Assembly: GCF_025526975.1 (NCBI RefSeq) | Contig: NW_026515668.1 | Span: forward strand, 744,001-808,000 | Length of the DNA stretch: 64,000 bases | Direction of reading: 5' to 3' | From: Fimicolochytrium jonesii | Lineage: Eukaryota | In this document: in pieces, positions 1 to 64,000 of the stretch | Layout: each line of letters begins with the position of its first letter | How positions within the stretch are numbered: position 1 is the first letter of the stretch | Translations under genes and position numbers: made by a program | The notes under the pieces: generated by a model | Told to the model about the DNA's origin: nothing | What the model saw: only the letters and a program-made list of their open reading frames with translations | Databases searched by the model: none

Positions 1-978
1 CGGCGACGAATGTGGGGACGACGCCGACCCGCGCGCATTCTGGCCGCGTGTTCAAACTTGCGTTTGACGAGACGCGGATCGTTAGTTGTAGTCAGGACCA
101 GGTATGATTCTGAACAGGAAACGAGTGGAATTTGGCTGCAGAAAAGCATCACTGACGTCTGTGTGTGTTCTGAAACCGAACAGACCATCATCGTCTGGGA
201 CTTTGCCAAGGGCGTTGATTCGCGATACTTTGTCTAGGACGGTCTGCGAACGCTTTCAACGAGCACCCCGATACCCCGAATATCATCCCACCATCCCACT
301 CAAGTCGACGATCTCATCGATGTTCGTCCCGTTCGCAGCGCGTACGCCCAACTTTGCTCAAAAGCTCTTGCACAACTCCGCTTTTGGATGTCCGGCGGCG
401 TTTATACCCCTCTTTGCGTCCCTGACACCATACCCGACTCCCAGCAACGGACAAGGGACACCGTGTCGTCGAATAGAAGCTCATATACCCACCCCATCAT
501 ACCCCATCAGGACACCAGCTCCGCGCATCCTCTCCCCTCACTCCCAAGAAAAGACAATTTGGCTTTCCTTAATGAGCGCGGCCCGGCACATCTCAACAAA
601 CACGCTTTCTGCCAGTCATCGCGTCGGACCGCATCCACTTCAGCGGTTTTCAGTGTACCGCCGGCATGTTACGAACCCTTTTTGTCTATGGTGTATACCA
701 CCTATAAAAGTTTTTGTGTTTTTTTTGTTCCTTCCCCCCGTGTAAATACACTCAAGTTTTTGGTTTCCCTTCCTACCGCATTCTTTGCATTTACTGGCCT
801 CCAGCAGGGGAGGGCTTCGGCAGTCAAAGTCGGAATGCAACCCAGAATGCAGGACATGAGAACACGGTCCACGCGATTGCGCCATGGCCCTCTTGTCCCT
901 CGGTGGCCGATATCTCCCGCGCAACTCACAGTTCCCCAAGCAGAAGCACTTCGCACACAACATCCACCACGACGAACC

Positions 979-1341
979 ATGTCCGCCAAAACCTTCACCC
1001 TCGAGCAAGTCGCCGAGCACAAGTCAGACTCGTCGGCCTGGGTCATCGTCAAGGGCAAGGTCTACGACGTCACGTCTTTCTTGGATGACCATCCAGGTGG
1101 CAAGAAGGTCCTCTTGAAGGTGAGTGTGTAAGGAAGCGGGGGGCGCCGACCCTTTCTGGGGTGACGGACGGATACGTGTACTGTACATTGATGGTCATAT
1201 GTGCTTACGGTTTTAATGGGTCAATAGAACTGCGGAAAGGACGCGACGAAGCAGTTTGAGCAGTTCCATTCCGACAAGGTTTTGGACAAATATGGGCCCA
1301 AGCTATATATCGGTGATGTGAAGACTGCCGCCAAGCTGTAG
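979..1341 (+). CDS. Small soluble cytochrome b5 (heme-binding domain), 2 exons, C-terminal AKL
   Basis: Exon 979-1119 encodes [14 protein letters not shown]...[19 protein letters not shown] intron 1120-1227. Exon 2 encodes [15 protein letters not shown]...TAAKL*. About 84 aa, with no membrane anchor. Confidence 0.9.
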
Positions 1342-1933
1342 ATACAGATACGAAGCGCTGCTTTGCATCGAGATGAGCTGGATGGGAGTGCAGGACTAGA
1401 TATTCCGGTTCGCCCACTGCACGATGGTCCGCCTGGACACCTGGGACTGACTTGAATGGAGGAGGAAAGCGAGCGGCGCTCGCTATGGGACCTGATGCGA
1501 GCGGAGGACTGTGTTCCGTAAGGCAGTGTCAGACGACACTTACAACCGCCTCCATGTCGTCGGCACTATAGAAGCTATTTCTGTCGTTACACTCGACACC
1601 ATCCCATATCCTTTGATTTCTTAATGTGATATCCTTGGGCAGGAAAAATATCATTTGACAAACGACGTAGGAATTGGAAGCTGTAGAAATCGGGAATCCA
1701 TCCCATCAAACCTGGCGATAATGGAAGATGCCACGTTGCTGTCCTTCCGGCTTCTCTGTATTGGGTAGCTAGCTAGTATGTCCTGTGCTATTGCGTATAT
1801 AGCTGTTGGAGTGTCTTCCCAGTCTCCCAGTGTCTTCCCAGTGTCTTCTGTGTACTGTATGTATATGTATTTGTCAGCTGCTGCCGTCACGGTGAGCCAA
1901 ATGCGCGGAAACGCGTCAACATTGAGATGCTGA

Positions 1934-3426
<1,493 letters not shown>

Positions 3427-4108
3427 TGGTGCTTCTCAGGAGGCCCGGCCATTGCGGTACGGCGTAGGAGGAAATTTAGCTCACGTTTGCGTGGGGGGTG
3501 GCTCATGGGATGGGTAAAGCGTGAGATAGGGATGAACTGCGTCTCCAGCAAGGAGTTGGGGAAGAAGTGTTGATCCCGCTGACGCCCCTCCCAGTCTAGC
3601 TTCAGTTTAGTTATCCCCCTCTCTTTTATGTATTCGATACTGTATCCAATAAGGGAAGATGCCACGTTGCTTGCCTCTCCAAGACTCTCATCCCATTCTA
3701 TCGTACTGCATCCCGCTGTCTACATCCACCTGTTCTGTTCTGGTTTGCTGGTGTGTCTCCCAGCGGTAAGCATCCAACGCGAATGGCGAATGCAGGCCTC
3801 AAATTGCAACGCGTGGAAACGTGAAATTATCGTCACGAAAGCCGCTGTTATCTGGGCGCTCTTTCCACTTTCCCACCACCGCTTGTCCTCATATGCCTTC
3901 GTAGGCTTGAACTGGGTGTGCTTCGTGAGACAGCCGTTCACCACCAGGTGCCAAGAAAAGCTCCTCCCCTCTCCCGCAAGCAACTGTACAAACGGTCTCG
4001 GTTGGGTGTCGGTGCCACCTTCGTTGCATTTCATACTTTCGTCGAATGGCATCCCTCCAGTGACCCACCTCTTTTCAAGAGAACGGAACGGCGGCAACAG
4101 TAACAGTG

Positions 4109-6994
4109 ATGGATATCAACTCGATAATCGCGGCGTTGCCGCAGCCGCTGTCTAGTGAGGACTTGCGTATGGTGAGTCAAAGGTGCCCATGTCCGTTGTC
4201 TTTGTCGGGACTGTCAGGACGCCATTGGGTGGTTTCCTTGACCGGGTGCGACTGCTCACTCACGCTTTACAATCATAGGTTCTGTCCATTGCGGAAGAGC
4301 ATCGGAAGGCAAAAGAGGCAGAGCAGAAGTCAAAGGAGCTGGAGCTTGCTATACTGCAGCAAGGACGCACTCACATTTGCGAGGAGGGGTTGCCTTCGTT
4401 GGGCGACATACCACAACCGCAGCCGCTACAGCAGCAGCTCAATTTACCACAAAACCAGCAACAGCAGCATACCGAACAACAGTCGCCATTTGAGGGTTTG
4501 CAGCCAGTGCAGGCTGCAGCGGCTCCACCGCGGCATCACCACTCAGTGCCCGTCCACTCAAATCCATTCCAACATGTGCCCCAACTACCGCACTCCGAGA
4601 GCTTCCCGCGCTTTTCGCCCCCCTTCTCAAACGACCCGCTCATATTCCCCAACCCCCTCGGATCTTCATCTCAGCATATCCCCCCCTTTGCAACACCACC
4701 GGCGTTGAATGATTTCGTCCTCAACAACCCCTCGCCGAGGAGTCTGTCGTTCCAGCAGGATCAGCCGGTGGCGGACTTCATGCAGGACTTCTCGACGGAC
4801 CTCGATGGGGAAACGGCGCACTTTTATTCGGATTTGGCGTTCCTACCGATGTTGTTTGAGAATCTCCCGGAAGCGCCGGCAACTGCGTCTTCTTTCAACA
4901 CTGGTGTCTCGCAGACAGTGCAAAATGGGTTGAACGCGGCCTCTCTTCCGTCCGTTCCCGCAGAGACCGATTTGGCACAGCCACAGCCACAGCAACGACA
5001 GCAGCGCCAGCATTTCTCCGTCGGAAGCTCGTCGTCAGTCGGCTCTCCAGAGACTGTGACAACAACTTCGCCACCCTCCGTCCCGGGCACGAACCAAAAC
5101 CTCCCCCCCAAGCGCGTTGACCGCCGCGGGGCATACCCACAAACAGGGGCTCGCGCACCCAAAAAGAGGGAAGTAGCCCAAGAAGACGGCACATGTCGAT
5201 CATGCGGCGAATCCTTCGTCCAGCTCTTCTTGCACGGCACAACCGCCCAACTCGCCTCCGAATACCTCCTCGACCTCGAATGCCCTTCCTGCGCGCCCAA
5301 AATCAACGTCAACACAGTCGTCAGCGGCCACGCCAACAAACGCCCCAAACGATCCTCCCGCAAACGTCCCGCCGCGATGGCTAACCATCGCAAACACGCT
5401 ATCTTCGAATGTAATGTGTGCAGACGACCGGGAGGCTGTGGGGGCATCAACGCGGATGTGGATGGCACGAGCGAGGCGGGGTGGATGGATCCGGAGTTTG
5501 CGGTGGAGTATGTGTGTAATACGTGTAATGTGAAGTATGCGTTGTGTTCGGAGTGTGGGGCTGGCGGGGGAAAGTTTCGGACGGGAAAGGTATGTTTTCG
5601 GTGACATAGCGGTTCTCTTTTCGATCGTTGAGAGTACTAACCGTGAACATCCATAAACAGTGGCGACCCGTGGAACTCTTCGGCCAATCCCGCGCCACCT
5701 GCTCCCTGAACCACTTCCGCTTCGCCGGCCTCGATACCCAAGTCGCCGTCTACCTCGTCGGAGGCGAAGCTGCCGACTTTGAGCATCTACCCCACGGCTG
5801 GCGCACCCCCGACGCGCCACTCTCTTCTCTCTGCCCCGAATTCTTGCAAGCCATCAAACAATGCGCATCGGACGGCATCCTTGATGGTGAAGCCCTGCCG
5901 AAGGTCATGGAAGCCGTCGATCCGCCATGGAGTTGGGAGAAATTGAGCACCCTCGTGGAGGATCTGACCTGCAGGATCAATATGGCTGTGAGCGGCGGGG
6001 CGGCGTACCGCGGTAAAATCCCGAGTCAGACGGATACGGATAAGCGGTTCATTCGCACGTACCTCGGCGTGCGTTATGTTACGCCACGGCATATCCGGCA
6101 GCAGATGCGGGCGCAGGGGAAGAAAGGCAGCGCGAACGGGGAGGTGGTGTTGAGTGGGAATGGGTTGGAGCCTACACCGCCACAGGAGGAGGTTTTTGCG
6201 AACCCGTCGTACCCGGCGCCCAAGGTAGTGACGTATTCATTTCTGCAGTGGCATATGCGGCATGGGACTGTGCTTGCTACAAGCGGGTTGGGTAAGGATA
6301 TTTCCCTTTTGTGTTTTGTGGTTAGCGGGGAAAACTGACGGGTTCCTTTTTCCCGGCAACAGGTCGAGCAACATCCAAACCAGCAGGCCGCTCACCTATG
6401 GGCGAAATCATCCGCCGCATCGCCGACGACCAGGAATACATGACCCGCGCCGCCGCAACCCACCCCCGCACCTCCCTCCACCCCTCCCTCTCCGACGTCA
6501 CCCCCCCACTCCCCGCACATCCCCCCCGCCCCAAATGGATGCGCTTCACCAACTGGTCCTCAGGCGCGACCGGCGCCGCCGACCCAACTCAATCCACCAC
6601 CTTCGACAAAACCCAAGAACCCGGCGTCCCCAGCACAACCCCCTTCGAAGACGACGGCATGCGCCCATACCGTCTCGTCGGGTTCCGCACCCTCCCCGAG
6701 ATCCCCGAGTGCGGGTGGTCGGTGAACGACGATAGATGGACGCCGGGTGTGCATCCGGCTGCGTGGGCGCATTGTAGGGTGACCACGTGGGTGGCGCCGT
6801 TTGAGGAGGCGTTGAGGGGGTTCACGGTGTGGGGGAATCGGACGGTGCCGACGGGGGCGGCGTTGACGGCGGCGTTGGTGAAGGGGGGGTTGGTCGGGGG
6901 GGATGTGGTCATAGGCGCGGCGGGGCCGGGGAAAGGGAGGAAACGGGGGAGTGTGGATGAGGAGGATGAGGAGGAGGATGAGGAGGACTCATGA
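4109..6994 (+). CDS. Uncharacterised multi-exon protein with a Q/P-rich N-terminus and a Cys-rich (multiple CxxC) putative Zn-binding domain
   Basis: ORFs 4390-5604, 5628-6338 and 6398-6994 are joinable by GT-AG introns. Motifs CRSC, CPSC, CNVC, CNTC, CSECGAGGGKFRTGK|WRP and TCSLNH. Acidic C-terminal tail. Exon boundaries approximate. Confidence 0.7.
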
Positions 6995-7766
6995 CTTTTG
7001 CAATCCGAACGAATGGAGGCAAATCGTAAGTCAACGCCCTGGACAGCAGATCCGGTGTTCAAAGCCCCCGGACACCCTTTCACTCTAAAGTTGATGGATT
7101 CTTGAGGTGGACGGCCGGTGAGGGACGGACCATTGACCGTCGTCCCATCTCGTTTACCTAGAATAGGTAGAAGTTTAATGTATCTGAGGAGATATCTGCC
7201 CCGGAGACGTCTACAGTAGAAGCAAAGCGTACAGCAGTCGAGGGTGTGGTATGCGTTGTCGGTACATGTGCAGTTTCGGGCGTATGTAGTGTGTAGTCGT
7301 TGCTGGGTTTCCTCGGCTTCCCTCTCTCTCTTTGTGGTGGACGTGAACGGTCATTTTGTGTACCTCTCTCGCAACACCTCTTTTGGGAACAGTTCTGAGA
7401 CAATGGTCGACACACAAACTGATGAGGTATCAAAGCATAATCGACCAGGCCATTCGAGCAAGCAAGGTAGGCACCATTTTACACATTCCAAAAAAGAGAA
7501 CACAGAATAGGATTACACAGGGGGTATTAGTGGATTAGATGGAAGGGAGACGGGAAGGAAAGGCGGCCCAAAAAAGAACAGTCGTAAAGGTAGGAGAGAC
7601 ACGTCTGAGGTTTGAGAGATACTGTAGGCGGTAGCGCATGCAGGCGAGGGTGGCAGCCGTGTGTCGAGAGATGGTGGGAAGCAGTCCCCTGCTCGACAAG
7701 GAATTTCCCCGGCTGGCGGTCTGATTGCGCCCCGCTCGATCCATCGCGTCGTCCTCCCCACATTCA

Positions 7767-8737
7767 TCACTGGGCGAGACCGGTCGGTGACGAAGCGGCA
7801 GCAGCCGGACTATGTATCCCCACGACCCCACCGGGCCCAGCACCCGGTGCCCCAGCCCTATTCTCATTCGTCAACGTCTTGATCAGCTCCTCCAGCGGGG
7901 CCAGCTCCTTCTTATCGATCAGCGCAAACTCCTGCACAAAAAACACAAAGTGCTTAAACGACGTATTCAGGTGCGCCTCCTCGCCCAGCGCGACGATCTT
8001 TGGGAAATGCGCGTGGTAGATATGCGCGTAAACTCTGAACAACCGCTTGAAGATATTTTTGACAATGCCCGGGAACGACTTCGGGAACGGCACGCCGATT
8101 TTGGAAGGAAAGATGGCTTCGTCGTCGAGTTGCGCTTGGACCCAGGTCATCAGGTAGTCGACGTATTCGGGCGCCGAGACTTTAACGGGTTTTTTGAACT
8201 GGACGCCGTCGCACCAGTGGTATTCGTATTTGGGGCCCGCGGACATGACGGGGCATTCGGAGGGGGTGCAGAATTCGGTGATTGTGCCGTAGAGCATGTT
8301 GATCTGGTTGAAAAAGTCAACGGTGTTGACTGCTAGCCACTCGTTCATGTCTTCGCCTTCCGGAAGGGAGACGGCGAGCCGAAGGTTACCGGAGCCGAGG
8401 GTTGCCTCTGCATATTTTTTGAGTTGATATTGTTTGGTGCCTTCGGGGATGTTCCGTTTTGGCTTGAACGTTTTGTTCTGTAAGACGTGAAGGACAGGGT
8501 TAGTGAAAATAACACATGGGGCGATTCTTTTGCGACGCACGGGGAGGACCGCTTTATCGCACCGCCGACCCCGTTCTTCTCGGGCTTTCCCAAGCGCTGA
8601 TAAAGTGCTCGATGCGCACCGGACATCCCAATGCTCCCCGGAAAGCCCTCAGTTTGACGCGCGATTGAGCACATTCGCGCGCCAAGCAGCCAGCTACACA
8701 GTCGGGTACATACCCCTTTTAACCCGAAGAAGCTCAT
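7767..8737 (-). CDS. MOB1: MOB kinase activator MOB1
   Basis: Short first exon MSFFGLKG, then KTFKPKRNIPEG, ATLGSGNLRLAVSLPEGEDMNEWLAVNTVDFFNQINMLYG and KRLFRVYAHIYH. Confidence 0.96.
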
Positions 8738-9407
8738 GGCGAACGGCGAGTGGAGGAGAGCGAGGTTGAATTTGCGAAGGGGTGGGAGTTACGGTCTTCC
8801 GAAGTGACTTATGCAGTGTGCAGGGAAGGCTGGTGAACTTTCAATTCCCCATTACGGCACACGAGACGGGACTGATCCAAGTGGAACGCGTGATGTTTAT
8901 CTCACAGGTCACGTGCGCAGACTGCCCTGTGAACATGCAACATGGGCAGAAGGGCTTTCCCAGACGAAATTTGGATTTTGCGGTGAAATCTGTGGGCTTT
9001 CATTGGAGTAGCAGCCGACACAAATAACAATTTTACCATGAATGTCAGTTGCGCCGATGGCCATTCCAATAATAAACGTCGAATATGCCTCTTTGCGAAG
9101 ATATTACAGTGTGCAATCGCAGTTTCATACACTTGACCAAGGCGCACGATGAATGTGTGCAAACAGAAAAATGCTAAGCTAATAACGACACGGCCAGCAC
9201 CACTTCAAACGTGCGGGACGGGGCGTTCGTTCGAGGTCGTGTGGTTCGGAGATTGGTTCCGCAACAAAACCGGCCGCTCTAGCACATTTCAAGAAATAAT
9301 AGATGATGTGGTCGAACCATCGCTGGTCGAGTGATATCGGTCGCTCGATCGACCGCGCGAAATCGAGCATCACGTCGTACTTGTCGTCCGGCGGCGGGGT
9401 AATTAGC

Positions 9408-10653
9408 TCAAGCGTACTCCGGACTTCCGAGCTCGCGCATTCTGTCCGCGAAGCACGCGCGTAGCCCCTCGTCCTCTAGCTCTTCCGCTTCGGTAGACAC
9501 GGTAAAGAAGCTTGCTGGATAGATGGCAAACGAGTCGAACGCCTCCACGTTTGCCCCATCCCAATCAAGGATCGCAGTTATATGACCACTCTCGGGATCA
9601 ACCATCACGTTTCCACTGTGCATGTCCGGATGGCAAATGAAACAAAGGCCACGGTGGGCGGTCGGACGTGCAGCACCTATGCGTAGAACAAGGTGCGACA
9701 CTATGGCGAGATTCTGCAGGATACTGCGTCGGACGGCGCCTGGTAGTGTGGCTCAGTACGATTGACAGCGCCTGAACTTGGTTATATGCGTACTCCTCCC
9801 AGTGTAAGTAGGGGCCCACATTGACGGCATGTGCACCTGCCAGTCTGATCGCTTGATCGTGTACGTCAGAAAATAGTGCCCCGACGTAATATTCGCCGTT
9901 CGGGGACAGGCGCAGGCCCCGGAGCTTCCGAAAGGGTTTTGCAAGGATCCGCATTTGCAAGTCTGCGAAATCGAGCAGTATTCTTTCCTTTAATTCGACT
10001 GGCGCACCCGGCCAAACAGCGTGCAACGGCTTGCCAGTTGTTTTCGCAAAGATGGCCGCATGTGGTGGTAGGTCGTGTGACGGAACGGGTCGTTCCCACC
10101 GAGGCCATATCAGCAGTGGTGCGGGAATTCCTACGGCCTCACAAAATCCGCTGGTAGCCGCGCAGCTGTTAAGCTGAGCTTTCCGTGATTTCTGAGCCCG
10201 TGCGGTATCTCGAATGGGAATCCGCACCGCCAGCGGTATGCCGTACCTGTCGGAGCCCTCGGTACGGCATTCGATTACAAGGCGGTAGCCTCCGCAACCC
10301 AGAACTCGGGTCAAGACCACGTCCGTTCCTGGTATGGCGCGGAGACTCCGTCGGAACCGCCGTCGCTTGAAACAGCCGAGGTGGGTGCGCAGAGCCGCCT
10401 TTAAAACAAGGAGTTCTTCTTCTTCTTTGCTTCCCTCTTCGCCTGCTTTGCGGCTTCCTTCTGCTCCCGGGAGGCTTGATGTTGCTGCCCCTTGACACAA
10501 GTCGGGCACTCCTCCGTTTTCAGGTGCGCCATGGAGTGCTCCAGGCATACTTTTTGATGATCGGGACAAAAGCGTTGGCCTGATATAGTCCGCGGTGTCT
10601 TTTGGCAAACAGGACAATGATGAACTAACCTTCCGACCCGAAGGAGGTGTCAT
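9408..10653 (-). pseudogene. APH/phosphotransferase (protein-kinase-like) family gene split over two frames
   Basis: ORF 9598-10653 has the Gly loop LGCGGYRLV. Overlapping ORF 9408-9701 has HPDMHSGNVMVD...ILDWD. No convincing intron joins them, so this is a frameshift near 9.7 kb or an assembly error. Confidence 0.65.
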
Positions 10654-10719
10654 ACCCGGTGACTCTGGTACGCAACTCCAGTGGTCTATGGCTGCAAAGC
10701 AGACAGAGTCCTAGGGCGA

Positions 10720-12420
10720 ATCGATGAAATTTCTCGAAAGCCCCAACACGAGAAAACTTCGAAAGAACTCCGTTATACGTTCGAAAATGGATTAGTACGA
10801 CACGAAGGATGTTTATACGTTCCTGAGGATATTCGCCCGAAGATTTTACGGAAATTCCATGACGAACTCGCCACCGGAGAACATCTCGGTGTTAAGAAGA
10901 CTCTCGCGAGAATTCTTACGGACTATTACTGGCCTACCGTACGCTCCGACGTCATCAAATACGTTGGAACTTGCAAAGCCTGTCGACAATTCAAACCTGG
11001 CCATCGTCGATACGGATTTCTTCGACCTCTTCCTATACCTTTTGGAAGATGGCACACGATCGATTTCGACATTTTCGAAGTAGATGAAACAAACTCTTGT
11101 CTCGTCTGCATTGATTACCTTTCCGGACGTGTGATTCTAACACCTATCAAGAAGACAATCACCGGACGCGAACTAGCCTGTGATGTGGACTACCTTCCAC
11201 ACGGGTTGTATAACTGATGTTCGTATACAATAACTACTTTGCTGTAAGGTATTGTAGACGGACTGGGTGTTTGTCGGCTCTGCTATGTGATATCTAGTAG
11301 AAGAACTACTTGTTGTGCATAGGAACGCGCGACGAGCACTGTTAAAGTACCATGTCGGAGTCCACTGGAGAACACTCTCAAAACGCATCATAGCCCAGGA
11401 AATACCTGTATGTGCCCATCACATACAGGTATTTTTCCCCAAGGCCTGTCTAACAGACGCAACGTGTCGTTCTCCAATAAGACCGGACACTCCACATTAC
11501 ATAGCCCAAGTCTTCTTAGAGCAGTATGGAAACATGTCGGTACGCCAAAAGTCTTCGTTACGGATCGTGAACCTTGCGCACTTTCCGATTTCTTCCTCGC
11601 ATTCGATATTCTCCTCGGTGTAAAACAAGAATTCGCTACGGCTCGTCATCAGCAAACCGATGACAAAGTTGAGCCAGCCATCCAAACCCTGAAAAGGATT
11701 TGGAAGCAATATCTCAACTACGACAAAAGCAATTGGAAGAAACTATTGCCTTTAATTGAATTCGCATACAATACCGCTCCGAGGGAGGAATATGAAGGTT
11801 TATTGCCATTTGAGGTAGATCTTGGACGCTCTCCAATCCTCCCGGGTTGGAATCCAACACTTGAAGGACAAGAACTCAAACTTCGAGCTGCGGATCAAAA
11901 CGAAATCGAACTCTTCAAGAAAGGGCAGGAAGACATCGCCCACATTGTACGCGAAAAGCTTCAGAGATCGCAAAATCAATTTGCACGTCAACGCGACAAA
12001 GGTCGAACGCCAATCGCATACAAAATTGGCGATCTCGTTGATCTGAATTGACAAGGAATCAACCTAGAAGTAGACGCTCGAAGAGGACTTTGATACTCAG
12101 CTATGTGGATCGGACCATTCAAAATCATCGCACTGGGAGCACATCCCGATACCTACGAACTCAATTTATCACCATTGAAGATCAGCGGCATCTTGCCCGT
12201 CTTTCACATCGATATTTTATGATCACATCACGAAGAGCAATATCCGCTACGTGCAGTTCCACAACCTCCTCCACCAATCAAAGAACGCGGACAACCTGAA
12301 TGGGTTGTAGAAGATATCATCGACGAGTGACGCGCCATACGAAATCTTCTAGTCAAATGGCTCGGTTATCCTGACCCTACCTGGGAACCCAAATCCGCAC
12401 TTTGCTACACGCCTGTCTAC
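10720..12420 (+). mobile_element. Degenerate Ty3/Gypsy integrase plus chromodomain remnant, 5'-truncated
   Basis: HHCC zinc finger (FHDELATGEHLG...CKAC), core TIDFD...VTDREP...HQQTD.KVE, GPF motif, and chromodomain PEWVVEDIIDE*...LLVKWLGYPDPTWEP. Contains stops and frameshifts. Confidence 0.9.
11179..11501. mobile_element. 323-bp solo LTR (or MITE-like insertion) nested in the integrase
   Basis: Termini TGTGATGTGGA...TCCACATTACA form an imperfect inverted repeat. A perfect 5-bp TSD TAGCC lies at 11174-11178 and 11502-11506. Excision rejoins GRELA|QVF. Confidence 0.85.
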
Positions 12421-12705
12421 AAACCATGGCGAAGAACTCATCCACAATCTTTGTGGATACGGAGACGAACAGCATAGAGCATCTCATATCACGTCACACG
12501 CGCGACGCCGCAAGAACCGCTCACTATCAATCACACCGATGACAATAGGGACGTAAACTACATCACATCACGCGCGGCGACGCAAGAACCGACCTTACAC
12601 ACACATATCATACACAACGTCAGCTTAGGGACGCCTTTGCCTCAAACACACACATCACACAGTGCGTCAACACTATAAAATGAACATGTTGTAGGCCGAG
12701 CAGAG

Positions 12706-13794
12706 CTACCGAGGGGCTCTATCGACCTTGGAAAAAACTCGAAGATTGATTTGTAGCAGTATTCGTAGTATTCCGGAGCTGACGGCGTCATCAAGAATTT
12801 CCGTAATGCGTGACCCAGCATCAACCTGATTGGCTGAACCTTGTTGTTGATTAGGTTGGCAACTGCGCTGCGGAATTTGAGCGCCACGACCGCGCTGCCA
12901 AAAACCGCCGCGTCGGTTCTGGGTTTGCGAGCCTTGCTGTTGATTTTCGGGATTTGACCAGCATTCATCTCTCCAATGTCCCATTTTGTTACAAAGGGGA
13001 CAAGGAGTCGTTGGACGTTGACGAGGAACGTGAGGAGTTTGCCATTGTCCACGTCGACGAAAGGGCTGTTGACGTTGGTAGGGAACTTGACCTGTGGTGG
13101 GACGACTCACTCCAGGGGGGTAGTATGACGTACCGAGAGCATTGAGCCCAAAGGTCATATCATCTAAGTCTTGCTTGAATTCCGTAATTCGAGGGTTGGT
13201 GCAAGGTGCAAATCGTCCGCCACGACCACCGCCACGACTACCTCGACCGCGACTGGCTCCACGGCCGCCAGGAGCACTTGTTGCCGAGGCAATCGGACGA
13301 GGTGTATTGGCGTGGTTGCCGTCAGTGAACCCATGAGCCACTTGAGAACGACGAGCTGCAGTGATAGCTTGATCGAGAGTGATAGGGGTGTTGATGTTGG
13401 TAGTGCTCGAGACTTCGAAGTTCGTAACGGCTTCAGTGAGATAATGACTGATTACCGTATTCTTGAGAAGACCGGCCTTGAAGTATCGAATTTGATTGAT
13501 AAGGGGAATGGTGCCTTGAGTGTTATCAAGATGATGAGCGGCTTCGAGCTCATTATTGGTGTCTTGAAACTCCTTGATATATTTTTCAAGAGAGTCACCG
13601 AGCTTGAGGCCGGAGAGCTTGAGCTCAATAGTATTACGCAAGTTGCAAGGATAAAAGTGAGCGACAAGAGCCGTTTCGAAAGCTGCCCAATTTGCGGGAG
13701 GTCCAGCGGCGTAAGTCGTATTGTACCACTCGAGAGCAGTACCCTTGAGATAGGTGGTGAGCGTAGGGGCGTACTCTGCCATAGTAAAGGCTAT
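12706..13794 (-). mobile_element. Truncated retrotransposon Gag (capsid plus CCHC zinc knuckle), cut at its 5' end by the LTR at 13795
   Basis: YLKGTALEWY...WAAFETALVAHF capsid motif, RGG-rich linker and CPLCNKMGHWRDEC knuckle. Opposite orientation to the neighbouring integrase remnant. Confidence 0.88.
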
Positions 13795-14340
13795 TGTTAT
13801 GGACGACGCGCCCATACCATAAGCTTACCTACTGACAGCCGCCAATGTCAACCGCCAAATGTCAAACGCCAATGTCAATGTCAATGTCAGTGTCAATGTC
13901 AGTGTCAATGTCAATGTCAATGTCAATGCCACTCCCCCTCTCTCCTCTCATTTTCGCCAATCCTCCCACAATATCGCCACTCCTCCTCTCTCCTCTCATT
14001 TCGCCAATCCCCCCTCGGCTTCTCCACACCCCCCACTACTTCCCCATAGCCAGCAGCTGTAGCAATGCTGTCTACGCTCGCCACGCACGCTCTAGGAGCA
14101 TAGCTGGCGCCCCCCCAGTCCCCTCTTGTTGTTGTTGTTCTCTGATCTGCTGGGTTGCCTATCTATAAATAGACGGCCTCTCTTCGTCCATTCCCTTCCT
14201 CCCCAGCAGATCAACACCAGTTCTTCTCATCTCCTGTTCTAGTCCATGTTTCTTGTTTCGCCAATACAATCTCTTGTCGCCTATCACTCTCGCCCTGACT
14301 TCTCTACTTCGCTTCCGCCTCCGTCGTCGAGATCATAACA
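13795..14340 (+). repeat. 5' LTR (546 bp) with internal (CAATGT/CAGTGT)n microsatellite and TATA box
   Basis: Runs TGTTATGGAC...GATCATAACA, with TATAAATA at 14164. Near-identical to 19308-19872 and, inverted, to 24182-24727. Confidence 0.97.
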
Positions 14341-14409
14341 GTTTGATCTGCTCCAACACTGCGAAGTTCAGAACCCGTCCAGCCCTGCATCCGACAAACC
14401 TTTTTCGCC

Positions 14410-15407
14410 ATGGCCCAACCCGAATCCGTACCTTTCACCGCCAAGCAATGGAACGATATGTGCCAAGCCATCGCCGCCTTGCAAAGCCAAAACGCCAAAT
14501 GCAGGCCAACCTAGCGCAAGCCCAAGCCGACGCACAAGCTGCCCAGAGCATCGCCGCCCAGGTTCAAGCCGATACGTACACCCGTCCCCAAGCCACCAAC
14601 CCTGCTCTGGAGCCAAGAATCAGCTCGCCCGAGAAGTTTGATGGTACCCGCAGCAAATTCCGTGGGTGGTTGAACAACATCCGGTTGATGTTTGCTCTCC
14701 AGCCCGACCGCTACCCCAGCGACATCATCAAGATCCAAACTATTGGCACCTACCTCACCGGCACTGCACAAGCCTGGATGGCGCCCCTAGTCGAACGCCA
14801 AGATCACAGCCTTCAGGACTTCGATAGTTTTATCAGTCAGATGCAATCGGTCTTCGGAGACAGCGACAGGGTCCGCACCTCTGAAAACAAGCTCCAGAAC
14901 CTTCGCCAAACCCGTGCAGCAACCGAGTACGTCGCTGAGTTCCGCCAGCTACAATGCGATGTCTCCTGGAACGACCAGGCCCTGATCGCTACCTTCCGCC
15001 GTGGCCTCAAAGAAGACGTCAAAGACCTGATGCTCACAATGCCCCCTGCGGCCACCATTGATGTGGTGATGGAGCAGGCTATCCAGTGCGATAACCGGCT
15101 GTTTGAGCGCCGCCTGGAGCGAAACAGAAGCCGCCAGACCTTCCCGGTTCCCCATACCTCGTTTACTACTACCACCACTGTCGACCACAGCGAGCCTATG
15201 CAGATTGACGCCGCTCGTCCCCGCGGCCCTCTGAGCCCTCAGGAACGCCAACGCCGCATTTCCAACAACCTCTGCCTTTACTGCGGTGGCGCGGGGCACA
15301 TTGCAAAAGTCTGCCCCGTCAAGAACAAGACCACCACCCGTGCCGCCAACGTCGACATCAAAGAACCCTCCACCGAACAGGGTTTTCCCAAAGTCCAGCC
15401 GCAGTAA
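14410..15407 (+). CDS. gag: Gag of the chromovirus (apparent frameshift near 14496)
   Basis: PEKFDGTRSKFRGWL, LTGTAQAW, LRQTRAATEYVAEF, EPMQID and CLYCGGAGHIAKVC. The ATG at 14410 (MAQPES...) is one base out of frame with the main ORF. Confidence 0.9.
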
Positions 15408-18400
15408 AGCCCCAGCGACTGGACAACACACACCGCCCCGGGCCTCCTAACCTCGCAGCTCCTGCAACGGGAGAGGCCACCCCCCTGGTTCCCGACTCCG
15501 TTATAGCCGACACAACCCTCCTAGCCGCTGCCCATGTCGAAAACTCCGAAATTAACCCCCGCGCCATGCTTGCGTTGGGTCCCGTCGAACCCTTCAACTA
15601 CCCCGTTACCATCATGGTATCATCCAGCCGCGCCCTGATACCTATCCTCAGCCATGATCGACAACGGTGCCCTGTCCTGCTTCATCGACAGAGACTTTGC
15701 CCGCAAACACCGCATCGCCCTAGTCCCACAGCAGCGTCCACTGACGATCGAACTCAGTTGACGGTCAACCCAGCTCTGCTGGGCCAATCACCCATCACAC
15801 CCAACCAGTAGGCATGTGGGTCGACGACCACTTCGAAGAACTCGTCTTCCATGTCACCAAATCACCCCATGCTCCAATCCTCCTTGGTCTCCCCTGGCTC
15901 CGCCTCCACGACATTAACCTTGACTTCAAGAACCTTTCGGTCGGTTTCCGTTGCGACTGTCTGTACCATGAATTCGCGAATTGGGACAACTCTCCAGCAC
16001 CCCCAAGCCCAGCACCCGCCAGAACCCCCGAGCCCTTGATCCGCATCCCCCAGGATGAAGTCCCCGTCGACGAAACATGGTCGATTCCAGTACCCAAGGT
16101 ATCTTGCTCCAGCACCCCAGAACCGGCTCCCACGCTGCTCCGAGTCTCGTTCATCTCTGCCCCAGCCTTCCGGGTCGCAGCAAGGCATGACCAGGTCTTT
16201 GTCGCCTACGCCAACCCTGCGAAACCCGATCTCCCAGCCTCGCCTAGCCCCAGTAACCCCCCGACACCCGAGAAAGACATCAAAGACTTCCTGCCCCCCG
16301 AGTAATCAAGACTTCGCCGACGTTTTCGAAAAGAGAAATGCTGACACTCTCCCCGAGCACCGGCCCTACGACTGTCCAATCGATCTGGAAGAAGGCAAGC
16401 AGCCACCTTTCGGCCCGATCTACAGCCTCAGCAAACCAGAAATGAAGGCACTCTGCGAATACCTCGAAGAAAACCTCGCCAAAGGATTCATCAAACCCTC
16501 AAAGTCCCCTGCCGGTGCGCCAGTCTTATTCGTGAAGAAAAAGGACGGTTCTCTCCGCCTCTGCGTCGATTATCGAGGCCTGAACAGCATCACGGTGAAG
16601 AATCGCTACCCCCTGCCCCTGATCAACGGTATCATGGATTGTTTGCGCGGCGCCCGCCGTCTCACCAAGATCGACCTCCGCGGCGCTTATAACCTCTTAC
16701 GCATGCGCCCTGGGCGATGAATGGAAGACCGCCTTCCGCTGCCGCTACGGCCTATTCGAATACAATGTCATGCCCTTTGGACTCAGCAATGCTCCTGGCG
16801 TCTTCCAGTACCTGATGAACGACATCTTCCGCGACATTCTCGATGTGTTTGTTGTCGTCTACCTCGACGATATCCTGATATTCTCCAAGAACCCCGAAGA
16901 TCACCCCAAACATGTCCGCGAAGTCTTGTCCCGCCTCCGACAGCATGGGTTGTACGCCAAACCAGAGAAGTGCGAATTCAACCGCGAATCCGTTGAGTTC
17001 CTAGGCTTCATCATCTCCAAGAAAGGCATCCAGATGGACCCCAAGAAGATCGCTGCCATCACGGATTGGGAACCTCCCAAGAATGTCAAAGGCGTCCAGC
17101 GGTTCCTCGGCTTTGCCAACTTCTATCGCCGATTCATCCAAGGTTATTCCAAGATCGCTACCCCGCTCACAGCCCTGACCCGGAAAGACATCCCGTACGC
17201 CTGGACACCCGCCGCAAACACCGCCTTCGAGAACCTGAAGAAAGCATTCACCACCGCCCCCATCCTTGCTCACCCTGACCCAGAGAAGCCCTTCGTCGTC
17301 GAAACTGACGCCTCCGACTTCGCTCTTGGCGCAGTTCTCCTCCAACCTGACCAGGACAATCAGCTCCACCCCGTGGCCTTCCACTCTCGCAAATTCACGG
17401 CCGAAGAGATCAACTACGAGATCTACGACAAGGAACTTCTGGCCATCCAAGACTCCTTTGCCCAGTGGCGCCACCATCTCATTGGCGCCCGTCACAAGAT
17501 CACCGTTTACTCCGACCACAAAAACCTTCAGTACTTCATGACCACCCGCACCCTGAACCGCCGCCAAGCCCGCTGGTCGATATTCTTCTCGGATTTTGAC
17601 TTTGTCATTACCTATCGCCCCGGTCCCCAGCAGCACCAAGCCGATGCCCTCTCCCGACGCTCCGAACATGAGCTAAAAGAGGGGGAAGAAGCGTTCCGCT
17701 CCCAGGCAACCACAATTTTGACTCCCGAACGCCTTCGACTCGCGGCTGCCTACCTCACACCCATGGATACCACGCTGCTTGACAAGATTAAGGCCGCCCA
17801 GGCCTCTGATCCCCTCGCTAAGACCATTCGCGAAAAGCTCAAGATACCCCTCGCCCAACGAACTGAGGAAACCCAAGATCGTATCAAGCGGTTCTCAGAT
17901 GAAGATGGGATCCTGCTGCACGATAACCTGGTCTATGTCCCCACCAACGAGCTCCGAGCTGAAGTCTGCCACGACATGCACGATACTCCCCTAGCCGGCC
18001 ACTTTGGGATGTCCAAGACGCTCGAACTCGCCTCCCGCAACTACTGGTGGCCCAGCCAGTGGCGCTTCGTCAAGGCCTACGTCAAGTCCTGCGATACCTG
18101 TAGCCAAGCGAAATCCAGTCGACACAAACCATACGGCCTACTCCAGCCCAACAGTATCCCTACCCGCCCTTGGGGATCTTGGTCCCTGGACTTTATCACC
18201 GGTCTGCCTCCCGTGGACGGGTACGACTCCATCCTGAACGTCAACTGTCGCCTCACCAAGATGGCCCACTTCATCGCCTGCAGCGAGTCAGAATCCGCCG
18301 AATCCACCGCCGACCTAGTCTTCCACAACATCATCCGTCTCCACGGCCTCCCCGACGACATCATCTCTGACCGAGGACCCCAGTTTAAGTCCCGGTTCTG

Positions 18401-19295
18401 GCGTCGACTTCTCGAACTCCTTGGGGCAAAAGCCAACCTCTCCTCGGCCTTCCACCCCCAGAGCGATGGCCAGACGGAACGCACCAACCAGATCCTGGAG
18501 CAGTATCTCCGATGCTTTTGCAACCACCAACAGGACAACTGGAAACAGCTTCTGTCGTCCGCCGAGTTCGCCTACAACAACACCCATCAGTCCGCCTCCC
18601 AGACCACCCCCTTCTACGCCAACAAGGGTCTCCACCCCCGCTTCAGTTTCGCGGCCTCTGCTACCTCCGAATCCGTCAACCCCGCCGCTGAAGCCCGCGC
18701 TAAACAAATCAGGGAAGTCCATGAACAGCTCGCCCTCGAGCTCAAGGAAGCCCAAGATCAAATGAAGCGCTACGCCGACGCCAAACGAATTCCTGGACCG
18801 GACTTCAAGCCTGGCGACCACGTCTGGCTCCTCCGCAAAAACCTCCATACAACCCGGCCCTCTCAGAAACTCGACCATCGCAAGATTGGGCCATTCCCCA
18901 TCGTTGAAAAAATCAATCCCGTCGCCTACCGGCTCAAGCTCCCGCCTACGTACAAAATCCACGATGTCTTCCATGTCTCGCTCCTCGAACCCCGCTTCAC
19001 CATCCCCGAACGACACGAACCCGAACCCGCGCCCCCAGAGACCGTTGAGGGTCAAGAAGAGTGGGTTGTCGAAGCCATCCTTGACTCTCGCATCCATTGT
19101 CGTCGCCTTCAGTACTTGGTCAAATGGCAGGGCTGGACTGACTCCGAGAACACCTGGGAGCCCGTGGAACACCTCACCCATACCGACGCACTCCTCCAGG
19201 ACTTCCACAGCGCGTACCCCAACAAGCCTTCCTCTGTCCCCGTAGCACCTCCTCTGCGGCCACACCAAACTCGACGCCGCCGCCGCCGCCGCTAA
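15380..19295 (+). pseudogene. pol: Pol polyprotein (protease, RT, RNase H, integrase, chromodomain), frameshifted in its 5' third
   Basis: Protease AMIDNGA (~15651) and [19 protein letters not shown] and YLDD. RNase H TDASDFA. Integrase HHCC plus DDE. Chromodomain EWVVEAILD..YLVKWQG. Indels near 15645, 16303 and 16715; 16770-19295 is open. Confidence 0.93.
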
Positions 19296-19307
19296 AGAGA
19301 GGGGTGA

Positions 19308-19872
19308 TGTTATGGACGACGCGCCCATACCATAAGCTTACCTACTGACAGCCTGCCAATGTCAACCGCCAAATGTCAAACGCCAATGTCAATGTCAATG
19401 TCAGTGTCAATGTCAGTGTCAATGTCAATGTCAATGTCAGTGTCAATGTCAATGTCAATGCCACTCCCCCTCTCTCCTCTCATTTCGCCAATCCTCTTGC
19501 AATATCGCCACTCCTCCTCTCTCCTCTCATTTCAGCCAATCCCCCCTCGGCTTCTCCACACCCCCCACTACTTCCCCATAGCCAGCAGCTGTAGCAATGC
19601 TCTCTACGCTCGCCACGCACGCTCTAGGAGCATAGCTGACGCCCCCCCAGTCCCCTCTTGTTGTTGTTGTTCTCTGATCTGCTGGGTTGCCTATCTATAA
19701 ATAGCCGGCCTCTCTTCGTCCGTTCCCTTCCTCCCCAGCAGATCAACACCAGTTCTTCTCATCTCCTGTTCTAGTCCTTGTTTCTTGTTTCGCCAATACA
19801 ATCTCTTGTCGCCTATCACTCTCGCCCTGTCTTCTCTACTTCGCTTCCGCCTCCATCGTCGAGATCATAACA
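19308..19872 (+). repeat. 3' LTR (565 bp)
   Basis: TGTTATGGAC...GATCATAACA directly after the PPT. Longer microsatellite and roughly a dozen differences from the 5' LTR. Confidence 0.97.
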
Positions 19873-20202
19873 GCGCTGGTGTGGGCAATCTGACCTTGAC
19901 GCATTCACCGTGTTAAATCAGGTTGGTCCGCTAGAGCGGTCTGCATCAGACACCTTTCTCTAGCAGGCACGCAGAAGCACGCACACCTTACACACCACAC
20001 AGCGGCACATAACATGCAGATCGATGCGCCGATATGCTCGTACAACCCCTACCTGTACAACCCCTACCTGTACAACCCCAACATGTACTGCTCCCCCCAA
20101 TAAACCCCGCGCTCCAATAAAATCCTCCTTCTCCGTTTCCTCCATCTTCGTGTCGATACAAATCAGAATGGGTCAGCGCAATCGTTCTAAAGTCTGCAAT
20201 CG

Positions 20203-21487
20203 CTATAAAGACTCAGCAAGCCCAAGGACGCGCCCGGCAGCAACGACACCCTCCTCCCGCAACAACCGTTCGACTTGTTTTGCCAGCTTCTCGTTGATTT
20301 GAACGGAGGTCCCGAGGCGATTGGAGTCGTTGCCTCTGACGGACAACGTGGTTGCGTGTACATCCTCAGGCCCTCGCCAAACAATCTCGACTACGCCGTC
20401 GCACGCATCAAAATCCACATACACACGATAGTCCGCATTTACAAAGACTCCACCATGACAGGCGAATCCATCCGCCTTGCTCTTCAGCTTGCCCGTTGTG
20501 TTCGAGACTGGGAACCAGATTCCGTATGTGAGTTTCGATGTGTTGTTATCGCGGTGGAATTTATTGGCAAAGTCATCCCATGTGGCGGTGATATTGCTGG
20601 CGAAGGAGTCATCCGCGACGAGGTCCCCGAATTCCGCTTGTGAAATAGTAGGCACACGCAGTTCCTTTGCCCGCTTTTTGATGCGAGAAAAGAGGTAAGG
20701 GGAAAGCTTATTGAGGAAGTAGATGTAATGCGCCTCAATCTTTGGTAACTCAGCTTGCAAGGCGGCCCACTTCTCCCTGCTAACGGAATCCTTTTTTCGT
20801 GGTTGATAGATGCCCATGCTTTTTCCACTATCTGTACCCACACGCCAGCCAACACCGATCATGGTACCAGACGTCTGTGTACCATTTATCGTCACAGGGT
20901 AAGCTAACTGACGCTGGTGGTCGAGGTGGAGCGCAATCTCCTCAAAACGGGTCCTGTCATCCGCTGACATATCCGCAAACGGATGAAACCTTGCCGCAAA
21001 TACAATCTCATCCGTTTGCCTGTCGGCTACAACAAGGATGTCCTTGTAGAGACGGGTGTACGGGTGATCGTGATCAACTTCCCTGGTATATTGCTTGAGG
21101 AAGTCTTCGTGCGTAAGGTGCTTTCCAAACGGATGCGGGCTGGTTTGCTGCTCAGTCTTTCTTGTTGCCCAGAATATGTACGCACTGTCGCCGGAACCTG
21201 TGGCACAAGGCCATACAACAGTTGGTCAGTCGCGTTGGTTGAGACGGTCAGTCGCGTTGGTTGAGACGTGTCTGACAGCATACGTAATGAAACGAACCTT
21301 GGTCAACACTTCTATGCTCAGCTCCAGCCTCGGTATCACCCGCCGTCTTCAGTATCCTCCGCATGTTTTCATTCTTTTCTTGTTTGCGCTGTCGGTTTGC
21401 CGCCTTTCCCCTTGCCCAATCGGCTCCGGAACGTCGTCGCGGCTTTGACTTCGACCCTGGCTTTGACGTTGATGCTGATTCTGTCAT
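20203..21487 (-). CDS. TET/JBP-family (Tet-like) 2-oxoglutarate/Fe(II) dioxygenase, 2 exons, ~394 aa
   Basis: Exon 21487-21298, intron GTTCGT...CCACAG (21297-21198) and exon 21197-20203 give an uninterrupted 1185-nt CDS. Motifs FASNITAT, FANKFHRD (HxD), GGVFV, EIVWRG..DVHATT (distal H) and NRLGTSVQ (2OG-binding R). Basic N-terminus. Confidence 0.8.
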
Positions 21488-21589
21488 GCTGATTTGCCTG
21501 GTGAATGGAGTATGTAAATTAGTTGGGGCGGAGTACGTAGGTTGTCCCAGGAGCATTGGAGTGGGTTTGTGACGTAGAATGGCAAACAA

Positions 21590-21695
21590 ATCGCGAGGCT
21601 GCCCCTATTCCGGGCTGTCTCGGGCGATCGCGAGTCGAGAAGGTTGCTAAGCGTATCGCGAGGCTGCCCCTATTCCGGGCTGTCTCGGGCGATCG
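21590..21695. repeat. Two exact 41-bp direct repeats upstream of the TET-like gene
   Basis: ATCGCGAGGCTGCCCCTATTCCGGGCTGTCTCGGGCGATCG at 21590-21630 and 21655-21695. Confidence 0.92.
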
Positions 21696-21710
21696 GTTTT
21701 GGTAATGTGT

Positions 21711-22349
21711 ACGCTCGTGCTTATTACAGCCTTCACGCTCGGCCTTACGCCCACGCTCGGCCTTATTACAGCCTTCACGCTTGGCCTTATGACAGCCTTC
21801 ACGCTCGGCCTTATAACAGCCTTCACGCTCGGCCTTATCACAGCCTTCACGCTCGGCCTTATTACAGCCTTCACGCTCGGCCTTATGACAGCCTTCACGC
21901 TCGGCCTTATTACAGCCTTCACGCTCGGCCTTATTACAGCCTTCACGCTCGGCCTTATTACAGCCTTCACGCTCGGCCTTATCACAGCCTTCACGCTCGG
22001 CCTTATTACAGCCTTCACGCTCGGCCTTATTACAACCTTCACGCTTGGCCTTATGACAGCCTTCACGCTCGGCCTTATAACAGCCTTCACGCTCGGCCTT
22101 ATCACAGCCTTCACGCTCGGCCTTATTACAGCCTTCACGCTCGGCCTTATTACAGCCTTCACGCTCGGCCTTATTACAGCCTTCACGCTCGGCCTTATTA
22201 CAGCCTTCACGCTCGGCCTTATTACAGCCTTCACGCTCGCCCTTATTACAGCCTTCACGCTCGGCCTTATTACAGCCTTCACGCTCGGCCTTATTACGGC
22301 CTTCACGCTCGGCCTTATGCCCACGCTCGGCCTTACGGCCTTCACGCTC
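21711..22349. repeat. 24-bp tandem minisatellite, ~26 copies
   Basis: Unit CCTTATNACAGCCTTCACGCTCGG with shortened units near both ends and no spacers. Confidence 0.97.
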
Positions 22350-22727
22350 TCAGCGCCGTGGTTTGCCATTTGGTACGGCTGGTACGTAGGGGGTAGGCAC
22401 TACTACCCCAGAATTCAATTTCCCACATCCAAAAAACGAATCATGGCTCGAGTCCTGCAACATAGGGCACTCAACTCTCCTCTTCCGCTTATGCAGATAC
22501 CGATAGACATCCATGTGCAGTATTCATGTTCGAGCTGGAGATGAGATATGGTGGGTGATCAATGATGACTGATGAGGCTTTGCGAAAAACCGGAGATCAA
22601 ACGGGAACAGGATGGTTGACGGAAACAGGATGGTTGCACGGTAACGGGATGGTTGGACGGAAACGGGAGACGCAAGGATGGGATGCGGAACTGCCACCTT
22701 GTTGCTACAGGCGTCCCTCTGTCTGAT

Positions 22728-25437
22728 ATGAAAGTGAGACTGTCGCACACGGGAGGAGAGCGATGGTGGAGGAGAGGAGGGGTAGCTGGCAGGTTGTGCC
22801 GGGACTCCAGGACTCCCGCACTTGCAGAACATTCCCACTTGCACATCTTCATGCACATCCTCACGCTGGTCTCTTGTTTTACAGACTAAGCGACGAAACG
22901 AATCTGAAGGGGAGGGGAAGCGGACAAAGCGGGCAACAGCGGTACACGGATTCAGTCGTTTTAATACACTTCTGAAGCAAGATGCAGTCGGAATCATCTC
23001 ACGCTTCAACCTCAACGTCGAATCCGCGGAGGAATATGCCACAACAATTGCGCACCCCGACACAAGCCGTATCAGGTGGATAAACGCATGACGAAAACAT
23101 CTATATGACCAGCTCAGAGCGGGAGAGAAGGAGGCGATCGAAGGGATTCCGTTGTCCCCAACTCCAACTCCAACACCAGCCCATGCCCTTGACATGTTAC
23201 TGAGCGCCGCGAAACATCTCCTCACTTACGCCGATTCCAGTATCGAATTCGGATTGTTTACCTTTGATCACACTACAGAGTGCGCAACAGCAACAGGGAC
23301 ATCTCCGATGCTGTGTGCGACGCTTAGTGACGGGTCAGCTAAAGCTGATAATGTTTGTCAGCGAATCAAGACCCATTTTCGCACACTTGCACGTAAGTTA
23401 CATGCCGTTGTCCTCATGCTCCGTGTGTCTGTCCTCGGCCACTAATCAGGGATATTATAGAAACCGCTTCATGCCCCCCCAAACGCCGCATGTACTTTAC
23501 CTCCAGGGAGGATGTCGTCGCGTTTGTCAAAGAGTGCTACAATCAGGCATTCGTGAAGGAGTGTCACCAAACACATTTTTGCGAGATATTGGCCTTCCAT
23601 GAGAGGTACCCATATGCGAGCGGGTGTCCGCCATATCATCCATACTTTGGCGCGCTGGCCAAAGCAAAAATGGATCAAGGTCAGCGAGACGTGTGGGGAA
23701 TGTATGCCCCCTACCTGGAATTCAAGTGGCGCAAAAAGGGGCAGAAGCTGTCTCTAGGTAAGGCGACCGGACCGTGTTCCCGCATGCATTGACACAGCAC
23801 ACTCACCTATGTATCATAGACGACATTTTTGCTCCGGTTCTCCCAAATGACCCTCTCGCTATGCGGCCCAGGGCGCGGATCCACCAGTTTCTTGACAAGG
23901 CTGCATGGGCACAGAGCCTGGAAGGAGATCACGATCACCAGCCCACACCAACACCTGGCCCAACCCACACTACCACACCCAGCGCCATCTCAAACCCCGA
24001 CATTGGTTTTGCTTTTGGCAGAGTTGACGACGGCGGCGGCGGTGTTGAAATCGTGGCAGGCAGCGGCGGCGGTGGCAGCGGCGGCGGTGGAGTTGAGGGA
24101 GTTGACGAGGACCAGGCGCGACAGATGATGAACACTGATGCTTGTCTCTGGATATATAGGTGGTGCGCGTTGTTACAAGCCTGTTATGATCTCGACGACT
24201 GAGGCGGAAGCGAAGTAGAGAAGACAAGGCAAGAGCGATGGGCGACAAGAGATTGTATTGGCGAAACAAGGGACAAGGACTAGAACAAGAGATGAGAAGA
24301 ACTGGTGTTGATCTGCTGGGGAGGAAGGGAATGGACGAAGAGAGGCCGGCTATTTATAGATAGGCAACCCAGCAGGCCAGAGATCAACAACAACAAGAGG
24401 GGACTGGGGGGGGCGCCAGCTATGCTCCTAGAGCGTGCGTGGCGAGCGTAGAGAGCATTGCTACAGCTGCTGGCTATGGAGAAGTAGTGGGGGATGTGGA
24501 GAAGTAGTGGGGGATGTGGAGAAGCCGAGAGGGGATTGGCGAAATGAGAGGAGAGAGGAGGAGGGGCAATATTGCGGGAGGATTGGCGAAATGAGAGGAG
24601 AGAGGGGGAGTGGCATTGCCATTGACATTGACACTGACATTGACACTGACATTGACATTGACATTGGCGGTTGACATTGGCGGCTGTCAGTAGGTAAGCT
24701 TATGGTATGGGCGCGTCGTCCATAACAAAGCCAGGTCATCACGGCACCCAACCATTTATCCGCCACTGCTAGCCGTTGGATCCACTTGGCTCCAAAGTGT
24801 CAAAATGGCACGGAGATCCAATGTCCCTATTTGGGTTGTTCCGGTAAGAAAAGTTACTTAACCGTACCGTACTTAACTAAACTAACCTTCCTTTTTTTTG
24901 TTTGATGTTAAGCGGTCTGTCAACATCGCAGAGTACAACATACTGCTATCCCCAACAAACCCAGACAATCTGCATTGGGTCCTGTTTGCGATACTCGTCG
25001 CGGTGCCGGCGCCCAAGTCCGCAAAACCCCTGGGCCCCCCTGGTGCGCCATTAACCAGACACGAAAACCTATCCATAGTTTTATTTGACTCCAAGGCTTG
25101 CCCAGGCGACAAGTACCACATTGATAAGATGGCCAATATCGGCTCCATCTTGTGGGATTGGTACACCAGGGCCACTGAAGCCCCCCTCAACGACGCACCG
25201 ACACCGACGGTTGACGCCCTCTTCACGCCTCGACAGACCAATGACCAGAACTGCGGTACATTTGTGTGCATGATGGCCGATGCCATTGCCCGTGGTGCGG
25301 TGGGTGAGGTCTCAGAATCATGGTCCGATACGCAGACCGCCGTCAATGCCCGCCATAATATCGCTCTGAGCATCGTTTTGGCGACGTTTCTTAATGAGGG
25401 GGATGCTCATCAGTATATGAATGTGACAAAGTGCTAG
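22728..25437 (+). pseudogene. Multi-exon gene ending in a Ulp1/SENP (C48) cysteine peptidase domain, disrupted
   Basis: Last exon has NLHWVLFAI, LFDS and PRQTNDQNCGTFVC (H-D-Q-C catalytic set). In-frame TGA at 23089-23091 and a solo LTR at 24182-24727. Start position approximate. Confidence 0.78.
24182..24727 (-). mobile_element. Solo LTR of the same family as 13795-19872, inverted
   Basis: Reverse complement of the LTR, with perfect 5-bp TSD AAGCC at 24177-24181 and 24728-24732. Confidence 0.96.
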
Positions 25438-25710
25438 ATCTCTGGTGACTGTAGCCATAGTCCCTTCAATAGCATCATTGTACAGTAGTAGTCAAAATGC
25501 CGTACAAACATCGGCCACGCTTCGGCCAGGTCTACACAAAAGATCCAGTCCTGATCAGGGCTGCTGCCGGATTCACCTGGAATATACCGGCGGCCACAAC
25601 GAATGTGTTGAACTTCGGCGCATCGAGTCCAGAAACCGTCACAGTAACCGGATATGGCTTGATGAACTTCATTATTTCTGGAGGTGCCGTGCAGCCAACC
25701 TTCCAATGTC

Positions 25711-25901
25711 AACCCTAACCCAAGAGAGGTGACCTAACACTCCCAAGACCCGAGTTAGGGTTGCGGGTAGGGTTAGGGTCGTTGCGGGTTGTGGTTAGGG
25801 TTAGGGTTAGGGTTGGGTTAGGGTTAGGGTTGTGGGAAAGGAAAATGTGCTCGTACAGCGTTGCGCCAATAATGAAAAGGGTTAGGTTAGGGTTAGGGTT
25901 A
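25711..25901 (+). repeat. Interstitial telomere-like repeats (TTAGGG and variants)
   Basis: Short AACCCTAACCC, then degenerate GGTTAGGGTTAGGG tracts at ~25756-25831 and 25878-25900. Confidence 0.9.
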
Positions 25902-25911
25902 TATCCTGTGC

Positions 25912-25950
25912 GAAATTCTACCAAGTGCGGGTAAACGGCGGGAGTAACTA
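25912..25950 (+). other. 39-nt fragment of the LSU (28S) rRNA H68-H69 region; not an rRNA gene
   Basis: GAAATTCTACCAAGTGCGGGTAAACGGCGGGAGTAACTA matches the conserved eukaryotic LSU sequence GAAATTCAACCAAGCGCGGGTAAACGGCGGGAGTAACTA (recalled) at 37/39. Confidence 0.88.
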
Positions 25951-26420
25951 CATACAGAGTCCATTCGGCAGCGTTGTTAGGTTGAGGATTGTTTTGAGGG
26001 GGGTGGGGTGAGGGGTGTTGGGTAAGCGGAGGGAGAGTAGATGTTGATGACGCCGGTGTCGGAGCTGGGGGGTGGGGGGAATCGGGTTAGGTGTGTGCGA
26101 GAAGGGGTTTGATGGGGATGAACTCGTTACCCTGTGGCGATCAAGTCGGTGCTGTAATATGTTTGTCAGAAAGTAAGGCGACGCATAGAAATCACGCCGT
26201 CACATGTCCTGTGGTCCTGTTGGCTCAGCCCTTGGCTCTCACAACAAGCTCAAAACCCAACAGAACTTCCAGCTGCCGAGCTGCCCAGGATACATTTACT
26301 CCCATTTAGACATCCGTACCTTGGCGCATCTCAAGACAACGACGCAAAGCAGCAACTGGTTGGTTATTAAGGACTGTGCAGCGACCAGCCCTTTGAGAAC
26401 AAAGCTATTACCTCCGCCAG

Positions 26421-28186
26421 ATGCCTTCACCTCCGAAGCCTTGGGAAGTTTCTGGAGCCGCAGGAGGGGCAGGTCCAGTTCCAACCGCAACAACAACGAG
26501 CGCTGCGCCGGCGAGTGCAGCACAGTCAGGACAAACAACGGCTTCCACTGCTGGTCCACCTCCTGTACCAACGCGACCGGACTCCGCTTCTGTAGCTTCC
26601 GCTGGTAAGTTGCACTCCTAGCGGAATTGCGCCTCAAGTATTGTGATTGACGATGCTGTTTTCCTGTAGGATATTCTTCGACCATGTCTGGTTACAATAG
26701 CGGGTATGGCGCTAGCCCATACGGAAGCCAGATGGCCAGTCAATACGGAACGCAGTATGGGGCAGGTTATGGGTCAACACTGTCGCCTTACGCCTCCCGC
26801 TACGGCGCAGGTTCAACATACGGAGGATACGGGTCGACCTATGGAAGTACATACGGAGGTGGATACGGAGCAGGAGGATACGGGGGCGTCGGGGGCTATT
26901 CGAGATATGGGGGCACAGGCTACGGGACTATGCCGTACAATCGATTCGGCGGAGGTCCGCCTTATGGACCAGGCGGGCCCGGGGACATGCCCCTATCCGC
27001 GCAACTCGAGCAATCCACGCAGGCCACGTTCAATACCCTCGACTCGATCGTGCAGGCATTTGCTGGGTTCGCACAGATGCTGGAGTCGACGTTCATGGCC
27101 ACACACTCGAGCTTCATGGCCATGGTCGGGGTGGCTGAGCAGTTCGGGAACTTGAAATCGTACTTGGGCCAGCTATTCTCCGTGATGTCGCTGTACAGAC
27201 TCGCAAAGAGGATATACTGCAAGCTCACGGGCAGAGCGCCGCCCGTGGACGTGGCATCGTTGAACGCGGATTCGTTCAAGGATTTCCAGGAGGGGAAAGA
27301 TGGGAAGAAGCGAAGCAAGAAACCTCTTTGGGTGTTCCTCCTGTTCACCATCGGGATTCCTTACGCAATTTCGAAGCTCTTCCAGCGTCTGCAAAAGCAG
27401 CGATTGGAAGCGGCTGCCAACGCTCCCGAGGGGGCCCTCCCACTGGTCGGCCCCGATGGAAACCGTCTAGGCCCGCAAGAAATCCGAAACCTCGATTTTG
27501 GCCGCGTCCTCTACGACTTCAATGCCGAGAACCCCGGTGAATTGTCCCTGCCGAAGGGGGAGATTGTTGCAATCTTGAGCAAAATCGACCCAGCCACAGG
27601 CCAGCCGGGACTGTGGTGGCGAGGCCGCTTGCAGGCGGGGCAGATGGGGATGTTCCCTGCCAATTATGTCGAGTTGATACCCAAGAAATTCCCCGTAAAT
27701 GATGCGGAGATACTGCAACCCATGAGGGAAGCGCCGCAACCGCCGACTTCATTTACTGGTCTTGGGGCTACCAACCTCGCTGCCCCAACGACGGTACCAA
27801 CCGTATCACAGCTAGCTGATCCCGCGCAGCCGGCACACATTCCGCCTCAGACAACCACCATACCAGCACAAACACCACAAGCCATACCCAGCCAACCGCG
27901 ACCCGCCACCCCATCGTCAACCGTCTCCACACCATCACAACAGCTCGCACCACCAAAACTTCCCCCACCAGCGAAATCCACTGCGCCCAAAAAGCCATGG
28001 GAGATAGCAGCATCAACCCCGCCGACTTTCAAGCCGCCATCTTCCATGGGCAACGGTTCCCTAGCACCAGCGACACCCGCCGCGGCGGCTCCGCCGGGCC
28101 CAAAATCGGACCCGCTGCCGTTTGACCCGGCGGAAATCAACGAAGGACCTGAGAATACGCGCTTTGGACCGTCGCTTGTGACTTGA
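26421..28186 (+). CDS. PEX13: Peroxisomal membrane protein PEX13, 2 exons
   Basis: N-terminal MPSPPKPWE and YG-rich region. STQATF..LDSIVQAFAGFAQMLESTFMATHSSF. TM segment, then SH3 (LYDF...WWRGR...GMFPANYV). Intron ~26606-26670. Confidence 0.96.
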
Positions 28187-28589
28187 CGAGGGTATGCTTG
28201 AAATTTTTGTTAGTCTGCAACCTTGGTGGTCTTCTATTCTCCCCGTCACTTGGCAAGTGCGCCATATTTTGCGCTTGTCTGCCTGCATAGTAGCATTCAC
28301 GTGTATTCACAACCTCATCCATCGAGATGAGGTGGAAATTTTGGTCTTCAGATAGGGTTCCGTAGCATATCGCCAGATCCCTTTGACCCTCTTGGGTCCA
28401 ACGTTGCGAATATGTTCCTGGCATCATTTGGCTTTGTATTGAGTAGAGAAAAATACACCACTCTCGTCTTATTTACCCACAACGACCGATTTGCGCACGC
28501 TGCCCATTGCGTCGAGTACATCTTGTTTTGAGATCTGAGAGAACGGCACGGGCGATCAATTAGTTCCGGGGCCTGATGGGTTCCAGTAA

Positions 28590-31500
28590 TGATCATGTCA
28601 GGAATCTCACCTGCTGACTGTCCAGGTCGATTCGAAGCCTTCTTAAGGCGGCTTCGCGGCATATGCTTTCGATATCGCCACCTGTGAAGGGCAGGGGGAC
28701 ACGCAATGAGGCCAGTTGGTCAAAGACATGATTGGTGGTCCACTGCTGAAGTCCTGTTGGTTTCCCGTACCTGTGTATCCCTCCGAGATCCGCGACAGCT
28801 CATCCACGTCCTCCTCCGTCAACGTATTGGGCATCGTAGCCAAAAACCCGCTGTAAACCTCTCTCCGCGCCTGGATCGCCCCCACAAAAATGATCAGTTT
28901 CCCGAATCCAAAGCAAAAGCAAAATGCACCTTTAGCACAACTCACCTCCAACCCCGGGGGCCCCACATGTATATGCTCATCAAGCCGGCCCGGGCGCAAG
29001 ATGGCCGGGTCTACGATCTCCGGTCGGTTTGTGACTGCATAGCAAAGACCGGTGAGATGTTGGGTGTATAGAACGACGATGGGAATAGTACGGACCTGCG
29101 ACGATAAAGATTGTGTCGTTGTATCCACCCGCGGAGGATTTGGAAAGGACTCCGTCCATTTCTGAGGTTAGGTGATTGAGTGAGACAGAGTCTCAGAAAG
29201 AACAGGTAGTGCAGGTGGAGCACTTGGCGAGCAATAAACACCAGACGCAAACCCACCGACTAAGAAACAAGTAACGATCCGCTCTCCCGTATTTTCGCTC
29301 GTCGAGTCCATTCCTCTTCGAGGCACCAGCATATCGATCTAATGACGCATGTCCTTGTTAGTATCGACAGTCCCATGCAAACTTTCTCGCAACTGAAAGC
29401 GTTTCACACATACCTGATCAATCAACAAAATACAAGGAGCGTTCGCCCGAGCCTGGGCAAAGATCCTCGCAATGTTGGCTTCGGACTCGCCGATCACTTT
29501 GGAGCGGATTTTGGGGCCCTACAAGCGTCAAGCAATATCATGAATTAGTACAAAATCAATCGAACGCGGCAAAAACATAGCGAAGCCTACATCAACATGA
29601 ACACAATTAAACCCAGCCTCATGAACAAGCGCATAGCTGAGCACGCTCTTCCCCACGCCCGGCGGTCCATGTAAGAGGACGCCTTTTGGCGGGTTGATGC
29701 CCATTGCTGCATAGCTCTCCAGGTGCGTGAAGGGTTGTAGAATGGAGTTCTGTGGAAAACATGATATGTATCAAGGTAAATCACCAGCATTACTGTTGCA
29801 GTGATACGTCCCAGCCACCGACCTGTATCCGTTTGATGACTTCGCCCATGCCGTACAAGTCAGTGAACGCCCGTTTGGGTACCTAGAACGAAAAGGAATC
29901 AGTGATCTTCTTGCGCGGGAGTGGGAAGACACATGTCGTGCAAACATACTCGAGAACTCAGTTCCTGGAAACTAGCCGGTTTGACCAGCTCCAACGCCCT
30001 GAGGAAGTCTTCCAGTGCGAGAGTGTCTGTGCTGGGGTTCTACATTTTCATGATGAGCACAGTTTGAGGGAACAACGTAGGAATCGATCAACTCACACGC
30101 TGCTGCCACACGAATACGGTCGTATGGCATAAACTCTGCAAGTCGGCGCCTACGAAGCCGTGCGTGACGTCGCTGATTGCTTCTAGGATCTCCGTCTTGT
30201 TGGTTGGTGAGAGCGGCAGTGCTTTGCAGATGGTCATCGAGCTTGAGACAAAAGGTGAAGAAGGAGAGGCGGCAGCACAGGGGGTGAATACCTTCGCATA
30301 ACTTCTGAAGGATGCTGAATCTTTGTCGTGCGTTGATCACGTCAAGCTCGAGAGCATTATTCAATCTTCCTGATCGCAGTAATGACGGATTGATGGTGTG
30401 GAGGCGGTTGGTTAAACCTGTTCGATGCCATGAAGGGTTACCCAATGTGTAGGCGATGGCGGAGAGAAATGCCCGCTTCTCTCTACTTGCATATGACAAA
30501 TACTCCTCCAGCTGAGGGCGTCGAGGTGACGTCGCTGTTTGCCGTAGAGTCTGGCGGTTGCTGTTGTGGTGGGTTGTTTCTTGCATCGAGAATGCTCATA
30601 AAGATGGGAAGAATTTTCGCAGCCATCCCTGCAAGTCCATGTTTAGAAGGGTATCCTGCATCACCCCTCACATCTCGGTTCCAACTAACCCTTACTGCTC
30701 TCCGATTTGCCGGCCTTCGACCCAATGGCATCAATATCGTCCAGTATGAGCACAACAAGAACACCAGGGTTATTGTCAAAGAGGTCATGAAAGTACACCT
30801 CAGCGTCTCCTTCGCCTGATTGAGGGGCATCAGCAACGTTGTTGTTTTGATATTGTATTGTAGTAAAAAAACTATAACACATACTGAACTGGAATAGGTC
30901 CGCACAATTTATGTACTTGTAGGGTAAACCAGATCGTTCTACGCACGGCAATGGTTGTAGATGCTCAACCTTATAGAACTGCGAGCACTCATGACTCTCA
31001 CAACAATAACCACCGCACATACCAGCAAGCATCTTGGACAACAATGTCTTTCCCACGCCTGGTTTTCCATGAATAATGACGCCCGACGTACGCTTGTGTT
31101 TGAGATTGCGATATCCGACTGCCGTGAGGCTATCCACGTATCCATAGAAATTATCGATAAGTCGGCGAGACACTTTCTCCGTCCCTGGAACTTCTTTCAC
31201 AATTTCTTCCACCCAAGTCTCCCGAGGTCGTAGACCTGATCTAAGCTCCTCTATTGTGAATGTTGGCGGCTTGACGACGAACACCGTGTTTTGATCAACC
31301 ATTCCCACGTCCACATCGCAGCTCTCTTGCTTGCCATAGCCCTCAACTCGAAGAACGGAATACGCCGACTCTGCTACCAAAAGGGTGCCCAGCTGCTGTC
31401 CGACTGTCACGTAGTTTCCCAAGGCAGCCTGTCGGAGAACGGCTCCACTGCTTGCAGTATGCCGCACGTCCCATGTTCGGCCTGAGCCCTTTCCCTGCGC

Positions 31501-31932
31501 AACTCCCAGCTTGATTGGAACCAGTGCCATATGGACGGTTTTAGCTCGTGGGACCGCTGTCGCCTTTTGTTCGTACAGATCAGAGAACAAACTCCCACGA
31601 TAACCAGTATCGAGACGGCGAACACTCACCAGGAACACGTCGTTCACAATGACAGTGTCACCTTCCTTGCAATTCAAGGAGCGAGCTACCGAAGCAGTTA
31701 GTGCGCATGACAAGCCGTCCTGCTCCGGCCCTAGCCTTAAAGTGACATCTGCCGCCTGCGAGAGACTTCCGACCCTGATCTTCGCCGCCGTTCTGGTCAG
31801 AGGAGACACTTGCTGTTGCACGTTTGCGCAAGAACCCGACTTGAAACGCTTTCCCTGAAAGGTAGCACTGCGCGAGAGCCATATGACATGGTCCCTGCAG
31901 TCTGGGAGGACCCGCTCGACGACGACCTCCAT
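28590..31932 (-). CDS. CDC48/AFG2-family double-AAA ATPase (SPATA5/SPATA5L1-like), many introns
   Basis: Two Walker A motifs (GKPGVGKT, GPPGVGKS), Walker B ILDDID, and second regions of homology TNRLHTINPSLLRSGRL and TNRPEIVDPAILRPGRLD. 3' end approximate. Confidence 0.82.
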
Positions 31933-32423
31933 CCTGGGTGATGAGTGTTTCGTGGTAGCCGTTCCAACCTCTCCGATCCAGAACTCAAGAGGTTCTCAAA
32001 CCTCGCTCCCACGGCGCGTGCAAACTTTCTGTGCAAGCGGCCGATCATCAAACCGAGTCACTGGGGCTTCTCGTGTCGCGAAAGCGCTTCAATCGCAACG
32101 CTTTCATCAGGAACGGCGAGAGTTTCCATTCCCGCGCACCATTCGGCCTGAATCGTCGGATAGCACTGCATACAGTACAGTCCCCGCTTTCGGTCGCAAC
32201 AGCGTCTCGTGTCAGTGCTTGCTCAACGCTAGCTCCAGTGTACAGAAACGACTTGAAAGTCTCGATCTATCGTCGCCTCGCGTTCACCCTCATCTCAAGT
32301 TTTCGAACTAGGCGGTGCGCCATCGTCCCCGCATTTACTCTTGGCAACGCAACGGCCCTCTGACGACAACGAGCCCATCTGGAGGCCACTGCTCCCTATC
32401 CTGAGCTATTTATCCAGCCTTCC

Positions 32424-34497
32424 ATGAACAAGTCGCTGAATTCAGGGGATGCTGCCCCAGAAGGGGCGGCGGAGACTAGGAACTCTGTCCTGGGAATTGA
32501 TGTAAGTTTTCGTCAGTTAATTGGGCCAGACGCGGAACCTCGTGGCTCACTTCGCTCGTTTAGGGTCGGAACAAGATACAGTATCCATTCTCAGACGCTG
32601 AAGAGTCCACAGATGAGCTTGGTCCGGCGCGCAGGCAGGGCGAGCGCGTGGGGAACGAAGAAGCTGACTATTCGCCTCGCTTGCGCCCAACGGAAGACGC
32701 CGAGGATTCGGAAGGGGTGGAGCCAGTGCAGCTCGGAGAAGCGGAGAAGACTATGAAGAATGAGCAGGTGATAATGTCTGGATACCTTTACAAGAAAGGC
32801 GAGAAGCGAAGGGTAAGGCAGATTGCGGAATTTGTCTTACGCATCAACAGAACTGATGACATGAATTGATTTTTCATCTCACAGACATGGAAGAACCGAT
32901 GGTTTGTCCTGAGACCCTCGCGTCTTGCTTACTATCATAGTGAAAAGGTAACTCATTGCGATGCAGCGCGCTCCCGAAATCTCTCAAAGCTTAAGATTTG
33001 GTCACTGCAGGAATATGAGCTGCTCAAGATCATCGACTTGCATGACATACATGCCATTGCTGAAGTAGAGCTCAAGAAACGCTCCAACGTCTTTGGCATC
33101 GTCACCCGTGGACGAACATTCTATGTGCAGGCGGAAACGACGGAAAGCATGCAAGACTGGATGCGGGCGATAGGATCCGCCCATCATCGCATCACTTCGA
33201 CTGCAGACTCAAATACATCAGGGCAAGAAAGACTTTCGTCCACACGTCGATCGTCACATGCCCAATCTGGCGGGTTATCTCCAACCAATGGTCCTCCCGC
33301 ACCACAACGGAGAACGTCGAATAATCAAATCCCATCGACGAAGGAGGGTGATGTGGGAAGTCCACCGACCGACACCGTCGAGCCAATACATACTAAGGCT
33401 GGCGCAGCTGCGTCGTCAGCAAACACAGAATCAACACAGCAAGCCGCAGGCCCTTTATCAAACGAAGATTCGGGCCATCAGGCAGTTAGTAACATCCAGT
33501 CCCATGGAAAACCTCAATCTTCAGATTCTCTCCAGCGAGCTCACCGGGATACATCATCGCAGACATCCAATCCCGAGTCCGTGCAGACAGCGGACTCCTT
33601 CCAAACGAACACCACCACGCCATCCTCAGTCTTCACCGATCTGGCTCACTCGTCCATCGGAACCCCCGAGACAATCCTGCACGCTCATTCCTCTGCAAGC
33701 TTCGGCGCCCCTGGTGCGCAACCATTAAGGTCCGTCCCGGGCAGACTCGGCAATGGCTCAGCCCCCACCATGGGCATAACACATACCCCTCCCCTCCTAT
33801 TGGACACCTCCACCACCTGCGCCACCGCCCCTCACCACCCCAACGTCTCCTTCGCCGTCGACCGTTCAAGTCGAGCCAACTCCGCCGCGTCCACTCCCGC
33901 ATACGCAAACCCACAAGGAGACAACACATCCAGCAGCGACGACGAAGACGGACAACGAACGCAGGAAGAGCTTGAAGCGGCGGGGATCGGTGGTGGACCT
34001 ATGAACGACAACAAGGTGATTGTGCAAGGATACCTCGAGAAACGGGTGAGCAACAACTATAAAAAACTGGCGACGCACAAGAAATGGAAGAAGAGGTGGT
34101 TTGTGCTCAGGAATGGACGGTTGTTTGGGTATAAGAATGACGGGGTATGTATTGTCGGTGTCGCCCATTCCCTATGATACGAAATGAAACTCATTCAATT
34201 TACGTTTCAAAGGAATACGTCGTAAAACGCCTGATACCACTACGCTCCGTCGTCGACGTCCTGGAAATCGACCCACAGGGCAAACACCATCTTCACTGTT
34301 TCAAGATCGTCCTGCCCAAACGACAGCTCGTGCTGTGCGCGTCATCCGAGTCCGAATTACGGACGTGGATCGAGGGGTTGCAGGCTGTGCACGCTGCGCT
34401 GAGGAAGGCGCAGGTGCATACGCCGACGGCTTCGATGACCCAGCAGCAGCATGCACATGTGCAGGTCCAGGTTGAGCAGGTGCAGAGTACTGCGTGA
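32424..34497 (+). CDS. Tandem PH-domain protein (Opy1-like)
   Basis: PH1 MSGYLYKKGEKRR|TWKNRWFVLR...FGIVTRGRTFYVQA..WM. PH2 QGYLEKR..KWKKRWFVLRNG..CFKIVLPKRQLVLCA..W. About 5 exons. Confidence 0.88.
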
Positions 34498-34918
34498 TGC
34501 AGGATCTCTCTCGTCTGCATATGCGCCTCAATCTACAGCCTTCCGGAACCTTGTACATATCATAGTAGGCTGCTCTTACCCATCACAAAAGTCGTACATT
34601 CTCAAAGCAAGCCAGGAAAATCAGCTTTTGGGGAAAGCGGCTCTATTGGTTACATACGTGTATCTGACATGACAGAAGAGTCTCTAAAAGACGATGCATT
34701 TTCATTATATGAGATACCTATACTACTACTATTTAAGGCGGGATTAGCTCAATGAGCGACAGTGAGATGGGAATAAAATTAGGTGTATGCGTTTCTAGGG
34801 GGTTTCTTCGACTAACGTTGGAAAGGGGGTTCACGGCCTATGTGGCATTCAGAGCGGAAGTAGAGATTCCAAAGTGTCCACGATGTTGACAGCAAGAAAG
34901 CAGAAGGCAAGAGTCCAA

Positions 34919-36766
34919 TCAGACGAGCTTCTTGCTCTCCAACATGACGGCCACAGGGGACTCGTCCGCGACGCTGCGAGGCACTTCAATCAACGGCGCA
35001 TCAGCGGTAGCCGTGATAGCAGCCACCGGCGTCTTCTGAACCTTGACGCCATGCTCCGCGTCAACCTCCTCCACCAGGGCCAGAATGATCTTCTCAAACT
35101 GCCTCGCAACGTCCTTCGCAGCGCCCTTCGCAAACACACGGCCCTCCTCGGTCTTGAGCACATCGCCCTCGTGCAGGTCCATGACGACGGAGAGGGTAAC
35201 GGCGCCGTTGTAGGTGTAAGCGGCGCAGGATACGGTGTTGGCGTTGGCTTGCGGGATGAAGGCGACGGTGGATTGGATCGGGTGGCCGGCCCAGCGGAGG
35301 GTTGTGTTGGGGCCGGGAACGTTGGTCAGTACGCCGTGGAGTTTTGTGGTGGTGAAGAGGGTGAGCTTAGGGACGGAGTTGGGGAAGGCGTAGCCGGGGC
35401 CTTGGGCTAGGTAGTGCACGAGAGCTTCCGGGCTCTGTTTGCCCTTCGACATGAGGGAGTTGACCTTCTTGATGCGCTCGCGAATGTCCTTGACTTTGTT
35501 GGGCACTCCAAGCACGTATCCGGAGGACCTGAGAGGAGCGTTACGAATAAGAATCTTCCCCAAGAGAACGAGAAATGAGATCATGAAAGCTCACCTGTTG
35601 CTAGCGGACGTGTCAGCCGGGTGACGCATGGACGTAGGGATCAACAACCAAATAGCGTCGTCGCCCTTGTCATGCTTAGCAGGCGACAAGACCGACTTGG
35701 CGTGCGCGTCCAGAGCAGCGACAACACAAGCAGTCAGCACATCGTTTACAGAGACACCGAGAGCGTTCTTAATCTTCTTCACGTCGTCAAGGCTGGAGTT
35801 AATGGTAGTCCACGCAACTTGCTTGCGACTGGTCTTGTGGTTGCCGACAGTGTATAGCTTACGTCGGCTGATGAGGAATCGGGTGATGTTGGCGAGGTAC
35901 ATGTACAGACCGACCAGGAATGTGAAGAGGGCGACGTAAAAGCCGGTGAAGTGAGCAACGGCACCGTGAGCGGGGCTGTGCTTCCTGGCGGGCGCCGTGC
36001 ATCCGTTGACAGCGACCGCCTTGCCATCAGGCGAAGGGGTGGACGACCGGCTGGGCTCCGGAGTAGACCGGCCGCTGGCGTGTCCTGCGCTGTATTGCAG
36101 GGAGGAGATGTCCTTGATTGTTGGGTCGAGGCTCGCAACGTGAGAGATCAGGGCGCGGACGAATCCTTGTCCATCGCCAATAGCGTGGTGGGCTGTCCAC
36201 AGAAGCGCCTTCTTTCCGTCCTTCAAATTGTTGAACCAGAACGCATGCCATAATGGCTTGCTGGTGTCCAAAAGGGTTGTGTGCAAAGGAGCCACTGCTT
36301 CCATGAATTCGTCATCACCTCCTGGAGCGGCCTGGAGGAAAAGAATGCGTATTTGGTCACTATGATGAATCAACGATGCACGGAAACCATCGATCAAACC
36401 GATCTAGAACGGAAAACTTACCACTTCGATAACGGTGAAATGATCTTCCAAGTCGTAATCCTCAGCAACCTCCCAGTAGGGCCTGGCAAACACTCCGGCA
36501 GGACGCACGAGTCTCTGCCTGCACCTGAGCGTATTGTCCACAAAGCTGGCAATATGACCTTTCATGTCCTGCTCCGTTATCTCCGGACCAAAGGTATACA
36601 AGCCCGACACGTTCATGGGTCGGATTTCGTCCTCGACAAAGAGGAAGATGTTGTCGTGACCCGAGAGGTACTCACGGGTCTGGCTTCCGTTGACCGCGGT
36701 GGTCAATTTCTGGGCAGCCTTCTCGGCGACTTCACGGCCGGTGGTGAGGGTTGTTGATACAGGCAT
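34919..36766 (-). CDS. Wax ester synthase/diacylglycerol acyltransferase (WS/DGAT) family
   Basis: Catalytic HHAIGDG, SKPLW, GVSVNDVL, IPTSMR and LTNVPGP. 3 exons. Confidence 0.9.
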
Positions 36767-37515
36767 GGTGCTTGTGGGTATTCTGGATTCTGAAAATCAA
36801 ACTGTGAAAGAGGACGGTGGAAGAGACTTCCCTCAGTTTATGTAGTGTGCGCAAAGCGTTCAGCGGCTGAACGGCACAAAGGTGCTGATAGGATAGGTTT
36901 TGTAATGCGGACAATGGCGGGGTTTTGGACTCCTGAGGTCATGGCCTTCGCGAACGGTATGAGTTGAGCCACGGTGGCACGCCAGACGGTTTGCTTGAAC
37001 TTCACCGCGGAAGCCGAAATTACACGAAGAAATTTCGCTTTGGCTGCTCGGCAGGCGCGTGGGAATTTGAACAACCGGCGAAGGGAGACAAGCCTTTGCA
37101 GGCTCCGCTACCCTCCGCGGGTAATTCATTCAGATGTCTGACGGACAGAGCCAAGCCAAGGTCAGGATTGCATGCAGTGGTACTGTACAGTATACTAGCG
37201 GTCGATGTCTTTACCAAGTCAACTTCATCCTTTAAACGCGTCAAACTGTCATCAACGCTTTTCTTCTACGCGATACCTGCTTTAGCAACGGCTTGAAAAG
37301 GATTATTTTCTCAGCAAATGAAATACACAAGCTTTCCGAGAACATGATGGGTTACGTGTAAAGGTAAAAACAGTAATACTGATTCAGTGAAATGGGGGTA
37401 AGCCGCTGCCATTGAATCATGGCCTCAACTGAGATGTCGCCAACAGGCGATTCGCTCAGACTTGCGCTCTGCCTCTCCGACATCCAAACATTCGGATGCG
37501 CTTTCAGTGCTTGTT

Positions 37516-39726
37516 CTATCGAGTTTGGATGATGCCAGCGTTGATCAAAGTGCGGATCTTGGCGGCTACTGCGGGGTTCTTCATGTGACTAAGGTACCAT
37601 AAGAGAAATGTTAAAGCCGACGACAGTGCTAAAATCGATTCCAATTTGACCCCTCTCTGGATACTTACTCTTGAGCAGCTCGCGGGTCTTCTTGCATTTG
37701 CTTCAAGATGCTCTGCATGACGGGGTCTGCCATAATCCTTTGCACCTCAGGGTCCTCCATCGCGCGCTTGAGGGTCTCTTCCCTGTTACCACCGCTTTGG
37801 ACCTGGTTCAATCCCTCGTATGCCTTGTAGATCTGTGTAATCCGGAAGATGAATTTCGGCCCTCGGCGGTCACGCGACGACACATGCAGTTCCAGTATCA
37901 CTCACCTGTTGATCAATCTCAGCCGTGTGCTTGCCGTCCACATCCTTCTCCTTTGCTTCGTTGCACATGTCGATAGACTTCATGTATTCGCGTTTGGCGA
38001 GAAGGATTGCGGCTTTGCGAATATACGCCTTCACGAAGTTGACGTCCAGGGCGATCGCGGCATCACAGTCCTTCTCGGCCTCAGGGAGAGCCAGCAGCTT
38101 GATGTAACATGCTGCACGGTTGGAGAAGTTCCTGGGGTCCGCGTCGTTCCTCTTGATTGCCTCGGTGTAGTGCTTCACAGCTTCTGGCCAGTTCGAGTTC
38201 TTGAACTCGACATTGCCCTTCTCACGGGCCTCATCTGCAAGCTGTGGGTTGCGGTACGCCTCCTTTTCCCGAACCGCCTTCAGCTTTTCGGCTTCCTTCA
38301 GTTTGGTGAGGATGTCGGGAGTGCGGTGCTCGGTCAGAGACTTTTCATAGAACCTGATTGCGTTGAGCAAGTCGTCCTTCTTCATATAGCAGTTACCAAT
38401 ACGCCCGAAAGCCCTGCAAAGTGGACGCATTAGCAGGAAGCGGGTCCCAAATGAACCTGTCCAAACCCGTTACTCACTTGGCAATGATTTTATAGTCTGC
38501 GCGAATTTCCCGTCCAGCCTCGACCGCCTCTTCGCAAGTCTTGATACTCGCGTCGTAGTCACCGGCCTCAAACTGAGCGGCTGCCTTATTTGTCAGAACA
38601 GCGATGTTCGTCTGGTCGATCTCGAAGGCTTGGTCGTAGTGCGAGAGAGCGCCAGGGAAATCGCGCTTCTTGTATAGCTGGTTTCCCAAGTCCTTCTCCT
38701 TGTCACTCTCTGTGCGCTTCTGCTTCTTCTCTTTCTCTTCATCCGTTAGCGACTCGGGCTCAGGCTCGGGGGCTCGGGTCGATGGCGTTTGTTGCCTTTT
38801 TGGCGACTCGGATCTTGGGGCTGGTGGAGTGTATGCAGTGTCATTGGCGGCAGCATTGGCGGCAGCAGCTGCATCCTCGGGATTCGTGGCTACAGTCGCG
38901 TCCAGACCCATTGCGGCCATCATGAGAGTCATGATGCGCGGGTCCTTCATGTACAGGTTCATGTTCTGGGGATTTCTTTGGATATCCTGAATCTTCATCA
39001 TAACATCTGGTTGAGCGATGATGCTGGCCACTTTCGGGTTGCTCATTATCTTTGCGAGACCGGCTGGCCCGAAAATGTCACCAAACGGATCTGATTGTAG
39101 GATCGCAAGCGTCAGTATGAAGCTGGCTGATGGTCAGAAGCAACATCAGCTTACTTGCTCCCCCGTCGCCCATAGCGGCTTCCACCTCATCCAGTGCCTT
39201 CTTCAAAGGCGCATTGTTGGGGTCAACCTGCAATCCCGCCTTGTAAACCTCGGCGGCTTGCTCAAGGTCGCCCAGTCCGTGCAGAGCGGCTCCCTTGCGC
39301 GAGTAACCCTTATATCATTGAAACTCCGCATAAGCTTTAGCTCTTTCAAATCGAAGGTTGCGGCACCTAGCCTACCCTTGGCCAGTCAGGTTTGATCTCC
39401 ACTGTCTTCTCTGCATCCTTCAAGGCCGCCTCGTAGTTCTTCAGACTTGCGTATGATGCCGATCTACATAACGTGGAACGTAAGTAAAAGTCATTCCGAA
39501 GACTATTCGCACACAGGCCTGAAGGCCCACCTGTTAGAGTAAAGAACATGGTTGTTTCCGTCAAGCTCGATGGCCTGAGAGAAGAACTTGATAGCTTCCT
39601 CGAACTGTCCAGCTGAGAAAGCTTGGTTCCCTTGGCTTTTGAAATCTTCGGCCTATAGTATAAACGCGGGGTTCAGAGCGTGGTCGTAGATCAACAAAAA
39701 CCCAAGGAAGAAAGTCTCACCGTCAT
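37516..39726 (-). CDS. STI1: Hsp70-Hsp90 organising protein STI1/HOP
   Basis: Three TPR clusters and two DP domains, [16 protein letters not shown]-terminal [10 protein letters not shown]. Multiple introns. Confidence 0.96.
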
Positions 39727-40106
39727 TTCTACTGTAGTATCAACAGGATGGAGTTAAAGATTACCGTTGCTTTGTGTGGGTATTGACTATCGCAGTCCAG
39801 TCTAGTTTCGTGGGGAATGTGGAGGTTCGCCAGAGGTCGACGGGGCCTTTCATATGGTCCTGTTTCTCAACGAGTCCCTCACGAAATTTCGACGGGCTTC
39901 CCGAATTTTCCATTCCGCGCCTGTGCTTTCGCAATTCACACTCAGCGAACGCACTACAACAATCCGACGACCAGGAGCTACAGGCAACGACGGGGTATAC
40001 CAACGCTCTGCGACAACGACGCGGCGGGATAGTACCAGAAGAGCGAATATAGTGTAGTCACCATCACGGACCAGAAATTGCGAAAACGCTTCAGAAAACC
40101 TTTAAC

Positions 40107-40641
40107 ATGAACCAAGCACCACAGCCAAGCGGCCCCTTTGGGAACAATGACCCAATGGCCATGGCCGCACAGGCTTTCATGGAGTCCTGTCCTGCCAAGG
40201 TTGTGCTGAGTGGAGGAGCGGGTTTCGCTCTCGGAGGAGCCTTTGGAATGTTCATGTCGAGTGTGGACTGGGGAATGAATACGGAGGAGTTCCAGGTGCG
40301 TCAAAGAGCAGCGATGTCGCTTTCTTTGGAGGAGCTCGTACTTACAGTTTTGGCAGAAACTATCCACGAGAGAACAACTTAAGCTCACAGCAAAAGACAT
40401 GGGAGCGAAATCGTTCTCGTCAGCGAAAAACTTCGCCGTGGTCGGAGCAGTATTCGCTGGGACAGAGTGTGTGATCGAAGGGTATAGGGCGAAGAACGAC
40501 ATCTGGAACGGCGTATCTGCGGGATGCATTACGGGAGGGGTATTGGCGGCCAAGGCGGGACCTCAAGCCGTCGTGGGTGGATGCCTGACGTTCGCGGCGT
40601 TTTCGGCCGCCATTGACTGGTGGATGAAGAAGGACGACTAG
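40107..40641 (+). CDS. TIM22: Mitochondrial import inner membrane translocase TIM22
   Basis: [26 protein letters not shown] and [28 protein letters not shown]. One intron. Confidence 0.96.
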
Positions 40642-41123
40642 AAACGGCATCGGGAGGCTCGCAGAACCTTCCACCGTACGTAGAGTATGGAGGTCTTTCC
40701 GCCCATTTTCGGCAAACCGCTTAATATAGCCCCATGCATTATGAGCTGTCTGTACATAGATTTACTCCGCACGTAGTCCATTCCTGGACTTGAATAACTT
40801 ATTTCAATCGAATATAGAGGATATATAGTAAGCTCCCACTCTCGTTCGCAACTCTTTAGAACTGTAGCGACTCTCTGCTCGACCGACGGGCCCGTTGTGT
40901 TGGACGAGCTCTACCTCAACCCGGATCCCGACATATATACAGTACATGCATCCGACGACTGTCTAATGTACGTCTTTCGCTTGTTCGGCATTTCCCCTTC
41001 GGTCCACTTCCGCTATGCAGGTGTGATATTCGTCGTACATATGTACCGTTGAGCCGCAGGACAGCTTTTGTATTCCCCAGCAGCTCGCTCAAAGACTTTC
41101 GATAGATCTTTGCGTTTGGAGTC

Positions 41124-41531
41124 CTAAGCAGCCTCTGTTTTGATTTGAATGCCGTGCATGCCTTTGATGTCCTCCCTCAGGATGTCGGTGACCATCTGGT
41201 GTTGTCGTATCAGGGGCTTTCCCTTGAAGAGGGGAGAGGCGATCTGGACGGCGTACATGGACCCACAACCACCTAAAAACTGAAGTTGAGAAAAAGAAGA
41301 CTAAAAAGCAAAAGCATGGTACTCCATCTGACCTGAAATATCCGAAACCTTCAGTTTCGTCGCCTGTAGCTGGTTGGCCAGCTTCTCATGCAATGTCCTC
41401 TCTCCCTCCGTGTACGCTGGGTCCAGGGGGGCAACACCACCAGGTTGACTTGATAAGAGCCGGCTACTTGCAAGGGGCGCCTTGAGCAGCGACCCTCTTG
41501 GCCGCAGTATGCTCCGTGCAAAGAGCGACAT
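41124..41531 (-). CDS. BOL3: Mitochondrial BolA-family protein (BOL3/BOLA3-type)
   Basis: Presequence-like N-terminus, then VSDISG|GCGSMYAVQIASPLFKGKPLIRQHQMV..MHGIQIKT. One intron. Confidence 0.88.
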
Positions 41532-42187
41532 TGCGTATGTTTAGTTATGCAGAGTGCAATTTGGAGAGTGGGCAGCTTCCCTCGTTATGGGAGTCGTCGA
41601 AGGTCTCCAATGGATGCCAAAGCGTAGGTTACGACGGCATGAACGCGGTCAACACATCTTCGTGGCCAGCAGAAGTCACCGGCCGGCTGCGACGACGAAA
41701 CGCCTTGACCAGCATCATTGAAATTGGGAGCCGCTGGTTCCCCCAGCGAGAGAGCGAGCGGGACCAGAGCGGGACACCTTAACCCTTTTGGTAAGGATTT
41801 CAACGTCGTAACCTTTACGTTTTGGAGAGAACCCTCACAGGGCTGCTACAGTATATCTACGGTGATGTGGAATCCCGGGAATGTGCCCAGAACTGGACAG
41901 ATCGGGCAATCCTAGCTCCACGGAACAATGTGTAGCCATGTACTGTATGTGTGTGGTTATTACGGTAATACAGTATTATTTCGTGCGCGGACACCAGCAG
42001 GTTGCTAGAAGGGAAGTCCCGGATGCCTGTTGTCACACCAATCTCCTGAAACCTGCCCATCCCAAATCCGACTCCCAACCCACCAATACCCCGCTCACTC
42101 TCTCAACAATGACAAACCCCAACAGTCGCCGTCTTCTGGTACCCAACCCGCGGCACCATCTCAGTCGGCTTCAGCGCACACGCCCCC

Positions 42188-43964
42188 TTATTCGCCTGTC
42201 GACGTGCACACGCCTGCGTCGGGTTTAGGTGTGCCATCTATCATGGATATCGAAGATGTTAAATTTCTGCTGGCAAATGAATACGATCTTGGTGGGGAAA
42301 CCTTACGGGTGATTGCGCCGTCTGCACATATATGTATTTATTCCCCCTCGTAAACCCGGACAACTGCGGCTCCACACCTTCCAAACTGCCCAAATCCCGC
42401 CGTTCCCTTGGTGCCGCGAACCTGCAAAAAAAAAAATCAGATCAATCCCCCACTCCCCGTTCCCACCAATCCACTTCACTCACTGATCCCCCGTCTCAGT
42501 CTTGAACCTCCCCACCGAATCCGCGACGTCAGGGAAGATATGTGTCGGATTGTTGCGCACGCTGCCCTGCGGTTCTTTGGAAGAGAGGGCGAGGTCGGGG
42601 TGGTGGAGGAGGGTGGCGAGGGTGGGGTTGAGGACTGATTTGCGGTTATGGTGCAGTCTAAAAAAAAAATCAATCATCAATCAACACATTTGCCCACGTA
42701 ATCGTAAAACCGACGCAAACTAGTCACGCACTGGTAAGTACTCCTCCCACACCCCGGATCCACCATCCCTGCCCACTCCGCCGACCTCCGTCCCAGCGTG
42801 CGGTCCAATTCCTCCTGCGACGGCAGCGCCCGTGCGCCGCGGGGTGCGTCGGCGTCGCGGAGGATGTTGCCGTGGTGGGAGCGCGTGTACCCGTCTTCGT
42901 CCATTCGCGCCGTCTTGTAGGTGTACCAGGGACGGGAGGTGGGGGCGGGGGTTTGGCTGGAGAGGGGGGTCTTGGGGGGGCGGCGGGTTGAAAAGGTGTG
43001 TTAGAATGGGAACGGTGGTATGACAGGTGGATTGATATGAGCATTTTCATACATACCGTGAACCGATCATCGACGTCGTTACCGAACCCCTTCACATGCC
43101 CCACATCGTTCGTATACCCGCTCTCTGAATGGAGGACATGGGATTTGTCGAAGGTAGAGTCTTTCAGGTGTAGCCGGCGCGCGTCGTAGCTGGTTTTCAT
43201 GATCGATGGGTCGGTTTTCCAGTGGCGCTGCGGTTAACGATGAGGGGGGTTCGACGGCGTCGGTAGATGCGCAACAAGAAAAGACATAGGAGAGGGATGA
43301 GCTCAAGATTGTATACCTCTTTATCAGAAATGACGCTGAACTTTGGCGGCATGTGCGTAAACCCTGATTCCGTGAAATGGCTGATGGGCACGTTGAGGAG
43401 AGCGTCGGTCTCTTGCGGGGGTTGGAACTGTGTCTTCTGTGACGTCTCAAATGGGTTGGGAATGCTGCGTGAGACATGACTTGTGAGCATCGATTGTTTT
43501 TTCTCCAGAGGACCCGCACTCTCAGAGACTCACTTGAACCCCGGCCCTTCATCCACCCTCTTATCATACTCCACATACGGCACCACATTCCGACTATACC
43601 CCGAACTATCCTTCCTCATCCCACTAGGCGTCGTCAGCTTCACCGCGCCGCCCCATCCAACTTCGCCCTTTCCCTTCCCTTGTCCATTCCCACTCTTCCA
43701 ATGCGCCGTATTAAATGTCGTCGAATACCGCGTGCTGTAAAAATTCTGCAGACTGCGTGCCGGCCCGCGCGAGCAGACGATGATGGGTGTTGGGCCGGTT
43801 TCGCCAGGGGAGAGGACGTAGGGGGCGGGTTTGAAGCAGGTGGAGTGGCGTTGGTGGAGCTCGGACTGGCGGGTGGGGTCGAGGCGGTCGGTAGTGGGGA
43901 GGTGGGGTAGACGGCTGTCGCCGAATTTTAGTAGGTCCTGCGGCGAGACGTAGTCGAGTTCCAT
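42188..43964 (-). CDS. Multi-exon protein with repeated SG[FY]T/S motifs, resembling the ciliary microtubule-inner protein PPP1R32/SAXO4
   Basis: Exon fragments contain SGYSRN, ESGFTH, ESGYTND, DGYTRS and SGFTRGN. Family assignment from motif resemblance only; boundaries approximate. Confidence 0.5.
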
Positions 43965-44451
43965 TGTTGCAAGTATCTGATGGGGGACTAGCGGGTGATG
44001 CGACACCTTACATGTACAGAGGCTTGTGTCCAGCGATGCAGCAATCTCGCAGAATGAAATCGAAAATCTGTCGTATACAAAAGTTTCAATAATGCCTTCG
44101 AAAAATGCATTACCCCCCGGAGAATTTAACAGTACGGAGGCCAAAACGTCCGTAGGTTCCGACTGGAGCGTAGAAATTGACAGCGTGTTCAAGTTAGTAG
44201 GAGTAGCTCAGTAACCCCACCTAGTATCAAAGTTCGTACACAACTGGCCGATGACTGTCATTGACTTCTGCTGGGGCACAAAATTTCAAACCGCGTCGGA
44301 ACCTGCGTTTTGGCCTCATATTGTAGAATGTCTCCCAGCTTACGCTAGCGTGCGAGGACCGAAAAGCCGAAAGTCCGATCCTGTCAATGCAGGTCTTGCT
44401 AGGTGTTCGCAACGCTGATCTTTTCGACTACATGTACGATAGTGACTTGCA

Positions 44452-45758
44452 ATGAGCAGCAAAGACCCCTCAACGGCGAAAGCAAAGCCAATGCCTATCG
44501 GGTCTCGCAGAGTTGCCCCTAGTCCCCCGGACAGCAATGGGAGCTTGACAGAGCATCTCGTCAATGTGAGCCATGTGCTGAAGGAAGAGACATTGAAATC
44601 TGGGCATGCTGTCCACTCAGTCTACCTAGATTTCCACAAATTTTTGAATAGAGGCAATGTGGTTGACATGGCGGTAAGTGATCATGCTCAGTCGTTTTCG
44701 AAGCTGCGATCTTTCGCTCACCGTTTCTTATAGGTTGGGATTGTCATGGGAACAGCATTGTAAGAGCGATCACAAGAAACGCCGGCAAAAGCCGTTCCTT
44801 AAAGCATCTACCTTTCTCCAATAGCACAGCAATCGTCACATCCCTCGTCAACGACATCTTCCTTCCGATCGTCAGTCTTGCCTCGCCCTCATCCCAGCTA
44901 TCCAACCTGTACATTTTGGTGAGATGCCCCCAGAAAAACGGTGTGACTACGCCTTGCAATAGATCAACATATAACACGCCAGCGGATGGTAAGCTTCTTT
45001 GCAATCCTCAGTTTAGTGACGGAGTTTTCTAGAGTACTCATGTGCACGGGGCTTCTTCTCGACATCAGCGAAGGCAGCGGGGGCGATCACATGGAACTGG
45101 TAATCGTCCTCCTGTGAGGGATCTCGAAGCTGGAGATCCTGACCGCTAGCGAGTCTGACCCGTCGATTTGCACGCTCGTAGGGGAAGCTTTATCCAAAAT
45201 ATCGTCAACTTTCTGTTGATATCGTTGATTGGTGCGTGGAATCGACTTCAAAGGCGACCAAGATGAATCGCTAATCCATTGATCCTGTCACGATCAAACA
45301 GTCTTCTTCATCGTCAAAGGTAGATCTGACATGAATCTAGCACATTTCTGTGAAGCACTCTCAAATCCGACCTGTTCCAATCAGCGTACGCAAAAGCGTT
45401 TCGAAGCGATGAACCAGTCAAAGCGCCTTCAACGAAACCTTGCGCGATGTGCACCAAAGGTACGCCCTGTCGATGGCATTCGTCGTTTGTTTGCTTCCGC
45501 ATTGCCTGCAATGGCCCTACTAACATCCACCTCTCTGCTTTGCAGACATTCCGCTCAAGGTACGGTCCCTCGATGGCCTCCGTCATTTGTTCGCATCCGC
45601 ATATCTGCCATGGGTTTACTAACCTCATTTTTCGACATGCCCAGGCCAAACGCTGCCCAGAGTGTACGGCTGACGTTCTGGATGATGGAAGCGGAAACAA
45701 CAGTAGTCACGGCGACGACCGGTCTATCGAACGAATAGAAATGTCCCGAGCTCGCTGA
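44452..45758 (+). CDS. MscL-family large-conductance mechanosensitive channel, many small exons
   Basis: FHKFLNRGNVVDMA|VGIVMG..FTAIVTSLVNDIFLPIV, W|GSFIQNIVNFLLI, and C-terminal CAMC...CPEC. Confidence 0.87.
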
Positions 45759-46443
45759 TGTACGGGTGTGAACTAACCAACAAACTTGGCCGCCGTAGCG
45801 CGGTCCAACTGATCCATTCCCAACGGCTCTATCTGGGATCATCTACGTAGCATTTAACGTACATTGCGACACGAGGGGGTTGTCTTATGGACTAACTAAC
45901 TTGCTTGTTGCCCGTCACTTCGCATGAGGCGTCTGACACCTCTGTCGCGCGATGGACATCCTAGTTTTATGGGTCAGTCATGGACTACCAAGCAACACCC
46001 TTTGCAAGAATATATGTACACCCTCCCCACATACCTCTTACAAACTCACAATGTACGGGTTGACATGTGGTTGCTCAGGGAAATTGAATGCGGTAGGCGG
46101 GTTTCAGCTGTAGTGTAAGCTCGTAGTGGAGCTGCATGTGGAGGAGGTGCCGGAACGGGTAGCGGCGCTGCAATGACTTGGCAGCCTGGATATCTAGGGC
46201 TCCTCCCCCTGTGGAGGGGTCCCGGCAGTGGTGCCGCTTCACAATCGGGGAGTACCACCACACTCGCCGATACTTAGATACAATCCAATATCACCATCAT
46301 TTCAGTAGACTCTTAGCGAATACCCGCTATAATCGAATAAGCTGCTATATGAAATCAGAGGGGAAAGAACGCAAATAATGAACGCTGGACGACTACCTAG
46401 CCTATGCGAAGGGGAGGTTTCCTACAGCCGAAATCACGCCGCC

Positions 46444-49400
46444 TCAAGATAGATCCATCGGTACTGGACATCCGTTGCTCAAGAGGCCACCTTGGGCCTC
46501 AGCAGCCACAATGGCGGCCACTGGACTCTGCGGGCTCTGGATCTCCTTCAAGAAATCAACAAAGCGGGGACTGACGCCGCTATCACTAATCTTCGACAGG
46601 ATGAGAGCGGTCCGAGCCGCGCTCCGGATGAGCTCGTTGGTCTTCTCGACCTCTTGTTTGACTGCGTTCGACTTTGTCTTCGTGAGCAAGGTGGTTTTGA
46701 GGGGTTCAACCATCTCGTCGAGTTTCTGAGCTACAGCGGTTGGTGACAGGTGGGACAGGCGTTGGAGCATCAGATGTGACAGAATCTTGATATCTTGAGA
46801 CGGGTCGAGTAGCCCGCTCATTACTCTTTGCAAGAAGGCGAATACGTCGAGACGTGACAGGCATGTTTCAATGAGTGTGTACATGCACTCGTAGGCGGCC
46901 TGGGAGAGATGGAGTCAATATCAGGTTTAAGTTCTGGATTCTCAGTCACAAAGAGCTACGTACCTTCCTGGCGTCCAGCCCGTCGTCCACTTGATGCTTA
47001 AAGGGTCCCATCTCGACAACATGGATCAAGTTGGTCTACAAATGGAAAATATCAGCTCGAGTAAGCCAGAAGTATACTGCAACAAGCCAGAAGTGTACTG
47101 CGATCGAAGACTTACGTTTACAACCGTTTCTTCATACAGGAGAGGGAGTAGTTCAGGGAGACTGTCTTGGATCAGGTGTGGTTTGTTATGAGCTGCCGAA
47201 TTCAATGTAGCCAACGACGCCCTTCGGACATTCTGAATCACGAACGGTTGCGTTAGTCGGTCGAATCACAATAAGTGGGAAGATGTCAAGCTGGACTCAC
47301 CAAATCAGTGTCCTTCACAAGTTTTAAGAACTGCGGTAATAGAGGTCGGAGAAGAGAGTCGAAATCATCATGCTGCGTGTGCTCTGTGAACGTGAACCGA
47401 AGCGCCGTCACGACAGTAGCTCTTGCATGTGCATTCGGGGAAGAGAGGCGGGATTGCAGATCGGGCAAAAACGTGCTGGGTTGCGACAGCGACAGTTTTC
47501 CAAGGCACTCGGCAATGGCGTTCCTAGTGGTCTCTTCCGCTGTTTCTTCCGTATTTTGGAAGAGGAGCTGCCATAACTCGGGTGCAAATGAATGCAGAAT
47601 GGCCGTAGATTCGGGAGAGGCTTCATTGTGCGAAAATCGCGTGATGATTTCTTTGAGGGACACCAGAACCAGGTATCGCCTTTTGCCTCCCTCTCGCACG
47701 GTTTGAAGCACGACTGGCATGTAACGCTTGAGGTTACCCAAGGCGATATTCCCGAGCGCGAAAGCAGCGGCCTGTTTGATGTCCTCGGAAGGAGATGCGA
47801 AGAGATTGAGCACGATCTGGTCAACACTCTCATGCTGCGTGGCAAGATCCCTGGAACACCGAGGTCAGTTATCGTCGACGAAGACATAGTCTTCCGAAAC
47901 AGACCCACACTCACATGTTCCGCCCAACGTCACCCAAAGTCAAAAGACTGACATAAAGCGTGTTCTCCGGGGCGCTGTTCTTCTCGACTTCCGTGATGAA
48001 CTTTTGCACAGTCGCATTACCGCCAGGGGAAAAGTTGAGGCACAGAATGGCTAGCGACTGCGCGATGATCGACAACGCCTGCTTTCCGCTGGCCAACCCA
48101 TCTACCCCTGAGGTGACCGGTTTGAGAAGAATCTGAACGGAGTGCTCAAACATGTCACTTCCGCCGATCCGGACGATGGCTTGCCAAAGCTGTGTCAAGC
48201 TGTCGAGTCCCGGACCCGCTCCCAGCAAGTGGGGCGATTCCATGATCATTCTCACGATTTGCGGCTGCAACTCGTTTTTCACCACTGGCAACACGCGGTC
48301 GTTCGGGCCGTTGAAAATGATAATGGAAATAACGTTGATCGCCAGTGGGAGAATATGGAGATCCGAGTCTGAAAGAAGTGGGCGAACCTCTGCCAAAATT
48401 TGAACGTAGATATCTCCATGGATGACTTTGCCGTATCGCCGAATGAGACTCTCCAATGTCTGGAGGCTAGCAACACGGAGCTGCCGATGAGTTTTGCGCA
48501 GGTACGAGGCCAGTTCCGATACGACTTCAGGAAGAACCGGCGAAAGGTCAATAACCTTTGTGCTAGTGCTTTCGGCGAGAGGGCTTTCAGCGATGCTCTT
48601 AATGACGCGCACTGTCGTCAGCCGCGTGAGCTCGTTCTTCAAGCGATCGACAAGCAACGGCAGAACGATGGACTGTATCTGATCTGCGGGCAAGAGGTCA
48701 CCAGCTTGCGACAGAAGTACTCCCAGAGCTATAATCGACCGTTCCTTGACCTCCAAATCCACATCCGCTGCTCCTAGGCGTTGCAGTGTCGTCTCATATA
48801 TGGTGCTTAAGTAATCGCCGAATTGAGGCTGTGCCAATGTCGATACGTCATAGCGTTTGCTGTCTCCATCGTACGAGATTGGGCGGATGACTTTAACGAG
48901 CTCTATCACAACCGTCAAGGCCTCGGCGGTGATCTTGTAGAATTTGTCTTGCGCCGCAGAAACGATGAGCGGAACGAGCTTGCCCAGGTGTTTATGGAAT
49001 ACGGTTGGCTTATGGGTGAGGAAGAGGATCCGCAAAAACTCCAGAACTCCAATCTTGACGTTCGAGTTCGTAGTCGCTTTCACGGAGTGCGAAGGACTGG
49101 TCGCCAGTGATATCTCGATTGCTGGCATGAACAGGCCAATGCTCGACTCCAGACCTCCATCCAACACGCGTACCAATTCTCTGAGTAGATGGAACCCGGC
49201 CTGGCGAACCGGCACCGATTTGCCTTTCAGCTCCTTGGACAAGATTTTGCTCAGTCGGGGAACGTTCTGGCGCAAGAGATCTCGGGTCGTCGGCGTCTCG
49301 TCAATCACCATATCCGTGGCACCGGGGGAGACCCTCCGGCGCTTACTCTCGGGCCCATTTCCGACATCACGTGCCTGGGCCTTCTCGGAACCTGTTGCTA

Positions 49401-51000
49401 CTCCAGTTTGTCGAATGAGGGTGGTGAACGTGCCCAGGACATCCACGCGGACGCTCTCTTCCCTCTCTTTGAATCTGGCAATAAGCGCAGGCGCGACAGT
49501 CTTCAAGAGCTCCTCAAGGAAGTCCGACCGAGTCCCAATGATTGATGCCAGGAGCTTCGAAGATCCCTTCCGAACTTTCCAGGAGACGTCATCCTCGTCC
49601 GAATAATCATCTTCATAGCTGAGTGTGAATGAGCTTACATCCTTCAAAAGTGCAGATGAATTCTGTGCTGTACACTTACTCTTCTTCCTCCTCTTCGTCT
49701 TCATCGTCATCCTCATCGTTTCCGTCCTCTTCTTCGTCCCCATTTTGTTGATCAACATCCATAGCATCCTCGTCAGATTCAAAGTTCGGGTCGTGCTTCA
49801 GATATTTTAAAGCTATGGCGATGACCTTAGGAATGTGGGGCGTCATTTCTGTCGGACAACGTAAGACAAAGGAGTCCAATGCATGCAGGCAGTTTTCTCG
49901 TAGCTCGTCGTCATTGATCTCGATGTACTGAAAGACAAGTGGTAGAGCATCGTCGAGGTGCTGAGCTAAGCGAGGCGAGCTGTAACGACTATTTCCACGT
50001 GTCAGTCTGTTGTCCATCCGTACGAGGTGTCTCCACATCTTACCTCAGCGCGGCTAAGCATCCAATGTGCGTCCTCAGTTTGTCGTAATCAGAGGAGCTG
50101 CTCCGCTGCTGCAGCTCGTTCAACACGGCTTTTACCAGCTCCTCGAAAAGCTCGTCCGATAGATGAGCGACCAAGTGCCCTAAAGCCGCGGTGGCTCGCT
50201 TACGAGCTGCTGCTCGTGAATGGTTAAGAATAGGGAATAACGTGTTTTTGATGGATCTCTGTAACTGCAATCCGCCGGGTCCTAAAGCGAGGGATTGACC
50301 GAATCGACTCAAAATCTCGGAAAGAATGTCGATAACGTCCAGTTGTGGGTCTTTCACATCCTACAAGCGCAATGTCAGCCAAAAGCGCCATGATGAGCAC
50401 TGACGAAAGCAACTTTTAGCATACCGGGGAAAACTGTTGCAGTAACTTGGGCACAAGTTGGCTCACAACCTTGCTTGACACCGGCGAGTCGGAAGGCAGC
50501 TCGATCACAACGGTCTTGATTCCGATGCCAGCAATGTCCCTCAGGTCTTCACGCTTATCGGTCAAGAGACGGCAAAGCTGATCAACCACCTCTTGAAGCT
50601 GATTCTCATGAATCTTCTTCACTAGTGGTGCGAAACTGTGCACTCTGTCAAGAGGAGTCCGGGACACTCCTCGTCCCAACATACCACAGCTGGATCGCGA
50701 ACACATACCATTTCACCGCTACGTTTTGAACCTCTCCATTTGAGTCTTCCAGCAGCTTAATAAGCGCTGAAACAACTTTCTTCTCGTTGACGTCTTCCAT
50801 TTGGAAACTGTCAGACTGGAGAGCTCCCATAAGATCATTGGTCGCCATCCACCGGTAATCCGGATCGTGATGGGACATCTATTCAGAGTGATTGATACAA
50901 GTATAATGAGTACAAATCTCCTTGTGAGGTTCAACGACTATCGCCAACGTACCTTGTCAAGGAGACTAGCGACCAAGTAAGGCCCCGTGGGGTTGACCAT
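46444..51000 (-). CDS. CAND1: Cullin-associated NEDD8-dissociated protein 1
   Basis: DPDYRWMATNDL, LEDSNGEVQNVAVK, YSDEDDVSWKVRK, RFKEREESVR and the TIP120 C-terminus. Multiple introns. Confidence 0.97.
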
Positions 51001-51413
51001 CTTGCCCGTCGAGATTGAGAGGCCTTTCCGTTGACGCGATGTTCGGACGTCCCTGTCCACTTCTAGCTTCCTGAGTGCCTAGATCTTGTATATACTCTCT
51101 CGAAGGAGGAGCTTTGTGTATGATACTGGGTCGCTTTTCGATGGTGGTCTGGTCGTTGGCGGATCGTTTTCCCAGGAGTCAGGATCGAGAAGGTGACTCG
51201 GATTTCGACGTGTCGCGGTGCCGACTGCATGCATTGATCGCTGCATTGATCGGCGAGCCTTGAAGTGGAGCTCCGACTCCGCTGTGGAGAAACCAATTTG
51301 TAATTGTGCATCCTGGCCTGCCCGCAGCAGGTCCGCTTGGTTTTTCCTCTTGCCTCTGCCCTATATAAAGGACTGCCAGCGCTATTCCGCACAGGAGTGT
51401 CTCAGCGCTCTGA

Positions 51414-53432
<2,019 letters not shown>

Positions 53433-53757
53433 GAGGGCGTTTCTCTGCAACCCTCGTTGCCTTCACTAGCCCCCGCCTATTGATATATATCAACTTCGTT
53501 TAGGTGCCACCCTTACGTAGTCAAGATCTATCCTTAACGTCCCCATTTACTGTAACTGCTCTCAAAATACATGATTCTTTTTTGGGAAGTGACGGGCGGA
53601 CGACTGGTGCTGGAAAGACACGCCGGACTACCTGTTGGGGTGTTTGTACAGTTCAGCCGGGGGTTTTTGATTGCCGTGGTAGCTGTGTGTCAAAACTCTC
53701 GCCTCAGTGCTGTGGTAATGAAGCTGCAATGGGTGATTGGAGGGTCTCTGTCATGCG

Positions 53758-54126
53758 ATTAGGGTTGGGGATTAGGGTTATCACCGGGTTAGGGTTGTGA
53801 GGTTGGGATTAGGGTTGATAGCCCTAACCGGGATTAGGGTTGGGGATTAGGGTTATCACTGGGTTAGGGTTGTGAGGTTGGGGATTAGGGTTGATAGCCC
53901 TAACTGGGATTAGGGTTGGGGATCAGGGTTATCACCGGGTGAGGGTTGTGAGGTTGGGGATTAGGGTTGATAGCCCTAACCAGGATTAGGGTTGGGGATT
54001 AGGGTTATCACCAGGTTAGGGTTGTGAGGTTGGGGATTAGGGTTGATAGCCCTAACCGGGATTAGGGTTGGGGATTAGGGTTATCGCCAGGTTAGGGTTG
54101 TGAGGTCGGGGATTAGGGTTGATAGC
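53758..54126 (+). repeat. 76-bp telomere-derived minisatellite, ~4.9 copies
   Basis: Units start at 53758, 53833, 53909, 53985 and 54061. Each has up to four TTAGGG, and full units carry one inverted CCCTAAC. Confidence 0.95.
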
Positions 54127-55169
54127 TGGAACCTTCCCCCACAAGGCCAAGAACCATGTACCCGTTGCAACTCCGCACTTGACGCGTTTGCTTCAAATTC
54201 AAATTCAGGCACCCACCTCACAGCGCTCAGTGCTCACACTCTAGAGAAATTCGTATATGAAGCAAGTACGAAGTCCCGTCGTCCGATCTCCGCTTTCTGG
54301 GCTTCTTATGACCTGTTCGCGTTTCGCGTTTCTTTATGTCAGCCTCTCTGCGCCTTTCTTGCAAACGGCAGTCCTCGCACCCCGACCGCCCCTGATGCTC
54401 TCCTGCCATGGGACTCGAGATTCTGAGTCGAGAACAGCTCGGCCCCCTGTCACCACCCTGCATACCCCGTGAACTCTCCTATATATATAGCTCTCCTGTC
54501 GCACTCCTGTCGCACTCCTTTCACTTTACTTTCACCCTCCTGTCCATCAACTTGACTGAAGGCTTGAATATCCTTGGAAGCTAGGGCAAACTATTTTCAC
54601 GCTTGCTCTTCCAGGTTTGGAGGGTGGTCAGCGAGTACACTACTGACGGTTGAGCTGCCGGGCCTATATGGATCAGACTATTTTTTGTAGTCTGACGGGA
54701 CCATTATTTTGCCAAGAAACTCCGGGCTCGTTCCAGGTCGGCCTACATCTACAGCATCTCGTGCTCGCTCGGTTGTCCGAAGTGAACGAAACGACCGCTT
54801 TCGTGCAGTGAAAGGGAGTTAGCAACCTTAGTCCGACCGCAGCGTACCTCTCTTCGAAGTTCCATACAGGCATCCGAGCCACTGTGGTTTGCCATGGGTT
54901 TTCCGCGACCTCGGAATACTCATAATCGTCTTGGCCTGGAAACCCTCTGTGGTGTGCTACACTCCACTACTCCAGTCGGTCGGGTTAAATTAATTGACCT
55001 GTTCATCGCTTAAAAGATGTTTGACTTCCATATCAGAGTTTTCATGAAGCGCTCTTTTCCTCTTATACTTTCCGTTCCATCGCATTCGTTGCGCGTATAT
55101 CAAAGATCTTTCTGAGGCTCTAACACGCCAGTTCTGCGAAGGCCTCGAATAGACCAACGTTCGAAGTTT

Positions 55170-55559
55170 TTGGCTCCGAGTGGCATGTTCCTCTGGGTGG
55201 TTCACGATCGCGTTCCAGAATGCGTGCAAAGTCACCCAGACGAGACAGTCGCGGAGCTCTTCAACAAAGTTCGGGATACATATAGTCAACTCCGATCGGG
55301 CACCGTTTGGCCGCCTGGCTTGGTCTTGCAGTTCCCACGTGGGAAAGGATGCTGTGCTGGGTGGATTGTTGGCGTGAACCAGCTTGGAGCATATTTTGGA
55401 ACGGCAGTCAACGAAGCAACGAGAGTGGGGACTCTTGTAGACCTAGCCTTTGGAGATGGGTGGTGTGGGACAGTGAACCCGGGGTATGAGGATTTCGTAG
55501 AAGTGCAGATCCGATCAGAAGCTGAAGCTAGGCCTGGGGACGATATGGAAGGTAGGTGA
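55170..55559 (+). CDS. Hypothetical ORF, possibly a gene remnant
   Basis: 129-aa ORF with protein-like composition in an otherwise geneless 2.6-kb interval. No recognisable motif. Confidence 0.25.
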   Translation: MAPSGMFLWVVHDRVPECVQSHPDETVAELFNKVRDTYSQLRSGTVWPPGLVLQFPRGKGCCAGWIVGVNQLGAYFGTAVNEATRVGTLVDLAFGDGWCGTVNPGYEDFVEVQIRSEAEARPGDDMEGR

Positions 55560-56081
55560 AGTATGAGAGCACGTTGTACCGAGTTTGGACGTGCACCTAA
55601 GCTTTTCCCAGGAGTTATCGATCAAGAACAGATGCGGATGACGGATGTTCTTTCAAGCATGAGCGGATTGCAAATCACATGAAATGCTCCTGCAGCGCTG
55701 TTACAAGCCACGACACCGGACCGCACGGGGGGCAACTGGTCATGGTAGCTAAGAGCTATGGGATTCGCTCCATAACCCCTGCGTCAAAAACTCCACTGGC
55801 TGACGACGTTCGAAGCGGATCCAGTGCTGGAGTTCAAATACTCCTGTACTCCCCGCGGAACATGGGCAGCAACGCCGGCACGCCAGTGGGGTTGGATCGA
55901 AATCCCAAACGAAACAGTTGGGAACTATTCCGACTCTTGCGTATCGCAAGGAGCGGCATCAAGCGACAGGAGCAGAAGACCTTCCTGTTCATGGATCGTT
56001 ATCCTCTATAGATCTAAATAGATGCAGTTCTATCGATCTACTTAAAATCGGTCGTACGCCATCCAGTCATTCCATGCCAAC

Positions 56082-57678
56082 CTAATATTGCGTGCGGTGT
56101 TTCAGTTTCCCCATCTCGTTATTCGCCCCCGTAATCTACAACCGACATGGAATGATAAATACAAGCATTGCCATAGTTGCCAGGAGCATCGTACATGGTC
56201 CACTCTTACCCATCTGATGAAATCACCGAGTTCTTGAGGAAGGAACCGGAAGAGAGGAGCTGCGTTTGTATAGAGGGGTAGATATATCTCACTGTTCTGG
56301 GCCTTCTTCAAAGCGTCAATAATAGCATCAACAACTTCTTGTGGGTGCAGGACGGGGGTAAGCCATGGGATGCCATGGTTCTCGTCCACGCCCGCAAACA
56401 TCCCCGTAGCGACGAGGCCTGGGTAGACGTTTGTCATTCGGAGATTTCTGGTGAATAGACAATCCCGGCGGTTAAACAAAAAAGACACCATCCTTGCGCA
56501 TTCACTCGCTACATACGTTCCCGATAGCTCTTGGCGTAACACTTCCAGAAATCCATTGAGCGCAGATTTGGAGGCACAATAGGCCGCTGCATTTTCATGT
56601 TGCAGTATGTGAGTTCGGTGTCATGCTCAACATGGCGGCAGAAAGTCCTACCTGCACCACTTGCTCCGGAATGACCAACTACCGATGACATGGTGACCTA
56701 GTACAAAAAGCGCAACCTTAGCTACCGGCTCCGACTTTGAACGTCATCCGCTCTTCGCTCTCGAGTTACCAGATGCCCCTTGTTCTGCGCAAGCATGTGC
56801 GGCAAAAACGCTTTCGTCACCCAGACCTGCCCTAGAAAGTTCACACTCATCGTCCTTTGGAGGCTTCAGATGATGGCTATCAAGCAGACCGAGCGGAATG
56901 TTGCTAACCTCTCAATCAAAGCGTCATCCGTATCGATCAGATGTGTTCCGCTGTTCACAATCCCCGCATTGTTGATCAGGACTGTCGGATACCCTATCTG
57001 GAATACAAACTCAAGATTGAGAGCCCGCATATGAATACTATGAATTGACAGACATGTATCCTACCTCCCTGCCGATTGTGAGGGCCAACTCCTTCACCGC
57101 GTATTTGTCCGATATATCGCATTGGTAAGAACATATTCTTTCTGAAAGTCCTTACAGTTTAGTTCCACTTCGTGCCGACTATCGTGTTCCATTGTTGGAA
57201 CACACCATCAGTGTTCTCAACAGGGTTCCGATCCAAGAGAACGACTTTCTTTGGTCGAAACGTGGTGGCGATATCTTGAGCAAGTAACTTCCCCATACCA
57301 TGAGAACCTTTCAAGAAAAGAGTTAACCTCCGGCCAACGACTATTGCCCCCTGGCAATTAGAACACACCTCCCGTTATGAGCACTATGCGCGAGGCCCAG
57401 TCGTCAATGGGCCGCGCTTGGGAAGTCCGCCAGAAGTGGAGAAAGACAGGAAGGATGGCAAAGACGGTACATATCAAGCAAAGTATCCATGTCGAGACCG
57501 GCCGAAGAATGTGGAACACCAAACCCCAGAACAAAGGGGTGGTAGAAGGATTGTTGAAGGCGAATCTATAGATGGGACCAACCAGCGTATCCAGGATAAA
57601 CTTCGGACGAGAGGCGAGCATTGAAGATCTTGGGATGGCTTTCAACGCTGTACAGTACGCCGAAACTCGGTCGCTCAT
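56082..57678 (-). CDS. Membrane-anchored short-chain dehydrogenase/reductase (RDH10/Tda5-like)
   Basis: N-terminal TM, IVLITG|GSHGMG, LINNAGIV, VNFLGQVWVTKAFLPHM and YCASK. Many introns. Confidence 0.9.
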
Positions 57679-57889
57679 CAGTCTCCTTTTCCCCTCCGTA
57701 AACTGTCCCGTAAACCTCCGTGCCTGCCGTTTTGACGCGTTTTGACGCGGCGTCGGCCGTCGAAATGGGAATTGGGTTCAGTTCGACTCCGATTGAGCAC
57801 TGTTCAGCAGCCGTTTTACCAGTACCACAGTAGACCGCTATGGTATTCTATTCCAAAATCGTGGACTAATACGGTGTAGTACTGTTCTA

Positions 57890-60800
57890 TCACGCCAGGC
57901 TATCGAGCAAGTTCTCGACTTCCACCCTTCTCTCTACCACCTGTTGAACCTTCTTCGTGGACAATCTGTACACACCGACGCTCTCCAAAGCTTCCCGCAA
58001 GGCAGTGTCCTGCGCGTCATTGTTGCTATCTTCATCGTCAGACCTCTGGCCGTTGCTGCTTTCCAGAAGCAGCTCGACAATCGTGACGAGAGCAGGCGCT
58101 TTCGTGCCGCTGGCGCGGGACGTACGAAGTGGCAACGTCAGCAGCGAGAGACTTTCGGTGGTTCTGGTTTGAGTTGACGAGTTGATGTGTGTGAGTTCCA
58201 AGAAGCTATTGACGGTGCGGGACAATGAATCACCCACATACCTCCTCAATAACGCATCTGGCTTCCGTACCCATCTCCCCAAAACACCCTTTGCCAACCC
58301 TTTTGACACATCATACGAAACCTTCTTCGCCCCTTGCGCATTGAATCTGCCTCTTAAAATCAACTTGGTGAAGAAGTGCTCATCCAAGCGCGGCCCAATG
58401 TCGCGTTGGAGAAGTGATAAGAAGACGGTGACCGGGAGGTGAGAATGGATCGCTGGCAAGAAGCTTGTGAGGGTATCTAGAGCAGTGCAGAACTCCGGTG
58501 TAATTTCGTCGAGAAGCGGTGAGGATGAGAACGTGGGCGAATCCGAATCCGAATCGGATGATGATATGACCCAGTTCCGCCTACCGGAAGAGGAGAGATA
58601 AGCTCATCGGGACTATGCTTTAAGCGACCATCCAAGTTCCCAACCTTTTGTCATATTGCCACATTGCTTCCGAAAACTCCTGCATGATATCCTGCACCAC
58701 CAGATCCTGCAACCTGCGGATGGTGGCATCGTACGCAGCAACCACTTCATCGAACAGTGATGCCTGGTCCCCTAACAATTCTGCTGCAGTCGCTTTCAGA
58801 GACGGATCAATCTCCAATACATCATCTGCCTCGTTAGTGAGCTTGTTCTGTTTTCTGACTTGTTCCCGAAATTCGATGAAGAACTTCATGCCATACGGTT
58901 AGTCAGAGGGTTGACATCGCCGTCTGAGCTTGATCACAGTTCAACTCACTGGCAGGTTCGCCCATTCTCGGAGGTTCGATGAGATGAACTGCAAAGAGCA
59001 AATGTACCGGCATAGCATCTGGAGCCGGTTGATCTTGCTCGGCAGCGAGGCGCCAGCGGTATTCACAGGATGAAACGCGCTGACATGACGTTTGATCCCG
59101 TCCCGTACCTCCTGCAGGTAATCCTCGAGCAGAGGAAGTTGCAGCTCGTTCAGGAAGGCAAGGCGATGGGAGTAGTCCGGTAACAAGCGGTAGCGATCTA
59201 TGCATCACCAAAATAAGGTTTTCCTGCGCCAGTGAAGTTTGAAGCCCCATGTCAACCATGAAGACACACCCGTGATGGCTTCCAAGATCTTGATGAATAG
59301 TTCAGCCGATTGTGTTGGCTTCGCATCCCCTTCGCCAAAGTAATCCTCAACGAATTCCCATGCCTTGTCAGCTTGAACGGCATCCTCGAAAGTAGCCTTC
59401 GCAGCTGGGAGTTCGAAGAAGTGAGACGGGATCAGAGTCGGTCTGCCAACAACATCCCGGCGACCCCACTTACCAGCCATTTCCATTATCAACCACTGCT
59501 CGAACCACTCTCGCCTCTCCGTGAACACACTGGCACACCCGTCCCATTTGCCGCTAGGTTTCGTATACAAATGCACTTCGCGCAGCGCCTTGTCAAACGC
59601 ATAGGTCTCTTTGCTGGCATGCGTGAATAGCCTCGGATTTTCCAATAGCTTTGGGATGTCCAAGCGGAGCTTGTACATCACTGCATCCAAGAGCCCTTCA
59701 ACGAAGTGATTCTGGTATGGCGATTGTAAGCGCCAAGGAGCGACTCTCTGATGACATAATCATGCATACCTTCGCATCCCAGCCAACATAGCCATATTCC
59801 TCCAAAAGGGATTGCACGGGACCGCATAGAAACGGGGAGAAATCTCTAATCATTGCGAGGACTTTCGTGAAGGACCATTCGGGCTATGCTCACGTACAGT
59901 GGTGAGTAGCGTAGATCGGATTCCCAAAATGTGAATTTGGCACACAAATTTACCTTGTCCAACCGATTTGTAGGTCGCTCCCCAGTGAAGTGATACTTGT
60001 ATTGCAAAACCGGTAAGCGGAGGAGGACCTCCATCGCGGGGAGTGAATCAGGCTTGTCCGCTTCGCCGTTAGTTTTCCTGTCGTCCATATGTATAGAGTT
60101 AGGCAACCTAAGCTTCAGAGCAATACAAGCTGCACCATTGATCATACGGTGCCTGGAGGAGTAGCATGTCGCCAAAAGCGCTCTTGAAGGCTAACCAGTG
60201 TGGGTCAGTCGCCTGCCGTCTGAGGCTCTCCACAGACACGGCCTTGGGCCAGCCGAGCGCCTCCAGTGCATGTTCCAATTTTCTACGTGCAGACCGATCA
60301 GCAATCAGCAAATGGAGCATATGCCTCCGTATTGCGTACAGTACCGAATGCATACTTAGAGAGATGTCCTTTCAACAGGTCATACAGTGAAAAGATCACC
60401 GTATTAAGGTACTTCAGCATCTCCGGTTGCACGGTGAAACCCAATGCGGGATGTAGAGCATCGTCTTCACTCCGTGCAGCGGTAGTTCCTTCGAATGGTT
60501 GATTAGAGTTCAGCCTAGACGCTGATTTATAGATCGCTTGTAACTTGTCGTACGCAGTCAAGGCACGTTTGATGTCTCTTGCTGTGTTGGATTCCACCTC
60601 CGAGCTGCGCCAATGTTTCAGTTCCAAAGACTTTGATATGTGTGACACCAGCTTTGTGCGCTGGCATACCTCAAGTCATCGACATCCAACAACAAATCAA
60701 CATATCGTTTGGCAAGCTTCAGCCTCGAGAGCTTTGTCTGAGCTTCCATAAGAGTCTCCATATGGTGCTCTCCACGCGGAAACGCCTCCACTTTCCGAAG

Positions 60801-61089
60801 TAGAGTCTTTCGTCGCCCCCGCAACTGTTCTAACCGCGCTTGGGCGGAACGAGTGTCTGAACATACTTGCGAGAGACGAACTGGGCCACTTTTCGAGAGT
60901 TGTGATGCCTGTGGAAAGGGGATTGAGGATTTTTAAACAAGCGTTTATTGTGAAGTAAGAACGCACCACTCCGGCCAGCTTGAGCCGCTGGTCCTCCAAG
61001 TCGGCTGTGAATTTCGGCAAGTCGGCCAAGGACGAAAGGTCTGCCAAGCGCTCGTTGAGCAGTGCGCTGACTCTGGTGGCCACTGCCAT
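57890..61089 (-). CDS. TIP20: RINT1/TIP20 tethering-complex subunit
   Basis: YKYHFTGERPTNRLDK|PEW signature, then RYRLLPDYSHRLAFLNELQLPLLEDY and NLREW. Multiple introns. Confidence 0.9.
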
Positions 61090-61322
61090 CTTGAAGGACA
61101 AGCTCTGTATTCCGAAGAAAGCTAAATTGTCGACCGCAGCCAGACCGCAATTGGGAGATCTTCCCTGCGGTTATGCCCCATGTGTCATTGCGATGTCATG
61201 GCCAACGCGTCCCTCGGGCGTCCTGCAGACTCCGACCGACTTCCACAGCCTCATAAACCTCGGCATGTACTGTACTCCCTCCATCCTCGCCCCCGGCCCA
61301 CATCTACGCAAAACGATAAAGC

Positions 61323-62396
61323 ATGTCTTCCATATATAGGCTACAGCAATGGGTGCAGCGGATACTTACGGCCTCACAAGCAAAGTCATCACACAATATC
61401 AGGACGTTGCACGGGGCATATCAGATCCAGGCGGAGTTCGCGCTATCTACCACCGTGCGAAATGACCACCGCTATCATCCCTCCGCTTGGACGGGGAGTG
61501 TACAGCATCTCCGTCAAGAACAGCAGCTCCGCCAACGCGCCGACGGCCTTCAATCTGGACGGCCTTCGAATACTGAGATATCCACCTTACCTGCGATCCT
61601 GATACTCCACGGGTCTCCAGGAGGCATTGACTCGGCCCAGTGGCATGCGCGAGCCATTTCGACCTTTGCAAGTCCTTCCGCACATCCTTTCGGTCTGTTC
61701 GCCCTCTCACGGCCGGGATACCTCTCCTCCGGTCCCGTTTGTGCGTCGTTTGCGGAAGAAGCGGACGTGATCATCAAAACGCTCGACGCTCTAGGCCGGA
61801 CTGCACCTGTGGCGGTATTGGCAATATCCGGGTCTGGTCCGCTCGCCCTGACACTAGCAGAGAAGTTTCCCGACCGCATCAATGCTGTGTTGATGCTGGA
61901 CGCTATCACAAAGCGGGTACCATGGTCCCACACGACGCTAGCAGCGTTAGCGATGTTTGGAACAGAATTACCCTCAAATACGTTCGCATACCGCGCCGCG
62001 ACGAGCGGTAACGTCCGTGACAATGTACAGAAGCTGCTCGGTGAAGAGGCTCTGAAGGAAGTTGAGACGGACAAAACCGTGCGGCACTTTTTCCGAGACT
62101 ACAGCGCTTGCTATGCATTGGGCTCAGTGCGGCGGCCAGGATTCTTTTCCGACATGAATAGAATAGCCAACATGGACGATGAACCACATTGGACGGGGGT
62201 CAAAGCTCCAATATTGTGCATGCACGGCCTGAAGGATGATCTGGTATCAATAGCGCACCCGGAGCACTTGCTGTCAACTGCATCTACACAAGATAATGCC
62301 AAGCGGTTGATGCGGTTTCCAGATGAGAAGCACATCCTGCCATTGAAGCAGACTAGCCGGGCGATAACAAAGTTCTTGGAAGAGACCGTATGGTAG
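61323..62396 (+). CDS. Alpha/beta-hydrolase fold protein
   Basis: LHGSPGG, SRPGY, nucleophile elbow AISGSG, HGLKDDLV and a terminal His. The true start may include an upstream exon. Confidence 0.85.
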   Translation: MSSIYRLQQWVQRILTASQAKSSHNIRTLHGAYQIQAEFALSTTVRNDHRYHPSAWTGSVQHLRQEQQLRQRADGLQSGRPSNTEISTLPAILILHGSPGGIDSAQWHARAISTFASPSAHPFGLFALSRPGYLSSGPVCASFAEEADVIIKTLDALGRTAPVAVLAISGSGPLALTLAEKFPDRINAVLMLDAITKRVPWSHTTLAALAMFGTELPSNTFAYRAATSGNVRDNVQKLLGEEALKEVETDKTVRHFFRDYSACYALGSVRRPGFFSDMNRIANMDDEPHWTGVKAPILCMHGLKDDLVSIAHPEHLLSTASTQDNAKRLMRFPDEKHILPLKQTSRAITKFLEETVW

Positions 62397-62739
62397 TGCT
62401 GATACCTGATTCTATATACTAGGCAACCGTATGTACATATGTATACTGTATGCTGTTGCAATAAAACCCATCCTGATACTTGGCCAACATTTCCTTCGAG
62501 CGGGTGGAAAGCCAGTGACTTCGTCTCGTCTGATGATGGTGAATCAGGGGCCAAGCGACGCTAACTCCAAAATCCGCTTGTTGCTCCTGCGGTCCTGTGC
62601 AGTCCCAAATCCTAACGCTATGACACATCTGGGACCGTCACCAGTGGTCAGATGCCACGGCCAGCTTGTGCCGGCACGGAAAGCCGTTGCAATCGTTTTG
62701 CCTTAGAAGAGATGTTCCCCCTCACATGGAGCGCACCTC

Positions 62740-63346
62740 TTAACCCCAAGCAGCCGTCGTTGAATAGTTCACTATCAGATTTCCTTCCGCCCCGAAGCAC
62801 TATGAGCAAGCATGCGATTGTAACGGTCAATATCGGTGCAGAAAGTATAAAAAAGCACATCAGAGCGATGACATCCACATATCCTACTTTGTACAAGTTT
62901 CCGACGATTTCGTCAGGAGCTGGTGCGAAAGAGCTGTTGACGTACAGGAACTATCCAACCAATGTCAAGATTCTGCCAGATCTGAAGCCATATGAGAAGC
63001 AGCCCTCTTACGGGGCATCTCTCTTACCAGAACATCCTGTGGCTTGTAGTTGAGCTCCTTCTTCAAGAAGTTGATAACCGTCTGGAACTTCTGCGACGCG
63101 GAGATTTTGAAGAAGGCCTGCTTCAAGATGGGTGCGCTTCCCGTCGCGCGGAACCTAACTACCACTATACCGTGAAAGGCAGACTTCTATTTTAGCCGCC
63201 ATTTTCAGCTATTCCGCGCAGGAGGGTAATATCTTGTGCGGAGATAGTGTACCTTTCGTTGCAGCCGCACTCGCAGAGCTAGGCCGCCGTGAGGGCGGGC
63301 TTGGCAAGGTTGCAGCGACTGGGGTTTCTGGCGCGTTTGCACTCAT
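62740..63346 (-). CDS. ATG12: Ubiquitin-like autophagy protein ATG12, 4 exons
   Basis: [29 protein letters not shown] and C-terminal NYSTTAAWG*. Confidence 0.95.
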
Positions 63347-64000
63347 TGAGAGACTAGGGTGTTGGGTTTGCCGGGTGGAGGGATGGTGAGAGGGAACTAC
63401 CTCACAAGCTTCCGCTACGATGAAGAGCAGAAGGCTTATGGCGACATGGGGGTCGTTGTGGGGTTCAGCTCCTGAATGTCGAAAGCCGCATGTCTGAGCA
63501 GTGCAGGGTAATGAGGGGTAACGCGGAAAACGCGTGAATAAGAGCGATGTCGACTTGCTTGCGAAGTCGAAATTTGGACGGTGCGCATCGCAAGGTCGAG
63601 CCACTGAGCCTGCGTTCACAATACCTAAGGATTGTATCTCCCCCGGCACCGCGGTCGAGAAGTCTTGTTATACTAGCTACCTAAAGGCACTCTCCAAATT
63701 CGGTCGTTTTCTGGGCCTCCCGCGCTGCGACTTGTGTTGCTCGGGTGTCCGAGCTCGTGGCTATGGGGGACGTACGGCAACAGCTGAATCATCAGCTATT
63801 TGTTGGGTTTGGGGAAGCGGGAATAGCATCCCAAACACAAGGGAAAGACACGCGGTCCGCAACCTCCGAAGGAGGTGGCCCGACGGATAAGCTCAGCGAA
63901 AAGCTGGTCCTCAGCGTGAGGGTGTCTGAAGAGTCGAAAAAAGGCAAAGAGAAGGACAAGGATAAGGACAAGGACGATGATGGGGCAAAGCGGGGGAAGT

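Follow-up and report, generated by a model that had tools for sequence, protein, structure and literature searches.

A TET/JBP-type dioxygenase gene and a Ulp1-type peptidase gene that point away from each other, with telomere-like repeats and a scrap of ribosomal RNA sequence to one side, raise the question of whether the two genes are the remains of one mobile element, and whether the patch beside them is its end. An earlier note on this DNA had read the locus in that way, as the right arm of a large element. Here, we consider the locus within the window, which is the whole stretch of 64,000 nucleotides that was analysed. All the features claimed in that note are real, but it missed that the Ulp1 gene carries three lesions. 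The explanation that we favour, with belief and doubt about evenly balanced, is that the intact TET gene and the thrice-broken Ulp1 gene, lying back to back, are a piece of a multi-copy DNA transposon, decayed and non-autonomous, in a chytrid of the Spizellomycetales, and that the telomere/28S patch is an adjoining repair scar.

Table 1. Features of the locus, with positions in the window.
Feature	Position	Strand	Details
Ty3/gypsy chromovirus-type LTR retrotransposon, cutting the module on the left	13795..19872	+	LTRs 13795-14340 and 19308-19872
TET/JBP-type 2OG-Fe(II) dioxygenase gene	20203..21487	-	two exons, 394 aa, intact
41-bp exact direct duplication, upstream of TET start	21590-21630 and 21655-21695		repeat search
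24-bp minisatellite between the divergent TET and Ulp1 genes	21711..22318		25.6 copies, 94% matches
Pseudogenised Ulp1/C48-peptidase gene, one of a multi-copy family	22870..25437	+	exon-by-exon match to P0157, P0158, P0002, P0159, P0003
In-frame TGA in Ulp1 gene	23089..23091	+	Arg at the same place in P0157
Internal-deletion junction in Ulp1 gene	24131..24159	+	137 residues of P0002 missing
Solo LTR in Ulp1 exon	24182..24727	-	5-bp target duplication AAGCC (24177-24181, 24728-24732)
Degenerate telomere-like tract	25711..25903	+	CCCTAA once at 25713; TTAGGG and variants 25753-25834, 25878-25903
39-nt sense fragment of 28S rRNA	25912..25950	+	2 mismatches; ends 8 nt before TTAA
PEX13, host gene, right neighbour	26421..28186	+	Peroxin-13_N and SH3; start read from sequence

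The TET frame is open after splicing (ATG at 21487, intron 21297-21198, stop at 20203), and a profile search of the window's ORFs places the gene in Pfam family PF20515 (E 9.3e-52). The residues of its HxD...H triad, H215, D217 and H281, are invariant in 21 of 21 aligned homologue rows. A PDB sequence search with the protein gave no significant match. With the predicted structure (pLDDT 87.6) as query, the ten highest Foldseek rows are CcTet (best E 5e-12, TM about 0.5), with TET2 and CMD1 next. On this model, the protein is predicted to have a TET-type double-stranded beta-helix fold like that of CcTet, and it may oxidise a methylated DNA base. Differences between LTRs fall at CpG in 2 of 10 and 5 of 22 cases, and the CpG observed/expected ratio in the module is 0.8-1.1; because CpG decay is this weak, 5mC is a putative substrate of the enzyme in this host.

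After one close relative, the next TET matches are 31-44% identical. Among 16 matches looked up, a taxon is given for 8 (seven Dikarya and one amoebozoan), and these named matches include no orthologue from another chytrid. A Melampsora protein lies within the ten best matches, so the window TET is likely PU-like. In a tree of 111 of 156 domains, retained by length, the window protein falls among mostly unnamed proteins with support of 0.62-0.73; we make no claim of transfer from so weakly supported a placement. A fused Ulp1 or transposase domain is absent from the 26 TET homologues scanned, and the TET query found no related loci in metagenome and viral contigs.

In the Ulp1 gene, the exon at 24913-25437 matches PF02902 above the cut-off (E 1.9e-8), and the C48 motifs HW, FDS and QxxxxxCG (His, Asp, Gln and Cys) are present. 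The catalytic C48 domain is C-terminal and follows an orphan N-terminal region, for which domain searches found no known family and the Atlas gave no usable match. The single-sequence structure model of P0159 (pLDDT 36) is too poor for use, and the nearest solved relative of the family member P0002 is SENP2 (E 3e-4). The reading frame of the window copy is interrupted by a nonsense codon, by a deletion at whose junction apparently just an intron tail remains, and by a solo LTR from the same family as the full gypsy element, either of whose LTRs it matches at 503 of 525 aligned bases. The idea that the locus holds two anti-silencing tools thus fails for the window copy, whose Ulp1 is a pseudogene. 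Zisupton is among the Ulp1-bearing DNA transposons. The Ulp1 exon found no related loci in viral contigs.

Both genes have relatives elsewhere in Fimicolochytrium jonesii. For Ulp1 there are five annotated relatives, on four contigs; four of the five were scored (82-93% identity in the best local alignment), and the fifth is 97% identical to P0002. At least two appear broken, P0157 by a frame shift and P0158 by an early stop. The single TET relative, 95% identical over 98 aa, is truncated and frameshifted, and lies on a fifth contig that carries none of the five Ulp1 relatives. The matches returned by protein searches include no close relative of either gene outside F. jonesii. It had been held that genes found in single copy would speak against mobility; what we find, spread over five contigs, is five relatives of Ulp1 and one of TET, several of which are visibly broken. 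Relatives dispersed in this way speak for mobile DNA rather than for host genes present once. At the protein level only, the TET/JBP gene belongs to repeated, dispersed DNA. The window's own TET gene is absent from the annotated-protein matches, and the annotation of repeats is incomplete. A five-protein alignment found no related loci in metagenome and viral contigs, and a search of plasmids gave chance matches only.

The two genes diverge from a spacer that holds the 41-bp duplication and the 24-bp array, whose consensus sequence occurs in 12 of 27 units. The array is mildly CpG-rich, but at 8.6 CpG per 100 nt against 6.8 in the window, its description as a CpG array was overstated. The array unit has no match in viral contigs.

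On the left, the module has no natural boundary: position 19873, which had been taken as its edge, is merely the first base past the 3' LTR of a gypsy element with gag, RT, RNase H, integrase and chromo domains. The two LTRs of this element agree at 535 of 545 aligned bases, and its flanks, GCTAT and GCGCT, form no target duplication. Because the flanks do not match, the suggestion that a left arm was lost is plausible. No transposase or terminus was found. A rearrangement at the gypsy element may have brought two unrelated loci together, which would undermine the proposed search for an empty site between MOB1 and PEX13. Retroelement pieces surround the module as a whole in a nest of 15 kb. 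We considered an inversion between the second gypsy LTR and the solo LTR; it is excluded since the solo LTR retains its target duplication, and so no LTR-mediated inversion brought TET and Ulp1 together.

KDZ transposons make target duplications of 7-8 bp and Plavaka elements of 2-3 bp, Dada-like elements sit between RNA-gene halves with a 6-7 bp duplication, and Helitrons end at the 3' side in a hairpin followed by CTRR and insert before T. The linked mobilisation gene that the earlier note proposed to look for did not appear: none of 100 short ORFs around the module matches a DNA transposase or RepHel, none of the 18 ORFs in the first domain scan matches a DNA-transposase family, and no KDZ or Plavaka transposase was found by Pfam among the ORFs scanned around the module. 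The best candidate for a terminal inverted repeat, a 12-bp match, has its equal in 30 of 300 control windows, and repeats shared by the two ends, the left remnant and the right side, do not exceed chance. The single truncated copy shows no target duplication of an element, and the + strand of 25400-26420 has no Helitron 3' hairpin-CTRR. The left arm of the module is cut off, and a transposase may remain in other copies.

On the right, the region 25700-25910 holds nine exact copies of TTAGGG, where the rest of the window would predict 0.01, with perfect tandem runs of three, two and two. The tract thus has tandem telomere repeats, at least two of which define an internalised telomere, at an internal site, mainly in one orientation and with the G-rich strand pointing away from the Ulp1 gene. 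A second TTAGGG-rich array lies at 53757-54126, with no TET, Ulp1 or 28S sequence adjoining. Next to the tract, the 28S piece matches at 37 of 39 nt in 4 of 20 LSU loci; all 20 share an exact 24-nt core of the piece, by construction of the scan. Rfam, run on 10 of these loci, identifies eight eukaryotic and two archaeal LSU rRNAs, and run on the window itself it misses the piece, which is too short. The TTAA 8 nt past the end of the piece is where several mobile elements insert, R2 and Pokey among them, and three of the loci carry insertions there or close by: L003 and L015 (group I introns) and L006. The 28S match is on one flank only, and a comparison of the window with about 800 nt of LSU gave no further match (best E 2.4). 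An R2-style ribozyme head is unsupported: Rfam finds no ribozyme or other RNA family in 19000-27000 and 25850-26050, and the folding of the end region does not stand out from that of shuffled sequences (z 0.85). The window contains no tRNA, and the 28S core and the junction pattern each have no match in viral contigs.

The cargo has counterparts in described elements. The TET carriers had been given as KDZ and Plavaka, which is too narrow: 11 fungal transposon lineages carry TET (Dileera, Kyakuja, Zisupton, hAT7, IS3EU, PHISTA, EnSpm, ESTA, Plavaka and Helitron1/2; Kojima 2025, PMC12730594). Like these, the window has a free-standing HxD-type TET/JBP gene with a CcTet/TET2/CMD1 fold in repeated DNA. 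Unlike them, it has a likely chytrid host, no transposase or termini found, and a Ulp1 neighbour; that paper covers rusts, agarics and Pezizomycetes and mentions neither 'chytrid' nor 'ulp1'. Ulp1 is known from Ginger1 and Mutator DNA transposons (PMC2836005) and, as Peptidase_C48, from Helitron-like elements (PMC11417382). The window gene shares with Ulp1-bearing transposons a C-terminal C48 domain and a multi-exon, multi-copy gene, whereas Ginger1 has the domain fused to its transposase and the window copy has an orphan N-terminal region and is dead. The patch resembles the telomere relics of Pyricularia/Magnaporthe (PMC8381367, PMC7367193) in its short, partly degenerate internal TTAGGG, its lack of a target duplication and the adjoining transposon debris; it differs from them in having no MoTeR-like retroelement end and, apparently, in its 28S filler. 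With Dada, Pokey and R2 (PMC3706591, PMC8869645) it shares the presence, on one flank, of part of a multicopy RNA gene, near the 28S hotspot, but the module has no transposase, reverse transcriptase or target duplication, and the match is on one flank only. The described targets of Dada are U6, U1 and tRNA genes, whereas the window piece is 28S.

By analogy with healed-end relics, described as internal telomere tracts without target duplication (PMC8381367, PMC7367193), the patch is more likely to be a junction left by an internalised telomere or by break repair than a specialised end of a transposon, and nothing links it to the element. In view of the second array, its TTAGGG-rich motifs could equally be ordinary repeat parts of this genome. 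The view of the earlier note, that an element family truly ends on its right in the telomere repeats and the 28S piece, seems to us unlikely. On that view, they would act as binding sites or as a target copy, for self-capping or for homing to telomeres or the rDNA hotspot. The patch does start about 300 bp past the Ulp1 stop, next to the site used by R2 and Pokey. There is also precedent in R2 and Pokey, which both target 28S (PMC3706591, PMC8869645), and in Dada elements, which share short motifs with their targets, often on one target flank (PMC3706591). However, the junction is known from one copy with no matching left end, the 28S piece falls 8 nt short of TTAA and has two changes, and the junction pattern is missing from viral contigs, a weak test for a fungal element. 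That a chytrid DNA-transposon family with TET and a SUMO-type peptidase has all its copies ending in telomere repeats and a duplicate of the 28S hotspot that R2 and Pokey use, both serving as guides to telomeres or rDNA, we consider quite unlikely.

The genes themselves may be separate passengers, given five relatives against one and no known shared contig. The reading in which there is no single element, and TET and Ulp1 are repeated genes of independent origin or come from two different elements, gathered in a transposon-rich, once subtelomeric block that moved inward to lie beside PEX13, is doubtful but carries some weight. It fits these uneven numbers on different contigs, and the position of P0002 and P0159 on one contig, 7 accession numbers apart, fits segmental duplication; the array, the gypsy nest and the degenerate telomere tract have the look of a subtelomere (PMC8381367). 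It sits less well with the undisturbed divergent layout around one spacer, where the solo LTR keeps its target duplication, and with fungal TET genes being mostly transposon cargo (PMC12730594), and the relatives are counted from an incomplete repeat annotation that missed the window TET itself. Domestication of TET, as a host gene under selection in a dead element and regulating host 5mC or 6mA, is in our view very unlikely. TET is open and catalytically complete beside a neighbour with three lesions, F. jonesii has more than 1% 6mA (PMC11258239), and CcTET also oxidises 6mA (PMC12730594); but the named matches include no other-chytrid orthologue, and the 95% identical relative is broken. Moreover, decay is recent (the solo LTR is about 4% diverged), so an open TET frame of 1.2 kb requires no selection.

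On the favoured reading, a decayed transposon piece beside a repair scar, the parent element would have carried TET, which may have oxidised methylated bases on the element's DNA and thus loosened silencing, together with a Ulp1 that may have cleaved SUMO or a related tag, both probably driven from the common spacer with its duplication and array. A gypsy element would then have landed in the Ulp1 gene and been reduced to its solo LTR, the stop and the deletion also arising, and a second gypsy event, by LTR-LTR recombination or deletion, would have removed the left arm with any transposase. The right side would formerly have lain at a break or chromosome end, to which telomere repeats were added, and the capped side and the PEX13 side would later have been joined again, with a short filler from rDNA between them.

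TET and Ulp1 have each been published as transposon cargo, and the novelty is mainly the likely chytrid host; our search of the literature on TET with chytrids, and on telomere repeats with an rRNA fragment, found no description of this combination. The pairing of TET and Ulp1 is a modest addition, each cargo being known, and the telomere/28S patch is significant only if it recurs at other copies. Should a family ending in the patch nevertheless exist, TET-positive elements would for the first time be seen outside Dikarya fungi, and the terminus would be of a new, target-mimicking kind. The likely host is high in 6mA, which makes the substrate of the TET enzyme a testable question. If the element reading is true, the range of TET-carrying transposons, which the 2025 survey covered in three classes of Dikarya, extends to the Chytridiomycota.

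The relatives of the TET/JBP and Ulp1 genes in F. jonesii show, as judged from their sequences, the pattern of mobile DNA: they are dispersed, recently diverged, partly broken, and confined to one species. Most likely, an ancestral DNA transposon would have carried both TET and Ulp1 as cargo, was struck twice by one gypsy family, and then lost its left arm. All features listed in the earlier note are present according to Pfam, repeat, and motif searches. Its observations are correct, but its interpretation is overdone in part.

Features of the module and its surroundings (window positions)
Feature	Position	Strand	Description
APH-type phosphotransferase gene	9408-10600	minus	two overlapping frames (frameshift or intron); host gene or cargo
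Degraded gypsy integrase/SH3/chromo region	10663-13794	plus	a separate minus-strand gag fragment lies in the same interval
Ty3/gypsy chromovirus-type element	13795-19872		near-complete, frames broken; ends one base before module start
15-bp repeat	20040-20088		directly beyond TET stop; 3.3 copies, C-rich on plus strand
41-bp exact duplication			between TET and Ulp1 genes (repeat search)
24-bp unit array			25.6 copies, between TET and Ulp1 genes (repeat search)
TGA in Ulp1 gene	23089		Arg at same place in relative P0157
Inverted copy of adjoining gypsy LTR	24182-24727		inside Ulp1 gene; 5-bp target duplication
Ulp1 exon	24913-25437	plus	Peptidase_C48, E 1.9e-8 (Pfam)
Open frame	25535-25708	minus	58 codons, no Pfam match; directly inside telomere tract
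TTAGGG tract	25711-25903		9 exact TTAGGG within 25700-25910 vs 0.01 expected
28S rRNA piece	25912-25950
G/T-rich segment	25951-26130	plus	180 nt, follows 28S piece
Second TTAGGG-rich array	53757-54126		76-bp unit, 4.9 copies, 95% matches
ORF near second array	54993-55442	minus	no Pfam match

The minus-strand TET ORF matches PF20515 (Tet-like; E 9.3e-52, Pfam), and removal of a single 100-nt intron leaves an open frame of 394 aa. Its HxD...H triad is unchanged in 21 of 21 aligned proteins, and the predicted structure (pLDDT 87.6) is matched best by CcTet, followed by TET2 and CMD1. There are 430 representative homologues at E <= 0.001. Of 16 homologues looked up, 8 carry a taxon name: Sphaerosporella, Melampsora, Boletus, and Ascobolus (one each), Ceratobasidium (three), and one amoebozoan, Clastostelium. 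In the tree of homologues, the window protein groups with largely unnamed proteins at a support of 0.62-0.73. The sole close relative found, P0001, is from F. jonesii itself, a chytrid of the Spizellomycetales; it is 95% identical over 98 aa, its frame is shifted, and the distal His is missing. The 15-bp repeat is loosely telomere-like in the sense opposite to the right-hand TTAGGG tract, and its alignment to the right end is no better than chance.

The Ulp1 domain reported in the earlier note stands, but the gene extends beyond the exon noticed and is dead. When the LTR is excluded, its five exons stay open apart from the one TGA, and 137 residues of the relative P0002 are absent. The family has five annotated F. 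jonesii members across four contigs (P0002, 86% identical to the window gene; P0003, 82%; P0157, 88%; P0158, 93%; and P0159), and protein searches returned no relatives from other taxa. SENP2 is the solved structure nearest to P0002 (E 3e-4), which points to SUMO as the likely substrate. The N-terminal region matches no known family. P0158 and P0001 have RefSeq numbers 16 apart on different contigs; if numbering tracks position, both lie near contig ends, which could be subtelomeres or mere repeat-caused assembly breaks. The "CpG array" between the two genes is indeed an array with 2 CpG per unit, but its enrichment is only 8.6 CpG/100 nt vs 6.8 for the window.

The LTRs of the near-complete gypsy element are 98% identical; its flanks differ, without target duplication. 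The left flank is a minus-strand gag fragment, cut by the element and not resumed on the right. Because the flanks differ and this fragment stops, the site has lost or exchanged DNA. The element itself probably arose by recombination between two insertions or has a deletion at its edge. Therefore, the left-side DNA (gypsy debris, the APH-like gene, and MOB1) may never have adjoined TET originally. LTR inversion as the source of the divergent TET/Ulp1 layout is ruled out, since the solo LTR retains its target duplication.

The linked transposase-type gene proposed for search did not appear: 100 ORFs from the module flanks gave no match to DNA-transposase families. Neither terminal repeats nor Helitron ends at the module exceeded controls, and no loci related to the module were found in metagenome and viral contigs. 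It could also be that TET and Ulp1 did not come from one element, as no Ulp1 relative among the five shares a contig with the TET relative, and the two genes differ in how many relatives they have. In the preferred history of one transposon with both cargoes, TET would counter methylation-based silencing, by analogy with other fungi, where this role is proposed without experimental validation (PMC12730594). CpG decay in the module and LTRs is weak; 6mA in F. jonesii is given as above 1% (PMC11258239).

Short and degenerate, the TTAGGG tract runs mostly in one direction, its G-rich strand pointing away from the module. The second array has four TTAGGG-type words and one CCCTAA per unit, has a 14-nt word in common with the tract (at 25821), and has no TET, Ulp1, or rRNA adjoining, so TTAGGG tracts are not special to the module. 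The 24-nt core of the 28S piece was found at 20 loci in prokaryote-collection contigs, and all 10 loci scanned are LSU rRNA (8 eukaryotic, 2 archaeal); the piece matches 4 of the 20 at 37/39 nt. It stops 8 nt short of a TTAA in rRNA, the R2/Pokey site. Group I introns begin at or near this TTAA in two rRNA loci (L003, L015), and in a third (L006, 434-824) rRNA is left there for unrelated non-rRNA sequence, possibly an R2-type insertion; all three are eukaryotic 28S contigs within prokaryote genome records. That the patch is a true terminus mimicking an rDNA hotspot is improbable, though Dada elements, as described in PMC3706591, offer a parallel in their target-like motifs and one-sided flanks. 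The better fit for the tract is a chromosome end, healed or former, that would later have been rejoined, with the 28S piece as presumed filler, and it resembles the internal telomere relics described in Pyricularia (PMC8381367, PMC7367193).

Kojima 2025 (PMC12730594) describes 11 TET-positive lineages across rusts, agarics, and Pezizomycetes, its main text being silent on chytrids, SUMO, Dada, and rDNA. Ulp1 cargo is described in Ginger1 and Mutator (PMC2836005) and in Helitron-like elements (PMC11417382). The module behaves like TET-positive DNA transposons, but it cannot be assigned to a superfamily, because no transposase turned up in the window copy. TET-positive DNA transposons are already known as a kind; what the module adds is likely a new host phylum, together with one unexplained junction.

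Follow-up and report, generated by a model that had tools for sequence, protein, structure and literature searches.

An apparent 15-kb transposon nest ending in a short 28S rRNA fragment upstream of PEX13 in the chytrid Fimicolochytrium jonesii

A 39-nt piece of 28S rRNA in Fimicolochytrium jonesii appears to form the flush right end of a single 15,239-bp insertion, because the 12-mer that stands directly after it recurs at 10700-10711, the opposite border. The insertion, hereafter the island, holds retrotransposon remains together with genes for a TET-like dioxygenase and an Ulp1-type protease. We consider it somewhat probable that the 28S piece was a passenger brought in with the whole block, either as old rDNA flank or as filler from repair. 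Dispersed rDNA scraps beside transposons are of a known kind, and the island is a new and well-bounded instance of it; we located no report of this junction or structure in the open-access literature. Its value is modest, as a probable case in which a scrap of rDNA and the debris of transposons entered a gene of an early-diverging fungus together. The empty site can be tested, and the island points to a family of transposons with TET genes in a chytrid, a lineage outside the 2025 survey of such elements.

The 28S piece is identical at 37 of 39 positions to the fungal-type 28S of two metagenome loci, L029 (positions 65-103) and L001. The window, which is the whole 64-kb stretch of DNA analysed here, offers a second-best placement of only 24/39, and the maximum score in 50 shuffled windows is 25/39. 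The last matching base is 25950, where the piece reads ...GGGAGTAACTA, and in the fold of intact 28S from locus L006 this base is position 5 of a 7-nt hairpin loop. We take this hairpin to be helix 69. An earlier note on this DNA had described a 37/39 rRNA match that stops abruptly at the edge of an island; the same identity was found again, the stop falls inside the hairpin loop, and the edge is now set by the 12-bp duplication. Searches with six rDNA loci did not recover the downstream 28S half anywhere in the window, and an Rfam scan gave no LSU match for the 39-nt piece, a very short query.

Telomere-like repeats lie to the left of the 28S piece in several blocks (Table 1). The (TTAGGG)n tract that had been read before the rRNA match is present, but it contains only two perfect TTAGGG units and one TTAGG. 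The accompanying remark that telomerase healing does not fit stands, with the G-rich strand 5' of the 28S piece. A second TAGGGTT-rich array occupies 53757-54126, with a 76-nt unit in 4.9 copies (95% matches) and one inverted CCCTAAC per unit. It is intergenic, downstream of a monooxygenase-like gene and without rDNA, and neither a terminus nor a duplication was found around it.

Both borders of the island carry a copy of the 12-bp repeat. The sole counterpart of 25951-25962 with at most one mismatch, on both strands of the 64 kb, is 10700-10711, which differs at one base and shares 9 bp exactly. The duplication call is based on a single near-match noticed after the fact, to be set against a background in which 14 of 63,839 other 12-mers find a counterpart as good within the 120-nt border zone (about 2 in 10,000 per start); in a looser 9-mer test, six of 531 tiles were positive, the true tile included. 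Together with the reading of the flanks, the repeat suggests that 10712-25950 arrived as one insertion with a 12-bp duplication. On the left, the insertion ends in the middle of a gypsy pol without any terminus. This border is bracketed rather than pinned, because pol homology detected by BLAST begins at 10771 only. By register, the amino acids that the left copy encodes might also be part of gypsy pol, and the copy itself could represent microhomology with the gypsy sequence.

The surrounding sequence is fungal and intron-bearing, and its nearest named protein matches come from F. jonesii. A minus-strand kinase frame starts after a stop at 10700-10711, where the plus-strand gypsy pol takes over, and the insertion site lies in what may be an interrupted minus-strand host gene. 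In the reconstructed empty site, an ATG at 25964-25962 replaces the stop of the 370-codon left frame, a 1-in-16 coincidence, its G being part of the repeat; in addition, a donor at 26130, a branch site at 25980 and an acceptor at 10692 would combine into one intron across the empty site. No homologues of the left-flank frames, the small overlapping frame included, were found (all atlas matches scored below 0.9), and codon scores did not discriminate between the two left-flank frames as the real gene.

Table 1. Coordinates of the island, its contents and its flanks in the window
Feature	Position	Strand	Remarks
MOB1 gene	7770-8740	-	left of the island
Headless frame of 370 codons and frameshifted kinase of APH type (left flank)	9300..10711	-	PF01636, E 4.4e-7
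Small Cys/His-rich frame with Lys/Glu-rich tail	10401-10649		overlaps the kinase frame
Left copy of 12-bp duplication, CAGACAGAGTCC	10700..10711	+	11/12; border from host-like sequence to gypsy pol
Whole insertion (apparent), 15,239 bp	10712..25950	.	between minus-strand gene remains and PEX13 upstream region; from the duplication and reading of the flanks
5'-truncated gypsy pol, integrase to chromodomain	10712..12650	+	PF17921; left end of the insertion
323-bp TG..CA insert inside gypsy pol	11179-11501		TAGCC on both flanks
Truncated gag of a different LTR element	12706..13794	-	PF03732
Full-length Ty3/gypsy chromovirus	13795..19873	+	near-intact; LTR differences 10/546
TET-like 2OG-Fe(II) dioxygenase frame, 340 open codons	20203..21225	-	PF20515, E 9.3e-52
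24-nt tandem array, ~26 copies	21711..22349	.	between TET and Ulp1 genes
Broken spliced gene ending in Ulp1 (C48) protease domain	22786..25437	+	PF02902, E 1.9e-8; 5' limit uncertain
Solo LTR of the chromovirus family	24182..24727	-	clean 5-bp duplication AAGCC
Inverted copy of telomere-like repeat	25710-25723		
Degenerate GTTAGG array, 13.5 units	25754..25831	+	70% matches
Short TTAGGG block	25878..25901	+	adjoins the 28S piece
Candidate end of the transposon, minus-strand CACAGGATATAACC	25897..25910	-	GTG at 25908-25910; resembles TET+ EnSpm starts
28S rRNA piece	25912..25950	+ (sense)	37/39 against L029/L001; right end of the insertion
Right copy of 12-bp duplication, CATACAGAGTCC	25951..25962	+	flush with the 28S piece
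PEX13 host gene	26422..28186	+	PF04088, E 9.5e-44; right of the insertion; start codon read from sequence

The interior of the island is a nest of elements of several families. The full-length chromovirus is likely a recombinant of two insertions, because its flanks, GCTAT and GCGCT, do not match and form no duplication. Its reverse transcriptase (RT) is the sole one within the island. The solo LTR of the same family, which differs from the LTRs of the full element by 26 substitutions in 525 columns, splits the Ulp1 gene; this gene is further damaged by an in-frame stop at 23089-23091 and by an internal deletion compared to its paralogs. Of the six frames of the 24-nt array between the TET and Ulp1 genes, five are open. 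Among the 63 island frames scanned, a subset of those of at least 50 codons, none matched a transposase or recombinase family.

The TET and Ulp1 genes have paralogs on, in all, three other F. jonesii scaffolds, and the two genes are therefore probably parts of a dispersed multi-copy element, the remnant of a DNA transposon. The TET paralog P0001, on another scaffold, matches at 95% over 98 aa, and paralogs of the Ulp1 gene (P0003, P0009 and P0004) lie on two other scaffolds. An atlas lead from residues 1-150 of P0009 to the EnSpm accessory family PF03004 scored 0.77, below threshold, and the assignment of the element to the EnSpm superfamily is unproven. TET genes ride on eleven fungal DNA-transposon lineages (PMC12730594), and the TET+ EnSpm elements of fungi are described there as 22-27 kb long with CAC..GTG ends and 3-bp duplications, the starts of those in rusts reading CACCAGGG or CACCACGG (PMC12730594, Table S1).

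The right end of the element in the island may, ambiguously, be the GTG at 25908-25910, an end of the CAC..GTG EnSpm type, where the candidate CACAGGAT resembles the two rust starts. If the element ends there, the TTAGGG blocks would be subterminal repeats and the 28S piece an earlier flank. The candidate terminus is weakened because 28S itself has a GTG at this spot, two bases ahead of GAAATTC in most loci compared; the triplet might therefore be 28S sequence that has lost one base. No inverted partner of the candidate was found in the window (4 matches against 3.6 expected). We regard the degenerate TTAGGG blocks, the inverted copy included, as likely subterminal repeats of the TET and Ulp1 element.

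Compared to the TET+ EnSpm elements of rusts (CMCT; Kojima 2025, PMC12730594), the island has a PF20515 dioxygenase that by eye resembles the PU type, and both have multi-copy genes with a TET/JBP gene in dispersed copies. They differ in that the island has neither a CMC transposase nor a left end in the window and is bordered by a 12-bp duplication rather than a 3-bp one; its host is a chytrid, and an Ulp1 gene is not mentioned in the accessible part of that survey (PMC12730594). The same part of the survey lists TET+ transposons of rusts, mushrooms and Pezizomycetes only, with 'chytrid' occurring 0 times (PMC12730594). No report of a TET transposon in a chytrid was located in the open-access literature. 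Iyer et al. 2014 reportedly may cover chytrids.

These features can be assembled into a sequence of events for the passenger reading that we favour. The TET and Ulp1 genes would be the remnant of a DNA transposon with the TTAGGG blocks as its subterminal part and an end at about 25910. This end would have become joined to 28S DNA in one of two ways, either as flank retained from a copy once sitting in an rDNA unit, or as a 28S scrap patched onto the transposon end during repair. The block would then have broken within gypsy pol on the left and within the helix-69 loop on the right, and been joined into a staggered break in the 5' part of the minus-strand host gene; fill-in of the staggered ends would give the 12-bp repeat. 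Before or after this step, LTR insertions and LTR-LTR recombination would have removed the rest of the transposon, including its transposase. The flank and filler origins of the 28S piece are not distinguishable here. Capture of rDNA flank at an earlier site, as the earlier note had suggested, is kept within the favoured passenger reading, as one of its two origins. Decay of several percent throughout (2/39 in the 28S piece, 1/12 in the repeat and 26/525 in the solo LTR) fits an old event.

A likeness to the favoured passenger reading is found in yeast, where breaks capture Ty and rDNA donors and complex insertions that join two to four fragments occur (PMC10802722). Like those described there, the island is a retrotransposon and rDNA composite without element termini at its outer joints, whereas it is far larger, old and fixed, and has a 12-bp duplication and later nesting. 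A length of 15 kb is very large for break capture, and about 8.6 kb remains without the chromovirus and its solo LTR; no precedent of such size was found in the literature.

An unlikely alternative is a tailless or chimeric retrocopy, for which a LINE-type RT would have copied into the site a piece of 28S RNA cleaved within the helix-69 loop, making the 12-bp duplication; the transposon and LTR elements would have nested in it later. Tailless retrocopies are described with duplications of 8-35 nt, a range that includes 12 bp, and with 3' ends located in loops (PMC5322556); the 28S piece likewise ends in a loop and is in sense orientation. Moreover, primates are known to have chimeras of 28S and LINE-1 (bioRxiv 2025.02.02.635956), and sense orientation and 5' truncation are shared by the fragment of gypsy pol at the left end. 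The likeness to these retropseudogenes and chimeras comprises a sense rRNA fragment, the lack of a tail, an end in a loop and a duplication of 8-35 nt (PMC5322556; bioRxiv 2025.02.02.635956). The island, however, lacks the priming match typical of tailless copies, in which 2-18 nt of the RNA end agree with the target, its left flank ending in AAAG and the piece in ACTA, and it places 15 kb of intron-bearing, two-way DNA between the repeats. No LINE was present among the island frames scanned, and the retrocopy would require that something inserted later at the 28S piece, or no more than a few bases from it, and that the left end of the transposon was lost.

A bolder form of the flank origin, which we think quite unlikely, is that a chytrid TET and Ulp1 DNA transposon with telomere-like subterminal repeats has a preference for 28S rDNA at a position some 50 nt upstream of the R2 site, and that the block came out of the array still bearing 40 nt of its flank, severed in the helix-69 loop. 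If true, fungi would have a DNA transposon of a kind other than Pokey that targets 28S, and the rDNA niche would gain a second DNA-transposon lineage and a new site.

Improbable, in our judgement, is the att-like or target-mimicking end proposed in the earlier note, in which the 39 nt would be the built-in, Dada-like end of an rDNA-seeking element seen here in an off-target, one-ended copy. The 28S piece is flush with the duplication, and it ends 9-14 nt upstream of the R2, I-PpoI and Pokey sites. One-ended insertions are described for Dada (PMC3706591), and in metagenome contigs L017 and L029 28S is broken at the identical base. Against this proposal, the left end lies in the middle of pol, the downstream 28S half is missing, and no transposase or tyrosine recombinase occurs in the 63 frames. 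Furthermore, the 12-bp duplication exceeds the 6-7 bp of Dada (PMC3706591), the piece has decayed by two substitutions, and the host site is unlike 28S in sense.

The analogy with Dada had also been overstated, as the shared sequence amounts to subterminal inverted repeats of 7-9 bp that also occur in U6/U1 rather than to a 39-nt target copy, for elements that target snRNA and tRNA genes with 6-7-bp duplications (Kojima and Jurka 2013, PMC3706591). The accessible text of a 2022 survey adds 5S to these targets and names Pokey, not Dada, for 28S (PMC8869645); similarly, a review table lists Pokey as the DNA transposon in 28S, with LTR elements in spacers among its fungal rows (PMC10946416). The island resembles Dada in lacking terminal inverted repeats and in recalling its one-ended insertions beside RNA-gene pieces (PMC3706591, PMC8869645). 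It differs from Dada in other respects. Dada has a DDE transposase with CCCC and CCHC fingers, whereas no transposase family was found in the 63 frames (Pfam may lack a Dada model, and the element is partly lost); Dada sits inside an RNA gene with both halves flanking it, whereas the window has no downstream 28S half; and its targets are snRNA, tRNA and 5S genes rather than 28S (PMC3706591, PMC8869645). Pokey, a piggyBac element, and R2 occupy the same 28S neighbourhood as the island piece (PMC10946416), the R2 junction region having been shown in 28S (PMC3774820), but the island contains neither a piggyBac transposase nor a TTAA duplication, and no frame with RT and a restriction-like endonuclease adjoins the 28S piece. 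Two further candidates found no support: a group I intron in 28S, with no Rfam match and no resumption of 28S in the window, and an att-type element of the tyrosine recombinase kind, with no recombinase gene in the frames scanned and no core shared by both junctions.

The metagenome contigs were scanned, without control positions, for 28S that does not continue with T at this base, which yielded 32 rows from 29 loci. In fourteen loci 28S carries on past the base, altered by a substitution or by noise, two end at a contig edge, and six are short or tandem copies that extend past the site. Four loci, three of them distinct (L011/L028, L014 and L016), have an intron-like insert five bases before this point; its initial letters imitate the exon, and 28S picks up again after 413-908 nt. 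The remaining three (L017, L029 and L025) break at this base. Three breaks in 29 loci show no hotspot, because the scan sees only this position, and for the target-like end they amount to breaks at one base with no enrichment shown. Blastn and tblastn of the 29 loci against the island found nothing shared beyond the 28S piece, so that L017 and L029 have no further DNA or protein similarity to it; an Rfam scan covered eight of the loci. TTAGGG within 30 nt of the 28S stretch occurred 0 times in the metagenome contigs, which also counts against a target-like end. Viral contigs gave no match to the TET protein, to the candidate terminus or to the 28S motif.

About as doubtful as the target-like end is an origin by error or chance, in which the junction would be an assembly chimera, or the 12-bp repeat would be fortuitous and the 28S piece an unrelated orphan scrap beside the element. 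Short dispersed copies of the 28S stretch do occur in other genomes (7 of the 29 loci). A chimera, however, would be expected to carry intact 28S letters, whereas the piece differs at 2 of 39 positions from three fungal-type copies, which are metagenome references and not the host's own 28S; a chance repeat is opposed by the background of about 2 in 10,000 per start given above. Least credible is a relic telomere, interstitial or at a healed end, fused to rDNA, for although TTAGGG units are present and some fungi have their rDNA arrays close to chromosome ends, the G-rich strand is 5' of the rDNA and not 3' of a break, the units are degenerate and split into blocks of both orientations, an 11-nt spacer separates the repeats from 28S, and the array at 53757-54126 has similar repeats without rDNA.

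Several of the metagenome loci have architectures of their own. In L017, 28S is broken at the same base, and the 1.9 kb that follow (128-2055) contain, close to either end, repeats of the GCCATAAG type in both orientations. This insert has the look of a non-autonomous DNA transposon that sits within rDNA or next to it; its first seven bases are the reverse complement of the 28S letters spanning the break. The fungal-type 28S of L029, broken at the same base, is followed by 3 kb (104-3178) with a spliced gene that encodes a CCHC-like knuckle and belongs to no Pfam family, and an Ulp1-like look of its segment 202-393 was unconfirmed by Pfam and tblastn. The intron-like inserts of L028 (2505-3015), L016 and L014 stand after GGGAGT, and their first five bases copy the downstream exon; L028 has five Rfam group I matches elsewhere and two frames that by eye resemble His-Cys homing endonucleases. 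Degenerate copies of the region from helix 69 to the R2 site form inverted arms outside 28S genes in L015 (701-890) and L026 (286-400), tandem copies of the same region occur in L002, L010 and L021, and L024 has one copy in a 5S repeat. The copies in these six loci are possible decoys or element-derived targets.
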